Source: Candidatus Marinacidobacterales bacterium
GTDB taxonomy: Bacteria > Acidobacteriota > Vicinamibacteria > Marinacidobacterales > SMYC01
DNA length: 64,000 bases
Reading direction: 5' to 3'
Assembly: GCA_965237955.1 (NCBI GenBank)
Contig: OZ250169.1
Coordinates: 5,568,001-5,632,000, forward strand
Each line of letters begins with the position of its first letter. Position 1 is the stretch's first letter. The position numbers were made by a program, and so were the translations under genes. This document shows, piece by piece, positions 1-64,000 of the stretch. Under the pieces are notes generated by a model that saw nothing but the letters and a program-made list of their open reading frames with translations, had not been told where the DNA came from and searched no databases.

Positions 1-1
1 G

Positions 2-523
2 ATGATCGAGGCGCTGGGCGGCAAGGGCGGCAAGATCCTTGTCCTTGACTACAAGGTGGCCCAGTCCTGCCTGCAGCGCGTCAAGGGTTTCAAGGAAGTG
101 GTCGACGCCCACAACACCAAGAACCCGTCGGCCCGGATCGTGATCGTCGCCGAACTGCCCGGCGAAGCGTCGCGCGATCCCAGTTCCAAGGCGGCGGCCG
201 ACGTGCTGGAAAAGAACAAGGATCTGGTGGGTGTCTTCGCGATCAACGATCCGTCGGCGCTCGGTGCCGTGGCCGCGATCGAAGCGGCCGGTTTGCAGAA
301 GCAGGTCAAGGTCATCGGCTTCGACGGTCAACGGATCGGCAAGGAAGCGATCAAGGAAGGCAAGATCTACGCCGACCCGATTCAGTTCCCCGAAAAAATG
401 GGCCGGATGTCGGTGCAGAAGATGGTCGAGTTCTTCGAGGGCAAGCGACCGGAAAAGCAGATCCTGATTCCTACCGCCCTCTATCGCAAGGCCGATGCCG
501 AGAAAGACCCTGACCTGAAATGA
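2..523 (+). CDS. rbsB: Sugar ABC transporter substrate-binding protein, RbsB/LacI-type (5' partial)
   Basis: Motifs VFAINDPSALGA, VIGFDG, DPIQFP; stop overlaps the ATG of the ABC ATPase; true substrate not determinable. Confidence 0.85.
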   Translation: MIEALGGKGGKILVLDYKVAQSCLQRVKGFKEVVDAHNTKNPSARIVIVAELPGEASRDPSSKAAADVLEKNKDLVGVFAINDPSALGAVAAIEAAGLQKQVKVIGFDGQRIGKEAIKEGKIYADPIQFPEKMGRMSVQKMVEFFEGKRPEKQILIPTALYRKADAEKDPDLK

Positions 524-2025
524 TCGAGACGGCGCCAAAGTCCGACGCCCCGTTGCTGGAGATGGCGACCATCGTCAAGTCCTTCCCCGGTGTGCGTGCG
601 CTCAAGGGCGTGGACTTGTCGCTTCGAAAAGGCGAGGTTTTGGCGCTGATCGGCGAGAACGGTGCCGGCAAGAGCACGCTGATCAAGGTGCTCAGCGGCG
701 CCCATCCACCCGACAGCGGATCGATTCGGATCGCCGGTGAGTCGGTCGAGTTTGCCACGCCGCGCGCGTCGATGGAAGCGGGCGTCGGGATCATCTACCA
801 GGAGTTCAATCTGGTGCCGTTTCTTTCGGCCGCGGAGAACATCTTTCTCGGCCGGGAAGTGACGCGCGGGCCGGTGGTCGACAAGGCCGCCGAGCGGCGA
901 CAGGCCGCCGCCCTCTTTGAGCGCATCGGCATGCGCATCGATCCCGAGACGCCCTGCCACATGCTGTCGATCGCCGAACAACAGGTCGTCGAGATCGCAA
1001 AGGCCTTGGCGACCGATGTGCGCATCCTGGTGATGGACGAGCCGAGTGCGACCCTCACGCCGCAGGAAGTGGAGAAACTCTTCCAGATCATCCGCGGTCT
1101 GCAAGCCCAGGGCATCGGCATCGTGTACATCAGCCATCGTCTCGATGAAATTCTTGAAATTGCCGATCGGGTGATGGTGTTGCGCGACGGGGAACACGTG
1201 GAGACCCGGCCGATCGATCAGATCAATCGGCGTCAGATGATCGAGCTGATGGTCGGCCGGACGGTGGAAAACGAATTTCCCAAACACGACCACTCCATCG
1301 GTGCCGTGCGACTTCGCGTCGAGGGATTGTCCCGAGGAACCATGGTTCAGGATGTCAGCTTCACGGTCTCGGCCGGTGAGGTTCTCGGCATCACCGGGCT
1401 CGTGGGCGCCGGTCGGACAGAGACGGCACGGTTGCTGTTCGGCGCCGATCGGGCCGAGTCGGGCACCGTCACGCTCGACGGAAAACCGCTGCACCTCAGC
1501 AGTCCGCGCGCCGCGATCCGTGCGGGGATTTGTTTGTTGACCGAAGACCGAAAGGGTCAGGGGCTCGTCTTGACCCATTCCGTACGCGAAAACTTCGGCT
1601 TGCCGAATCTCGACCAGTTTGAGCGCGATGGTGTTTTGCAGCCGGCAAAGGAAAAGCAAGCGTTCGACGAGTTTGTCGAGTCGCTCCGGATCAAGATCTC
1701 CAGCGTCGAACAGGGTGCCGGGCAGCTCAGCGGCGGCAATCAGCAGAAGGTGGTGCTGGCGAAATGGCTGCAGCGGAACTGCGAAGTGATCGTGATCGAC
1801 GAGCCCACGCGGGGCATCGATGTCGGCGCCAAGTACGAAATCTATCTGTTGATCAATGAGCTCGCCGCCGCCGGCAAAGCGATCGTGATGATCAGCTCGG
1901 AGCTGCCGGAAGTGCTCGGCATTGCCGATCGTGTGCTGGTCATGCGGCAGGGACGGATCAGCGGCGAGATCGATGATCCGCAGAACGCGACGCAGGAACA
2001 GGTCATGGAACTGGCCGCCCATTGA
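520..2025 (+). CDS. rbsA: Sugar ABC transporter ATP-binding protein (two ABC domains, CUT2 family)
   Basis: GENGAGKSTL Walker A, LVMDEP, LSGGNQQKVV signature, IDEPTRGIDVGAK. Confidence 0.93.
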   Translation: MIETAPKSDAPLLEMATIVKSFPGVRALKGVDLSLRKGEVLALIGENGAGKSTLIKVLSGAHPPDSGSIRIAGESVEFATPRASMEAGVGIIYQEFNLVPFLSAAENIFLGREVTRGPVVDKAAERRQAAALFERIGMRIDPETPCHMLSIAEQQVVEIAKALATDVRILVMDEPSATLTPQEVEKLFQIIRGLQAQGIGIVYISHRLDEILEIADRVMVLRDGEHVETRPIDQINRRQMIELMVGRTVENEFPKHDHSIGAVRLRVEGLSRGTMVQDVSFTVSAGEVLGITGLVGAGRTETARLLFGADRAESGTVTLDGKPLHLSSPRAAIRAGICLLTEDRKGQGLVLTHSVRENFGLPNLDQFERDGVLQPAKEKQAFDEFVESLRIKISSVEQGAGQLSGGNQQKVVLAKWLQRNCEVIVIDEPTRGIDVGAKYEIYLLINELAAAGKAIVMISSELPEVLGIADRVLVMRQGRISGEIDDPQNATQEQVMELAAH

Positions 2026-2041
2026 GAATCGACCAATCGAC

Positions 2042-3403
2042 GTGACCGAGTCCAAACATAGAGCGATGTTTTCCCGATTCATGGTCGACTACGGCATGAT
2101 CGTGGTGCTCGGGATTCTGGTGGCCGTCTTCAGCGTGCTCACGATCGAGGATCAGCAGAACGTCGGCGCGGCGGCCGGCGCCGAATTGGCCGAAAAGATC
2201 AAGGATGCAGACGGTCCCCAGACCGTCGTCATCGTGGCGCCGGGTGATCTGGGGACGTTGCTCATCGAGGAACTGACCGAGCAACTCGAAGGCACGGAGC
2301 ACAAAGTGATCGGCAAGGTGCAGGGCACACCGGCCGACGCGGTGGATCAATTTCAGGCGCTGGAAGCGGCCGGTGAGAAAGCCACGATCGTTGCGTGCAC
2401 ACCGCAAACCGCCCGCTGGGCACCGGTGGAGAAGCGCGATCAGCACGCCGCCATCGCCGGCAGCACGCTGCTGACGCCCGATGAATACAAGTGGCCGACC
2501 GTTGTGACACGCGGCAACCTGCTCAACGTCGCTCAGCAGATTTCGATCATTGCCATCATCGCGATCGGCATGACGCTGGTCATCATCACCGCCGGCATCG
2601 ATCTGTCGGTCGGCAGCCTGATCGCTCTGGCGGCGGTGACGTCGATGATGCTGATCCGAGACGTCGCCGGTGCCGAAGACGCCACCATGACCGGCATGAT
2701 TCTCTCCGGCCTTGCGGGCGTCGGGGCGTGCGGTCTGATGGGACTGATCTCAGGTTTCTTCGTGGCCGCGTTTCGCTTGCCGGCGTTCATCGTGACGCTG
2801 GCGATGATGCTCATGGCGCGGGGCTTGGCGATGATGCTGACGCGCGCCGAATCGATCAACGAAGTGCCCGATGCGTTTGGCTGGCTCGGTGCCGGCCGCA
2901 CAATAGGCATTCCCAACTCCGTCATACTCATGTTTGTTCTGTACGGCGCGGCGCACTTCGTGATGTCGCGGACGAAGCTCGGTCGTCACATCTATGCCAT
3001 CGGCGGCAACGAAGAGGCGGCGAGGCTTTCGGGCGTACCCGTGCAGCGCGTGTTGCTGATCGTTTACACCGCCTGCGGTCTGTTTGCGGGTCTTGGCGGC
3101 GTGATCATGGCCTCGAAGCATCAGGGCGTGGAACCGAACGTCGGGGCGATGGCCGAGCTGACCGTGATCGCCGCGGTGGTCGTCGGCGGCACGAGCTTGA
3201 TGGGCGGCCAGGGCAAAATTTTAGGAACGCTGATCGGTGCGTTCATCATCGCCGTGATCAAGAACGGCATGAACCAGGTCAACGTTTCTTCGTTCGCTCA
3301 GGATTTTGTACTCGGGGCCGTGATTCTCGGTGCGGTTCTCACCGATCAGTGGCGGAAGGGTCAAGTGAACTGGCAGAACTTCCGGAGTCTGTTTGCGCGT
3401 TAA
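2042..3403 (+). CDS. rbsC: Sugar ABC transporter permease with a large extracytoplasmic insertion after TM1
   Basis: GIDLSVGS, LPAFIVTL, GGNEEAARLSG, IAAVVVGGTSLMGG; start GTG 2042 or ATG 2066. Confidence 0.88.
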   Translation: MTESKHRAMFSRFMVDYGMIVVLGILVAVFSVLTIEDQQNVGAAAGAELAEKIKDADGPQTVVIVAPGDLGTLLIEELTEQLEGTEHKVIGKVQGTPADAVDQFQALEAAGEKATIVACTPQTARWAPVEKRDQHAAIAGSTLLTPDEYKWPTVVTRGNLLNVAQQISIIAIIAIGMTLVIITAGIDLSVGSLIALAAVTSMMLIRDVAGAEDATMTGMILSGLAGVGACGLMGLISGFFVAAFRLPAFIVTLAMMLMARGLAMMLTRAESINEVPDAFGWLGAGRTIGIPNSVILMFVLYGAAHFVMSRTKLGRHIYAIGGNEEAARLSGVPVQRVLLIVYTACGLFAGLGGVIMASKHQGVEPNVGAMAELTVIAAVVVGGTSLMGGQGKILGTLIGAFIIAVIKNGMNQVNVSSFAQDFVLGAVILGAVLTDQWRKGQVNWQNFRSLFAR

Positions 3404-3422
3404 CGTTGGAAGGAAACGATTC

Positions 3423-4274
3423 ATGTCTGAACCATACAGCTGCGAAAAACAATACATCGGCAACTTCGGCTATCCGGTCTGGGAGAACCCGACCGAGCAC
3501 ATGGTCAACGCCGCGTTTGATCACCACGGCCTCAGTTGGAAGTACGTGACGTATGAAGTTCCCGCCGGCAATCTCAAGGCCGCCTTTGAAGGCGTCAAGG
3601 CGCTGGGCTACCGCGGCTTCAACTGCACGCTGCCGCACAAGGTGGCGATCATCGAACACCTCGACGGTCTCGGCGAGTCCGCCGAGCTGATGGGCGCGGT
3701 CAATTGCGTGGTGAATCGAGACGGCAAGTACATCGGCGAGAACACCGACGGCAAGGGCTTTCTCGAGTCGCTCACACCGGTGGTGGACCCGGCCGGCAAG
3801 AAAGTGTCGATCTTCGGCGCCGGCGGCGCGGCGCGGGCGGTGTCGGTGGAGCTGGCGCTGTCGGGTGCGACGTCGATCACGATCGTCAATCGTTCAGTGG
3901 ATCGCGGCAAGGAACTGGCCGGACTGATCAACGGCAAAACGCAGACGCCGGCAACGTACGAGCCGTGGGAAGGCGATTACGCGATTCCCGGCGACGTCGA
4001 CATCGTCGTCAACTCGACGTCGATCGGCCTGTTTCCGGACACCTCGCGCGTCGCCGTCGATGTTTCGACGTTGCGGGCGGACCTGGTGGTGGCCGACATC
4101 ATTCCCAATCCGCCGACGACGGCCTTCTTGACCGAGGCCGAGGCGGCCGGATGCACCACGATCGACGGCATGGGGATGCTGGTGAACCAGGGGAAGATCG
4201 GGATCAAGTATTGGACCGGCGTGGAGCCGGATACGTCGGCGATGCGAGCCGCTTTGGAAGAAATCTTCGATTAA
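3423..4274 (+). CDS. aroE: Shikimate dehydrogenase (AroE/YdiB family)
   Basis: GFNCTLPHK, GAVNCV, GENTDGKGF, GAGGAARA, DGMGMLVNQG. Confidence 0.92.
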   Translation: MSEPYSCEKQYIGNFGYPVWENPTEHMVNAAFDHHGLSWKYVTYEVPAGNLKAAFEGVKALGYRGFNCTLPHKVAIIEHLDGLGESAELMGAVNCVVNRDGKYIGENTDGKGFLESLTPVVDPAGKKVSIFGAGGAARAVSVELALSGATSITIVNRSVDRGKELAGLINGKTQTPATYEPWEGDYAIPGDVDIVVNSTSIGLFPDTSRVAVDVSTLRADLVVADIIPNPPTTAFLTEAEAAGCTTIDGMGMLVNQGKIGIKYWTGVEPDTSAMRAALEEIFD

Positions 4275-4396
4275 CAAGTGCCCGCGTGGCGGGATCAACA
4301 CTGGGAGGGACGAACCATGAAACGCCGGATATTCTTTTGGCCTTCGACAATCCCTTGGTTGCCCGCGGTCCGCCTTCGACGTAACATTGCTTGGTC

Positions 4397-6972
4397 GTGT
4401 TGCTCCAATCGGGTCACAAACTCGCCCATTACGAGATCCTCGAGCCCATCGGGAAAGGCGGGATGGGAGAGGTTTATCTGGCGCGGGATGGGAAGCTCGG
4501 TCGGGATGTGGCGATCAAGGTCCTTCCGGATGAATTTGCCCAAGATGAAGAGCGACTCAGACGATTCCAGCGAGAGGCGAAAGTCCTCGCCTCGCTGAAC
4601 CACTCCAACATCGCCTCGATTTACGGTCTGGAGCAATCCGACAGCACGCACTACCTCGTTCTCGAGCTCGTTCCTGGAGAGACTCTGGCGGAGCGGATTG
4701 CACGAGGACCGATTCCACTAGACGAGGCTGTCGAAATCGCCACCAAGATCGCCGCGGCACTAGAGGAAGCTCACGAGCAAGGGATCGTCCATCGGGACCT
4801 GAAACCGGCCAACATCAAGCAGACCGAGGACGGCAAGATCAAGGTTCTGGACTTCGGTTTGGCGAAAGTCTTCCAGGAGGAAACACCTGACGCCGACAGC
4901 TCGATGTCACCCACGCTCACACGAGATGCTACTCGGGACGGTGTCATTCTTGGCACCGCTGCGTACATGAGCCCGGAGCAAGCCAAAGGCAGGCGGGTCG
5001 ATAAGAGGGCGGATGTTTGGGCGTTCGGTGTCGTGCTGTATGAGATGTCGTACGTGTTGAGGAAGGAGCCGGCTTGGGAGGCGTTGCCTGCCGAGACACC
5101 TGCCGAGCTTCGCCAGGCACTGCGCGTCTGTCTTACGAAGGATCCCAAGCGCCGAGTTCGCGACATTGCCGATGTGCGACTCGCCATCGACGGAGCGTTC
5201 GAGACGAGAGCAGACGTTTGTTTCCCAGTCGGCCGATTGGCGTCGTCATGGCGGCCGCTGCCGGATTGTTGCTCAGCGTCATCACCGGCGTCGCGGTGTG
5301 GAATCTGAAGCCTGAAGCGCCACGACGCGTCGTACGGTTTTCGCTTCCGTTGCCCCCGGGCGATTTACTGACAGGTACGGGTCGTCACGTCGTGGCTCTC
5401 TCTTCGGACGGTACCCGCCTCGTTTATAGTGCGAACGGGCAGCTTTACCTCCGTGCGATGGACCAAATCGAGGCGACTCCCGTCCGAGGCACGGAAGGCG
5501 GTGCTCGAAGTCCCTTCTTCTCTCCCGACGGTGAGTGGGTAGGCTTTTATGTAGACGGCCAACTCAAGAAGGTCGCCATCCGTGGCGGTGCACCCGTGAG
5601 TCTATGTGACGCAATAAATCCGTGGGGTGCTCGGTGGGGAGCCGATGACACCATTGTTTTCGGGCAACGTGGGGCTGGCATCATGCAGGTGTCCGCCGAT
5701 GGAGGCACGCCCGAGGTTCTCATCTCGATGGAGAAAAGGGACGAGGTCGGCCATGGCCCGCAGGTCTTGCCGGGCGAAAAAGCCGTGCTCTTTACCCTCG
5801 GGGACGGTACGAACTGGGATGACGCGCAGATCGTGGTGCATTCTCTCGAGACCGGTGAGAGAAAGGTTCTGATCGAAGGCGGCAGAGACGCCCGCTACGT
5901 GCCCACGGGGCACCTGGTCTACGTCTTGGATGGAACGCTTTTGGCCGTGCCGTTTGATGTGGACAAGCTCGAGGTGACGGGCGGTCCCATACCCATGGCC
6001 GAGGGCGTCATGACCGCTGGTGTGCGTACGGGAGCCGCGCACTTCAGCGTTTCGGACACGGGTGGCTTGGTCTATGTCTCGGGAAGCGGTCTAGAGAGCC
6101 ACACGCTCGTCTGGGTGGATCGGGACGGAAGAGAAGAGGCACTGGCAGCCGAGCCGCGTGCCTATAGGTATCCGCGTATCTCTCCCGATGGGAGCCGCGT
6201 CGCCGTCGATATGCGCGACCAGGAGAGCGACATCTGGATTTGGGACTTCGCCCGGGAGACACTGACCCGGCTCACGTTCGCTCCCGGCGGGGACCTCCTC
6301 CCGGTTTGGACGCCGGACGGGAGGCAGGTGGCGTTCGCCTCTAACCGTGACGGGACATTTGACCTTTACTGGAAAGCGGCCGACGGCACCGGTGCGGTCG
6401 AGCGACTGACCGAAAGCGAGAACAATCAATTTCCATACGCCTTCACCCCGGACGGGAAGCAGTTGGTGTTTCTCGAAGTAGGGCAAAACCGCGACCTCGG
6501 AGTGCTTTCCCTCGAGGGCTCTTCGGAGCCGCTTCTGGCGACCGAGTTCGCGGAACGAAACGCGGAGATCTCTCCAGACGGCCGGTGGCTGGCCTACGAG
6601 TCGAACGCCTCGGGCCAGAACGAAATCTATGTGCGGCCGTTCCCGAACGTCGAGGATGGGCAGTGGCTGATCTCGAGCGGCGGTGGTACGCGGCCTTTGT
6701 GGGCTCCGGACGGCCGCGAGTTGTTCTATCTGGCTCCCGGCGCAAGACTGATGGCGGTCGATGTTCAGACCGAGCCTAGCTTCGCTCCCGGTAACGCCGA
6801 GGAGGTCTTCGCGGGGTACTACGCGCCGGCGGGCGGACGCCCCTACGACATCTCCCCCGATGGCGAGCGCTTCCTGATGATCAAGGAAAGTGCGGGCGTC
6901 GACTCGACGGAATTCATCACCGTCATCAACTGGTTCGAAGAACTCGAGCGGCTCGTCCCCACGGACAACTGA
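4397..6972 (+). pseudogene. Hanks-type Ser/Thr kinase with TM and PD40/TolB-like beta-propeller, disrupted
   Basis: GKGGMGEVY, HRDLKPAN, DFGLAK, YMSPEQ, DVWAFG in 4391-5308; SPDG repeats in 5074-6972; apparent in-frame deletion after YEM (~5047) and frameshift near 5210-5230. Confidence 0.8.
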
Positions 6973-7034
6973 TGTCCCTCCAACCCGGCACCCGACTCGG
7001 TAACTACGAAGTCCTCTCCGACCTGGGCTCCGGC
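6972..7034 (+). pseudogene. N-terminal stub of a second Ser/Thr kinase
   Basis: ATG overlapping the upstream TGA reads MSLQPGTRLGNYEVLSDLGSG, the typical start of this kinase family, then similarity stops. Confidence 0.65.
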
Positions 7035-7336
7035 AACAGCTACTCCCCTTACCTACATCTACCGCGCCAGCCCTCGACCCTACCAGCTCCTGTGATACCT
7101 TGAGGTCGGAGATGTCGAACATGAATCCTCGAAGAATGATGGCTTCGCCTCTCACGGAATCCAGCCGTTGACGACATCACGGCTCCAGGCGGTTTCGCCA
7201 TCAGCTAAAGTTTTTTGGTCCTCCTGCCCTTTCTGTGGATCCCGATTAGGGGCGCAGGCCATCGCGCCTCCAGCAGACCACGGTGCTCACCGGCGTCAAA
7301 GCTGCCCTCGCTTCGCTCGACCGCTGCGCCGGCCTT

Positions 7337-7368
7337 GACTCCTTATTCTGACGTCAGAATAAGGAGTC
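7337..7368. repeat. Perfect 32-bp palindrome
   Basis: GACTCCTTATTCTGAC|GTCAGAATAAGGAGTC is its own reverse complement. Confidence 0.9.
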
Positions 7369-8726
7369 TTATTCTCCCCTTGCGATTATGCAGACCTTGT
7401 ACGTAGAGAGCGCCGCTCGGTATGTGCACAACCTGCCATGGAGACGAGGTCGCGATTTAGCCCGAGCTGCAAAGAGCTCATCGCCGAGTCCCACCCGGAC
7501 GACGAGGCGACCGGTTTCGAAGTCGGCGACCTCCGAGGCTGGATGTGGGCCGAAGTGCCTCGCGAGCAATAACCTCTCCCCGCTTGGGCCGCTTGGGCCG
7601 CTTGGGGAAGACTCCTGGGAACGACTCTCTCTCTGTCTGTCTAGACGGAGTTGAAGTGTCGGTCGCGGTTCACGCACGCGGTCCGCTGAGCGACGGTAGC
7701 GGTCCATCTTGTCTTTGCCGAAGTCCAGCTCAGCCATGTAACCGTTATGCGTTTTGCAAGCGAGCCGAATATTTTCAGCGCTTCGATCGCCGCCGACGCC
7801 ATAGGGCTCGTCGTGGTGGAACTCCACTCCCTCGCGCGCCGGGCAGCGCCTGCCGTCTTTGGTCTCATACGTGCATTGACCGCCGTCACGCTCCCATACG
7901 AAGCGTCTCACCGGGGCGGAGATGCCGCGCACACCGGGCGACGTGTCGGCTTCTTCGAGACTCTTTCTCGTGTTTTTCGTCTTACCGAAACGCTTGGCTT
8001 CCAGCCGTTCGAGTTTCTCGCTCACGGCAGCTTCCATAACCGAAGCGAGGTCTACGCCAGGCATGAGCGCGGAGAGCCGCTCGATTTTGTCACGAAACTC
8101 GGCGCTCGCCGTGAACTGAACTTTATAACGCGCGGGGGCCAGCGGCTCGACGACCGCCAGCTTCTCAGGTGCTTTCGGAGCAGGAGCTGGCGGAGGGGCC
8201 TGACAATTCTCTCCGACGCTGTCTGGACCGGCTCCGTCTGAACGAGGCTCGGTCGGCGTTTGTGGCACGAACTTCGCTTGCCGCGACACCAACTTGCGAA
8301 CCACCGACGGGACATCCGGCTTCGGCGCAATCTCGGCCACCAGTTCTTTGATCGCGTCCTTGGTCTTGTGAATGGCTCGAGTAAAAGCTCATCGCAATTG
8401 GCTTTGGTTAGATGCGGTGCCAGCACGCAGATGCCACTCAAGTGGAGTCGTCCATCCTCGACCATCGTCAGGAGCACGGGATATTCGCGCGACGCTCGTG
8501 CGGCCGCAATCCGCAGATACGCCTCCGCCTTCGACAAGTGCAACTCATCGATACAATATTGGAACATCGAAGGCGAGGCTTCACGAGCAAAGAGTCTGCG
8601 CGCATCGACTTCGGCGATGTGCGCGACGAGAACAGACTCGACGCGCCGCGACTGAGCCAACACATCCGACAGTCGACGGAGTAGCTCGTCATCCGATAGC
8701 GATTTCAATTCTTGCGTTTTCTTCAT
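7369..8726 (-). CDS. DUF222-like/HNH endonuclease protein, split by a 1-nt frameshift at ~8382
   Basis: N-term LSDDELL...HIAEVDARRL...SMFQYC...AYLRIAAAR; C-term VWERDGGQCTY...C...EFHH...GG...ENIRLACKTHN; adding one G restores ELLARAIHKTK. Confidence 0.75.
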
Positions 8727-8904
8727 GTGCTTCTTATAACATGGACTTTTTAGACGCTCTGAGTTGGCGCCTGTCGGGTGTAAACACGTCGAGAGACTTC
8801 CGAAGTCATTTCGAGCGAAACGATGCGCTTGTCGTTTCTTCAGCGCGTGCACAGTGGCATTACAGATCGTGTCTGCGATTTTTGTCGAGTCGCTTCGAAA
8901 AAGC

Positions 8905-10292
8905 TGTCAAGCACAAAGTGGGTCCGGACCGGGTACATTGGTGACAAAACGGACCGGCGACATGGGTGACAATCCCTTTACCAGGGAGGTGGCCGATGCC
9001 GTGGGACGAGACGAATTGCATGAATGAACGAGTGAGATTCATCGCTACGCGCCTTGAAGCTGGGGAGCCGTTCAGTGCCCTGTGCGAACGGTTTGGGGTG
9101 AGCCGAAAGACTGGCTACAAGTGGGTCGAACGTTACGAGTTGGATGGGGTCGCAGGTCTGGAAGAGCGTTCTCGCGCCCCTTTGTCGCATCCTCACGCTG
9201 TCGCGGACGACGTGGTGGAAAAGATTCTGAGAGCCCGGAAGAAACACCCGCGTTGGGGACCGCGCAAGTTGCGTGTCATCCTGCAACGGCACTATCCGCA
9301 GCTCGCGCTGCCGGCGACGAGCACGATCGGAGAGGTTCTGCGTAAGAATGGGCTCATCCAGAAGCGGCGGCGGATACGCCGAAGCTCTCCGTATGGCGAT
9401 CGTCTGGGCGACTACGGGAGCCCCAATGCGGTGTGGTGTGCCGACTTCAAGGGACATTTTCCGGTTGCAGGGGAGCGTTGTCACCCCTTGACCGTGAGCG
9501 ACGGATGCAGTCGCTATTTATTTGCCTGTCAGGGTCTTCACCGGCCATTGTTCAAGCCGACACGGAAGATATTCGAATCGGTATTTTGAGCATACGGTCT
9601 GCCGGACGCGATTCGAACCGACAACGGAGCGCCGTTCTCGACTCTTGCGCCAGGAGGACTGTCCAGACTTGCTGTTTGGTGGATTCGTCTCGGAATCCGT
9701 CCTGAGCGGATTCAGCCCGGCCGACCCGATCAAAACGGAAGACATGAACGGATGCACAGCACCTTGAAGTCAGAGACGGCTAAACCGCCCCGAGCGAGCT
9801 TTCGAGCACAGCAACGGGCATTCGATCGGTTCCGGGAGGAATACAACGAAATCCGCCCGCATGAGGCACTTGGTCAGGAGGTTCCTGCATCTCGCTATCA
9901 GCCCTCGAACCGCCCCTACCCTCGTCAGCTCCCGCAAATCGAATACCCGGAGCACTTCTACGTCGCTCAAACCTATCCCAACGGAATGATCTCTTTTGAG
10001 TCCAAGCAGTGGTACATAAGCAGCTGTCTAAAGTCAGAGCGCGTCGGTCTCGAGCAAGTCGATGACGACCGGTGGAAGGTTCACTTCGGTCCCGTCCCTC
10101 TCGGGATTCTCGATGTTCGAAACGCCAGGGACCGTGGATATCGCGCCTTTGGGCTTCTAGTTTCTCCCGAACGACGAAGCAAGAGGCCATACAAAAGACG
10201 AGGCCCGAAATGATCTCGAAGAGAATCCACGACACCGCAAACTGTTACCTATGTGCCCGGTCTGTTTCGTTACCGATGTAGGCGGTTGCACA
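8905..10292 (+). mobile_element. IS481-family insertion sequence
   Basis: TGT...ACA ends; subterminal repeats ACCGGGTACATTGGTGACAAAACGGACCGGCGACATGGGTGACA on the left match the reverse complement of ~10243-10286; no TSD seen; left end less certain. Confidence 0.75.
8996..10213 (+). pseudogene. IS481-family transposase with in-frame TGA at 9587-9589
   Basis: MPWDET...GVSRKTGYKW, WGPRKL, WCADFKG; same frame continues past the TGA as AYGLPDAIRTDNGAPF...QNGRHERMH...RPHEALG. Confidence 0.88.
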
Positions 10293-10299
10293 GTGCTCT

Positions 10300-10932
10300 T
10301 TTTTCGCCTCTCCCGCCATTGTCTCGAGGGTGAGACCGCCGCAGTTTAGGTAGACGAGACTGATGAGAGCTGAGAGCTTCGACAGAGTGGAGCCCGAAGC
10401 TCGAGTGGCTCAGCAACCGGATCTTATTGTTCATTCCTTCGAGTCGGCCGTTGCTGAGTCTCCACGTGACCGACGCAACGACGCCATCGAAGTGTCTGCG
10501 GAGCATCTTCGCGACGCGTTTAATGGGCTCTATTTTCGACTTCATAGCTCGCCGCAGCCGTCCTCCGAGAAACTTCGTTGCCCAGGTCTCGGTTTTGTAG
10601 GTGTAAAGATCCATGAAGTCGTCGCGCAGCAGCATGGCGCGGTAGGGGGGCGATTGGCTCGCACCTGCTCGCGAAGACGCGCCTGTCTTTCGCAGTGCGG
10701 TTGTGCCTCGCCTTGATGCTCACCCCTTCGAGCTCCGCCGCTTCTTGTGGTCCGAGCTTGCGGAAAAACCGCAGCACGTTTTGGCGTTGCGCTCCTTTCC
10801 CGCCCAGACGACCCGGCCCCTGAGATGGTCCACCAACAATCTGGCTTTGTCCGCTGGAAGTGAAAACCCCAAACCCCAGCCCTTGCAAACCGATGAGCCG
10901 ATGAGCTTGTCGAGCAACGTAGTAACGCGCAT
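10300..10932 (-). pseudogene. ISL3-family transposase remnant (internally deleted, frameshifted)
   Basis: MRVTTLLDKLIG N-term; AMKSKIEPIKRVAKMLRRH...SNGRLEGMNNKIRLLSH.SFGLHS; removing a 7-bp duplication restores ALISLVYLNCGG. Confidence 0.8.
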
Positions 10933-11071
10933 CGCGGAACGCTCCTTTCTTTTCGGTTACAAGAAGGATCTTAGCGTTTCGCCGATGCGCATCTTCCACT
11001 TTGGTACTCTGTCGACCCGCTCCAGGCCCTTACCCAATGTCACCGCGCCTCGCTACCCAGCCCGAGTCAAA

Positions 11072-11381
11072 GCTGTGGGAAACGCCCTCACGCTCCTGAT
11101 GGCTCAACACCTTGCGCGACCACTGAGCTCTCTTCGAAGCCTGGGAGGCGTTTTCCATAGCCTCCACTAATCGATTCCCCCTTGCTTATTCCAAATGAAT
11201 GAATCTTTTTTGTATATATGTCAGGAGGGGCTTGTGGGCGCTGTGGGAAACGCGAAGCGTTTTCCAAGCGATTGTGGAAAACGCCGCAGCCTCCGTTTGT
11301 ACGTGCTCACATCCTATCCCTAAACGTCTCTCTCGCTCGTGCTTCCGGCGTTTTCCGCGATCGCGGCAGCGTCCATAGGCC
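11072..11381 (+). other. Two structured inverted-repeat elements (GCTGTGGGAAACGC.../...GCGTTTTCC motif)
   Basis: 11072-11086 pairs with 11147-11161; 11229-11243 with 11367-11381; 11268-11286 with 11346-11364; all mismatches are G-U wobbles on the + strand. Confidence 0.6.
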
Positions 11382-11454
11382 ATACCCTCCCGCCCAAATC
11401 AGATCCCCCGAAACGACAGGAGAACCAGTTTTTTTAGAGATTCAATACTCTTTT

Positions 11455-12570
11455 TTAATCATATTTGGGAAGTATGGCCAATTGATCGGCAAGAGGTTTT
11501 TCTAAGAAGAGGTCAAATTCCGCGAAGAAATCCTCCGATGACATCCCAAAGGTTTTTTGGAACGCTCCTTCCCACCCAAGTTCGTTGAGACTAGGATAGA
11601 AGGTGTCTAGTAGCGCTTCCTGGCCTACCTTGTTTAGCAGATAAGCAACGCACGCGAACAATGCCCAGGCGCCCAAATCATAGGCCGCACGCGAACAATC
11701 ATTGTCGTAAGTAAGTTCATGTAGCTTGGTCCCCGGGCAGTTATCTTCGATCCTATTCTTGCCGCTTTTCATTTTGTTTTCAAAACTCTGTTCGAGGGAG
11801 CTCAAACCACTATTGTCGATCGTGGTCAACTTCCCTGAGGCCCACAACTTTCTTACAGTAGTTTGCGCCATGTACTCAGCTCCACCCTCCTTAGACCAGA
11901 CGGGTCCCAGGAGTGCACGCCTTTTGTCCGGATCGTTTGATTGAAGGTGAGCATGCTGTACGGCGTGAAAGTACTCATGAAATACGGTTTTTTGATCCCC
12001 TCCTGGACTTGAACCAAACAGTTTGTCAAAGCCGAGAGGATACGAAGAAATAAACAAATGAATACCCCATCCACGCTTGCCATTACGTCCCATGGACCCA
12101 CCCCCCTTCTCACGTGCAATGGCGTCAGCGCCTTTCTGCCGATAGTACTCAAATCGATGTTTTTCGTTAGGGTCCAGGTTCTCAGTTAGGCATTGAGACT
12201 TTTCAGAATTCCCACGCTGCGAGCGACGTTCACAGAATAGTTCAGTAAGGTCCTTGGCAGCCTCTAGATCCGTTCCTAACACCCAATACTCCAGCGGTCC
12301 GTAGTTTCCCCATTCGGCCGTTGCTACAAGCAATGTATTGGTTAAACCGTTACGCACATCGTCAGACAAGTCTGCTGCAAAGAATGTCTCTGGTGGAGCC
12401 TCGATAATTTGCCCCCAAGTATCTGCTGCAACATCTTCATTCGCCGAGCTTTCTGACGTCGTTTCAGTTCCCTCAGTTGTAGTTTCTGAAATAACATTCT
12501 GATCTTGAACTTTGTCTCCTACACAAGAAATTAATAATGTTAATCCAAAGAATAAAAGTAGTTTTTTCAT
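11455..12570 (-). CDS. Hypothetical lipoprotein with zincin HExxH motif
   Basis: AGGAGG RBS before MKKLLLFFGLTLLISC lipobox; HEYFH then W.KEGGAEY; AT-richer than neighbours. Confidence 0.7.
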   Translation of the reverse strand: MKKLLLFFGLTLLISCVGDKVQDQNVISETTTEGTETTSESSANEDVAADTWGQIIEAPPETFFAADLSDDVRNGLTNTLLVATAEWGNYGPLEYWVLGTDLEAAKDLTELFCERRSQRGNSEKSQCLTENLDPNEKHRFEYYRQKGADAIAREKGGGSMGRNGKRGWGIHLFISSYPLGFDKLFGSSPGGDQKTVFHEYFHAVQHAHLQSNDPDKRRALLGPVWSKEGGAEYMAQTTVRKLWASGKLTTIDNSGLSSLEQSFENKMKSGKNRIEDNCPGTKLHELTYDNDCSRAAYDLGAWALFACVAYLLNKVGQEALLDTFYPSLNELGWEGAFQKTFGMSSEDFFAEFDLFLEKPLADQLAILPKYD

Positions 12571-12713
12571 TGTTGAAAACCCTCCTACTATTTCTGATCT
12601 TGCTCTTGTTCCAAAAACCCCGTACAAATTGTTTTTATAATCAATCCAAAATCTGGTTTTTTCCTCCAACAGCCTTTTGTCCCCCTTCCGATCCTCCACC
12701 GTTCAGGCCCAAA

Positions 12714-14095
12714 TCACGGTACTCTCGGTCGAATCGCCGCCTTTGCCGTCGTTATTTCAACGACTGCCGTCTGAAGGCCCGAAGGCTCCGTGGTCAGCTG
12801 GATCACCCCCGGCTGCTTCGTCGCCTGGATGATGACCATCGCGAGGCCGTTGAAGGCGCTCCGCTTGTCCGCCTTGTCCGGCTCGTGGCTCGAGGGGTCC
12901 CCGTTTCCCACGCCGATGATCTGCCCGGGGCCCTCTAGACTGAATTGCACCTCGTTCCCCGCGGTCGGCACGAACCGACCCTGCGCGTCGAGGATTCTGA
13001 CTTTCACCAGGGAGACGTCCTCTCCGTCCGCGTTGACGCTCAAGCGGTCGGGCTCGAGTGCTATGCCGGCTGGCTCCGCCGCCGTCTCTCGCCTGGTCTC
13101 GACGACGACCTCTCCGTCCCGGTAGCACTTGGCTTCCAGAACTCCCGGCTCCCACTCGACCTTCCACGACAGGCTCGAGTGCGGCTGCATGTCTTGGTGT
13201 CCCTGGCTCTCCCCGTTGAGAAACAGCTCGACGCTCTCGCAGTTGCTATAGCACTGGACCTCGATCGTCCTGTCGCTCTCGTCTCTGTCCGCCCAGTTCC
13301 AGTGCGGGAATAGGTGAAGGACGGTCTCGTCGCTCCAGACCGACTTGTAGTAGTAATAGTCCTCCTTGGGGAAACCGCAGAGGTCCATGATGCCGTAGTT
13401 TGAGATGACAGAGGGCCAGTCATAGGGATACGGCTCGCCGCGATAGTCCATGCCATTCCAGACGAATCCGCCCGCCACGTAATTAGACTCGGCCACCATG
13501 CGCCAGGTCCGCTCGGCCCTGGGGTTGTAGCAGCTGCGATGGCCCTTCTTTGTGTCCTCGTCATATACCCCGCGCGTCGTCTTGGCGTAGGCGGTCTCGA
13601 GGGCCACCATCGGGCGCTCCTGGTTTTCAGCATGGTAATCGTCATAATTGTCCGGATTAAAACCCCTGACATCGAGGACTTCTGTGAAGTTTATGAGATC
13701 TTCTAATAACTCAATCTCATCAGGCGAGCGCGCGCCTCCGAGTGGTCCCACGGGCCCGGTGGTGGGTCGGTAGGGATCCAGCCGCTTGATCACGTCATGC
13801 ATCGCCTGCAACTGTTTCTTTGCCTCCTCATAGCCCTGCTTCAACGCCTCGTTGTACATGCTCCAGAGGATGATGCTGGGGTGGTTCCTGTCGCGCCGCA
13901 CCAAGCTTTCCACGGTGGCCAGCACCTCCTCCGAATCACCCATATGGCGGTTCTCGTCAATCACCAGCATCCCCAGGCGATCGGCCGCGTCCAGTACCTC
14001 CACGGTCGGCGGGTTGTGCGCAGCGCGGTAGGCGTTGGCACCCATCTCCTTGAGCTTCTCTAACCGGTAAACGTTGATCCTGTCTGGCAATGGCA
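12714..14095 (-). pseudogene. GH2 beta-galactosidase-like protein, 5'-truncated (rest of TIM barrel plus C-terminal Ig-like domains)
   Basis: LKEMGANAYRAAHNPP, RDRNHPSIILWSMYNE, GGFVWNGMDYRGEP, GIMDLCGFPK, GVGNGDPSSHE; N-terminal domains absent. Confidence 0.85.
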
Positions 14096-14099
14096 TCTT

Positions 14100-14334
14100 C
14101 TTCATACCCGTGGCTGGCTACGACGCTCAGAGTCTCTTTAGAATCGTCGAGTAGCAGGATGGAGTGGCTGAAGCCGAAGAGATCGTCCATGGTGCCGAGG
14201 ACGATGTCGAGGATCTCGTCGAGGTTCAGAGTGGAGTTGATGACGGTCGAGACTTGTTGAAGGATGCGGACTTCCGCGGTCTTTTGGGCGAGCTCGTCTT
14301 CGAGCTCGGCGCTCGCCGGACGTTCGGAGTTCAT
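14100..14334 (-). pseudogene. GAF-domain protein, 3'-truncated
   Basis: MNSERPAS...RILQQVSTVINSTLNLDEILDIVLGTM...SILLLDDSKETLSVVASHGY, then abrupt switch to GH2 sequence. Confidence 0.7.
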
Positions 14335-14339
14335 GGGCA

Positions 14340-14759
14340 CTACCTGGAAGGTTTGAGAGAAACTTTGCGGACCGATTGGACTTCGTAGACATCCGCCGCT
14401 TTGAGCTTGAAGATCCCGGACATTCCGCTCACCGAGGCGATGGCCTCGATCTGCATGTCCATCTCGTCGAAAATAGGGCCTTCCGTTTCCGAGTGATCGT
14501 AGCGAGCCTGAATAATCCAATGCGCGTATCCGTGATAGTCATTCAGGAGGACGCAAGCATTCGGATTCTCGCGGACGTTTTTGACCGTCTTGTTGAAAAA
14601 CTGAAAGGATAGAGCCACATGCTCCGGGTCCACATAATAGACCTGGGAGATGATGGTCGTGTTCGGTACACCATCTGCCGAGCACGATATGACCAGTGCG
14701 GGAATACCGTTCTCCATGACCGGCTTGATCGCGTCTGGGAGCTCGACCCGTTCCATCAT
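14340..14759 (-). CDS. Pyridoxamine 5'-phosphate oxidase-like (split-barrel flavin-binding) protein
   Basis: SCSADGVPNTTIISQVYYVDPEHVALSFQFFNKTVKNVRENP; start overlaps upstream stop. Confidence 0.8.
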   Translation of the reverse strand: MMERVELPDAIKPVMENGIPALVISCSADGVPNTTIISQVYYVDPEHVALSFQFFNKTVKNVRENPNACVLLNDYHGYAHWIIQARYDHSETEGPIFDEMDMQIEAIASVSGMSGIFKLKAADVYEVQSVRKVSLKPSR

Positions 14760-15230
14760 TTCTCCGCGGGTACGAGTCTGCGCCCGGCGCCCGGGCCAGG
14801 AGTCTGGAGATAGATTTCCTGCACTTTGAAGCTTATGGCCACACTCGGTTCGGCGGCGGACGCGCGGCAGCTGTCCTCCGAGAATCCAAACAGCTTGGTT
14901 CCACGGTCGACCAGGTTCGCTCGGCACTGCTCGAAGGCGGCAACGTCCGATTCGCTGTACGACCGGGCTGAAACGAAATCTCCCTTGAATTGGTAGGTTT
15001 GGTGCAAGGGTACTTTCGCAGACGGTTACAGCAAAGTGACCGTTGTCTTCGAGCGATGGGATCAGATCCGGGATGAAGTGCTCGGCAACGAGGCAGGTGA
15101 TCGTCTGCCGGTCCGGCTCGACGAACCATCCCGAAAGCCGGTGCACGTGCGGGACGAGATCCTTGTCTCGGGTGCCACCGATGCCCACCGTCGCGGTTTT
15201 CAGGAACTCGATGATCGCGTCCGGGATCAA
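14756..15230 (-). CDS. Pyridoxamine 5'-phosphate oxidase-like protein, frameshift at ~15014
   Basis: GGAGG RBS plus TTG; GTRDKDLVP...LEDNGHFAVT; deleting one A from GAAAGTA gives CEVPLHQTYQFKG...IYLQTPGPGAG. Confidence 0.7.
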
Positions 15231-15556
15231 GGTAAGCTGCCTCCATGCTCTGTGCTTCTCCGAGCGACGAGCTATTCTTTGTCAGTCCGTAGTCGAGACA
15301 AATTCTAATGGAGGAAACCGCGCTGAGCAAGCAGTCGCAGCGCGATCCGCCAGCGCTCAACTCAGAACGTCCTCATGGCCTTCGAGAAATCGAGCCCAAG
15401 CGGGAGCGCTTCTCGAGAGTCGCGTCCTAAGAGAGGCCATCTCGCCGCTGCTCATCGGCATGAAGCTACGGGTGCTTGCCCCGGTCGCTGTTGACCGGTT
15501 GCCCTCAAGTACAAGAGATCGTGGGTTGAAACAGAGAGTTTTTCAGCCCGGTACAC

Positions 15557-16030
15557 TTGAGCGGTGAGCGCGATCGACGACAAAGCATGCTCAAGATCAA
15601 GACTCGGCGGAACAATCGCGTCGTCCGAGTCGAGCGGCGCGTGGAGAGCGGTACCGCGAGGCGGTTGAAGGACGCGCGGTTGGAGTCAGAGGATTCCGAG
15701 AACCTGAACACGTCGTTCGTCGAGCGCCTCAACCTTACCATTCGTCAAGGGTCAGCGTACTTGCGCCGTCGCTCGCCATGCCACACCCGTTGCCAAGACC
15801 AGCTCCGCGAGCACGTTGAGCTTCTGCGTTGTCATTACAACTTCGTCCGGCCGCACAGAGCTTTGAAGTTCGGGCGAGAGACCAGGACGCCGGCGATGCA
15901 AGCCGGTTTGGTGAGTAAGCGATTGACCTTGAGCGATATCTTCACCGCACGCGGTGTCTCTCTGCGTCTTTTTGTGCCAGTTGTGCACGTCTCTGTTACC
16001 GTCCGGCCCACGGAATCTCACGCAGCCTAG
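15557..16030 (+). pseudogene. IS1-like DDE transposase C-terminal fragment
   Basis: NTSFVERLNLTIRQ...HYNFVRPHRAL...RTPAMQAGL. Confidence 0.75.
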
Positions 16031-16133
16031 CTGCCGACGATCTCATGGCCGCACGATCAAAGAACGGCTGCCTGATCAACAGCGGATGGCGCAAGCACCG
16101 GTGAATGACCCCGAAACATTCTCGTGTCAGCAA

Positions 16134-17846
16134 TCAGTAGGTAGCTACCCCACCGAACTCCCGTCTGAAGTCGGAGCCGCCTTCGAAGATCTTTTCTTCG
16201 CGGTTGTAGATGATGACCTGAAAACATCCGATTGCGTTGGTGAGCTCGAGCGTGTGGCCTCTCACGCGCAACAAGTCAAGCGTGTCCCGAGAGAACGCGT
16301 TGCCCTCGATGCGGATGCGATCGGGTAGCCACTGGTGGTGAAAACGACCAGCATCAACGACGTCTTGCGCGTTCAAGCCATAGTCGACGGCGTGCAAGAT
16401 TGTCTGCACGACACCACTGATGATGGTGCGACCACCCGGGGTGCCTGTCACCATGAACAGCTCGCCATCTTTGGCGACGATCGTCGGGGTCATGCTCGAC
16501 ATCGGCCTCTTTCCCGGTGCCGGAAGGTTCCGCTCGATGCCGATCAAATTCGTCTGGGTCCTTCCTTCCCAGCCGTTTTCGCCCACCATGTAGGCATCAG
16601 GCACACCATGGAAATCGCCAAGCTCCGTATTGAGGAGAAACCCAGCGCCGGTCACGACCGACATCGTACGCCCAATGGTATAGATGACCGACACGGCGTT
16701 CCGCTCGCCGTCCACGACCGAGTAGGCCGTCGTTTCCGGACTCTCGCTGGGCAACTCGAAACCCGTCGTCGACGACGTCGAGGCACGATCGAGGTCGATC
16801 GTTGTACGGAGTTGATTCGCGTACTCCTTCGACGTCAGCCGCTCGACAGGAATGCCGGGGTTGAAATCTGGATCGCCCATGAAGCGCGCCCGGTCGGCGA
16901 AGCCACGCCGCATCGCTTCCACCATGACGTGAACGCTCGCCGCCGAGTGCATTCCCATCGCGTTCATATCGAATCCTTCGAGGATGTTGAGCATCTCCAC
17001 TATTGCAGTGCCGCCGGTGCTCGGCGGCGGCATGGTGATGATTTCGTAGCCGCGGTAAGTACCTCGGATGGCGGTGCGCTTGACCGCTTGCTCGCCCTTC
17101 AAGTCGTCGAGGGTGATGAGACCGTCGACACGCATCATCTCTTCGACGATGAGACGCGCCGTCTCACCTTCGTAAAAACCCGCCGCGCCGTTTTCCGCGA
17201 TGCGCTCGAGAGTATCGGCCAAGTCGGGTTGTTTGAGGATGTCGCCGGCGCGGTACGGCTCTCCGTTTTTCGTGAACTGAGCGAGCGTCCCTGGGTGACC
17301 CTTATACCTCTCCGCAAAGCCTTTGAGTTGACGCTCGAAGTTGACCGTCACCAGAATCCCGTCCCGCGCAAGAGCGATCGCGGGCGCGACCAACTGGCTC
17401 CATGGGAGCTTCCCATGCTCTTGCCAAGCGAGGTAGAACCCCGAGACGGTTCCGGGGATGCCCACGGTACGGCCGCTCCTGTAGTGGAGGTCCCGGCTGT
17501 ATTTACCGTCTTTCATGAACAGATCCGCGGTGGTGGCCGCTGGGGCTTTCTCGCGGAAGTCATAGGTGCTCGCTTCGCCGTTCGCGGCGCGGAACACCAT
17601 GAAGCCGCCGCCGCCGATATTCCCCGCACCCGGACGCGTTACCGCAAGGGCGAGCCCGGTGGCGACCGCGGCGTCGACCGCGTTGCCTCCGGCTCGGAGA
17701 ACGGTGAGCCCCGCTTCCGACGCGGGCATCTTCTCGGAGACCACCATGCCGCTCCGGCCCCGGATGGGCCTGGAGCTCGCGTAGAGATGCGACGTCGCGA
17801 ACGATAAGACGATGGCGAGAGCCGAAAGCCGCTTTGAATAGTTCAT
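16134..17846 (-). CDS. ggt: Gamma-glutamyltransferase, secreted
   Basis: Signal peptide; GGNAVDAAVA, GGGGFM, DFREKAP, autocleavage ETTAYSVVD, PGKRPMSSMTP, GTPGG. Confidence 0.93.
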   Translation of the reverse strand: MNYSKRLSALAIVLSFATSHLYASSRPIRGRSGMVVSEKMPASEAGLTVLRAGGNAVDAAVATGLALAVTRPGAGNIGGGGFMVFRAANGEASTYDFREKAPAATTADLFMKDGKYSRDLHYRSGRTVGIPGTVSGFYLAWQEHGKLPWSQLVAPAIALARDGILVTVNFERQLKGFAERYKGHPGTLAQFTKNGEPYRAGDILKQPDLADTLERIAENGAAGFYEGETARLIVEEMMRVDGLITLDDLKGEQAVKRTAIRGTYRGYEIITMPPPSTGGTAIVEMLNILEGFDMNAMGMHSAASVHVMVEAMRRGFADRARFMGDPDFNPGIPVERLTSKEYANQLRTTIDLDRASTSSTTGFELPSESPETTAYSVVDGERNAVSVIYTIGRTMSVVTGAGFLLNTELGDFHGVPDAYMVGENGWEGRTQTNLIGIERNLPAPGKRPMSSMTPTIVAKDGELFMVTGTPGGRTIISGVVQTILHAVDYGLNAQDVVDAGRFHHQWLPDRIRIEGNAFSRDTLDLLRVRGHTLELTNAIGCFQVIIYNREEKIFEGGSDFRREFGGVATY

Positions 17847-18330
17847 GGGGTCCTCCTAAGCAGCGCCACGATAACATATCGCCGAGCGATTGCGCCACCC
17901 GGAGGTGCACCGCTACAACGGACTTGCGGTGGAATATTCCTGAGCAGCTTCTTTCGAAAAGCTAGCTCTCGCGCCCATGATGACGACATCGTACGACTTG
18001 TCGGTCATAGCAATCCAGGCGAACCGGGCGCCATCATACCCGCCAGTCCCGAGTCGGTACAATCCGCCGCTTTCGAATCGTGGTCGAGTGGTCTTATTGA
18101 TGTGCCAGTTTTGAATGGAGGCCTCCATGTCCCAGTTATCGACTCTCGATCGGCGGAAGCCCGTGCATCAGAGGGCGAACCCAGGAGACCTCCTATCGCC
18201 AGGCGGAGCCTGCCCTGCAACGTGGCGGATCTGGCCTTTACCGCATCCTCCCGCGCTTTCATTTCCACGGCGATGAATGTAATCTTGGTCGGACCACAGA
18301 GCCCGGACCACAGAGTATGGAGCCATCCTA

Positions 18331-19827
18331 ATGAATCTCAAAGTGCAGACGCTTCTTGCTTTGATCCTCCTCTTGAGCGTGAGCCCCGGCCTGATGGCCC
18401 AGGGCGAGCTTGCGCCGTCGGTACCACCCCTCTATCCCCCACCCTCCACCACGCAGCATAGCGTCGAGATCGCGGGCCGGACACTTCAATACACCGCGAC
18501 AGCGGCGACGATTCCACTGACGGATCAAGTCGGCAAGACGATGGCGCACGTCTTCTTCATTGCGTACGAGAAAGACGGCGTCGATGACCCAAGAATCCGT
18601 CCTCTCCTTTTCTCGTTCAACGGCGGGCCGGGCGCCGCCTCCACTTTGATGCACATGGGTCTCCTCGGACCTCGGCGAGCCCTCCTTGACGACGATGGGT
18701 TCCAGCTCGAGCCGCCCTACCAGTTGGTCAACAACGAGTACTCGGCGCTCGACGTCGCGGACCTCGTTTTCATCGATCCGGTCTCGACCGGCTACAGCCG
18801 GGCCGTCCCCGATGTCGATCCGAAACAGTTTCACGGCTTCCGGGAAGATCTCGAGTCGGTGGGAGAGTTCATACGGCTCTACGTGACTCGCTACAAACGA
18901 TGGGACTCGCCCAAGTTTCTCATCGGGGAAAGTTATGGCAGCCGGCGTGCGGCCGGCCTCTCAGCGCACCTTCAGCGTGAACACGGTATGGACCTGAACG
19001 GCATCATCCTCGTCTCGGCGGGCTCGCTGGGCCAGCAATACGGCAACTTCGGGATGCTGGAATATGCCTTGAACCTCCCCCACTTCGCCGCCACCGCTTG
19101 GTACCACAAGAAAATTGCCTCCGATCTCCAGGCCAAGCCCCTGCGTGAGGTCCTCGACGAGGTCGAGACCTTCGCCCTCGAGGATTACGCCATAGCGCTG
19201 ATCAAGGGAAACCGCCTGACCCAGGACGAGCGGGACGACATGGTTCGCCGGCTCTCGCGGTACACGGGTCTTTCAGAAGACTACATCGCAGCCACCCACC
19301 TCCGCATCACGCGCGTTCGTTTCCGGAAGCAATTGCTGCGCGATGAGAACCGCACGGTGGGCCGGATCGACAGCCGGTACACAGGAATCGACTCCGATGC
19401 CGCGGGGGAGCTGATAGAGTTCGATCCCGCCCAGGCCAATCTTCGCGGCACCTTCGCAGCAACGATGAACAGCTACCTCAGAAATGCTCTTCGATACGAA
19501 GTGGACTTGAAGTACGAGGCCTCGGCCAACGTAAAGCCTTGGAATCCGGCGCCGGATCTCAATCTCCTCGAAGCGCTCCGCTCGGCCATGGCTCAGAACC
19601 AGAACCTCAGAGTGCTAGTGGCCGATGGCTACTACGACAAGCTCTACTTCTGGCCCGCCTTTACCTTTTCGCAGTTCGACTTCAACCCGGAGCTCAGAAA
19701 AAGGGTCCGGATCGCAACTTACGAGGCGGGTCACATGATGTATCTCCGCAAGGCGTCGCTTGCCAAGATGAAAAGCGACATCGCCGATTTCATCCTCTCC
19801 GCCGTGCCGGAGTGGACATCGCCCTAG
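18331..19827 (+). CDS. Serine carboxypeptidase S10 family, secreted
   Basis: FNGGPGAAS, DPVSTGYSR, GESYG nucleophile, GYYD, GHMMY. Confidence 0.92.
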   Translation: MNLKVQTLLALILLLSVSPGLMAQGELAPSVPPLYPPPSTTQHSVEIAGRTLQYTATAATIPLTDQVGKTMAHVFFIAYEKDGVDDPRIRPLLFSFNGGPGAASTLMHMGLLGPRRALLDDDGFQLEPPYQLVNNEYSALDVADLVFIDPVSTGYSRAVPDVDPKQFHGFREDLESVGEFIRLYVTRYKRWDSPKFLIGESYGSRRAAGLSAHLQREHGMDLNGIILVSAGSLGQQYGNFGMLEYALNLPHFAATAWYHKKIASDLQAKPLREVLDEVETFALEDYAIALIKGNRLTQDERDDMVRRLSRYTGLSEDYIAATHLRITRVRFRKQLLRDENRTVGRIDSRYTGIDSDAAGELIEFDPAQANLRGTFAATMNSYLRNALRYEVDLKYEASANVKPWNPAPDLNLLEALRSAMAQNQNLRVLVADGYYDKLYFWPAFTFSQFDFNPELRKRVRIATYEAGHMMYLRKASLAKMKSDIADFILSAVPEWTSP

Positions 19828-19912
19828 CAACGCGCCGTCTCGATTGGGCATCGAGTTCGCACCTCCAGCCGTAGAACTCTGTTAATCGAGCAAAGAAATC
19901 AAGCGCCGGAGT

Positions 19913-20320
19913 TCAAGTCTTCAACGCAAATGTTAGCCTTTGGGCGTCCCCAAAGGTGCGTCCTCCGAGAGCATTGAGCTCGGCGAGCATCAGCGCTAGT
20001 CCCCTGGAACAGAGGTTCGTAGCCTAAAGCTCGACGCCATTTTGTGGGTTGGCGAGGCGTGACGACGAAGTCATATTGGAATATTTCGAGGAGGAACAAC
20101 GAAGCCAGCGCGCAAAAAGGGCCCGAGATTTAGGCTACGAACCTCTGTTCCAGGGGACTAGGGCATGACGGACTTTCGGCTGGTCCGGCGGCCTGAGCTC
20201 AACGACAATCTCGTCGGTCGATTTGTTCGTTATTGTGCCTGGAAGTTGGAGAATCGAACGAAAAATGGTTAACCAATCCCTGGGATCTTCGTAGTGCTGG
20301 AAGAAGCGGCGCGGGCGCCT
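19913..20320 (-). pseudogene. C-terminal remnant of a putative transposase interrupted by a MITE
   Basis: After removing the MITE and one CTAG: ...ILQLPGTITNKSTDEIVVELRPPDQPKVRHALALMLAELNALGGRTFGDAQRLTFALKT*; transposase identity is by resemblance only. Confidence 0.55.
19996..20161. mobile_element. MITE with perfect terminal inverted repeats and CTAG target duplication
   Basis: 19996-20028 CTAGTCCCCTGGAACAGAGGTTCGTAGCCTAAA is the exact reverse complement of 20129-20161; excision restores the flanking frame. Confidence 0.85.
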
Positions 20321-20621
20321 CGGCATTATAGGTGGCGATCTTAATGGCAATGACAAGGTTTCGTCGCTTCGTTCGCATCGTGACCGCATGGAGCCGGGAC
20401 GAACGTTACTACGAAAAGCATTGAGGCTAATCAAAGCGCATCGCGCGTGGGCTGAACTAGCTTGCGGCCACCCGACGTAGTAAAATGTCCGGCCCCGCGG
20501 CCGAAACCGCTCACGACAGGTTTACTAGCGACCATCCATGAAACAAATAAGCATTCAAATCCGCTCAGCTTGGGGCACACTGCGTTGGTCGTTGCCTCGC
20601 TCGAGCGGCGGGAGGTAAATC

Positions 20622-21872
20622 ATGCTTGATACCGCCACACGTCTCATGCGTCAGACGACTCAGGGACTCAGTCGCCGGGATTTCTTTGGCGCTGGTGTCC
20701 TAGCCGGCCTCGCCTCGCTCCTCCATCCCCGAGCCGCGCGGGCCAATGCCTGGAAGGTGTCCACCTACTCCGACAACGTCTACACGCGACTGCTCGGCGT
20801 CAAGCCGCATCTCCCGGGGCACGACCACGAGACTTCGCTGGGCGGCTCCCGAATGCCTGCCGAAGTGATCCGAGCGATGGCGGAGGCCAACGAATACTTC
20901 GTTGACATGCACGAGCTGACGAAGGCTGCCGGACGCCGCATCGCCGAGGTCACCGGCGCCGAGGCGGGTCTGATCACCTCGGGCGCGTTCTCAGCGCTGA
21001 TTCTCGGCGCAGCCGCCTGTTTGACAGGCGATGACCCGGACCGTATCGAGGCGCTACCTCACCCAACGTGGCCGCGCCGCGAGTGTCTCACCCAGACAGC
21101 CCACCGATTCGATTACGACCGCGCTTACCGCGCTGCCGGCATGACGATCGTGGACAAGGACACGAGAGAGGAAGTTGCTGCCGCAATTTCGGACAAGACG
21201 GCGATGCTCGCCTGTCTCGCGCGCATCGAGCGGCTCGAGGACCGCTCGGCCGACGTCATGCTGCCCGAGGAGTTCGTAGAGCTCGGCAAGAAACACAGCG
21301 TTCCGGTGCTGATCGACGCCGCGTCCGAGCTCCCTCCCGAGGGTAACCTGCAACGCTACGTCGACATGGGCACCGACTTGGTGATTATCAGCGGCGGCAA
21401 AGGTATTCGAGGACCGCAATCGACTGGAATTCTGGCCGGTCGCACGGACCTGATCGAGGCCGCGCGTCTCAACGCGGCCCCTCTTGAGAACATCGGGCGC
21501 GGGATGAAAGTCGGCAAAGAGGAGATGATCGGCTTCATCGTGGCCCTCAATCGCTACGTGGAGCTCGATCATGAGCTCGTGAAACAGCAGTGGAATCAAC
21601 GCTCGAGCGAACTCGCGGGCCATCTGCAAGGTGTCCCCGGCCTCACGGCGGAGCCGGTCTGGAGCACCAGGGGCTACTACGACGTCAAGCTCTCCTTGGA
21701 CGAGCACATCATCCCAATGACCATGGACGAGGTGCGGCAGAAGCTGAGAGTCGGGGACCCGCCGATCATTTTCCAGGGCGATATTTTCAAGACGCGTTGT
21801 CTCGAAGAGGGCGAGCTGCTCCTCGTGGCCAGACGCCTCCGACAGTTCTTCAGCACGGAGGCACGCTCCTAG
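20622..21872 (+). CDS. PLP-dependent SelA-like/DgaE-family enzyme with Tat signal
   Basis: SRRDFF twin-Arg; LGGSRM, VLIDAASE, ISGGKGIRGPQSTG (PLP Lys), IGRGMKVGKEE. Confidence 0.85.
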   Translation: MLDTATRLMRQTTQGLSRRDFFGAGVLAGLASLLHPRAARANAWKVSTYSDNVYTRLLGVKPHLPGHDHETSLGGSRMPAEVIRAMAEANEYFVDMHELTKAAGRRIAEVTGAEAGLITSGAFSALILGAAACLTGDDPDRIEALPHPTWPRRECLTQTAHRFDYDRAYRAAGMTIVDKDTREEVAAAISDKTAMLACLARIERLEDRSADVMLPEEFVELGKKHSVPVLIDAASELPPEGNLQRYVDMGTDLVIISGGKGIRGPQSTGILAGRTDLIEAARLNAAPLENIGRGMKVGKEEMIGFIVALNRYVELDHELVKQQWNQRSSELAGHLQGVPGLTAEPVWSTRGYYDVKLSLDEHIIPMTMDEVRQKLRVGDPPIIFQGDIFKTRCLEEGELLLVARRLRQFFSTEARS

Positions 21873-21902
21873 CGGTCCGGGACGTATCGTCGGGTACTCT
21901 GT

Positions 21903-21985
21903 TCAGGCCGATGCGTTCAGCAATCGGTCGATGTCTTCGTCGTTGTTGTAGACCGGCGGGCCGATGCGGATTCCCTCGATGACGT
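21903..21985 (-). pseudogene. C-terminal stub of a class V aminotransferase
   Basis: Minus strand reads IRIGPPVYNNDEDIDRLLNASA*. Confidence 0.5.
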
Positions 21986-22056
21986 GCGCTTCACCCGAAG
22001 GGCGGGTGAGCTCCCAGCGCTTCAGCGCAACGACGAAGTAGCCGAACGCCTACCGA

Positions 22057-22270
22057 CCAGACGGATCATGGTGGACCATTTATCATGCCAGGTCAGATGG
22101 CTATAACGGCTTGGGCAGGCAAAGTTGTTGATGCCCGTGGAGTGGACTTCGGATGGATGGCCGGTGATCAAAAACCAGGTGAGATCATGGGACATCATCC
22201 CGAGCCAAAAGTTGACAATGTAGGTCACGGTATGCGTATATCGGATGACTTCTGGAGAACATTGGACGAC
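22057..22270 (+). pseudogene. GH43 glycosidase internal fragment
   Basis: PDGSWWTIYHARSDGYNGLGRQ / LLMPVEWTSDGWPVIK / NVGHGMRISDDF across frameshifts. Confidence 0.6.
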
Positions 22271-22424
22271 GTTTCAGAATGGTGTCAGATCCGGCAATTA
22301 CACGATCCGAGTTTTTGCGGCTCGAACAGAGGACCGCTCTACCAGAAGAACAAAAAAGGCCTCTTCCAGCCATTTCAAATACATCGGACTGGAGTAGCTC
22401 GGTATTTACTCCAGGAGGGTATTC

Positions 22425-23756
22425 GTGAGCGCCGTCCGTTTTCTCCTCCCCTCGGCCCTGGGCCTCGCCTTTTTTGCGCTTCCGGTGCCGGTTCAAGGGC
22501 GCGTCACGGTTCCGTTCGATTTGGTGGTTCAGTGGCTCCTCAGGAAAATGCCTACCGAAGTGGCCGTCTACTGCCTGGCCCTCACCGTTGTCGGTGCCGC
22601 GGCAACGGTGGTTGTCCGCTGGCGCCCCACGATACCGAAGCTCCTCGAGGGCTTCCGGACGTCGACGCCCTTGGTCCTCCTTCGCCTCGCCGGCGTTGCG
22701 CTGGCCATCCTCTACTTCTTCCGCATCGGTCCCGAGGTGCTCCTTCAGGATGGTGTGGCCGGCCTCATTTGGAACAAACTGGCCCTTTCCGTCGCGGTCA
22801 TCGTCCCTCTCGGTGCGACCCTTCTCGTGCTGCTCGTCCGCTACGGCCTTCTCGAGTTCATCGGCACCCTCATGCGCCCCGTGATGCGACCGCTCTTCCG
22901 ACTACCTGGCCGGTCGGCTCTGGATAGTCTCACCTCCTGGGTCGGTAGCTACTCGGTAGGCCTCTATTTGACCCGGAAGCTCATGGAGGATGGTTACTAC
23001 AATCGCCGCGAGGCCTATACCATCGTGACTTGTTTCTCCACGGTGAGCATCGGTTTCGTCGCCTTGGTAGCCCAGACCCTGGCGATCCTCCACCTCTTCC
23101 CACTCATCTTCCTCACCTATTTCCTTGCCGTCTACCTGCTGACCGCCATTCTTGCACGGACCTGGCCCATCGCCGGAAAGTCCGAGGAATATGTCAGCCC
23201 CCCGCGACCCGAGCCAACCGCCCAAGAGGACGGAGGGGGGCTACTGAGGACGGCCTGGGAGGGTGCCATCCGTCAGGCGAACCAGGCGCCACGCTTTCGC
23301 GGCATGTTGCGCGAGGGGTTCACGGACGGGCTCGTGCTCGCTTCGACCATCCTGGGAAGCATCCTCGCCGTCGGCACGGCGGCACTCGTACTCGCCAAGG
23401 AGACACCGATCTTCAGCATCCTGGGGCAACCCCTCGTGCCCGTGCTGGATGCACTCGGCCTGCCCGATTCGGAGATCCTCGCTCCCGCCACCCTCGTCGG
23501 GGTGGCGGAAATGTACATCCCCGCCCTACTGACTCAAGAGGCCGCCCTGCCGGCTCGTTTCTTTATTGCCGTGCTCTCCATCTCTCAGCTCATCTTCTTC
23601 TCCGCGGTGGCACCCATGATGATCGACATGTTCCGCGCTGTCCCCGTACGCGCCCGCGAGCTCCTCGCCCTGTTCCTCATGCGAACCGCCGTGCTCATTC
23701 CCCTCCTCGCGGTCGTCACCGCTCTCCTCGGATGGGCAGGGCTTCTCGAGGAGTAG
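22425..23756 (+). CDS. YjiH-family (nucleoside-recognition Gate domain) membrane transporter
   Basis: YGLLEFIGTLMRPVMRPLFRLPGRSALDSLTSWVGS, FSTVSIGF, EMYIPALL; many TMs; GGAGG RBS before GTG. Confidence 0.88.
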   Translation: MSAVRFLLPSALGLAFFALPVPVQGRVTVPFDLVVQWLLRKMPTEVAVYCLALTVVGAAATVVVRWRPTIPKLLEGFRTSTPLVLLRLAGVALAILYFFRIGPEVLLQDGVAGLIWNKLALSVAVIVPLGATLLVLLVRYGLLEFIGTLMRPVMRPLFRLPGRSALDSLTSWVGSYSVGLYLTRKLMEDGYYNRREAYTIVTCFSTVSIGFVALVAQTLAILHLFPLIFLTYFLAVYLLTAILARTWPIAGKSEEYVSPPRPEPTAQEDGGGLLRTAWEGAIRQANQAPRFRGMLREGFTDGLVLASTILGSILAVGTAALVLAKETPIFSILGQPLVPVLDALGLPDSEILAPATLVGVAEMYIPALLTQEAALPARFFIAVLSISQLIFFSAVAPMMIDMFRAVPVRARELLALFLMRTAVLIPLLAVVTALLGWAGLLEE

Positions 23757-23837
23757 ACACCAGAAAAGGACGCCGCCGCCGCTTGTGCTTCGTCGTGCGA
23801 AGAACGTCGTGTTTGCAGAGGGGGAGGTCTAGAAAAG

Positions 23838-25226
23838 ATGCACGTCAAAACATCGACACTCGCCGCCGCGTTGCTCCTTGTGCCGCTGAGCTTCGCGCAA
23901 GAGAATGGCCCGAATTCGCGTGGGCAAGACACCGATCGTCCCAACATTGTTGTCATCCTCGTAGACGACCTGCGGTGGGATTCCCTGGGTGTAGCGGGCC
24001 ATCCATTCATCGAGAGCCCTAACATCGACCGGCTTGCCCGTGAGGGCGCTCTGTTTCGAAACGCGTTTGTCACCACGCCTTTGTGCTCCCCCGCACGAGC
24101 GAGTTTTCTGACAGGACGCTACGCGCGGGCGCATCGCGTCCACACGAACGAAGACCACAGCGCCCTTAGCCACCTGCTCATCACGTTCCCTCGACTACTC
24201 GAACATGCTGGATATGACACAGCCTTCGTTGGGAAATGGCACATGGGAGACGACGACGCGCCTAGACCCGGATTCACGCATTGGGTGGGATTTCGAGGGC
24301 AAGGCGCGTACTGGAACCAAGAGATGAACATCAACGGGCGGCGAGTACCGACGGATGGGTACGTCACGGATACGCTCAATGATTACGCAGAGGACTTCGT
24401 GCGCACGGCGGCCCGCGGCAATCGGCCATTCCTGCTCTATCTGTCCCACAAGGCGATGCACGACCCCGTCTTACCACCGACCCGGCACGAAGGGCTCTAC
24501 AACGGAGCGCGAGTTCCGTGCTCACCCGGATGCAAAGATACGCTGGAGGGAAAGCGGGCCCTGACCCGGTCCGTGCCCGGCACCAGGCCGCCGGCACGGG
24601 GAAGCGGACCCGCCGACGAGAATACGCGCGGCCGATTGTCACTTCTCTCGGCGGTCGACGAAGGCGTTGCTCAGTTACTCGAAACGCTTGCGGAGGAAGG
24701 CGTACTCGACCAGACAGCGGTCGTATTCATGAGCGACAACGGGTACTTTTTCCGGGAGCACGGCCTTGGCGACAAGCGTTGGGCCTACGAAGAGGCGATC
24801 CGTATACCTTTGCTCCTGCGTTATCCGCCCCTCGCCCGTCCTGGGATCCTCCTCGACGAGCTCGTTTTGAATGTCGACCTGGCGCCGACGTTGCTCGACC
24901 TCGCTGGCGTTTCCAACCGGGCCGGATTCCACGGCGAGTCGTTTCTGCCTCTCCTCTCAGAGGGAGCAACGGGCTGGCGCGACGCCTTCGTCGCCGAGTA
25001 TTTCGACGAGGATCCGTTCCCCCGAATTCCGACATGGGAAGCGATCCGGACCGAACGCTGGAAGTACATGCGCTATCCCGATCTGGGAGGCGAATTCGAC
25101 GAGCTTTACGACCTGCGAACCGATCCGTACGAATTGAATAATCTCGCGATGGAGTCGCGGGTGTCCGACACGCGTGATTCGCTCATCAGAAGACTCGAGC
25201 AGAGCTTCGAGTCCTTGGAGCCGTGA
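23838..25226 (+). CDS. Formylglycine-dependent sulfatase (S1), secreted
   Basis: PNIVVILVDDLR, CSPARASFLTG, GKWH, FMSDNG, ELYDLRTDPYE. Confidence 0.93.
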   Translation: MHVKTSTLAAALLLVPLSFAQENGPNSRGQDTDRPNIVVILVDDLRWDSLGVAGHPFIESPNIDRLAREGALFRNAFVTTPLCSPARASFLTGRYARAHRVHTNEDHSALSHLLITFPRLLEHAGYDTAFVGKWHMGDDDAPRPGFTHWVGFRGQGAYWNQEMNINGRRVPTDGYVTDTLNDYAEDFVRTAARGNRPFLLYLSHKAMHDPVLPPTRHEGLYNGARVPCSPGCKDTLEGKRALTRSVPGTRPPARGSGPADENTRGRLSLLSAVDEGVAQLLETLAEEGVLDQTAVVFMSDNGYFFREHGLGDKRWAYEEAIRIPLLLRYPPLARPGILLDELVLNVDLAPTLLDLAGVSNRAGFHGESFLPLLSEGATGWRDAFVAEYFDEDPFPRIPTWEAIRTERWKYMRYPDLGGEFDELYDLRTDPYELNNLAMESRVSDTRDSLIRRLEQSFESLEP

Positions 25227-25480
25227 GCTCGCAAATCCTGGGCTGCCAACTCCATGAATAGGACCGAACGAAGACGAGAATCTGCAGATTCCCGCCCACC
25301 TCGGCGCCATTGTCATCTACGTTTGAGCGCGATACGTTCACGATGGCCTCGCTCCCCCCACCGGGAAGCGAGTACCTCACCTCGAACCCGATAGGAACGG
25401 AGCTCGAGGCTTCGAGGCGGATCGTCTCCGAGTCGACCCCGCCCTCGGCTTGCCTGTGGCTCATCATTATTAATCCGGAC

Positions 25481-25612
25481 ATGTAACGCGACACCGTCAT
25501 CTCCGAGACAATGAATCCGAGCTTCGTGAGCTCCGCGTGAACACGGGGTGCACCCCAACCGTCTTGTGCCATTATCTGGATGAGCCGACGAAGCTCGGCG
25601 TCGATAGGCACA
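25481..25612 (-). pseudogene. Integrase/transposase fragment
   Basis: IDAELRRLIQIMAQDGWGAPRVHAELTKLGFIVSEMTVSRYM, typical HTH of rve integrase-core transposases. Confidence 0.6.
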
Positions 25613-25730
25613 GGTGTTGGCAACACAGCAAGCACGAACATCCATAAGTTCATGGGCGCGATTCTGCTCCATGCGCTTTCGCCTGGCAAGCGCGAACGTA
25701 TAGGATGCACAGATTGTCAGGAGGCTCCCA

Positions 25731-27091
<1,361 letters not shown>

Positions 27092-27095
<4 letters not shown>

Positions 27096-28360
27096 AGGCC
27101 CTTTGCTTGTTGCTGTTGGCGGCTTCCGCCGCGTCTGCTCAAACCATTGCCATCGTCGGAGGTACGGTCCATACCGTCGACGGCGAGGTCATCGAGAACG
27201 GCATCGTTCTCATCGAGGACGGGCGCATCCAAAACGTCGGCCGTTCCCTCTCGATCCCGTCGAACGCCAGGCGGCTCGATGCCGATGGAAAAATCGTGAC
27301 GCCGGGGCTCATCGACATCGGGACTTCTGTCGGCCTCATCGAGGTCCTAAGCCTTGCCGACACCCGCGACGCGAGCCTCGACAACGCAGACCCTTTCCGG
27401 CCCTCCTTTCGGGTGACCGACGGACTCAACCCGTACTCCATCGTCATTCCTGTCACGCGGCTCGGTGGCGTCACGACCGTGGCGAGCCTGCCCTCGGGAG
27501 GCATCCTCGCGGGGCAAGCGGTCGTCATCGACCTCACAGGACGGCGCGCCGCCGACATGATCGTGCGCGAACCGGCGGCGCTGGTCGGCGCGTTCAATCC
27601 CGCGGCCGCGGAAACGGTGGGAGGGGCCCGAGGTGCTCTTGCGCTTCGCCTGCGTGAAGCTCTCGACGACGCCCGTTTCTATGGCGAGAACGAGGATGCG
27701 TTCGGCTCGGCCGCGCTCCGCGAGCTTTCGATCTCAAGGCTCGACCTCGAGGCGCTGAAAAACGCTATGAGCACCGCGCTGCCCTTCGTCGTCCGCGCCT
27801 CTAGCACCGCGGATATCGATGCAGCGATGGCTCTCGCCGGCGAGTATGACCTCGATCTCGTCGTTCTCGGTGGCGAAGAGGCGTGGCGACGAAGCGGCGA
27901 TCTCGCCGCGTCGGAAACGCCGGTGATCGTCAAAGCCTACGCGAACGTTCCGGTGCAGTTCGATCGTCTCGGAGCGCGTTTCGACAACGCCGCCCTCCTC
28001 GCAAAGGCAGGTGTACGCGTCGTGCTCTCCACGCTCGAAACGCACAATGCAAGAAATCTCCGTTTCGAGGCAGGGCAGGCCGTCCGCCACGGGATGAAGT
28101 GGGAGGAGGCGCTTCGCGCTGTGACGTTGACCCCTGCGGAAGTCATGGGCATCGCGGACACGCACGGGTCACTCGAGACGGGCAAGACGGCGAACGTCGT
28201 CGTGTGGTCAGGCGATCCCTTCGAGCCCGCCTCCGCGGCGGAGCACGTCTTCATCCGGGGCCGCGAGATCGAGCACGACTCCCGACAGATTCGACTGCTC
28301 GAGCGCTACAAGAACCTCGACGGCCGACCCGTGCAATACCTGGGAAACCCAACACCCTGA
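27092..28360 (+). CDS. Amidohydrolase-fold protein lacking metal ligands, secreted
   Basis: PGLIDIGTS replaces HxH; GSLETGKTANVVVWSGDPF; ATGA overlap with upstream gene. Confidence 0.88.
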
Positions 28361-28411
28361 GAAAACCGGTCTTCAATCCCCAAGCCAAGTCCTAAACGCC
28401 TTGGAGTCCCA

Positions 28412-29035
28412 TCAGCCGCGCACTTCGAAGATGGCTTCGACCTCGACGGGTTGGTTTCCCGGCAGCGATGCCATGCCGACGGCGCTGCGGCCGCCCTTGC
28501 CCCTGTCTTCGCCGAAAACCTCGACCAGCAGCTCGCTGAAGCCGTTGACCACCTGAGGTTGCTGGCCGAAGCCGGGTGTGCAGTTGACCATGCCGAGCAC
28601 TTTCACCAGCCTTACCACCTCATCAAGGCTACCCAAGGTGTAGCGTACCGAGCTCAGCAAGTTCAGGCCGGCGATGCGCGCGGCAGCGTGGCCATCCTCC
28701 ACCGTCATGTCGGCGCCAACCTTCCCCACGAGCGGCGATCCGTCGAGTCCACGCGGGGTGTGGCCGGACGTGAACAATATGTTGCCGGCGCGTACCGCCG
28801 GGACGTAGACGCCCACCGGTAGCGGCGGCGGCGGCAATTCGATGCCGAGCTCGCGCACTCGTTGCTCGGGGCTCGTGCTTTGCGACGTCCCGAGCCCAGC
28901 CGCCTCTGAAGCCTGGCCGACTGCAGTCCGTCCCGATGCCATCGCGAGAAATGCCCCACCGGCGGCGCCGGCCGTCGCCAGACACTTGCTGCGGAGGAAA
29001 CTTCGACGGGTTTCTTCTATCGACATTGCGTACAT
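28412..29035 (-). CDS. RidA/YjgF family protein with Tat signal
   Basis: TRRSFL twin-Arg; PVGVYVP, LFTSGH, VKVLGMVN, NGFSELL, RSAVG (catalytic Arg), VEVE. Confidence 0.88.
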   Translation of the reverse strand: MYAMSIEETRRSFLRSKCLATAGAAGGAFLAMASGRTAVGQASEAAGLGTSQSTSPEQRVRELGIELPPPPLPVGVYVPAVRAGNILFTSGHTPRGLDGSPLVGKVGADMTVEDGHAAARIAGLNLLSSVRYTLGSLDEVVRLVKVLGMVNCTPGFGQQPQVVNGFSELLVEVFGEDRGKGGRSAVGMASLPGNQPVEVEAIFEVRG

Positions 29036-29409
29036 GCCTCCTTTTTCTTTTTTGGAACAGTTTATGCCGTGTCAACGCTCAGCGCCTCGGCGCCTCGGCG
29101 CCTCATCAGGGGCGCTTCGGCGGATTGAGAGTCCGCCGGACACGGTGTCGCGACGGCGAGGAGAGACGGCGCGAACATGAAGCCCATGAGACGACGCATG
29201 ATACCATTCGCTCCGAGTTGAAAAGCAACGACCCGCGCGAACCCCAGAACCGAGCCGCGATTTTAACTTTAACGGCTGAGAGCGGAAACAACCAAGAGCA
29301 CCCGCTCATCAATTCTCTCCGGGGAGTGCAACTCGATGGCCGCCAATAGAGCTGACTTTCCTCGCCACTCGAGTCCACATGATCCAGAGCGGGTTGTCCA
29401 CAGGAGAAA

Positions 29410-30423
29410 GTGATGAAAATTTTGATAATAAACCAGAAAGAAGTCACTGAACTTGTTTCTGTAACAGAACTGATGCCGGTGATGGAGGACGCTCTCAAAA
29501 CTCTGGCGCGCGGTGATGCGATCATGCCCCAGCGTCCGAGCATCTGGCTGCCGGACAAGTCAGGCCAGCTGGTAATGATGCCAACCTACCTGCCTAACAT
29601 AAAGGCCCTGGGACTTAAGGTAATCACGTATTTTCCCGGAAACATGAACAGTCCTTACGATACCCACCAGGGCGGAGTGATGCTGTTTGACTCGACTAAC
29701 GGTAACCTGCTGGCCATGATCGACGCCACGGAAATAACTGCGAGCCGGACTGCTGCTGCCACCGGCGTTGCCAGTAAAGCACTGGCCCGGAACGATTCCT
29801 CAAAGCTGGCCCTTATCGGTTCCGGCACCCAGGCCCGCACCCACCTGGAAGCCATGCTGCATGCTCACGACATCAAAGAGATCAAAGCCTGGGCACTGCC
29901 CCTGGAACATGCTCAGGGATTTGCCAGACGCGAATCTGAACGTCACAACATTGAAATCCAGGTTGCCCAAACCGGTGAAGAAGCGGTGACAGGAGCTGAC
30001 ATCATCTGTACCTGCACTTCAGCAAAACAGCCGGTTTTGTTCGGCAAGTGGCTCAAACCGGGGATGCATATTAATGCCATCGGCTCAACCATTCCGCACA
30101 CCAGAGAACTGGACACGGAAGCGCTGGTGAAATGCAAAATGTTCGTCGATAGAAAAGAAGCCGCGCTCAACGAAGCCGGGGATTTCCTGTTCCCGCAAAA
30201 AGAGGGGGCAGTGACTGAAGATCACATTAAAGGTGAAATCGGCGATGTCTTTCTCGGTAAAAATCCAGGCCGTGAATCAGCTGATGAGATTACACTGTTC
30301 AAGTCCTTAGGCCTGGCAGTTGAAGATGTAGCCGCAGCATTTCACATCTACAACAAGGCAAAGGAAAAGGATATGGGCACCTGGACAGAATTCGGAGGTG
30401 ACCGCTTGCGCCTCTCCGAGTAG
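29410..30423 (+). CDS. Ornithine cyclodeaminase/mu-crystallin family protein
   Basis: ITASRTAAA, IGSGTQA, HINAIGS, ITLFKSLGLAVEDV. Confidence 0.92.
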   Translation: MMKILIINQKEVTELVSVTELMPVMEDALKTLARGDAIMPQRPSIWLPDKSGQLVMMPTYLPNIKALGLKVITYFPGNMNSPYDTHQGGVMLFDSTNGNLLAMIDATEITASRTAAATGVASKALARNDSSKLALIGSGTQARTHLEAMLHAHDIKEIKAWALPLEHAQGFARRESERHNIEIQVAQTGEEAVTGADIICTCTSAKQPVLFGKWLKPGMHINAIGSTIPHTRELDTEALVKCKMFVDRKEAALNEAGDFLFPQKEGAVTEDHIKGEIGDVFLGKNPGRESADEITLFKSLGLAVEDVAAAFHIYNKAKEKDMGTWTEFGGDRLRLSE

Positions 30424-30755
30424 AAGCGCGTTCAACGCCTCGAGTCCTTGCGCGTGCAACCAACTCGTCAGCTTCGTCGTCGTCGTAGCGATTCCTGCCA
30501 CCATCGGCAACAGCATCTGGCATAGATGCCCAACTACACCGGGCTCCGAGCTTCCTTGTGCTTGATGTTGAGGCCGGCCAAGGAGCCGCTGCTACTTCAT
30601 TTTCAACGAACGGCATCTCGATCGGCGACCCCGCATCGTCCCAGCAAACAGCCATCGCCAAGATTGAGCTCAGGGCCGCATCCCACAATCGCAACAACAG
30701 CGGTGCAGTTGCCCATTAATGATCGCACTCAGTGTTCTCTTTGGAGCCCGCAATC

Positions 30756-30785
30756 ATAGTCCCGAAGGAAGCACCTTCGGACTAT
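30756..30785 (-). terminator. Hairpin just downstream of the tricorn gene
   Basis: ATAGTCCCGAAGG/CCTTCGGACTAT stem ~10 nt after the stop; weak U-tract. Confidence 0.4.
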
Positions 30786-30794
30786 TGTCTACCA

Positions 30795-33700
30795 CTAGTT
30801 CTCGGGATTCGCGGATTTCTTTTTGCCTCTCCTATCTTCATAAGCCGGGCGGCTCGGCCGTACGGGTGGTTTTTCCGCGAGAAGTTTCACCGTCTCGTCA
30901 ATGGCACGCTCGAGCTGGGGATCCGTACCCCTGGCCAGGAGGCCTGGGTCCTCCTTGACCTCGATATCGGGATCGACTCCGTGGCCTTCCTTGAACCATT
31001 CCCCCTCTGGATCGTACATCCGGAATGCGGGCACGCTGACGACGCCGCCGTCGATGAGTGCCGGCACTCCGGTCGTACCGATCAAGCCTCCATGCGTGCG
31101 GGAACCGATGAGAGGTCCTAATCCGGCTCTCCGGAAGAAGTCGGGGAATGCATCGCCTCCAGACCCACTCCAGCCGTTGATGAGCATGACCTTGGGGCCG
31201 AAGTGACCGACCCGTGGCGACTGCCAGTCCCTGCCATCTCGTACCGCCCAAAAGGCGAGGGCTGGCCGGTTCAACAGCTCGATGAACCGATCCGGGAGCT
31301 GACCACCGCTGTTGAACCGCTCGTCGATGATCAAACCCTCTTTGTGGAACTGAGTCACAAACTGACGCACCAGCTCGGCTTGCCCATCACGCCCCGTACT
31401 CCGGACATAGATGTAGCCCACACGTCCGTTGGTCTTCTCCTCAACGCGCTTCCGGTTGGACTCGATCCAAGCAAGATGTCGCAAGCGAGTCTCGTCCGGG
31501 AGCGCGCGTAGGATCACCTTCCGCGCACCTTCCGGGGTAGGACGGTCGTTGACGGTGAGCTCGATGGTCTTGTCTGCCAGACCCTGAAAAGCAGCCCAGG
31601 GATCTTCCGATATATCCAGAGGGATGCCATTGACAGCGAGGATGTAGTCGCCTTCCTTGACGTTCACGCCCGGCAGTACCAAGGGTGACCGAACCTCGCT
31701 ATCCCAATCGGCACCGTTGATGATTTCCTGAATCCGGTAAAAGCCTTCGTGAACTTCCCAGTCGACGCCCAGATAGCCGACACCCATCGTCGACGGTGCT
31801 TCGAGATCGCCGCCGCTACGGTACGTGTGTGAAGAGTTCAACTCGGCGATGAGCTCACCAATGACGTAGTTGAGGTCCCACCGGGTCACGACGTCGCGCA
31901 GGAGAGTAGCGTAGCGCTCTCGCATGGTCTCCCAGTCGACCCCGTGCATGCCTTCATCGTAGAAGAAGTCGCGATACAGACGCCAAGCTTCATTGAAGAT
32001 TTGCTTCCATTCGGCCTCAGGGTCCAGGGCCATCTCGAGCTCTGCCGTGCGAAGCTTCTTCTCCATATTCTGGTCTTGTTGCAAGTCGACGATTGAAAAA
32101 TCCCGATCTTTCCACGCCAGGATTTTCTGTCGATCGGCGGAGAGACGGTAGCCATCGATGTCTCCCAAAACGGTCTTCTCTTCACGCTCCTCGAGATCGT
32201 AGAAGACGAGGGCGCTCTTCGCCTCTGGGCCCATGCCTGTAAGTGGCCGTTTCCGGTAGAGTATTTTCCCGGGAGCCGCTTCGAGCGTATCGTAGTTCCC
32301 GGCCTGCGGTGGCAGCGCCACCGCCCGTTGTTCGAAACCGTCGATGAGGATCTCGACGGGCTGAGCCTCTTTCTCTTCGGACTCGTCTTTCTCATCCTCT
32401 AGCTCGTCTTCATCGCTTCGCGGTGCTACTGGCGAGAGAATGTCGGGCTTGAGGGAGACGGCCATGATATTCGTCGAATTGGCGTAGATGAATGAGTTGT
32501 CCAGATCGCTGTAGCTGGGCCTGAACGTCCGACCGGAGAGGAAATAGAGGTATTTTCCGTCGGGGTCGAAGACCGGTTGCCGGTCGTCGTAATAACCCGA
32601 TGTGACCTGATGGCGCTCCCCTGTGTTTGTGTCGAAGAGATAAACGGCGTGCGTGCGGTTGTCCTGCCCCCGGGCGTAGGCGAGCCAGCGGCTATCTGGC
32701 GACCACCCGACCTTGAAATTGTCGAGGGAAGGCTGGTACATCCAGAGGCCCTTATCCACTTGGACCGTCTGGTTCTCTACGAATTCGTAGACGAAAATGG
32801 CCATGCTCTTGTCGACAAAAGCGAGCTTCTTGCTGTCCGGCGACCAGTGGATCTGATATCGGTACCCGGGGCCGTAGGAAGTGAGTTTGCGAGCTTCGGA
32901 TCCGTCCTTCGCGTTGAAGACAGCGAGCTCGTACTCTCCAGAGCGGTCGCTCCAGTAGGCCACGTACTTTCCATCGGGGGACCAGGCAGGGTTGCGTTCC
33001 GCAGCGCCCGCGCTCCTCGTGAGGTTCCGGATGGGACCGTGCTCAGCGGGCACAGAGAAGATCTCACCCCTGGCTTCGAACAGAGCTCTTTTACCCTTAG
33101 GAGAAATCTGCGCGTTCTGAATGAGATTGGCCGCGTTGACCATGCGCGGCTTGAGGGTTGATTGATCCGTCACCACTTCGATGTCGACAGGCCGCATCTC
33201 TTCGTTTTCCAGGTCGAGAAGGTAGAGCCGTCCTCCGGCCTCGAAAACCATGTCGGATGGGCCGATGGCCGGAAAATGAATGTCGAAGTCCTCCAAACGA
33301 GTGACCTGCCGAGTTTCCTTCGAATCCAGGTTGTGGGCCCAAATGTTGTACCTCTGATTCGGGCCCCGGTCGGACAGGAAGTAGACGGTTCTCCCATGCC
33401 ACATGGCGTGGGCATCGTTGGCCGGGTCGTCAGTCATGTTGGTCGCGGTGAGCTCCTCCAGGTCGAATAACCAGATGTCGGGTGCTGCCCCGCCCCGGTA
33501 GCGTCTCCAGTTGCGGAAATCCCTGGAGATGGGCACAAAGGCCAGGGTTGTACCGTCGGGCGATAGAGATCCGAACTCACCATACGGTACCGGCAAGCGT
33601 TGCGGAAGACCCCCTTCCGCTGACGTGCGAAAGAACTGGTTGAAGCGCCGCCGGCCGCTCGTCATCCGCGACGCATAGAGAATGCTCTTCCCACCGGGAG

Positions 33701-34049
33701 TCCAATCCACCATTCGGTCCGTGATGCCGTGGTGCGTCAGCCGTTTCAAAGAGCCGCCCATGGCCGGTATGACGTAAATATCGGAATTACCATCATAGTT
33801 TCCGCTAAACGCTATCTGGGATCCGTCCGGTGAGAACCGGGGAAAGGATTCCTCTCCTTTTGGCGAGCTGAGGATATAAGCGAGCCCGCCCGCTTTATCG
33901 ACGACCCAGATATCCCCCGCATAAACAAAGCAGATATGGCTTTGGGAAACGTCGGGGTATCGGAGCATCCGCCCGTCCACCTGTCCGAAGAGCACGCTTG
34001 CACTGCAAGCCGTAGCGACCGTCATCAGGATCACCATGGATGTCCTCAT
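30795..34049 (-). CDS. Tricorn protease (S41, PD40 propellers plus PDZ)
   Basis: MLRYPD, FSPDG repeats, ELNSSH, IIDERFNSGG, WSGSGGD nucleophile, EGHGVDPD. Confidence 0.95.
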   Translation of the reverse strand: MRTSMVILMTVATACSASVLFGQVDGRMLRYPDVSQSHICFVYAGDIWVVDKAGGLAYILSSPKGEESFPRFSPDGSQIAFSGNYDGNSDIYVIPAMGGSLKRLTHHGITDRMVDWTPGGKSILYASRMTSGRRRFNQFFRTSAEGGLPQRLPVPYGEFGSLSPDGTTLAFVPISRDFRNWRRYRGGAAPDIWLFDLEELTATNMTDDPANDAHAMWHGRTVYFLSDRGPNQRYNIWAHNLDSKETRQVTRLEDFDIHFPAIGPSDMVFEAGGRLYLLDLENEEMRPVDIEVVTDQSTLKPRMVNAANLIQNAQISPKGKRALFEARGEIFSVPAEHGPIRNLTRSAGAAERNPAWSPDGKYVAYWSDRSGEYELAVFNAKDGSEARKLTSYGPGYRYQIHWSPDSKKLAFVDKSMAIFVYEFVENQTVQVDKGLWMYQPSLDNFKVGWSPDSRWLAYARGQDNRTHAVYLFDTNTGERHQVTSGYYDDRQPVFDPDGKYLYFLSGRTFRPSYSDLDNSFIYANSTNIMAVSLKPDILSPVAPRSDEDELEDEKDESEEKEAQPVEILIDGFEQRAVALPPQAGNYDTLEAAPGKILYRKRPLTGMGPEAKSALVFYDLEEREEKTVLGDIDGYRLSADRQKILAWKDRDFSIVDLQQDQNMEKKLRTAELEMALDPEAEWKQIFNEAWRLYRDFFYDEGMHGVDWETMRERYATLLRDVVTRWDLNYVIGELIAELNSSHTYRSGGDLEAPSTMGVGYLGVDWEVHEGFYRIQEIINGADWDSEVRSPLVLPGVNVKEGDYILAVNGIPLDISEDPWAAFQGLADKTIELTVNDRPTPEGARKVILRALPDETRLRHLAWIESNRKRVEEKTNGRVGYIYVRSTGRDGQAELVRQFVTQFHKEGLIIDERFNSGGQLPDRFIELLNRPALAFWAVRDGRDWQSPRVGHFGPKVMLINGWSGSGGDAFPDFFRRAGLGPLIGSRTHGGLIGTTGVPALIDGGVVSVPAFRMYDPEGEWFKEGHGVDPDIEVKEDPGLLARGTDPQLERAIDETVKLLAEKPPVRPSRPAYEDRRGKKKSANPEN

Positions 34050-34538
34050 GATTTTCTCCTCCTGCGAAAGCAAAAAAGTTCCACTCTGTACTCTAGAGCT
34101 CGGTTGCGCTCGTCAGAACGCGCATAGAATTACCACAAAAGATTGAGCATAGAAAAGAGGAGCCCAACGGCGGGGTTCGTCTCGTCGATTAGCTGGTTGG
34201 CGGTGTGAGCCGTAGCTCGGATTCTATCAACCGGTCCCCAAGTACCGTCGTTCCTAGAACTACTTGAGCAATCGCTGACTCGGTAGTACCTTCCCCATGA
34301 TGTATGGTCCTTTTCGGCCCCATGACGGGGGCGGGTTTGAGCTCAGGGAACCATGCATCTTTTTCTTTGACAGGAATCTTGAGACATCATCCGGCCGAGT
34401 CATTAACCTCGATTCTCTCACTGAAGCTCGCTATTTCGCCCGTATGTTCGTCATGGTTCGGAGTGGAGAAAGTTCAATCAAGTCGGAGTTATTCAAAAAG
34501 GCTCAGGCCATAACCGAAAATAAGACAGGGAGGATTCA

Positions 34539-37500
34539 ATGAAGGCGAATGTGCGAACACGGAGTGTTTTCTTAGGAGTTCTGCTTTCATCTTCCACATT
34601 TTTCGCAGCAAACGCGAGCGGAGAACAGGCCGCATCTCGGATGGACCGTGTCAAGCCGGCTGTTGATCCTGCTCTCTACCAGGCCATGGAGTACCGCTCG
34701 ATTGGTCCTTCCAGGGGAGGCCGTTCTCCGGCAGTAGCAGGCGTTCGCGGAAAACTCTTCACTTTTTATATGGGAACGTCTGGTGGTGGAGTCTGGAAGA
34801 CTACGGATGCTGGAGAAACATGGGTTAACATTTCAGATGGCTATTTCGATTGTTCATCCATTGGCTCGATCGCCGTGGCAAACTCTGATCCGAATGTTAT
34901 CTACGTTGGAACGGGTGAGCCGAACCTGCGCGGTGATGTGCAGACAGGAGTAGGAGTTTATAAGTCTGGGGATGCAGGGAAAACCTGGAAGCACATTGGC
35001 TTGGAGGACACGAGGCATATTGGCCGGATTCGCATTCATCCCCAAAAGCCTGACCTCGTCTATGTGGCTGCCTTAGGGCATGCGTTTGGTCCCAATGAAG
35101 AGAGGGGAGTCTATCGTTCCAAAGATGGTGGAGACACCTGGGAAAAGGTGCTTTACGTAAGCGATCGATCCGGAGCGGTTGACCTGGCTATGGATGTCAA
35201 CAACCCGCGCAATCTCTATGCCGGATTCTGGCAAGTCATCCGTAAGCCCTGGATACTGATCAGCGGTGGTGAGGAAAGCGGATTTCTCTATAAGAGCACG
35301 GACGGCGGTGATACCTGGTCAGAACTCAAAGACGGTCTTCCGAAAGGTGTCAAAGGGAGGATCGGTGTTGATGTTTCGCCCGTCAATTCAGAAAGGGTCT
35401 ATGTCAAAATAGAAGCCAAGGACGGCGGAGTGTATCGATCCGACAATGGAGGCAAAACGTTTGTTCATGTAAACAAAGAGTATAAAGTTCGAGATCGACC
35501 GTTCTACTACACACATATTTTTGCCGATCCGGTCGATGAAGACACGGTCTATGTACTGACCAGGAATTTCAGCAAGTCAGTGGATGGGGGAAAAACCTAT
35601 GGAACGATCGGGCTTCCGCATGGGGATGCCCATGACCTCTGGATCAACCCCGATCATCCGAATATCTGGATCAATGGGAATGACGGAGGAGCAACAATAT
35701 CGCTTAACAGTGGTGAAACCTGGTCCACCCAAATGAATCAGACGACGGCGGAGTTCTACCGTGTTACCACGGATAATCAATTCCTCTACCGGGTCTATGG
35801 CTGTCAACAGGATAACTCCTCGATTTCTGTCCCCAGCACAAAACCCGGCAGGCGATCACTTCCAGATATGTACTCAGTTGGAGGTGGGGAGCAGGGATAC
35901 GTTGCGGTAGATCCGAGAGACTCGAACATCGTCTATGCCACGGAGCACACAGGGATCATCACAAGATACGATCACCAAACCGGTCAAACCAGAGAGCTCA
36001 GGACCTACCCAGAGCTTCCGGAAGGGTTAGCGGCCGCGGAGCTGAAATACCGATTCCAGATGAACGCTCCCGTCCGCGTCTCACCTCATGATCCCAACGT
36101 GCTCTATCATGTTTCTCAGCACGTCCACAGATCAACCAACGAAGGCCAGAGCTGGGAGATCATCAGCCCTGACCTGACTCGAAACGACAAGAGCAAGCAG
36201 AAGCACACGGGCGGTCCGATTACTCTGGACCACACCGGTCCGGAAGTCTATGGCACTATCTTTGCCTTTGAGGAATCTCCGCGTGCGCCTGGGCTACTTT
36301 GGGCAGGCACAGACGATGGTCTTGTGCATTTTTCTCGTGACGGAGGCGCCAATTGGGAGAACGTCACCCCGGAGGGAATGCCTGAATGGGGAACGGTAAA
36401 CGCGATCGAGCCTTCTGCCCACGATCCAGGCCGGGCTTTTGTAGTGGTGCACAAGTACCGCGAAGACGATTTTACGCCTTACATTTTCAGAACCAATGAT
36501 TACGGCAAGAACTGGTCTCTAATAACGGCGAACAACGGTATTCCCTCCAACCACTTTGTCAGGGTTGTTCGTGAGGATCCTGACCGTAAAGGGCTCCTTT
36601 ATGCCGGCACTGAGTTCGGCATGCATATTTCCTTCGATGATGGAAACACTTGGCAGTCTTTTCAATTGAATCTGCCTGTCGTTCAGATCGCCGATATGGT
36701 GATCAAGGAGCAAGATCTCGTTGTTGCGACCCACGGCCGCTCATTCTGGATTCTTGATGATCTCACGCCACTTCATCAGATAACCGAGGAAGTAGCAAAG
36801 TCAGCGGCTTTTCTTTTTACGCCCAAGGATGCATACCGTGTAGAAGGGCGCGGCATGGAGGGAGCAAGAGTATTTTATTACCTGGCCAGTGAGCCAGAAG
36901 GAGAGGTCAAACTGGAATTCCTGGATTCCGACGACAACCTAATCCAAACGTTCTCGAGCGAAGACGAAACGGCCATAACGGCAACGGCTGGCACGAATCG
37001 TTTTGTTTGGGATTTGCGCTACCCAGGAGCCAACCTTGTGCCGGACACCAGTTTTTTCGATGGAAACGAGGGCCCGAGAGCGGTTCCTGGAACTTACAAG
37101 GTCAGGATCACCACGGGACAGTGGACACAGACCGAGTCTTTTGAGCTAAAAAAGGACCCGCGCCTTCCGACGACTCAAGAAGATTTTCAAAAACAGTTTG
37201 ATCTAGCCATCGAGATTCGAGACAAGCTGACGGAGCTCAACAACGCTATCAGGAGGATCCGATATGTGCGTCATCAGGTGGGGAACCTAGCAGGCACGTT
37301 GAAAGAGGCTGGGTATGGAAATGAGATCGCCCAGGCGTCCGATGAGCTGAGCGAGAAACTCACGTCGGTCGAACAGCAGCTGATACAAACAGAGTACGAG
37401 AAGGGTGCCGATATGATGATCAATGTTCCGCCCCAGTTGGATACTCGCTTCTCTTATGTCTTAGGAGTTGTCCTCGGTGCAGAGGCTCGGCCAACGGACG

Positions 37501-37649
37501 GTTCCTACGAGAGTTTTGAGGATCTTGAACGAAAACTCGCGGAGCATCTTGACAAACTCCAGGAGATTCTTGATGAAGACGTAGTCGCCTTCAATGAGAT
37601 CGTTCAGGCGGAGAATATTCCACCAATTATGATGCCGACAAAGAAATAG
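34539..37649 (+). CDS. VPS10/BNR-repeat secreted protein (glycosyl-hydrolase-like)
   Basis: RSIGPSRGGRS; many SxDGGxTW Asp-boxes; GCQQDN; ATHGRSFWILDD; helical C-terminus. Confidence 0.9.
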   Translation: MKANVRTRSVFLGVLLSSSTFFAANASGEQAASRMDRVKPAVDPALYQAMEYRSIGPSRGGRSPAVAGVRGKLFTFYMGTSGGGVWKTTDAGETWVNISDGYFDCSSIGSIAVANSDPNVIYVGTGEPNLRGDVQTGVGVYKSGDAGKTWKHIGLEDTRHIGRIRIHPQKPDLVYVAALGHAFGPNEERGVYRSKDGGDTWEKVLYVSDRSGAVDLAMDVNNPRNLYAGFWQVIRKPWILISGGEESGFLYKSTDGGDTWSELKDGLPKGVKGRIGVDVSPVNSERVYVKIEAKDGGVYRSDNGGKTFVHVNKEYKVRDRPFYYTHIFADPVDEDTVYVLTRNFSKSVDGGKTYGTIGLPHGDAHDLWINPDHPNIWINGNDGGATISLNSGETWSTQMNQTTAEFYRVTTDNQFLYRVYGCQQDNSSISVPSTKPGRRSLPDMYSVGGGEQGYVAVDPRDSNIVYATEHTGIITRYDHQTGQTRELRTYPELPEGLAAAELKYRFQMNAPVRVSPHDPNVLYHVSQHVHRSTNEGQSWEIISPDLTRNDKSKQKHTGGPITLDHTGPEVYGTIFAFEESPRAPGLLWAGTDDGLVHFSRDGGANWENVTPEGMPEWGTVNAIEPSAHDPGRAFVVVHKYREDDFTPYIFRTNDYGKNWSLITANNGIPSNHFVRVVREDPDRKGLLYAGTEFGMHISFDDGNTWQSFQLNLPVVQIADMVIKEQDLVVATHGRSFWILDDLTPLHQITEEVAKSAAFLFTPKDAYRVEGRGMEGARVFYYLASEPEGEVKLEFLDSDDNLIQTFSSEDETAITATAGTNRFVWDLRYPGANLVPDTSFFDGNEGPRAVPGTYKVRITTGQWTQTESFELKKDPRLPTTQEDFQKQFDLAIEIRDKLTELNNAIRRIRYVRHQVGNLAGTLKEAGYGNEIAQASDELSEKLTSVEQQLIQTEYEKGADMMINVPPQLDTRFSYVLGVVLGAEARPTDGSYESFEDLERKLAEHLDKLQEILDEDVVAFNEIVQAENIPPIMMPTKK

Positions 37650-37677
37650 CCCTATCCTGAACGATCGGTCGCCGCGC

Positions 37678-38883
37678 CTATAGCAGCTCGAACTTCTGGA
37701 GGCGCCGCTGCATATGCACTTCGCCGGTGTAGATGTTGCCTTTGGAGTCCACGGCGAATTTGTGCAGCCAGTGAAACTCACCAGCGCCGCGGCCTCGGCG
37801 GCCGAAGGAGTCGAGAACTTCCATGTCGCTTCGTCGCAGGACCCAGACCAGCTGGCTGTTCCCATCGGCGACATAGAGAAAGGTCTGCTCCTCATCTGTT
37901 GAAAAATCAATATCCCAGACGGTTCCGTTCGCGGACCCACGCCGGGTCTCTGGCATGATGAAATGCTCTTCCACGTAGGTGCCATCCTTCTGGAAGATCT
38001 GGATACGGCTGTTACCACGATCCGCTACATACACGAGTCCGTCCTTGGAGATTAGAATCGCGTGCACAGAATCGGTGTAGTGCTCTGTGACGGGAGCGTC
38101 CAGATCGTACCGGAGTATCGGGGCTTCGTCTGGCACTTTGCCGTAAGCGGCCCAATGCCGCTTGTACTCCGCGGTCTCCGCATCGAACACGATCACGCGC
38201 TTGTTCAAGTAGCCGTCGGCAACGAAGACCTCGTTCGTCTCGGGATCGACTGCGATGTCTGCCGGGTGTCCCAGGAACTCCGTGCTGTTGTTGCCACCGG
38301 TCCTGCCCGCCTTGCCGATCTGCATGAGGAACTTGCCGTCATTCGTGAATTTCAGCACGAAGTGATCGCGGCACCGCGGGTTGCCCTCCCCGTGTACTTT
38401 GTGGTCCAACAAGGTGACTGGGTCGCCGATGCCTTCGCCGCCGACCCAGACGTTGTCGTTGTGGTCGACGAAGATGCCGTGCTCGGTGCCGGGCCAATCG
38501 TAGCCCTCCCCCGGGCCACCCCAAGAGTCGAGAAGGTTGCCCTCCGCATCGAATACCAGGACCGGAGGAGCTGGCCTGCAGCACAGCGACATGGGCGGAT
38601 CTTGCATCAAGCCGAGCTCGCTCCGAGTCAGGCTTCCGGGCCGCTGAAGGGCAAAGATTCGGTCCTGCGAGTCGACCGCTACCCCGGCTATTCGCCCTAT
38701 GAGCCACTCGTCCGGCAGCGTCTTCGGCCAGAAAGGATCGACTTGGAACTGCGGGGTGCCGGTTCCATCGTTACTGGAAGTTGTTGCTTCCTCGGTCACC
38801 GATTTCGCCGGCTGGCTGCATCCGATTGCCGCCACGTATACGAGTACTGCTGCGGCTCGGTAAAACAATTGCGTGAGGTTCAT
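37678..38883 (-). CDS. NHL-repeat beta-propeller lipoprotein (PAL-like)
   Basis: AAIGC lipobox; FQVDPFWPK, HGIFVD, FVADGYLN, YVADRGNSRIQIF, AVDSKGNIYTGE. Confidence 0.88.
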   Translation of the reverse strand: MNLTQLFYRAAAVLVYVAAIGCSQPAKSVTEEATTSSNDGTGTPQFQVDPFWPKTLPDEWLIGRIAGVAVDSQDRIFALQRPGSLTRSELGLMQDPPMSLCCRPAPPVLVFDAEGNLLDSWGGPGEGYDWPGTEHGIFVDHNDNVWVGGEGIGDPVTLLDHKVHGEGNPRCRDHFVLKFTNDGKFLMQIGKAGRTGGNNSTEFLGHPADIAVDPETNEVFVADGYLNKRVIVFDAETAEYKRHWAAYGKVPDEAPILRYDLDAPVTEHYTDSVHAILISKDGLVYVADRGNSRIQIFQKDGTYVEEHFIMPETRRGSANGTVWDIDFSTDEEQTFLYVADGNSQLVWVLRRSDMEVLDSFGRRGRGAGEFHWLHKFAVDSKGNIYTGEVHMQRRLQKFELL

Positions 38884-39019
38884 ACAATAGGCTCCTAATT
38901 TGCGATCGACCTAGCGAACGCGGAGGGCATTTTATCCAGGTGCGAGGTGCGGCACAAGCGGGAAAAAGAGTGAGCTCGAAGCAGCCAAGAGCTCACAGCA
39001 TCAAGACTTCCGTAGTCCA

Positions 39020-39179
39020 AGGGCCCGCGCAAGAATAACTACCCATTTTTGGACGCCGATCCATCCCGTCTGGCTGCGTTGCTCGTTGGTCATATATCTA
39101 GATATTATTCACTTCTCGCGCCTTGCCATACGGGCGCCTCGACGCCCAAAAATGGGCATTTATTCTTGCGCGGGACCCT
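39020..39179. repeat. MITE-like/REP-like element with ~40-bp imperfect terminal inverted repeats
   Basis: Left AGGGCCCGCGCAAGAATAACTACCCATTTTTGGACGCCGA vs right reverse complement AGGGTCCCGCGCAAGAATAAATGCCCATTTTTGGGCGTCGA. Confidence 0.75.
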
Positions 39180-39237
39180 AAGACCTACCCCTCGGGCCTG
39201 ATCTCTCCGAAGCTCGGGACATCGAGGATAGACATCA

Positions 39238-40260
39238 TCAGGCCTCTTCGCCTGCCAGGTCGAGGTAGTGGTAGTAGTCCAAACCCTGCTTCTGCATCGC
39301 ACGGCGGTAGTTGATTGCGAGCGCATCGAACTTCAGGTGCAGCTCGTCGGACAAATCGAACGGAACCTGCTCGGGACGTTGTGACTCAACGACTCGCTTG
39401 TCCTGGTCAAAGATGACCTTCTCGAAATCCTGCAACATGCTGTCGGGCTGGTCGAAATCGTAGTTTCGGCCGATGATGCAGTAGCCCCTGCACCGTTTCT
39501 CGCCGATCGGTTGGGAGGCGAAGAAGTAGACCATCCCTTGTGTGCCACCCCATCCCAGCCGTAGCGCGATTGTATAAGGCAGGTGAAGCTCATAGCGGCA
39601 ATGTCGTTCCGGCTTTCCGACCTCTTCGTTGGCGAAGACGGGGAACTCAGTCGTGTTGGCCGCTTCGGCGCGGACCACCGCGTAGTGCAACACATGCCCG
39701 CGGGTCTCTACATCGTACTCGGGTACGAGCGGACGCTCCGGGTCGCCCAAGAGCCCCGGGTGGACCCAAGGGAAATGGCCGAAGTCGGTGAAATTCTCGA
39801 CCTGCCGGGAGGCGTCGCTCTGCCAGTCGAACGGGCCGGTGAGAACGACTTTCCACTCGTCGTCTTCCAACTCGGGCAACTCGGGCAACGGAAACATCGG
39901 GTCTCTGAGAGCAACCCAGATAAGCCCGTAGCGTTCCAAGGCCCGGTAGCAGGGAACCCGTGCCTTGGGCGGAATCCGGGCATCGGCTTGTTGCGGAATC
40001 TTGACGCATGCGCCCTCGGCGTCGTAGTGCCAGGCGTGGTACGCGCACACCAGACAGTCATCCTCGAGCGAGCCCAGGGAGAGAGCGGTGCCACGGTGGA
40101 TACATAGATCCTGCATCACATGGGGCACACCGTCTGCTGTCCGCCACACGACGATGGCTTCGTCCAACAGCGTCGACCCGTAAGGGGCGTCCTGAGGTAC
40201 TTCATGAGCGTACGCAACCGGATGCCAGCAGTGAAACAGTTTCTCGGAGAACTTGGACAT
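39238..40260 (-). CDS. Rieske non-heme iron oxygenase alpha subunit (VanA/Ndm-type demethylase-like)
   Basis: CIHRG...CAYHAW Rieske ligands; ENFTDFGHFPWVH; QDKRVVESQRP. Confidence 0.92.
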   Translation of the reverse strand: MSKFSEKLFHCWHPVAYAHEVPQDAPYGSTLLDEAIVVWRTADGVPHVMQDLCIHRGTALSLGSLEDDCLVCAYHAWHYDAEGACVKIPQQADARIPPKARVPCYRALERYGLIWVALRDPMFPLPELPELEDDEWKVVLTGPFDWQSDASRQVENFTDFGHFPWVHPGLLGDPERPLVPEYDVETRGHVLHYAVVRAEAANTTEFPVFANEEVGKPERHCRYELHLPYTIALRLGWGGTQGMVYFFASQPIGEKRCRGYCIIGRNYDFDQPDSMLQDFEKVIFDQDKRVVESQRPEQVPFDLSDELHLKFDALAINYRRAMQKQGLDYYHYLDLAGEEA

Positions 40261-40270
40261 CCTTCCCTAC

Positions 40271-41797
40271 CTAATGCTTGCGTTCAATCTTGAAGGTGAA
40301 AGCATGCTCGCAAGGTTTTTTGTCCGGTGTTTTGATTGTGAGGCCGTCTTCGGTCATTTTCCATTCCAGTTCTTCATCAACACCAAGCATCTTTATGGAT
40401 TTGATCTCTGATTCATATAATCCAAAATATTCGTCTTCCCCAGCCAGGTATTTGATTGTCACTTCATCGCTTGGCCAATCAAGACAGATCGCATATATGG
40501 TCTTGTCCTTAACGGTAAATCTGATGTCCTGAGCCGTAAACTGGACTTTCTTCCTGTTCTTCTGAAATTCGTCGTAGTCCCCCACCCATGAGCCTCTGGG
40601 CAGAGGCTCATGGGCAGGACCTTCTCCGTATTTTATCCAAGCCGTGGTACCGTAAATCGCTTCACCGTTTACCTTCAGCCACTCGCCTATCCCCAACAGA
40701 CGTTTCTTAGCTTCTTCAGGGATTGTTCCGTCAGGTTTGGGACCGACGTTGAGTAAAAGAAATCCATTCTTGCTGACTCTATCCACCAGATTATCCACCA
40801 AGGTATTTACCGATTTGAAGCTTGCGTCTTTGGTGTAGGACCATGCGGCTGGGTCATCTACAGAGGTATCCGTCATCCACATATGATGTGTCAGCTCAGG
40901 CATCATTCCTCCCGTGTCCTGGATACCCACGCCGGGAGGAAAATCATGGGTTTTGTACGTTACGACAACTTCCTTGCCGCGTTTTACGGATTCGTTGTAG
41001 TAATAGGCCAGAAAGTTCTTTTGATAATCGTCCCTTATTCCATCCAGACCAAAGTCAAACCATATAAAGTCTGGGTCATAGTTGTCGATAACTTCTACTA
41101 TCTTCCCGTACCATTCATCTAAGAACTCCTTGCTGGGCTTTTCTCCTTCCTCGTGTATCTGGCCGTATAGTCCTGAATAGCGTGGATCGGAAGCGTCAAG
41201 TCTCTCGTCCCATACCGGGAAGAAAGACCAGTTCAAGGCATGGTGGAATGCCGTTACAAACTTCATGTCGCGCTTTTTGATCGCTTTTTCTAACTCCCCG
41301 ACGACATCTCTTTTCGGTCCCATCTTCGCAGCATTCCATTCTGAGTACTCGGTATCCCACATTGCGAAGCCATCGTGATGCTCTGCGACTGGACCGGCGA
41401 ATTTTGCGCCCGACTTTTCGAAAAGCTCTGCCCATTCGTCAGCATCGAACTTCTCCGCCTTAAACATAGGTATGAATTCCTTGTACCCGAATTCCGAGAG
41501 AGGTCCGTACGTTTCTACATGGTGTTTATGCTGTTTGGAATCTTCACGCGTATAAACAGCATGGGAATACCATGTACCATCGGGCCCCATAGCAGGTACC
41601 GAATAGATTCCCCAATGTGTATAAATTCCAAACTTGCCGTCTTTTAGCCACTGCGGGACTGGATAGCGTTTTAGAGATCTCCAGGTAGGATTATAGGATT
41701 CCTCGGCCATGGGGTCATTTTTACAACTGGTAAGCAAGCCTGTTGTCATTATCACTGCAGTCAATGTCGCCGCCAATCCAATTGACTTTTTTAACAT
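40271..41797 (-). CDS. Alpha-L-fucosidase (GH29) lipoprotein
   Basis: LLTSC lipobox; KFGIYTHWGIYSVP, AEHHDGF, IWFD nucleophile, SKNGFLLLNVGP; AT-richer. Confidence 0.92.
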   Translation of the reverse strand: MLKKSIGLAATLTAVIMTTGLLTSCKNDPMAEESYNPTWRSLKRYPVPQWLKDGKFGIYTHWGIYSVPAMGPDGTWYSHAVYTREDSKQHKHHVETYGPLSEFGYKEFIPMFKAEKFDADEWAELFEKSGAKFAGPVAEHHDGFAMWDTEYSEWNAAKMGPKRDVVGELEKAIKKRDMKFVTAFHHALNWSFFPVWDERLDASDPRYSGLYGQIHEEGEKPSKEFLDEWYGKIVEVIDNYDPDFIWFDFGLDGIRDDYQKNFLAYYYNESVKRGKEVVVTYKTHDFPPGVGIQDTGGMMPELTHHMWMTDTSVDDPAAWSYTKDASFKSVNTLVDNLVDRVSKNGFLLLNVGPKPDGTIPEEAKKRLLGIGEWLKVNGEAIYGTTAWIKYGEGPAHEPLPRGSWVGDYDEFQKNRKKVQFTAQDIRFTVKDKTIYAICLDWPSDEVTIKYLAGEDEYFGLYESEIKSIKMLGVDEELEWKMTEDGLTIKTPDKKPCEHAFTFKIERKH

Positions 41798-42119
41798 TTC
41801 TTCCTCTTGTCCTCGTCTCGTTCCTGCGCGTTTCGATTCCTTCCTCCGGTTCGCTAAACCGCTTTTCGTTTTTCACTACGTGGAAGGATACCCCGCCTTG
41901 CTCAGCTAGGCGAACCACAACTTCTGGCTATATCTTATGCGGCTGCATCGTCCAGCCTATGACGCGACGCGAGCACAGCTCGAGGATGAACTTCCCTCGC
42001 TCGTCTAGAGCGGACGAGCTGGCGGGTCCCCACCGTCTTTCTTCTCTCGGACGCCGCCAGCTATGTGACGGGAACGCTTTACGCCTCCCTCAGAGCCCGA
42101 GCCTTGCTAGACTGAGACG

Positions 42120-43832
42120 ATGGTACCCCTGCGCCATGCACTTTTACTGACGGTGGGCCTCACATGGGCCATGCCCCTCGCGGGCGAGGAGCGGGGACAG
42201 CCCCTCTGTGGAACCTTTCCCGCCCGCGCGAGACTGGAAGAAGCGAAACACCGGTTCGCTCGGCAGAAGCGCGGTCCCGATGCTGAGCGCAGGCTTCTCG
42301 CGCCCCGTATCGAGACCATTGGTGAGCTCGTCGTGGTGACGGACCACGGGACCATTGTTTCTGAAGCCAACCCCTTCGACCTGCACGGACGGGGTGTCGT
42401 GTTCTCACCGGCCGGCAATCGGGGGTACATGTCTTTCGTCGGTGGGGTCCCTTTCGAGCCGTCGCTCGGAGATCGGGTGAGCATGGGGGACGACGCTTCC
42501 CGGAGCTTCGACCTCACGTTCCCGTTCCCGTTCTATGGGAAGGAGCACGACCGTCTGTTCTTGAACTCCGAGGGAAACTTGACGTTCGAGCGCCCGGACA
42601 GCGCGAGCTCCGCCAGGAGCCTGGAGCGGATGCTGAATGGTCCACCCCGCATTTCTCTGTTCTTCACCGATCTCGATCCGTCCGACGACGGCGAGGTGCG
42701 CGTGCTCGCCACGCCGGATCGCTTCGTCGTTACCTGGCAAAGCGTTCCAGAGTTCGGCGGCGACTCTCCCAGCACGTTTCAAGTGGAGCTCCATCCGAAC
42801 GGAACGGTAGCCATGCGCTATGCGTCACTCGTCGCGGGCGATTCGGGCATCGTGGGTTTGTCCCCCGGAGACAACCCCGAGGATGCGAACCTGGTCGATT
42901 TGAGCGAGTCCGCCACGGATACGCCGGGGGCCATCGCGGAGTCCTTCCGGCGTGGACGCACGATCGACAACGTGCAATTGGCGAGAACGTTCTACGGCAA
43001 GCTCACCGATCGCTACGACACGCTCGTCGTTTGGACGAACTTCGAGAGCGATCTCGACGGCGCATTCGCCTTTTCGATCACGACGAAGAACGACATCAGC
43101 GGGATCGGTGATCCACCTTTCGACGACTCTGCCATCTGGGGCAGTGATGGAGAGCTCGAAAGCTTCGTGTTCATGGGCAACGTCGCTCGCTACCCGAGCT
43201 CTCCCGAAGGTCGTGTGTTGGGGGCCGCGTCGGGGCCCACGACACTCGGGTTGCTGGCCCACGAGGTCGCACATCGTTGGCTCGCGCGAGCCCGCGTCAA
43301 CCTGACGGGGGTCCCGGGCGACGTGCTTCTCGGGCGCCAGGAGTCTCACTGGAGCTTTTTCTTCGACTCCGATGCGTCGTTTCTCGAAGGCAACGACATC
43401 GAGCAGGAAGTGGAGAACCGCTTTCGCACGGTCGCGACGGTATCGAGCTATTCCCACCTCGATCTCTACTTGATGGGCCTCGCGCCTTCGTCCGAAGTCG
43501 GTCCGTTTTTCGTGGTGCGGGATGCGAGCGGGTCGAGCCCGATGGGTCTCGAGATCGATAACGAGTCCTCACCCCGTACGAACGTCACGATTACGGGCAG
43601 CAGACAGGATGTGCTCATCGACGACGTCGTGCGAGCGCTTGGACCACGGAGCCCGGGTGTTGAAGATTCGCCGAAAACGTTTCGTCATGCGTGGGTGCTT
43701 CTTACGCGGCCGGCCGCGCCGCCGAGGACGGAGGAGGTCGCGAAGCTCGAGAACGCTCGGAACGCCTTCCTTCGATTCTTCGAGGTACAGACGCTCGGAC
43801 GGGGCCGCCTGTCGACGATGCTCGAGCCCTGA
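42120..43832 (+). CDS. Secreted NIDO-like domain plus HExxH zinc-metalloprotease-like protein
   Basis: Signal peptide; CGT motif; FPFPFYG...ISLFFTDLDP...FQVELH; HEVAHRW. Confidence 0.7.
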   Translation: MVPLRHALLLTVGLTWAMPLAGEERGQPLCGTFPARARLEEAKHRFARQKRGPDAERRLLAPRIETIGELVVVTDHGTIVSEANPFDLHGRGVVFSPAGNRGYMSFVGGVPFEPSLGDRVSMGDDASRSFDLTFPFPFYGKEHDRLFLNSEGNLTFERPDSASSARSLERMLNGPPRISLFFTDLDPSDDGEVRVLATPDRFVVTWQSVPEFGGDSPSTFQVELHPNGTVAMRYASLVAGDSGIVGLSPGDNPEDANLVDLSESATDTPGAIAESFRRGRTIDNVQLARTFYGKLTDRYDTLVVWTNFESDLDGAFAFSITTKNDISGIGDPPFDDSAIWGSDGELESFVFMGNVARYPSSPEGRVLGAASGPTTLGLLAHEVAHRWLARARVNLTGVPGDVLLGRQESHWSFFFDSDASFLEGNDIEQEVENRFRTVATVSSYSHLDLYLMGLAPSSEVGPFFVVRDASGSSPMGLEIDNESSPRTNVTITGSRQDVLIDDVVRALGPRSPGVEDSPKTFRHAWVLLTRPAAPPRTEEVAKLENARNAFLRFFEVQTLGRGRLSTMLEP

Positions 43833-44064
43833 ATCAGAAACTGGTGCTTCCGCCATCCACTGTTGGAGATTCGTCGTCATTCCCTTCTGTTGAGGTACTT
43901 GGGGCCCGTTTTGAGTCCGAATGAGTGGGTGTCGCCCAAATCAGCCGTAATCTATTGCATTGCAAAGCCTTAGGTTCCTTTCGGCAACACTTAATGACGC
44001 AAGCACCTGATTTCACACGCGGACGGATTTTGATGAGGCACAGGTTTTCAATTCTCGAAGCTGC

Positions 44065-44499
44065 CTACGGAAGGCTCTCGCTGGGTAAGAGTTGGAATCC
44101 TTCGGACAATGCAGCGTCGCAAAGTCGATCGTCGAGACAGACGAGGCTTTCGCCCGTCGGATCGTCTTCGCAAAAGACCAACGCGGCGGCTAGTTGGAGC
44201 GCATCCGCAGCTCGTAGGGGATGTACGGCTAGAAGTCGTCCAGCGCGTCGTCGTACGTCTTCGGTAGCGGCAACGGTGTCCGAATGGTCGACGAGAAGCT
44301 CCAGCCGTTGAAGAGCCGTTTCCAACATAGCTCTCGGCAACGGGTCCTCCCGGTGTCGTCGATAGATGGCCGATTTACACTCGACCGGGGTTCCCGACCA
44401 AAATACCGGGGTGGCGCTCGAGCGAATAATCGTCGTCATTTCATTCGAGCGAACCTCCGGAAGCAGCAGAGGAACCAAAGCCGAGCTATCCCAAAACAC
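44065..44499 (-). CDS. vapC: VapC-family PIN toxin
   Basis: FWDSSALVPL, VECKSA, LRAADALQLAAAL, CLDDRL.DAA..EGF. Confidence 0.88.
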   Translation of the reverse strand: MFWDSSALVPLLLPEVRSNEMTTIIRSSATPVFWSGTPVECKSAIYRRHREDPLPRAMLETALQRLELLVDHSDTVAATEDVRRRAGRLLAVHPLRAADALQLAAALVFCEDDPTGESLVCLDDRLCDAALSEGFQLLPSESLP

Positions 44500-44505
44500 T
44501 GGGCG

Positions 44506-44799
44506 CTAGCGACCCTCTTCACGCTCTGAAAGCAAAGCGGACAGCACATCTTCACCGATGTTCGTGGGGCCCTTGGGCGGTACGAGCAGCGATTTGGGCA
44601 TGCGGCGCTTACCGAGCTTGAGCAGACCGCCGGCCGCCAGCCGCTGCCGGCGGTCATCGCGCTTCTGAGTCGCATCGATCGGAACCAACTTTGCCACCGG
44701 TGACCCGCGCTCGGTGATCAAGATCTCGTTTCCCGACTTCACCTGCTTGAGATATTTGGCCAAGCGCGCCTTCAGTTCCGCTACCCCAGCCGTATCCAT
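44506..44799 (-). CDS. Phd/YefM-family antitoxin
   Basis: VAELKARLAKYLKQVKSGNEILITERGSPVAKLVP; immediately upstream of vapC. Confidence 0.9.
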   Translation of the reverse strand: MDTAGVAELKARLAKYLKQVKSGNEILITERGSPVAKLVPIDATQKRDDRRQRLAAGGLLKLGKRRMPKSLLVPPKGPTNIGEDVLSALLSEREEGR

Positions 44800-44800
44800 G

Positions 44801-44827
44801 TGACTATATGGTCAACTAGAATTGACC
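44801..44827 (-). promoter_or_regulatory. Putative toxin-antitoxin autoregulatory operator
   Basis: Overlapping palindromes TGAC-N6-GTCA (44801-44814) and GGTCAA-N6-TTGACC (44810-44827) abutting the antitoxin ATG. Confidence 0.5.
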
Positions 44828-44846
44828 TGTTAAACCACTCTCGATT

Positions 44847-45047
44847 TCAAAACGACCCGTCCGCCGACACCGGGTCGTTCTCCCGCAAATTCTCGAGCGT
44901 CTGGTCGGAGAAAACGATGCCCCAGCCGAACGTGTTGTCCGGCCGATTGCGCTCGTAGATGTGGATCGCGTGGTCGGGGTTGCGGCGTTTGGCGGAGACG
45001 CCGAAGCAGAGGCCACCTGGACCACCGCCGATGCAGGCGATCTTCAT
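44847..45047 (-). pseudogene. N-terminal stub of salicylyl-CoA 5-hydroxylase-like FAD monooxygenase
   Basis: [13 protein letters not shown]...[21 protein letters not shown]; ends after ~62 aa at the TA module. Confidence 0.8.
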
Positions 45048-45057
45048 GGTGCGGTAA

Positions 45058-47988
45058 CTATATCAGCACTTTCTCCGGCTTCAGGATCACCCCTTCGTTG
45101 CGTCTCCCGTCCATCTTCACGACAAGAGGCGCATCGAAGCGCACGTGCCGAACCGGACCTTCCTCGGCGACGGCCTCTTGCTTGGCAAGCCAGTCCCAGT
45201 CGAGGAACCCCTCGCCCTCTGCCGGGTTCACGGTGAAGTAGCCGACGTTGTTCGAAATCAGGTTCTGGAAGAAATGCGTCCCCTGCGACGGGGTGACCCG
45301 GAAGTCGCGAAAACCCGCTTCGACGATCACACGCGCGCCGGCAATTTGACTCCAGTTCACCGGGATGCCGAGGTAGGGCTCGCGCGAGCCCCAACGTCCC
45401 ACGCCGATGAGAACGTACGGTCTGTTCTCCGCGTGCAGGGCTCGACCCATCTGACCCACGGTGTCGGCGGTGCGCCGGCTTTCCTTGCGCTCGAAGCGGT
45501 GATAATCGACGACGATCGCGTCCTTTAGGTCGGTGAGCAGGCCGTTGCCGAGCACGCTTCCGCTGTGACAGATCGTTTCGCTGTCGTCCACGTCGCCGAT
45601 CTCGATCTCCTCGAGCTCTTGCGCCAAGACCATAGGGCGCAGCTGAAGAAAGCCGAACTCCCGTCGTCCGTCGGGGGTCGGTGTGAGGTTCACCGCGAAC
45701 TCGATCTCGACCGGAGCACGCGTTCCTTCGCCACCGATAGCCAGCAGCGTTTCGAGGATTTCGGCGAGTGGGAACAGACCGTGCTTCAAAAGCGGAGCAA
45801 ACGTCACCACGCGCGGCCCGGCACGGGATACGCCGTCGTAGAGAGCGTCGTTCTCCGCCGAGTACGTCGAAGCGACGGCGGCGAGAGTGCCGTCGGTTTC
45901 GGCGCTGTCGAGCTCCCAGGACGCGAGCTCGACGCGATCGGTCTGTCGCAGATCGATGGCGTAGAAATCGCGTTGTGAAGTTTTCAAGATCGCGGGGAGC
46001 TCGATGGGCACATGGCGCGGGAACTTCGGGCTGAACCGAATGGCGCTTCCACCTTCCTCCACGGTTTTGCCGAGGCCGAGAGCCACCGCGACCATACCGT
46101 CGTCGTTTTTGGCCGGCGGCGTCGGATAGAAGTTGTACGAGCGTGCCGCGCCGGCGAAATCCGGGTAGAAGCGCTCGCCGTGAGGGGACCCGACGACCCG
46201 CTGGATGATGACGGCCATCTTTTCTTCTTCCAGCCGGTATTGAGTCGATTCGAGATAGATTTTGGCACTCGAGGAGAACGTGGACGCGTACACGCGTTTG
46301 ACCGCGGTCAGGAGCTGCTCGAGTCGGGTTTCGAGCCTACGGTGGTTGTTCGCGAGCATGTACGTCTCGTAGACGCCTGCGAACGGGTGATGCTGGGAGT
46401 CTTCGAGGAGGCTCGATGAGCGAACCGCGAGGGGGTAGCGAGCGCGGTCGAGAAACACTTTGAGATCCTTTTTGAGCTCGCGGGTAAACGTCGCCGCCTG
46501 GAATCGTTTGCCGAGCTCGTCGTCACGGTCGCATTGGATCGCGAAGTCGGCGAGGTCGTTGTCCTCCATGAAGCGGTCGAAAACCTCGGTGCCGATGACC
46601 ATCGACGTGGGCACCGACACCGTGACGCCGGGAAACTCGCGTTCGATGTGGAATTGGCTCAGCAAGTTGTTGACGAAAGCGATGCCACGGGCCTTGCCGC
46701 CGAGCGAGCCGCCGCCGACGCGATAAAAGCTCGCGGAGGCGTCGAAAGTGTTGCGGTCGAAATCGACGACCTGGCCTCGATTGCGCTCCTCGCGGTACTC
46801 GGCGATGGACTTGATGACCGACGTCCGTAGGTCCTCCAGTGTCGCGTAGTCGGAGACTTTGAGTGGTCGAAGTTTTGCCGCGAGCTGGAGCTCGGTGCGT
46901 GCCTTCAGCCACGTGGAAAAGTCGTTCCGCTCGCCGTGGTAGGCGATGCTCTCGGCAGGCACCTTCTCGAGCATGTGCTCCAGGGTCTTGAGATCCGACG
47001 CGTGCCCGATCTCCGTGCCATCGGGAAGCCGGAACACGAAGTCGCCGATACGAAGGCTTTCGACCATGAACTCGCGCACGTGGTTGAGAAGGAGCGGGGA
47101 GCCTTTGAGAAGGAATGACGCACCCACCGAACGCGCTTCGGTTTCGTTCTCCTTACGACTCGATTGAAGCATGATGGGCACGTCGGGCCGCACCGCGCGG
47201 ACCGCTCTGGCGAGCTGAACGCCGGCGTCGGCGCGCGCGGCGCCGTCTCGCGGGAATTGAATGTCAGAGATGATTCCGAGAATGTCGTTCGGGAAACGGT
47301 GGAAGTAGTCCCACGCCTCCTCGTAGTGGTCGCTCAGGAGGATCTTGGGTCGCGCGCGAATCCGCATGAGCTTGTCCGTCAAGTTCAAGCCTTCGGGCAT
47401 GAGGCTGTGAGAATGCTTGACGAGCTCGGTGTAGATGACCGGGAGAAACGAAGAGTAGTAGCGAATGTTGTCCTCGATGAGAACGATCGCGGGAACGCCG
47501 ACGATGCCGGTGTCGTGGTCGACGTTCATTTTGTCTTCCATGTACTTCACGATGGCGAGTAAGATGCGAACGTCGCCTTGCCACAGGAAGATTCGCTCGA
47601 TGGACGTGACGTCGTAGTTGTCGATGAACTGTGCGAGCTGGCGGCGGTCGTACGCGAGCAGCACCACCGGGGTTTCGAGCCCCTGGCGCCTGAGCTCCGC
47701 GATGAGCTGCAACACGTTCATGTCGCCGAGCTCGATGGACGTGATGATGAGGTTGTAACGGCTTGAGGCGTGGGCGAGGGAAAGCGCTTCTTTGCCCGAG
47801 TACACGTGGGTGATGTTGGGTGTGTGGCGTAGGTTCAGCTCGAGGAACTCGCCGAGAAACTGTTCGCTGAGTCGTCCGTCTTGCGAAAGAATGTAGTAGT
47901 CGTAGAGCGACGATACGAGGAGGACGTCCTGAACGCGGTTTTGGATGAGATCTTGGAAACCGTGGAATCGGTCGTTCCGCGTTGCCAT
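45058..47988 (-). CDS. Receiver-domain plus PEP/pyruvate-binding (PPDK_N) protein
   Basis: Two receiver-like domains; [47 protein letters not shown]. Confidence 0.88.
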
Positions 47989-48007
47989 CAGCAAGCTCTC
48001 GAAGAAA

Positions 48008-48719
48008 TCAGTTACACGGCTCGAGTGGTCTCATGAAACTTTCTATCTCAGAATCATTGCCTACGGTGCCGGTCAGGTCGATGGAGTGGGCAGGGGATTC
48101 GGGCGACGGATCCGGGCCGAACCAAATGCCTACGCGCCGGCGATCGTCATCGCATTCGAGCAACATCATCGTCACCAGGCCATCGTGGGCGTTGTCCATT
48201 TCTTCAGTGTCGATGGTGCCACGATGGCTGACCCCACAACACTTCGTCGTCAGCGCGATCCAGGCGTCCGCGTGCGACGCGCTCTCTCAGATCGACGTTG
48301 AACCGCTCTCGTTTCAGCGAGTCGACGTTTTCGGTGCGCCCTTCGAAGAAATCGTAGAGCTCCTCGTCTCCGTCGCCGAACGCTGGAAACGACATGAAGA
48401 TGAAGCCGTTTCTCGTGTACTCACCGGGTCTGCCATCGTCGGACGGGGGTTGGTCCGAGAGAACCGCGAAGTCGAAAACAAACGGAACGGAGAAGGCGGC
48501 CACGGTGAAATAGCCGTCCGGGAGCGCCTCGGCACCGAGGATCTCGAGTGCTTTCTCGGTCCGCGCTTCGGGATCGGACATGGTCTCGCCGAGCTCGCGA
48601 GCTTTTTGTGCTCCCCAAAAGCCCAAGCCGGCGACGATGAGAACGAGAGTCGCGATCGCACCCACGCAACCGCAACCGACCCAGAGCCAAGGTGGGAGCC
48701 CTTTCTTGTCGGTACTCAC
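48008..48719 (-). CDS. Hypothetical membrane-anchored protein, frameshift at ~48233
   Basis: WVGCGC plus TM; removing one G from GGGG joins to VSHRGTIDTEEMDNAHDG... Confidence 0.6.
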
Positions 48720-48839
48720 GGGCTAGTTGTCGACCTCCTTGTCGTGAGTTCGGGAGCACCTTAGCACGAGTTCACGCGCCGGTTGGAAAGCGACATGTTT
48801 TCCGCTATGGTCCCCCCCCACTATCAGGGAGGTGCTGAA

Positions 48840-49244
48840 ATGTTAGGGGAGTTGATTTTCGAGGAAAAGGGCACGACCACTGGCGTTCGGGTGTTGTCCG
48901 CGGAAGCCGTCGAGGTAAAAGTCGAAGTCACGCTGGAGAGGCAAGGGAAAATCAAGGGTGTCGACGAGAACTCCCTGTGGACCTACTGGTCGAAAACCCG
49001 CGCCGACGGTTCGATCTACGGTCAAGGCGAAGGCTTCATGACGACGAATGACGGGGCCGTCATCGCCTTGATTGGAAACTGCTCCGCCGAGTGGTCGTCC
49101 GATGGTTCTGTCGCTTATCGGGGTTCCATCCACTTCCACACGGAAAACGAGAAGTACTCGTATTTGAACACGATCGCGGGGGTTCACGAGTACGACGTCG
49201 ATGCGCAGGGAAACACCGTGGCCAAAATCTGGGAGTGGAAGTAG
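48840..49244 (+). CDS. Hypothetical beta-rich protein
   Basis: GGAGG RBS; MLGELIFEEKG...YGQGEG...YLN...EYDVD...KIWEWK. Confidence 0.7.
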   Translation: MLGELIFEEKGTTTGVRVLSAEAVEVKVEVTLERQGKIKGVDENSLWTYWSKTRADGSIYGQGEGFMTTNDGAVIALIGNCSAEWSSDGSVAYRGSIHFHTENEKYSYLNTIAGVHEYDVDAQGNTVAKIWEWK

Positions 49245-49298
49245 CGTCAACCCTAGCTAAAAAACACGTAGAATCGTGTCTCAAAGAGGAGAGGTACG

Positions 49299-49838
49299 AT
49301 GCGTCACGAAATTCTGTCCCTAGTCGCGGTGGGGGTGTTGGCGTCGGTCACGACGTTGGGTGTCCAAGAGCTCACGCAAACGTTCGTCGTGAACCTCAAG
49401 GACCCTCACCCCATCGAGGGCGACGTGAACGTTTCGTCGCCGATCCCCCACAGCGATATGACCAGCATGGTCGACGTGGTGGTCGCGCCGGCGACGCGCG
49501 AGCAAACCGGTCTGTGGACGGATGTCGGACCGATCGATACCGCGGGATTCACGTCCGTGGTGCTGAGCCTTCACGGACAACTTCGTGGCAGCACCGGCGG
49601 TACCGGAGTCGTCTCGCTCGTCCTCGTGCCCGACGAGGAGAACATTCTGCGTGCGTTTGCCGAAGGCGAAGTGCACCTCGAGCTCGAAGCGACCGCGGAC
49701 CCCGTTGCGACGAACGCCCTTTACTTCAGCGGCACGAGCGGCGACCTCCCGATAGGGTTTCCGAGCTATCGCGTCTTTCTCTACAACACGACCGAACGGA
49801 GCGCCTCGGTAAACGTCTTCGCCTACTTGGCGAATTAG
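49299..49838 (+). CDS. Hypothetical secreted protein
   Basis: GAGG RBS, signal peptide, host-like codon usage. Confidence 0.65.
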   Translation: MRHEILSLVAVGVLASVTTLGVQELTQTFVVNLKDPHPIEGDVNVSSPIPHSDMTSMVDVVVAPATREQTGLWTDVGPIDTAGFTSVVLSLHGQLRGSTGGTGVVSLVLVPDEENILRAFAEGEVHLELEATADPVATNALYFSGTSGDLPIGFPSYRVFLYNTTERSASVNVFAYLAN

Positions 49839-49937
49839 TTCACGGTCCGGCGCGCCGACGGCCGATGGCTGGCTGATGGCCGGCGGCTGATGGCCGATGG
49901 CGCCGCGGCGAGCCGCTCAGCGTTCTAATGGCGCTCG

Positions 49938-51317
<1,380 letters not shown>

Positions 51318-51378
51318 TTATCGTTAGGTTAACGGCGTCTCCGCGCCTCTGCGTCTTTGCGTTGTTTTTTCGTTGTGG

Positions 51379-52020
51379 CTATGAGACTTCCTGCGTCTCC
51401 GTCACCGCGATGAGCTCGCGGCGGCGCCATTCGGGGACGACGACGCCGAGGGAAATGATCATGCGGAGCGCTTCATCCACGGTCATCTCGAGCTCGATGA
51501 CATCATCTTTGGGTACCAGGATGATGAAGCCCGAAGTCGGGTTTGGCGTTGTCGGCACGAAGACGCAGACGACTTCCTGTCCGGTGTGCGCCTGGACTTC
51601 ACCCAAGTCGCTCGACGTCTGGAAGCAGAGGCTCCAGATGCCTTTTCGCGGGTACTCCATGAGGAGCACTTTTCGGAACGACTCGCTGCGCGGCGACAGA
51701 AGAGTCTCCGCGACTTTCTTGACGCCGGAGTAGACCCAGCTCACGAGAGGGATGCGGGCCAAGAGCGCTTCCCATACTGCGATTAGCTTTTTCCCGAGCA
51801 GGTTGGCGGCAAAAAAACCTGTGACGAGCAGAAGCGTGAACGTCAAAATGACGCCGAGCCCGGGAATGCGAAACCCGAAGAGGTTCTCCGGACGGAGCGG
51901 CGTCGGGATCAACCCGTCCATAAAGCTGATGAAGAGACGCAACAGGAGCAGGGTGACGCCGAGCGGGATCCAGACCAGGAGACCTGTCGCCAGGTAGCGC
52001 CGGATCTTCATTTTGCGCAT
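51379..52020 (-). CDS. DUF502 membrane protein
   Basis: TGLLVWIPLGVT, RIPLV..VY..VK, EYPRKG, FVPTTPNPTSG. Confidence 0.92.
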   Translation of the reverse strand: MRKMKIRRYLATGLLVWIPLGVTLLLLRLFISFMDGLIPTPLRPENLFGFRIPGLGVILTFTLLLVTGFFAANLLGKKLIAVWEALLARIPLVSWVYSGVKKVAETLLSPRSESFRKVLLMEYPRKGIWSLCFQTSSDLGEVQAHTGQEVVCVFVPTTPNPTSGFIILVPKDDVIELEMTVDEALRMIISLGVVVPEWRRRELIAVTETQEVS

Positions 52021-52180
52021 TGGTCAGCCATCGCCGAAGCCTGAAAAAGGCTTCTGTCAGGTTCGTTTTTCAGGATTGTACCGAGCTCTCGCTCCATTTA
52101 ACTGTAACGCGAACCGAACCTTGCAGCAAGGGAGCGCCGTTTGGACGAGGGCCCCCTCACCCGGCTCGCTCACGCGAGGT

Positions 52181-52690
52181 TCAATTGTCTAGGCACAACC
52201 ATTTTTTGAGCTTCGCCATCTGTTCGGACGTCAGAGACTGGTCGTCCAGGATTTGCACGAGGTGTTCGCGATTGCGAGCGAGCGGTTTGTAGCCGCAGCC
52301 GTCGAAGAGCTCGGGGCTTGTTTGCTCGAGAAGCGGGCGGGGGTAGTCGCGGCACATACCCGGCGGTGACTCGTAGCTGTCACAACGTCTCGTGTCCACG
52401 TCGAAGTGGGTGCATTTGAAGATGAACGCCTTGTCCTCACGGCGCGCTTCGACGAGGTCGAAGCCATTGATCTTGGCATGCCACCACAGGAAAACCTGGC
52501 GAATGAAAGGGAAATACCAAGTGAGCTTGCCGACTCGGATGCCGGGCTCTTCACAGCACTTCGCACAGCGGACGCATTCACCACCGAGATCGTAGCGGAC
52601 ATCGGCCTGAGCTCGGTGCAGCCACAACCGGGCGTAGTAGACGCCGAGGCTGATGCGCTTCACGCTCCGCAAAAACGGACCGTCTCTCAT
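52181..52690 (-). CDS. YkgJ-family Cys-cluster (CxxCxxCC) protein
   Basis: CVRCAKCC, FKCTHF, CDSYESPPGMCRDYP, GCGY. Confidence 0.85.
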   Translation of the reverse strand: MRDGPFLRSVKRISLGVYYARLWLHRAQADVRYDLGGECVRCAKCCEEPGIRVGKLTWYFPFIRQVFLWWHAKINGFDLVEARREDKAFIFKCTHFDVDTRRCDSYESPPGMCRDYPRPLLEQTSPELFDGCGYKPLARNREHLVQILDDQSLTSEQMAKLKKWLCLDN

Positions 52691-52708
52691 CCCAATGTCA
52701 TCCCAATT

Positions 52709-54478
52709 TCATCGAAGCAGCGTCGAGATCTCCTGGATGCGGCGCTCCAACGCTCGAGATTTGTCAGCGGCGCCGTAAAGCTCGCGCAGCTTTTCGGGGA
52801 TGAACATGGGGTCCGTGCTCTCGCGGATGGCAACGAGTTGTTGAAGCTCTTTTTCGAGACCGTAGTCCGGTGTTCGAAAATGCTCCAGGGTCTCGCGAAT
52901 GTGCTCGGCCGTCGGGGCATCGGCGCCTGCGATCGCGGCGCGTCGAACGCATTGGACGAGAAGGCTTTCGATGTCCGCACCCGAAAGCTCGGGGGGCAGG
53001 GGAGGAAGAGCTTGCTCGTCGATTCTGACGTCGTTCTTGCGCGCCATCGCCATGAACATTTCTCGACGGGCCGCTTCCGTTTCGGGCGGGAAGAGAGGAA
53101 TGTGCACTTCGCACCGTCCCTGGCGCTTCAAGTCGACAGGGAGCAGATCCGGCCGGCAGGTGAGAAGCACCCACAGAATTTTTCCCCGGTAGCGCGTGTC
53201 GCTCATGAGCGACGAGATCATCGCGAACATGCGACTCGACGTGCCGCTGTCACCACCGGCGGACCGGCTTCCCAGCGCCGCGTCGGCCTCGTCGATGACG
53301 ACCACGACCGGTCCGAGCGCTTTGATGACCGACAACACTTTTTGGAGATTGCCTTCCGAGCTTCCGACCCACTTGCTCCGCAGATTCTTGAAGACGATGG
53401 TCGGGATGCCGAGACTGCCGGCTAGACACATCGCGGTAAACGTCTTGCCGGTTCCGATCATACCGCAGAGCAAATAGCCCATCGGCAACGCTTCCAGGCG
53501 TCCGTCTTTGAAAAGCCGAACGTCTTGCTCGAGCCGCTCCTTCACCGCGTCGGGCGCGACCACGGTATCGAGATCGTAGCTCGGCGCAACGAATTCGACG
53601 AGACCGAAACATTGTTTTTCGATGAGCTCTTTCTTGGCTTCGCGGAGTCTCCCGAGGTCGACGTGATTGCCTTTGGCGCCGGAGCTTCCGACAGCCTGGC
53701 CGAGTCCTATTAGCGTGAGTCCGTTGGCCTCACGGGCAACGTCTCGAGCAGCCTTCGCACCTTCGACGAGCGTGCGCGCGTAGTTTTCGCGCGTAGCCTC
53801 GTCCGGCAGATCGACCTCGACCTTGGAGATGAACGGGTTCTCGACGATCCGGCGGTTGACGTCGCCAAGCGCGTCGGCGACGAGGCAGAGCGTGACGTCC
53901 GCACCGCGGATGCCGGGATCGTTTGCCCAGTTGAGGACTTTGATGAGGGTCGCTCCGAGCTCGCCACTCAACATCGAGCCGTCGACCGCAGGCGTGATCG
54001 TCTCGATATAGCGGATGACGATGGCGAGGCTTTTGCGATTCCCGTTTTTGGGTGTGTCGACGAGCTTGTGAAGGATGTAGCGGTCGAGGAGCTCGAAAAC
54101 GAGCTTCGGATCCTTGGCGCGCGAGTTGGCGTAGCTGGTCCCGCTGATGAGGTCGATGGCTTTGAGGGTCTTGTGAAAGTCTTCCTGCATCGCCTGTCGC
54201 CGGTCGCTGTCGCCGGGCGCGAGGAAGCGAACGCCGCTCCCACGGTCGTAGCTCAAGACGATTTCGCGCTGGCCGAAGAGCTGTGTCGCCAGGTAGTGCT
54301 CGAGAGATACAAACTCGTCCGCATCCCGCCGCCCGGGCCCGTTGGGCCCGGTGAGGACGACGGGGACGAGATCGTGGACGTTGCCGTGGAGGAGAAAGAC
54401 GCTCGCCGCACCGCTGACATAGCTCAGAGCGAGCTCACGCGCCCATTCGGGAGCGCTACGGCCCAAAGGGTTATTCAC
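52709..54478 (-). CDS. AAA+ ATPase, classic clade, with degenerate N-terminal AAA-like domain
   Basis: GMIGTGKT Walker A, SKWVGSSE pore loop, VIDEAD Walker B, TCRPDLL...KRQGR, SGADIE; GTG start overlaps pspA stop by 8 nt. Confidence 0.9.
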   Translation of the reverse strand: MNNPLGRSAPEWARELALSYVSGAASVFLLHGNVHDLVPVVLTGPNGPGRRDADEFVSLEHYLATQLFGQREIVLSYDRGSGVRFLAPGDSDRRQAMQEDFHKTLKAIDLISGTSYANSRAKDPKLVFELLDRYILHKLVDTPKNGNRKSLAIVIRYIETITPAVDGSMLSGELGATLIKVLNWANDPGIRGADVTLCLVADALGDVNRRIVENPFISKVEVDLPDEATRENYARTLVEGAKAARDVAREANGLTLIGLGQAVGSSGAKGNHVDLGRLREAKKELIEKQCFGLVEFVAPSYDLDTVVAPDAVKERLEQDVRLFKDGRLEALPMGYLLCGMIGTGKTFTAMCLAGSLGIPTIVFKNLRSKWVGSSEGNLQKVLSVIKALGPVVVVIDEADAALGSRSAGGDSGTSSRMFAMISSLMSDTRYRGKILWVLLTCRPDLLPVDLKRQGRCEVHIPLFPPETEAARREMFMAMARKNDVRIDEQALPPLPPELSGADIESLLVQCVRRAAIAGADAPTAEHIRETLEHFRTPDYGLEKELQQLVAIRESTDPMFIPEKLRELYGAADKSRALERRIQEISTLLR

Positions 54479-55229
54479 TGGATTCGGACGCGGCCTCTTT
54501 CTGGGGGCCGACGGTTTTCTCGGTCGCTTCCGACGAAGGCTCGGCGAGTCCTTGCTCGATCTTGAATTGAGCCAGGAGCTCACCGGCTGCGACTTGGTCC
54601 GCCGCCTGCTTTGCCTTGAGCGCGTCGATGCCCTGATCGCTCAAGTCCGACGCGACCTTGGACCGGGCTTTCGCTTTGTTGATCTGATCGTCGACCCGGC
54701 TCATGATGGCGTCGATATCAGACGACACATCGAACGAGGTATTGAGGGCGCCTGCCGTCTCGGAAACTTCGGCGAGCGCTTTCTCCATCTGGAGCGCCGC
54801 CTTCTTCTTCTCGAGGTCCTTCTTGCTGTTGCCGATTTCAGTGAGAGCCGCCTTCATCTTCAGAAGGTTGTTCTCGTAGTTCTCTTGGTGCTGGGCGAGC
54901 TGCTCGTTGTTGCTCTCGAGCCCGTCTTTGACTCGAGAAAGCTCCAGTGCGAGCTGGCCGGCCATCTCTTCCTGATTGGCCTTTAGATGGTTCTTGATCT
55001 GTCCGGTGAGGCTCGAGATCCGTGAGGTCTCGCTTGCGACTTGTGCCTCCACTTTCAGAACCAGTGCCTGATAGGAGATGAGCCCCTGGCGAGCCTCTTT
55101 CAGGCGTTCGGTAGCCTGCTGGAGTTTCGCCTCAGCCAGGGGGATGACGTGCTTGTCCTCCATCTCGGTGACGGACTTGTTGAACAAGGCGTACCAGACT
55201 GCTTGGATGCGCGCGAAAAGTCCCATCAC
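54471..55229 (-). CDS. pspA: PspA/IM30 (ESCRT-III superfamily) protein
   Basis: Amphipathic N-term GLFARIQAVW; long coiled coil with EEMAGQLALEL; ~250 aa; GGAG RBS; divergent member, start 55229 or 55226. Confidence 0.75.
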   Translation of the reverse strand: MMGLFARIQAVWYALFNKSVTEMEDKHVIPLAEAKLQQATERLKEARQGLISYQALVLKVEAQVASETSRISSLTGQIKNHLKANQEEMAGQLALELSRVKDGLESNNEQLAQHQENYENNLLKMKAALTEIGNSKKDLEKKKAALQMEKALAEVSETAGALNTSFDVSSDIDAIMSRVDDQINKAKARSKVASDLSDQGIDALKAKQAADQVAAGELLAQFKIEQGLAEPSSEATEKTVGPQKEAASESSE

Positions 55230-55279
55230 TGACTCCCTTCGATGATAGCTAGTGGAAGAATCCTAACAGCAATACTTTT

Positions 55280-55440
55280 CAACGGAAAGGAGGAAAGACG
55301 CGAAGGCGCAAAGGGGATCGATGGCTCGTCCGGATCCCGATGCGTGATCCTTCTTTGCGTCTTTGCGTCTTAGCGCCTTTGCGTTAAAAAGCATCATGTC
55401 GCGGATTCCTCTTGCGCCTTGGCGCCTTTGCGTTAAAAAA
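55280..55440. repeat. Intergenic CTTTGCGT/CTTGGCGC octamer repeat element
   Basis: CTTTGCGT-CTTTGCGT-CTTAGCGC-CTTTGCGTTAAAAA and a second GCGCCTTTGCGTTAAAAA copy; complementary AAGACGCGAAGGCGCAAAG arm; similar run at ~51340-51363. Confidence 0.65.
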
Positions 55441-55442
55441 CA

Positions 55443-58400
55443 TCACGTAGTGCTCTCGTCGGCCTCGGCCTCGGCTTCTTCAGTGTCGGTCATGTTCGAT
55501 AGCGCCGAGACGTTGATCTTTTCGAGGGCCTCGACGAGCTCGGGGATGTCGTCGACGTATTCCAGTTTGCTGATGAGTGCCTTGATGTTCGGATCGTCGA
55601 CGCCACGGTAGCCGCGGAAGCGATGGGCCATGAAGCGCATCAGCGGGATCAGCGTACCCTCGATGAGGTAGGACTCGCGCGAAATGAGCTCGTAATCCGC
55701 CGGCGGCGCCTCGGGTTCGGCGTCGGGCGCGACTCGCTGCTTTTGACCGTTCCCGAACGCCTCGAGGAGCTCGTGCAGCTTTTCGGTGTACGGTGAGAGG
55801 TCAAGCTGGACGTCTACCTGCGCTGGTTTGGCCGCGGCGGAAAACGCGGCCAGGTCGGGATCGACGGACAGTGCGGCTGGGCGCGAGCCAGCTTTCTCTA
55901 TAGCGCGGTCGATGCTCTCGCCGATGCCTTCGAGGTGCTCGGACACCATGCTGAGCTGACCGGTGAGGCGTGTTGCCGGGTCATCCTCGCCACTGCCCAT
56001 GCGTTGGATGCGGACGTAGCCCTTCTTGATCTCCTCCCACCGTGCGCGCTGAGCGTCGCTCAACCGTCCCCGCATCTCGCCGAGCTTGAGGAGATTCTCC
56101 TCCGCACCGGTGGTGAGCGTCTGTGATTCACCGAGATAGTGGTCGTCGATGAGGTTCTCGAGCTCTTCGTCGTTCATGGCCGGCACGATCTTCTCCGTCA
56201 GCTTGTTCATATTGCGGTAGCTCCCCTGGAGACGGAACGGGGGCTCGGTGCGATAGGCATCTTCTTGCGAGGCGGAGCGGATGTATTGCTGGTTGACGGC
56301 GAGCAGGGTCTGCTGCACCTTCAAGAGCTTTTTCAGCACCGACTGGATCTCGCCGATCTCCACCGCCGAGTAGCCGTGCTCGAGCTGGTCGGATTGAATC
56401 GGCTCTCCCTGAGCCATGCGCACGAGCATGACGATATCGTTCTGCTCTCGTGTCGTCAGCGGTGCGAGCACGTTGTTCGACGTCAGTGAGTTCTCGATGT
56501 AGGAGAGCGCGAACAGATCGCCTTTGCCTTCGAGAATGTCGCCGAGGTTATAGGTGTCGGCGCGGTTGGCGAGCATGTCCGGGATCTGGAATTTCTCGCC
56601 TGACTCGGTGTACGGGTTTCCCGCCATACACACGATGAACTTCTTGCCTCGCAGATCGTAAGTACGGGTGCGTCCCTTCCATACACCTTCCACTTTACGC
56701 TGAGCGTCGCACAAAGAGATGAACTTCTGGAGGAACTCGGGATGCGTGTGCTGGATGTCGTCGATGTAGAGCAGAACGTTGTTGCCCATCTCGAAGGCGA
56801 GATTGAGCTTTATGATCTCCTGACGCGCGGTCGCGTTCCCTGCCTCCGCGGGATCGAGTGACGTGACCGAGTGGCCGAGCGCGGGCCCGTTGATTTTCAT
56901 GAACACTAGGCCGAGGCGGTTGGCCAAATACTCCATCAGCGTCGTCTTGCCGTAGCCCGGTGGCGAGATGAGAAGGAGCATGCCCATCAAATCGGTCCGC
57001 TTGTCTGCGCCGAGCGCTCCCATTTGCTTGGCGAGGTTGTCGCCGATGAGAGGCAGGTAGACGTCGTTGATGAGGTGGTTGCGCACGAACGACGACATGA
57101 CTTTGGGCTTGTATTCGTCGAGGCGCAGGGCGTCGCGCTCTCGTTCGAGGACGGCGTGCCGCGCTTTCTGGAAGTCACGAAAGCCGGGAACGAGGCGGTA
57201 GCGGAAGTGGCCGAGGCGCGACAAGAACTCGTCGAGGTGGAGCTCCATGCGGCCTTGTTGAATCCGTGGATGCTGGCCTAGCAGTCCTTCGATACTCAAT
57301 TTCGCCTGCGCGCTCGATGTCTCCCGGCTCACCTTGCCTTCGAACAAGATCGCGACCACGGCTTCTTGAGCGGCGCGCGCCGTTTGATTGGTCTTCTCGA
57401 GAAAAGCCGTCACCCACGCGAGGGCAAGATCGTAAGCGCGCACCGGTGATTCTCGAAGCCCACGAAGATCCTGCTCAAAGTCACGCTCGGCGCTGGATTC
57501 GCGCAAATGCTTCTCGAACGCCTTCTTGAGCTCGTCGGCTTCCGCGCTCAAAACGAACTTCTGCGGCTCACGCGCGATCTCTTCGAGGAGATAGGCACCC
57601 GCGCGGCGCGCGGCGCGCTCGGGCACGTGGATGCCGAGCTCGGCCAGATGCTCGGCGATCGCGGTGTTGAGCTCGGAGCCGAGATCGGTGAGCGCGTCAC
57701 TTGTTTCGAAGTGCGTCCGCAGGCGATGCAAGCTCTTCGCCTGGTTTTCCCACGTCGTCCGCTTCTTGCGGTCCGGGTAAAGAGCCCAGAACACGGTGGC
57801 GAGGGCTCGCGCTGTGGGCGTGAACGCAGGAGATCGGCGCTCTCGTGCATGCCGAGAGTTTTCTGGAGGATGAGCGTGGCGTCGGCATCGTGGAGGCCGC
57901 GCTCGTAGCCTTCGTCGTAGCGCTCGGCCGCGTAGTCCCGCACGATGGCGAGAAGCGCGTTGTCCACTCGGGTGGCCTCGTGAAGCTTGGCCAGTGACAG
58001 TCCGGCGTCGCCGATCTCGGCGTCTTCGAGAATGCAATAGGCGAGGTACTCCGAACGATAGACGTCGTCGGTTTCCGAGACCAGTTCTTGCGCCCAGAAG
58101 TCACGCGTTTTGGCGAACTCCTCGTCGTCGATCTGCTCATAGAAACCGGTGCCACTCAGGTGGAACGCCATACCGTCTTCGCGCGGCACCATCGTGAGCT
58201 CCAACGGCTGGGTGTTGACGCTGAAGCGATGGCGTCCGAGCTTGATGACGTTAGCGCCGTCTTCGTAGATTTCTCGCCGATCGCGCAGACCTTGCGCGGC
58301 GTCTTCTTTGGCGGCTTTGAGCCGGCCATCGAGCTCGTCGGCATGCACCGAGTTGCCGAGCTCTCTCAGGTTGGCCGCGGTGTTTCGTAGCTTGGCGACC

Positions 58401-60823
58401 ATGGGGTCCGAAGCGAAGTATGCGTTCAAAGCGTCGGAGCTTTCGAACTTCTCGGCGCGTCTGGTGACGCTCCCGAGGATGCGATCCGCCGCATGCATCA
58501 AGTTCTGCGCTCGTCGTTGGCGCCGGTCGACGAGCGATTGCTTCTTGGAGCTGAACGCTTCGTAGATCTCTTCGCGCTTGGTGGTGAGCTCGGTCACGAA
58601 CTCGTCGAACTCGGAAAAGCGGGTTTCGAGGTCTTCGAGCTGCAGCATGAGCTTCGAGAGTTGCTCGTCGCACTTCTCCGGCGAGTCGGAAAGCGCCAGC
58701 GCGCTGGTGACGCTTTGGCTCAGCAGCTGAAACTGGACGCCGAACTCGGCCACGCCTTCTTTGCCGAGAAGCTCTTTGCGCCGGTTGGCGATGAGCGCCC
58801 GCACGCGGTTGAGGCTTCCCATGATCTCGGAGATGTTGCTGAGAATCTGGGTACGGACGGTCGCATCGTCGATCTCGAGCGAGCCGATGACGTCGGTAAG
58901 GAGGTCCAGGCCGTCACTGAGCTCCTGCAACGACGCCTGGTGGTCGTCCGCCTCGGTGACTTTCGAGAGTCCGGCGACGCCTTCTTCCAGCTCCGCCGCG
59001 CGTTGGTGGTAGGGAAGCAGTGCTTCGGCTTTCAACAGGAAGTCGACCGCCCGCTCGCTCACCGTATCGAAGCGCTCGATAATCTCCGCTTCGAGGGCGT
59101 CGATGTGCGTCAGGTCGACGTAGCGCACTTCACGGAGCGTGATCAGGTGGCCCCGGGCCGAGCGCAGGCTGGCCAGACAGGCGACGAACTGATCGATCGA
59201 CGTCCACGAATCGGGATAGATCGTCCGGAAGAGCTCCTGGATTTTCTCGGCGGCTTCTGCGACTGCCTTTTTCGCGTCAGCACGGAGCGCCTCGACTTTC
59301 TCGAACTCGTCGATGATGCTCTCGGCGGTCTCATGAACTTCGTCGAGGACTTCGCGCAAGTTCCCGATTTCGGCCTCGTCGAGCCAGTAGTAGCTGTCGA
59401 TGACGCGCGCGGTAGCGGCGACGAGGTCCTCGTACTTCTGGCGCGTCGGCTGCTGCTCGTCGACCATGCGGCGGATGCTGAGGCAATCGGAGACGCCGCG
59501 AACGAGCTCGGCGTTGCCGACTTTTTCGAGAAACGATCCCGTGGGCGGCAGCGCTTTCACGTGCTCGTCGCTCATGAACGGCGTGCGCCACAGCTGCATG
59601 TTGTGCACCCGCTTGGGCTCGTCGGTGTCGGCGCGGAAGATGATGACGGTGCCGTCAGGGAAGAGACTGAACCCGTGACAGGTGAGGGGATTATCCACTT
59701 CCTTCCGGATCATGTTGTACGGGAGCAGAATCGTGCGCCCCGCCTCGCGCTCGTGGAACGCGTACAGCACGTCCTCGCCGTTGGGGGAGCGGATGCGGCG
59801 CAAGTACTCCATCCCTTGGATCTCGCGTTCGAAAGATTTGGTGTGTCCGCTCTGCAGGTAATAACCGCCCGGGAAAATGATGCCGTGGTCTTCGGGAAGC
59901 TGGACACAGGCCTGACCGATCGCATCGATGCGATCGACTTGTTGGGTCCGGGTGTTGAACACGAGATATCGATACTCGGTCTCGCGGTAGGGGAGGACCT
60001 TGAGCAAGATTAGCGTGCCCACTGTTGCGTAGTGGACTTGGGCGTCGTCGAGCGCCTGGTCGGCATCGAGCACCGGCTCGCGATAAATGCCCTGGCCATC
60101 CTCGGTGTTGTTCTCGACTTTAATTGTCAGGTCGCCGCCGAGCGTCTCGACGAAGACTTCGTCGAGAATGTTGACGTGGGGGTAGTGGCCCTGGATGTGG
60201 TCCTCGCGCACCGTCGCAGTCCATTCGAAATCGTGGGTCGGAGGGAAGACGTGGTCACGCTCGCCGCGGTTGTCGATGTAGCTGACGGCGCCGTCGGGTG
60301 CTACCGCCCAGCGAAACACGCGCACGTCGTCAATCTTCTCGCCGATTTGGAACACCGCGAGCAGCTTTTCGCCGACGCTTCGCAGCTGGAGGAGCTTGGT
60401 TTGCTCATAATAACGATAGAGCTCCTGGAACTCCTCGATGAACTTGGGGTCGGAGAGGAAGTAGCCGGGCGCATCCTTCGAAACACTTCGCAACGAGATA
60501 CCCTCGTCGGTCTTCTCGAACGTATGCAGGCTGAAGACGTCTTCGATGTGCGTCTGGCGCTTGAGGCCGATGAAGACGTTGTAGCCGAACAGAAGGTAGT
60601 TGCCGACCTCCTTGATGTCCCGGGGAACACAGTTGTTCTCGGTACGGATCCGTTCGTTCCCGAGAACGGCGAGATCGGTGCCGCCGAAAAGCTCGAGGCG
60701 TTTCTTGTTGAGCGTCTCCGCCCGCTCGGCCAGGACTTTCCCGTGGCCGAGAAGGCGGTCGCGAATGATCTCGTAAGTGCCGCGCTCGATCTCGACCTTT
60801 TGGACGTCGGTGCTGGTGCTCAT
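55443..60823 (-). CDS. Giant 'DNA repair ATPase'-family (DUF3686-type) AAA+ protein, ~1790 aa, frameshift at ~57823
   Basis: GTYEIIR, RIRTENNCVPRD, PEDHGIIFPGGYYL, coiled coil, SPPGYGKTT, YIDDIQH, GNPYTESG, ANRAD; adding one T (CGTTC>CGTTTC) joins both ORFs as LLRFTPTARA. Confidence 0.85.
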
Positions 60824-60855
60824 TGCCTAATACCTAAAACCTGATGCCTAGCGCC

Positions 60856-62919
60856 CTAGAGCCTGACGTCGTCGATGCCGAGTGCCTTGGCCTGACGCTG
60901 GAGCTTCTTGAGCTTCTCGAGGTCGTCTCCTCCCGTGCCGGTGTCAATTTCAGTGGCGAGCTTCGCCAGGAGCGCGCCGATGGTGATGTCTTTCAACGTG
61001 CCGCCATCGATCCCGGACTCCCGCATCGCCTGACGGATCTCCTGGATGATGTTCTTGTCGCCGTTCATGAAGTCCTTGGCGAGGCCGGAGATGACATCGC
61101 TCTTTTCTACGAGCTCGTCGATGCCCTTGCCCATACCGATGGAGTTCACCATACGGTCGAGGAAGGCGCCGTCGCCGCCGACGATGTCGATGTCGGCGGA
61201 TTCGAGGGCCGTGGCGAGGATCTTGGCCTTGTGCGCGGCAACGCTCTCCCGAGCTTGGATGGCTTCGAGCCCGAGTACCTTCTCGTTCTCGATGCGCAGG
61301 CGGTACTCTTCGTGCGCCCGGCTGTCCTTGTCGAGAGCTCGCATCGCTTCGGCCTTTTCGGCAATACCCTTGGCTTCGGCGGCGAATTTGTCGGCGACAG
61401 CGTGCGCGTGGGCCGAGCCCTTTGCGCGCACGACGGTAGCCTCGGCGGTGCCCACCTTCTCGACCGCGGCGGAGTCGGCTTCGCGAACACGTACTTCCGC
61501 GAGACCGTGCTTCTCGGAGGCGATGGCGTCGGCTTCTTTGACGCGGGCGGCGGCGAGACCTTGGGCCGCGGATTCGGCCTGGACGCCTTCGGCGATGCGA
61601 ATCTTGGACTTGGCTTCGCGATCGGCGGCTTCGAGCTCGGCGTCGGCCAGGGTGACGAGCTCGACGGCTTTGTGCTTCGCGGCCTGCTCCTGAGCTTCGG
61701 CGGCCTTGATGTCCTTGACGAGCGCTTCCTCGGCCTCGGCCTCGGCGGCGATGACCGTCGCTTCCTTGTTGCGCTTCGCTTCCTCGACGACCTGAAGCTC
61801 TTTGATGCGCTCCTGCTCCTCGACGACGGTGCGCTCGACGGCGACACGCTCACGGATGACGTCTTGGATCTCTTTGCGCTCGACTTCGAGAGCTTTCTCT
61901 TTGTCGATGCGTAGAAGCTCGACCTCACGTTCGCGGATTACGGCTTCGAGCTGGCGGTCTTTCGCGACACGCTCGGTCTCGACCCCGATGACGCGCTCGC
62001 GGTTTTTCCCAGCAACCTGGACTTGTCGGTTCTTGTTCTCTTCCGCGACCATGACTTCTTCGTCGGTCTTGATGCGGGCTCCTTCGGATTTCAGCCGTTC
62101 TTCCGCCTGGACTTGCATCAGTAGCGCGGTTTCGCGGGCGCGGACGGATTCGATCTCGCGCTGTTGCTTGGACTTCGCGTCGGCCTCTTCGCGGTCGAGC
62201 TCGAGAATGACTTTGGCGCGCTCGACATCTTGTTTCTTGATGGCTTTTTCTTCGTTGTTCTCGAACTCGTTAGTCTGGACGTGCTCGACCGCGGTGAGCT
62301 CGGTGATGCGGCGGATACCTTGGGCATCGAGGATGTTCTTGGGGTCGAGGTGCTCGAGGGGGGTCTGCTCGAGGTAGTCGATCGCGGCGTCTTCGAGGAC
62401 GTAGCCGTTCAAATCGCGGCCGATGAGCTCAATGATGGCGTCGCGAAACTCATCGCGTTTGGTGTAGAGATCGACGAAGTCGAGCTGTTTTCCGACCGTT
62501 TTCAGCGCCTCGGAGAACTTGGCGCTGAAGAGCTCGTCGAGCGTTTCGGGGGAGGAAGCGCGGGCGCAGCCGATTGCTTGAGCGACTTTGATCACGTCTT
62601 CGACGCGCTTGTTGACGCGCACGAAGAACATGACTTTGATATCGGCGCGAATGTTGTCGTGGCAGATCAGTCCGTCCTTGGCGCGGCGGTCGATCTCGAT
62701 CGTCTTGACCGAGATGTCCATGACCTCTGCTTTGTGGATGACCGGCAGAACGAAAGCGCCGGTAAACGTCACCTCGGGCTCTCGCTTCATTTTGTTGACG
62801 ACGAGCGCCTTGCCCTGCTCCACCTTGCGGTAGAACTTGGACACCATCATCAGGAATCCCCAGCCGATGATGATGAGCGCTACGACACCCACCGCACCTA
62901 GAAACACTAAATCCATCAT
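60856..62919 (-). CDS. Flotillin/SPFH-domain protein (YqiK-like)
   Basis: N-terminal TM; YRKVEQG, HKAEVMDISVK, DNIRADI, IDYLEQT, DAQGI; long EA-rich coiled coil; DIVGGDG. Confidence 0.9.
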   Translation of the reverse strand: MMDLVFLGAVGVVALIIIGWGFLMMVSKFYRKVEQGKALVVNKMKREPEVTFTGAFVLPVIHKAEVMDISVKTIEIDRRAKDGLICHDNIRADIKVMFFVRVNKRVEDVIKVAQAIGCARASSPETLDELFSAKFSEALKTVGKQLDFVDLYTKRDEFRDAIIELIGRDLNGYVLEDAAIDYLEQTPLEHLDPKNILDAQGIRRITELTAVEHVQTNEFENNEEKAIKKQDVERAKVILELDREEADAKSKQQREIESVRARETALLMQVQAEERLKSEGARIKTDEEVMVAEENKNRQVQVAGKNRERVIGVETERVAKDRQLEAVIREREVELLRIDKEKALEVERKEIQDVIRERVAVERTVVEEQERIKELQVVEEAKRNKEATVIAAEAEAEEALVKDIKAAEAQEQAAKHKAVELVTLADAELEAADREAKSKIRIAEGVQAESAAQGLAAARVKEADAIASEKHGLAEVRVREADSAAVEKVGTAEATVVRAKGSAHAHAVADKFAAEAKGIAEKAEAMRALDKDSRAHEEYRLRIENEKVLGLEAIQARESVAAHKAKILATALESADIDIVGGDGAFLDRMVNSIGMGKGIDELVEKSDVISGLAKDFMNGDKNIIQEIRQAMRESGIDGGTLKDITIGALLAKLATEIDTGTGGDDLEKLKKLQRQAKALGIDDVRL

Positions 62920-62950
62920 CGAAATCCCCCTCTTACAAAACCGTAAAGGC

Positions 62951-63758
62951 TCACGATTCCTCCGTAACTTTGGCGGCTTCGGTGAGCGCTGCGTCCACCG
63001 GGCCTATGAAGAAGACCCCTTCGGACGGCTCATATCGGTAAACGAGTGCCTGCGCACCTCGTGTCAGCCCGTTGTCTTGCGGACAACGGACCTCGGCAAC
63101 GAAACCGGCACCGCCGTCTTCGATCTCGGCGCGGCCGAAATTTCCATCGACGCGTGCCGAAAGCACGGTGCATATTTTGCCGATGAGCGACGCGCGGCGT
63201 GGAGCTTGCTGCGTAACGAAGAGCTTGCGGAAGGGCCGGGAGCTGATGGCCGCCATGATGAGAGCGCCGAAACCGGACGTAACGGCGATGGCGAGTCCAA
63301 CGATCACCGTCGCGGCCAGCGGTCCCAGGAACCTGGTGCTCAAGTAGCTGAGGATCCAGGCCCAGAAGAGCACGAACGTGCCCACGATCGTGATCGGCAT
63401 CCCGCGGACGCCCATGGCGTTGAGTAGACCGCCCAAAAGGCCACCATCCTCGCCGTCTGCGGCGTCGGCGTCGGCAGCGCCCTCGGCAGCCCCTTCCGCG
63501 ACACCTTCAGCACTGGCGTCGAGCGCGCCGTCGATTGATTCAGCCGCGCCTTCGACCCCGCCGTCCGCCACTCCTTCGATCGACTCGAGCGCCCCGTCGA
63601 ACGCGGCATCCATGCTGTCGAGGCCGAGGACGCTATCGAGAAAGTCGAGATCGAGTGCGCCGAAAATCACGACCATCCAGTACAGTGAGCGCCATCGCCA
63701 GGGCACAGGTGAATGCGATCGTGGGAAACGACACGAGCGTTGTCAGAAACTCCTGCAC
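62951..63758 (-). CDS. YqiJ/NfeD-like membrane protein with C-terminal OB fold, frameshift at ~63686
   Basis: GTG start VQEFLTTLVSFPTIAFT...LYWMVVIFGALD; GMPITIV; SLIGKICTV..RVDGNFGRAEIEDGGAG; directly upstream of flotillin. Confidence 0.82.
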
Positions 63759-64000
63759 TCTTTCGGCTCCTTTCGACTGACTCGTTGCGGGTGGCCCGAT
63801 GCGAGACGATCGCGGGCGATCACGCGCCGACCGATGCAACAATGAGGCACCCTGCTAAGGAAGCCCCTTCCGTTCGATAGAAAGCTATCGGTACGTGAGA
63901 ATCGTGAAATCGGTTGTGAATGTGCCGGTTGTAGCGATTCGGGCTTTTTCAGACCCGAACTCTGCGACTAATAGTAAGGGAAGTCCGACCGAAAAATCAA

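Follow-up and report, generated by a model that had tools for sequence, protein, structure and literature searches.

Two published gene contexts of bacterial PspA come closest to the locus described here, both set out by Ravi et al. 2024 (PMC11237479): an operon combining CesT/Tir-PspA genes with YqiJ/YuaF, band-7/flotillin and beta-propeller/coiled-coil AAA+ genes, and a pairing of PspA with a two-domain AAA+ protein whose N-terminal copy is inactive, often accompanied by an ABC ATPase, a permease, PBPB-OmpA and TM-Snf7. The available text of that paper treats both contexts apart and leaves their fusion unmentioned; ATP-dependent remodelling in the manner of Snf7/Vps4 has already been guessed at there. 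The bacABCDEF genes of Pseudomonas aeruginosa form a related known cluster (PMC2587700, PMC10948618), for which co-transcription of PspA, short NfeD and SPFH genes is described (PMC10948618, PMC13086221); the ARC1 cluster of the same species is, as far as its description extends, a different system (PMC8926400). In Bacillus subtilis PspA depends on an SPFH protein to reach the membrane (PMC8581546), and according to a 2025 review, in the portion available, bacteria appear to lack a Vps4-like ATPase and regulation of the PspA polymer is an open matter (PMC7619361).

In the window, the 64,000-nucleotide stretch of acidobacterial DNA analysed here, six co-directional minus-strand genes run from 63758 to 52181 with gaps of 31, 32, 213, -8 and 18 nt, in agreement with the six genes and gaps of about 30, 30, 210, -8 and 20 nt given in an earlier note, every family call of which was borne out. 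The site of the locus is fixed across the family, between leuB and gdhA. Two frameshifts absent from that note interrupt the cluster: in the YqiJ-like gene a single surplus base near 63686 brings the frame to a stop after 41 codons, and one missing base near 57824 splits the giant ATPase gene, which continues in another frame after 1091 aa. The giant ATPase of relatives is a single open frame of 1796–1916 codons, and both genes are intact in six relatives (G006, G012, G015, G017, G018 and G008). The two frameshifts may be true mutations, and module 1 (the trio of YqiJ-like protein, flotillin and giant ATPase) is probably decaying in the present genome. In the metagenome runs, a control on another frameshifted region gave zero main-strain contigs across the test site, and in the RNA runs only 0.06–0.12 of the words were present; a frameshift census at the DNA level gave 62 clusters with much noise, many of them lying at the ends of genes, and a protein-level census was used instead.

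Module 1 opens with a YqiJ/YuaF-like protein (62951..63758, minus strand, GTG start) having three predicted transmembrane helices and a C-terminal soluble domain. With hmmscan, neither this protein nor four intact homologues matched the Pfam YqiJ/NfeD models, and NCBIfam was likewise blank; a profile of the family did match, at 120 bits, a protein of Hymenobacter that carries the annotation DUF1449 (the YqiJ family) and whose gene belongs to a Tir-PspA-DUF1449-flotillin-ATPase operon. The flotillin-like SPFH protein that follows (60856..62919, minus strand, 687 aa) comprises one N-terminal transmembrane helix, a Band_7 domain and a long charged helical region; hmmscan returned no Pfam or NCBIfam flotillin match, the genome-wide profile search placed Band_7 above its cut-off at 46 bits, and the protein is 44–56% identical to proteins annotated SPFH/flotillin. 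Neither the flotillin profile nor the YqiJ-like one matched any PDB sequence. The third member, a giant DUF3686/DUF7902 AAA+ ATPase (55443..60823, minus strand, about 1790 aa if intact), carries one AAA_5-like module, with Pfam matches to DUF3686 (708 bits), DUF7902 and AAA/AAA_5; its motifs SPPGYGKT, DDIQH, AGNPY, LANR and GSYRN are kept in all 13 intact homologues. The label MoxR-like is taken from the AAA_5 match, which scores 25–27 bits against a cut-off of 22, with AAA scoring slightly above AAA_5 and a Walker B of DD, not DE; a profile of this ATPase gave P-loop-level matches only among PDB sequences.

Module 2 begins with a PspA/Vipp1-family protein (54471..55229, minus strand, 251–252 aa), from the clade that accompanies the tandem AAA, scoring 37.1 bits on PspA_IM30 (Pfam accession: PF04012) against a curated cut-off of 33.9. 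Vipp1 chains were the sole PDB matches of its alignment profile. The structural model, held with moderate confidence (pLDDT 70, pTM 0.51), places helices at residues 4–22, 27–82, 86–156, 179–186 and 199–224, corresponding to an N-terminal helix, a long hairpin and short C-terminal helices, and the best 12 Foldseek rows were all Vipp1 (best E 5.9e-4); predicted helices and structural matches thus agree with the ESCRT-III-type fold that the earlier note had expected of the 252-aa protein. A C-terminal tail motif, K-x-[LV]-G-P, is present in 40 of 44 homologues, and each of three PspA subfamilies has its own conserved tail (KxLGP, MGP and LPE). The pspA gene overlaps by 8 nt that of a tandem (type II) AAA+ ATPase (52709..54478, minus strand, GTG start, 589 aa), in which a dead first domain precedes an active-type second domain. 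Across 46 homologues, domain 1 lacks an acidic Walker B and has a degenerate P-loop of the HGNVHD type, and GxxGxGK[TS], DEA and RQGR are kept in domain 2, where Walker A and B are intact and an aromatic pore loop (KWVG) and arginine fingers are found; the model of the protein (pLDDT 86) matches D1-D2 of p97/Cdc48. The coupling of PspA and tandem AAA is near-obligate, with pspA found in 66 of 80 tandem-AAA homologue loci (in 13 of the remaining 14, less than 3.5 kb of sequence lies upstream); in a third ATPase subfamily, a distant one, each of the 13 members has a PspA-like gene in the fetched region. The flotillin link is optional. The last gene encodes a YkgJ-type CxxCxxCC protein (52181..52690, minus strand, 169 aa, 24.2 bits), which was rejected as a core part, being a module 2 passenger specific to the acidobacterial family and outside the wider system.

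Compared by way of a Hymenobacter copy, the cluster shares with the Bac-type operon the trio in identical order and a PspA-family gene within the cluster, the giant ATPases being 43–48% and the flotillins 44% identical. The window cluster differs in having no CesT/Tir gene and no phospholipase D, and in placing PspA downstream of the trio, not upstream, with a second ATPase following; no DUF2170 was found in the genome. Its PspA also falls outside the YjfJ/BacB clade (27% identity over 157 aa to the Hymenobacter PspA, E 0.016). Two further pspA genes lie in the genome outside the window, and a CesT/Tir-PspA pair, at about 1.157 Mb of contig C1 of the present genome (G000) and 4.5 Mb from the cluster, is 44–46% identical to the Hymenobacter Bac-type pair, its PspA being 46% identical to that of the Hymenobacter operon; such a pair occurs in 5 of 18 relatives. 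With the published PspA and tandem AAA dyad the cluster shares a pspA gene directly before a dead-then-active tandem AAA, and homologues of the window's pair carry exactly the ABC module of that dyad: in 54 of 80 loci the pair stands with its usual partner, an ABC importer that includes a PBPB-OmpA binding protein. The family's locus lacks this importer, the cluster having no ABC, PBPB-OmpA or TM-Snf7 genes and bearing instead the trio upstream and the YkgJ-type gene downstream. The pspA-ydjGHI operon of B. subtilis likewise pairs PspA with an SPFH protein and membrane partners (PMC8581546), although YdjI is of another SPFH type and the operon is described, in the available accounts, without ATPases (PMC8581546, PMC11237479).

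The arrangement resembles ESCRT-III with Vps4, known from archaeal CdvB/CdvC and the eukaryotic ESCRT, in setting a superfamily polymer with a conserved tail beside a classical-clade AAA protein with an aromatic pore loop. Unlike Vps4/CdvC, the tandem AAA has two AAA domains instead of one, its model starts directly with an AAA fold and its best structural matches are p97/Cdc48; membership of Vps4/CdvC was rejected (31 bits on the CdvC model against a cut-off of 650, no MIT domain), and the protein is at most an analogue of Vps4.

Within the acidobacterial family, the five-gene order is kept in all six complete loci, from three further genera, and four genomes of the genus g2 hold pspA-AAA-ykgJ alone, with the trio precisely absent. 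Searched with the ATPase of the window as query, genomes holding both modules gave no linked case among 71 Myxococcota or 21 Planctomycetota; linkage was likewise seen in none of 24 fetched Myxococcota loci and none of eight other Acidobacteriota genomes, and none of 80 tandem-AAA loci carried the flotillin trio. A join unique to the acidobacterial family was nevertheless overturned, the one query having missed distant subfamilies in fetched loci: a distant PspA-type and tandem-AAA pair stands beside the trio in 5 of 40 Planctomycetota genomes with DUF3686, in three layouts, namely pspA-AAA-hydrolase-trio (G530), the gene order of the window (G601 and G690) and divergent modules (G666 and G539). 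In both ATPase trees these joined loci occupy branches of their own, apart from one another, and have sisters that are unjoined. The PspA-like partner is weakly assigned in the latter four genomes (Pfam E 0.007–0.5), with a profile probability of 25% against the acidobacterial family and 92% against the family of G530. By a rough estimate on our own assumptions, chance would give 0.07 joins among the about 120 genomes that contain the two modules, compared with three events, and the distribution points to about four independent joins with the acidobacterial family included. The linkage of the two blocks advanced in the earlier note is therefore non-random, as the six family loci and the Planctomycetota joins indicate, but it is not general, the blocks being unlinked in most genomes holding both; the contrary picture drawn there, of blocks unlinked and separately transcribed, holds in part, given the counts of 0/71, 0/21 and 0/80, the g2 genomes and a -10-like motif belonging to pspA itself.

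Judged from aligned upstream regions, each module seems to have its own promoter. For module 1, a predicted promoter of the sigma70 type (TTGATT-18 nt-TACTAT; 63971..64000, minus strand) was recognised by eye in an alignment of 10 family sequences, where it precedes about 210 nt of conserved leader; a strict promoter scan found 0 sites with 2.0 expected. No riboswitch is claimed for this yqiJ leader because its consensus fold is weak (-6.35 kcal/mol, one stable hairpin), and Rfam gave no match in three relative loci. For module 2, a predicted extended -10 motif (TGTTAGGAT; 55260..55268, minus strand) emerged from an alignment of 17 sequences, in 13 of which TG-N-TAnnAT lies ~35 nt upstream of pspA, with or without module 1 upstream.

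The recurrence of the join across lineages argues that the modules likely cooperate in membrane repair, and the reading we favour, by a modest degree, is of two separately mobile modules, likely with separate promoters, that act together in repair or remodelling of the inner membrane. Its chief competitor, less probable in our judgement though deserving serious weight, treats them as functionally independent neighbouring operons, the join having been inherited once in the family and the other joins being coincidental clustering of stress genes; the trio would act by itself or together with the CesT/Tir-PspA pair from another part of the genome, and PspA and the tandem AAA would act as a pair. 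The separate promoter-like motifs, the clean absence of the trio from g2 and the unlinked modules of all 71 Myxococcota would suit such independence, as would the distant Tir-PspA pair of this genome, which is the published partner of the trio; Ravi et al. propose, in the text available, that trios use PspA from elsewhere (PMC11237479). About four independent joins, spanning three ATPase subfamilies and four layouts, speak against it, however, as does the Tir-PspA pair, which was not found in the draft genomes of trio-bearing G004, G006, G007 and G017, occurs in G013, where DUF3686 is lacking, and shows no differences between genera, as a recent transfer would leave it.

Two further accounts appear improbable. 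An anti-phage or vesicle-shedding machine would fit the patchy presence and the repeated loss or decay (g2, G011 and the present genome), the occurrence of one trio on plasmid pQBR103 and a weak resemblance between the tandem AAA and IetA/IteA, a defence ATPase (49.9 bits), but that score is about one-tenth of the cut-off of 510 and reflects the generic AAA domain only, the remaining PADLOC matches are coiled-coil noise, the tandem AAA has no plasmid match, and the fixed leuB-gdhA site is a housekeeping one with zero defence genes among scanned neighbours. The anti-phage role suggested in the earlier note is accordingly unsupported, and IetA membership was rejected at that score: the partner of IetA is an S8 protease, and the cluster contains zero proteases. 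Slightly less probable still is that the PspA-AAA pair is the remnant of a solute-import operon (PspA, PBPB-OmpA, ABC permease and ATPase, TM protein and tandem AAA) serving transporter assembly instead of repair, as might be read from the closest outside relative (L035, 57–60% identity), where ABC genes lie between pspA and the ATPase gene; the pair seems unlike a relic because it has been retained without ABC genes at 65–94% identity across six genera, and likewise in this clade's loci from metagenomes.

Were the two modules to cooperate, as we favour, the flotillin and its three-helix partner could build a cage on the cytoplasmic face that marks a membrane patch, by comparison with solved SPFH-NfeD complexes, and the giant MoxR-like ATPase may assemble or remodel this cage or its cargo. 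PspA would then be recruited to the flotillin site, as YdjI recruits PspA in B. subtilis, and polymerise on the stressed membrane, after which a double hexamer of the tandem AAA might grip the PspA tail in the pore of its second ring, a predicted binding, and extract subunits, filling the role of Vps4 although not itself a Vps4 and so recycling PspA. The observed elements on which this scheme draws are the protein families and the order of their genes, a fold of PspA type, an ATPase with a dead domain followed by an active one, and the recurrent placing of both modules side by side; the broader idea of an ESCRT-like cycle built repeatedly from unrelated parts, with a flotillin cage and its motor, PspA and a tail-reading p97-like ATPase as Vps4 stand-in, is offered tentatively and is rather doubtful.

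One short cluster thus offers candidates for a disassembly motor, a docking tail and a membrane scaffold, and the regulation of the PspA polymer could be tested with two soluble proteins. Since the two modules, like the analogy with Vps4, are already published, and the copy in the window is damaged, the value of the locus is limited, and intact relatives are the better source because of that damage. The recurrence of the join appears to be the new part; repeated joining argues for a pathway shared by the trio and the PspA-ATPase pair, beyond the gene order of one lineage.

The spacer between the modules holds a REP-like inverted repeat (55280..55440) that forms a long hairpin, has 128 BLAST matches in the genome and stands at very high depth in the metagenome runs. 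It is missing from the spacers of six of seven relatives, which measure 40–74 nt where the repeat is lacking, and the 213-nt gap between the giant ATPase gene and pspA is inflated because the repeat has been inserted there.

The cluster at 52181–63758 (minus strand) is real, is composed of two known modules, and stands in the window in a damaged copy. Its six genes run co-directionally with gaps of 31, 32, 213, −8 and 18 nt, as the earlier note had described, and the names that it gave to the parts also proved correct. Four of the six products are named directly by Pfam: the giant ATPase (DUF3686, DUF7902 and AAA), PspA (PspA_IM30, 37.1 bits vs a cut-off of 33.9), the tandem ATPase (AAA) and the product of the last gene, ykgJ (CxxCxxCC). 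The 687-aa flotillin scores 46 bits for Band_7 in a genome search and is 44–56% identical to proteins annotated as SPFH or flotillin; the first gene, for which Pfam gave no family name, matches a Hymenobacter DUF1449 protein at 120 bits through a profile of 17 homologues, in agreement with a YqiJ-like identity. Flanking genes are shared with an Acidobacteriota locus at 60–78% identity, and the 213-nt gap, which holds a repeat, corresponds to one of 40–74 nt in most relatives.

Both contexts, the YqiJ-like–flotillin–giant ATPase trio and the PspA–tandem AAA pair, are described in PMC11237479, with a proposal of ATP-dependent remodelling like that of Snf7/Vps4; related cases include the Pseudomonas aeruginosa bac operon (PMC2587700, PMC10948618, PMC13086221), a Bacillus subtilis SPFH protein with PspA (PMC8581546), and general background (PMC7619361, PMC11188069, PMC9239133, PMC8926400). 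Judged from sequence, the side-by-side arrangement of the two modules is a repeated one and, as far as found in the portions of the literature searched, is absent from print, as is an experimental test of either ATPase; the full context tables of PMC11237479 (a web app), outside that search, may list a fusion.

Within the same taxonomic family DUF3686 is present in 9 of 18 genomes, and in none of 22 genomes from elsewhere in the order; the linkage of the two blocks supposed by the earlier note holds there in part. The order yqiJ–flotillin–ATPase–pspA–tandem AAA is kept in all six loci complete on one contig, with ykgJ next in five; the G004 and G007 loci are interrupted by contig ends. Two internal deletions in G011 (L019:6800–12300) have removed the flotillin and tandem AAA genes but left ykgJ; in this decayed copy the beginning of yqiJ continues midway through the giant ATPase gene, and pspA is cut after ∼83 codons. 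The trio is absent from a genus of four genomes, in which pspA–tandem AAA adjoins leuB directly at the same site, an arrangement repeated by two metagenome contigs; loss of the trio is the simpler reading, because two trees nest this genus among trio-bearing lineages, with G008 deepest (support 97 and 0.94).

Outside the family, 69 DUF3686 loci were fetched (9 Acidobacteriota, 36 Planctomycetota and 24 Myxococcota, usually with 3–4 kb upstream and 8 kb downstream), in four of which the trio has a distant tandem AAA next to it; a further search supplied a fifth, all joins lying in Planctomycetota and none being seen in Myxococcota. G530 has the layout pspA–AAA–hydrolase–trio (pspA 39.7 bits in Pfam, AAA 34% identity), G601 and G690 keep the window's order of trio–pspA-like–AAA (G601 ATPase 29% identity), and in G666 and G539 the pair is transcribed away from the trio. 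The PspA-like partner in the latter four genomes was assigned only through a profile chain (99.6% and 91.8%; direct, 25%). Trees of the two ATPases both set the four joined groups apart from one another, with unjoined relatives close to each. On a rough estimate, chance would yield 0.07 joins (∼120 genomes with both modules, a union made by hand; 4-kb target; 6.5 Mb) vs 3 events outside the family; kin are not independent, and drafts hide links. Two classical pspA genes lie directly upstream of the trio in the planctomycete G731 (L225:1962–3473).

The PspA/ESCRT-III-type fold proposed for the 252-aa protein was supported by a model (pLDDT 70) with an N-terminal helix followed by a long hairpin and by short distal helices, the top 12 rows of a structural search all being Vipp1. 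Its C-terminal end reads K-x-[LV]-G-[PSA] in 40 of 44 homologues, a putative docking site, and the two other PspA subfamilies carry tails of their own. The tandem ATPase model (pLDDT 86) matches p97/Cdc48, with two AAA folds and no extra N-domain: domain 1 has HGNVHD at the P-loop position and lacks an acidic Walker B, and domain 2, in which both Walker motifs are intact, has K[WY]VG as its pore loop and RQGR as its fingers, an architecture that we take, from established AAA+ knowledge, to be that of a threading unfoldase. The giant ATPase has a single module with an AAA_5 match and DD as Walker B, its type being described with a propeller and coiled coil in PMC11237479. A slight preference is given to a proposed mechanism in which the flotillin and its transmembrane partner, served by the giant ATPase, would mark a membrane patch, PspA would polymerise there, and the tandem AAA would recycle PspA.

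The main rival, that the modules are independent neighbours and the trio works with a CesT/Tir-PspA pair, is possible though doubtful; such a pair lies 4.5 Mb from the cluster in the genome under study. DUF3686 was found in 8/400 other Acidobacteriota, 40/301 Planctomycetota and 96/251 Myxococcota genomes sampled, and with the window's ATPase as query no genome that had both modules (21 Planctomycetota, 71 Myxococcota) had them within 30 kb; in all 22 cases sharing one contig the two lay ≥0.8 Mb apart. Tandem-AAA homologues (at least 595 confirmed) span Planctomycetota, Acidobacteriota, Gemmatimonadota, Myxococcota and others; among the best 80 loci, PspA occurs in 66, the PBPB-OmpA binding protein of an ABC module in 54, ykgJ in 1 and, by profile search, the trio in 0, three weak BLAST flags being unconfirmed by profiles. 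For the anti-phage or vesiculation machine also entertained in the earlier note, no specific support was found, and such a role is improbable. Further tandem-AAA subfamilies occur in Planctomycetota and Myxococcota (L296, L297, L301–L304), with no PspA detected nearby by the queries used. The CesT/Tir-PspA pair at L172:6517–7611 encodes a PspA protein 100% identical to the copies in G015 and G018, which belong to another genus, and this identity suggests recent transfer.

The damage consists of one extra base near 63686 in the YqiJ-like gene, whose frame ends after 41 codons, and one base missing near 57824 in the giant ATPase gene; both genes are intact in six relatives. Frame changes affect 16 of 191 genes of this genome vs a short-contig relative (∼12 events internal by reading, one per 18 kb), a rate at which two breaks in 11.6 kb are unremarkable (P about 0.13); yet 31 housekeeping ORFs (66 kb), located by motif (nine motifs gave no match), appear full length by reading, with 3.6 breaks expected (P about 0.03). 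Contigs from metagenome runs X1 and X2, which belong to one study and may themselves be the source, agree with the window across both sites, and the intact reading is carried by strains in X3 and X6 that are more distant. On balance, real inactivation is favoured over an error in the sequence. An ISL3-type element with ∼60 near-identical copies in the genome lies at C1 5632063–5633783, 63 nt beyond the window end, which places it 305 nt upstream of the cluster. A third pspA (L173:5101–6959; 176 codons), probably truncated, ends against an ISL3 transposase gene.

By eye, 13 of 17 sequences show TG-N-TAnnAT ∼35 nt upstream of pspA, whether the trio is present or not, and a sigma70-like motif lies upstream of yqiJ; a strict promoter scanner found no site. 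The leader of the YqiJ-like gene (63760–63970) is conserved: the motif CACAAC(C/T)G recurs in it, and one hairpin is present in 10/10 sequences (consensus fold weak). In members of the family, whether or not they carry the trio, a conserved non-coding element of ∼250 nt lies between leuB and the cluster (C1 about 5634500–5634750, just past the window end; L015:12350–12600; L034:3830–4110), comprising a conserved core, a hairpin resembling a terminator and, on the leuB-facing strand, a promoter-like TTGACA...TAGTAT; it looks like a small RNA and has no match in Rfam. What is presumably an IS200-like element adjoins the ISL3-type copy, inside the promoter of this element. Elsewhere in the window lie what we take to be a small PIN-type toxin–antitoxin-like pair (44065–44799) and, near gdhA in the region 45058–51299, a gene presumed to encode a 978-aa PEP/pyruvate-binding dikinase-like protein, the order there being kept in G011; the genome also carries five full-length copies of groEL and three dnaK-like genes.
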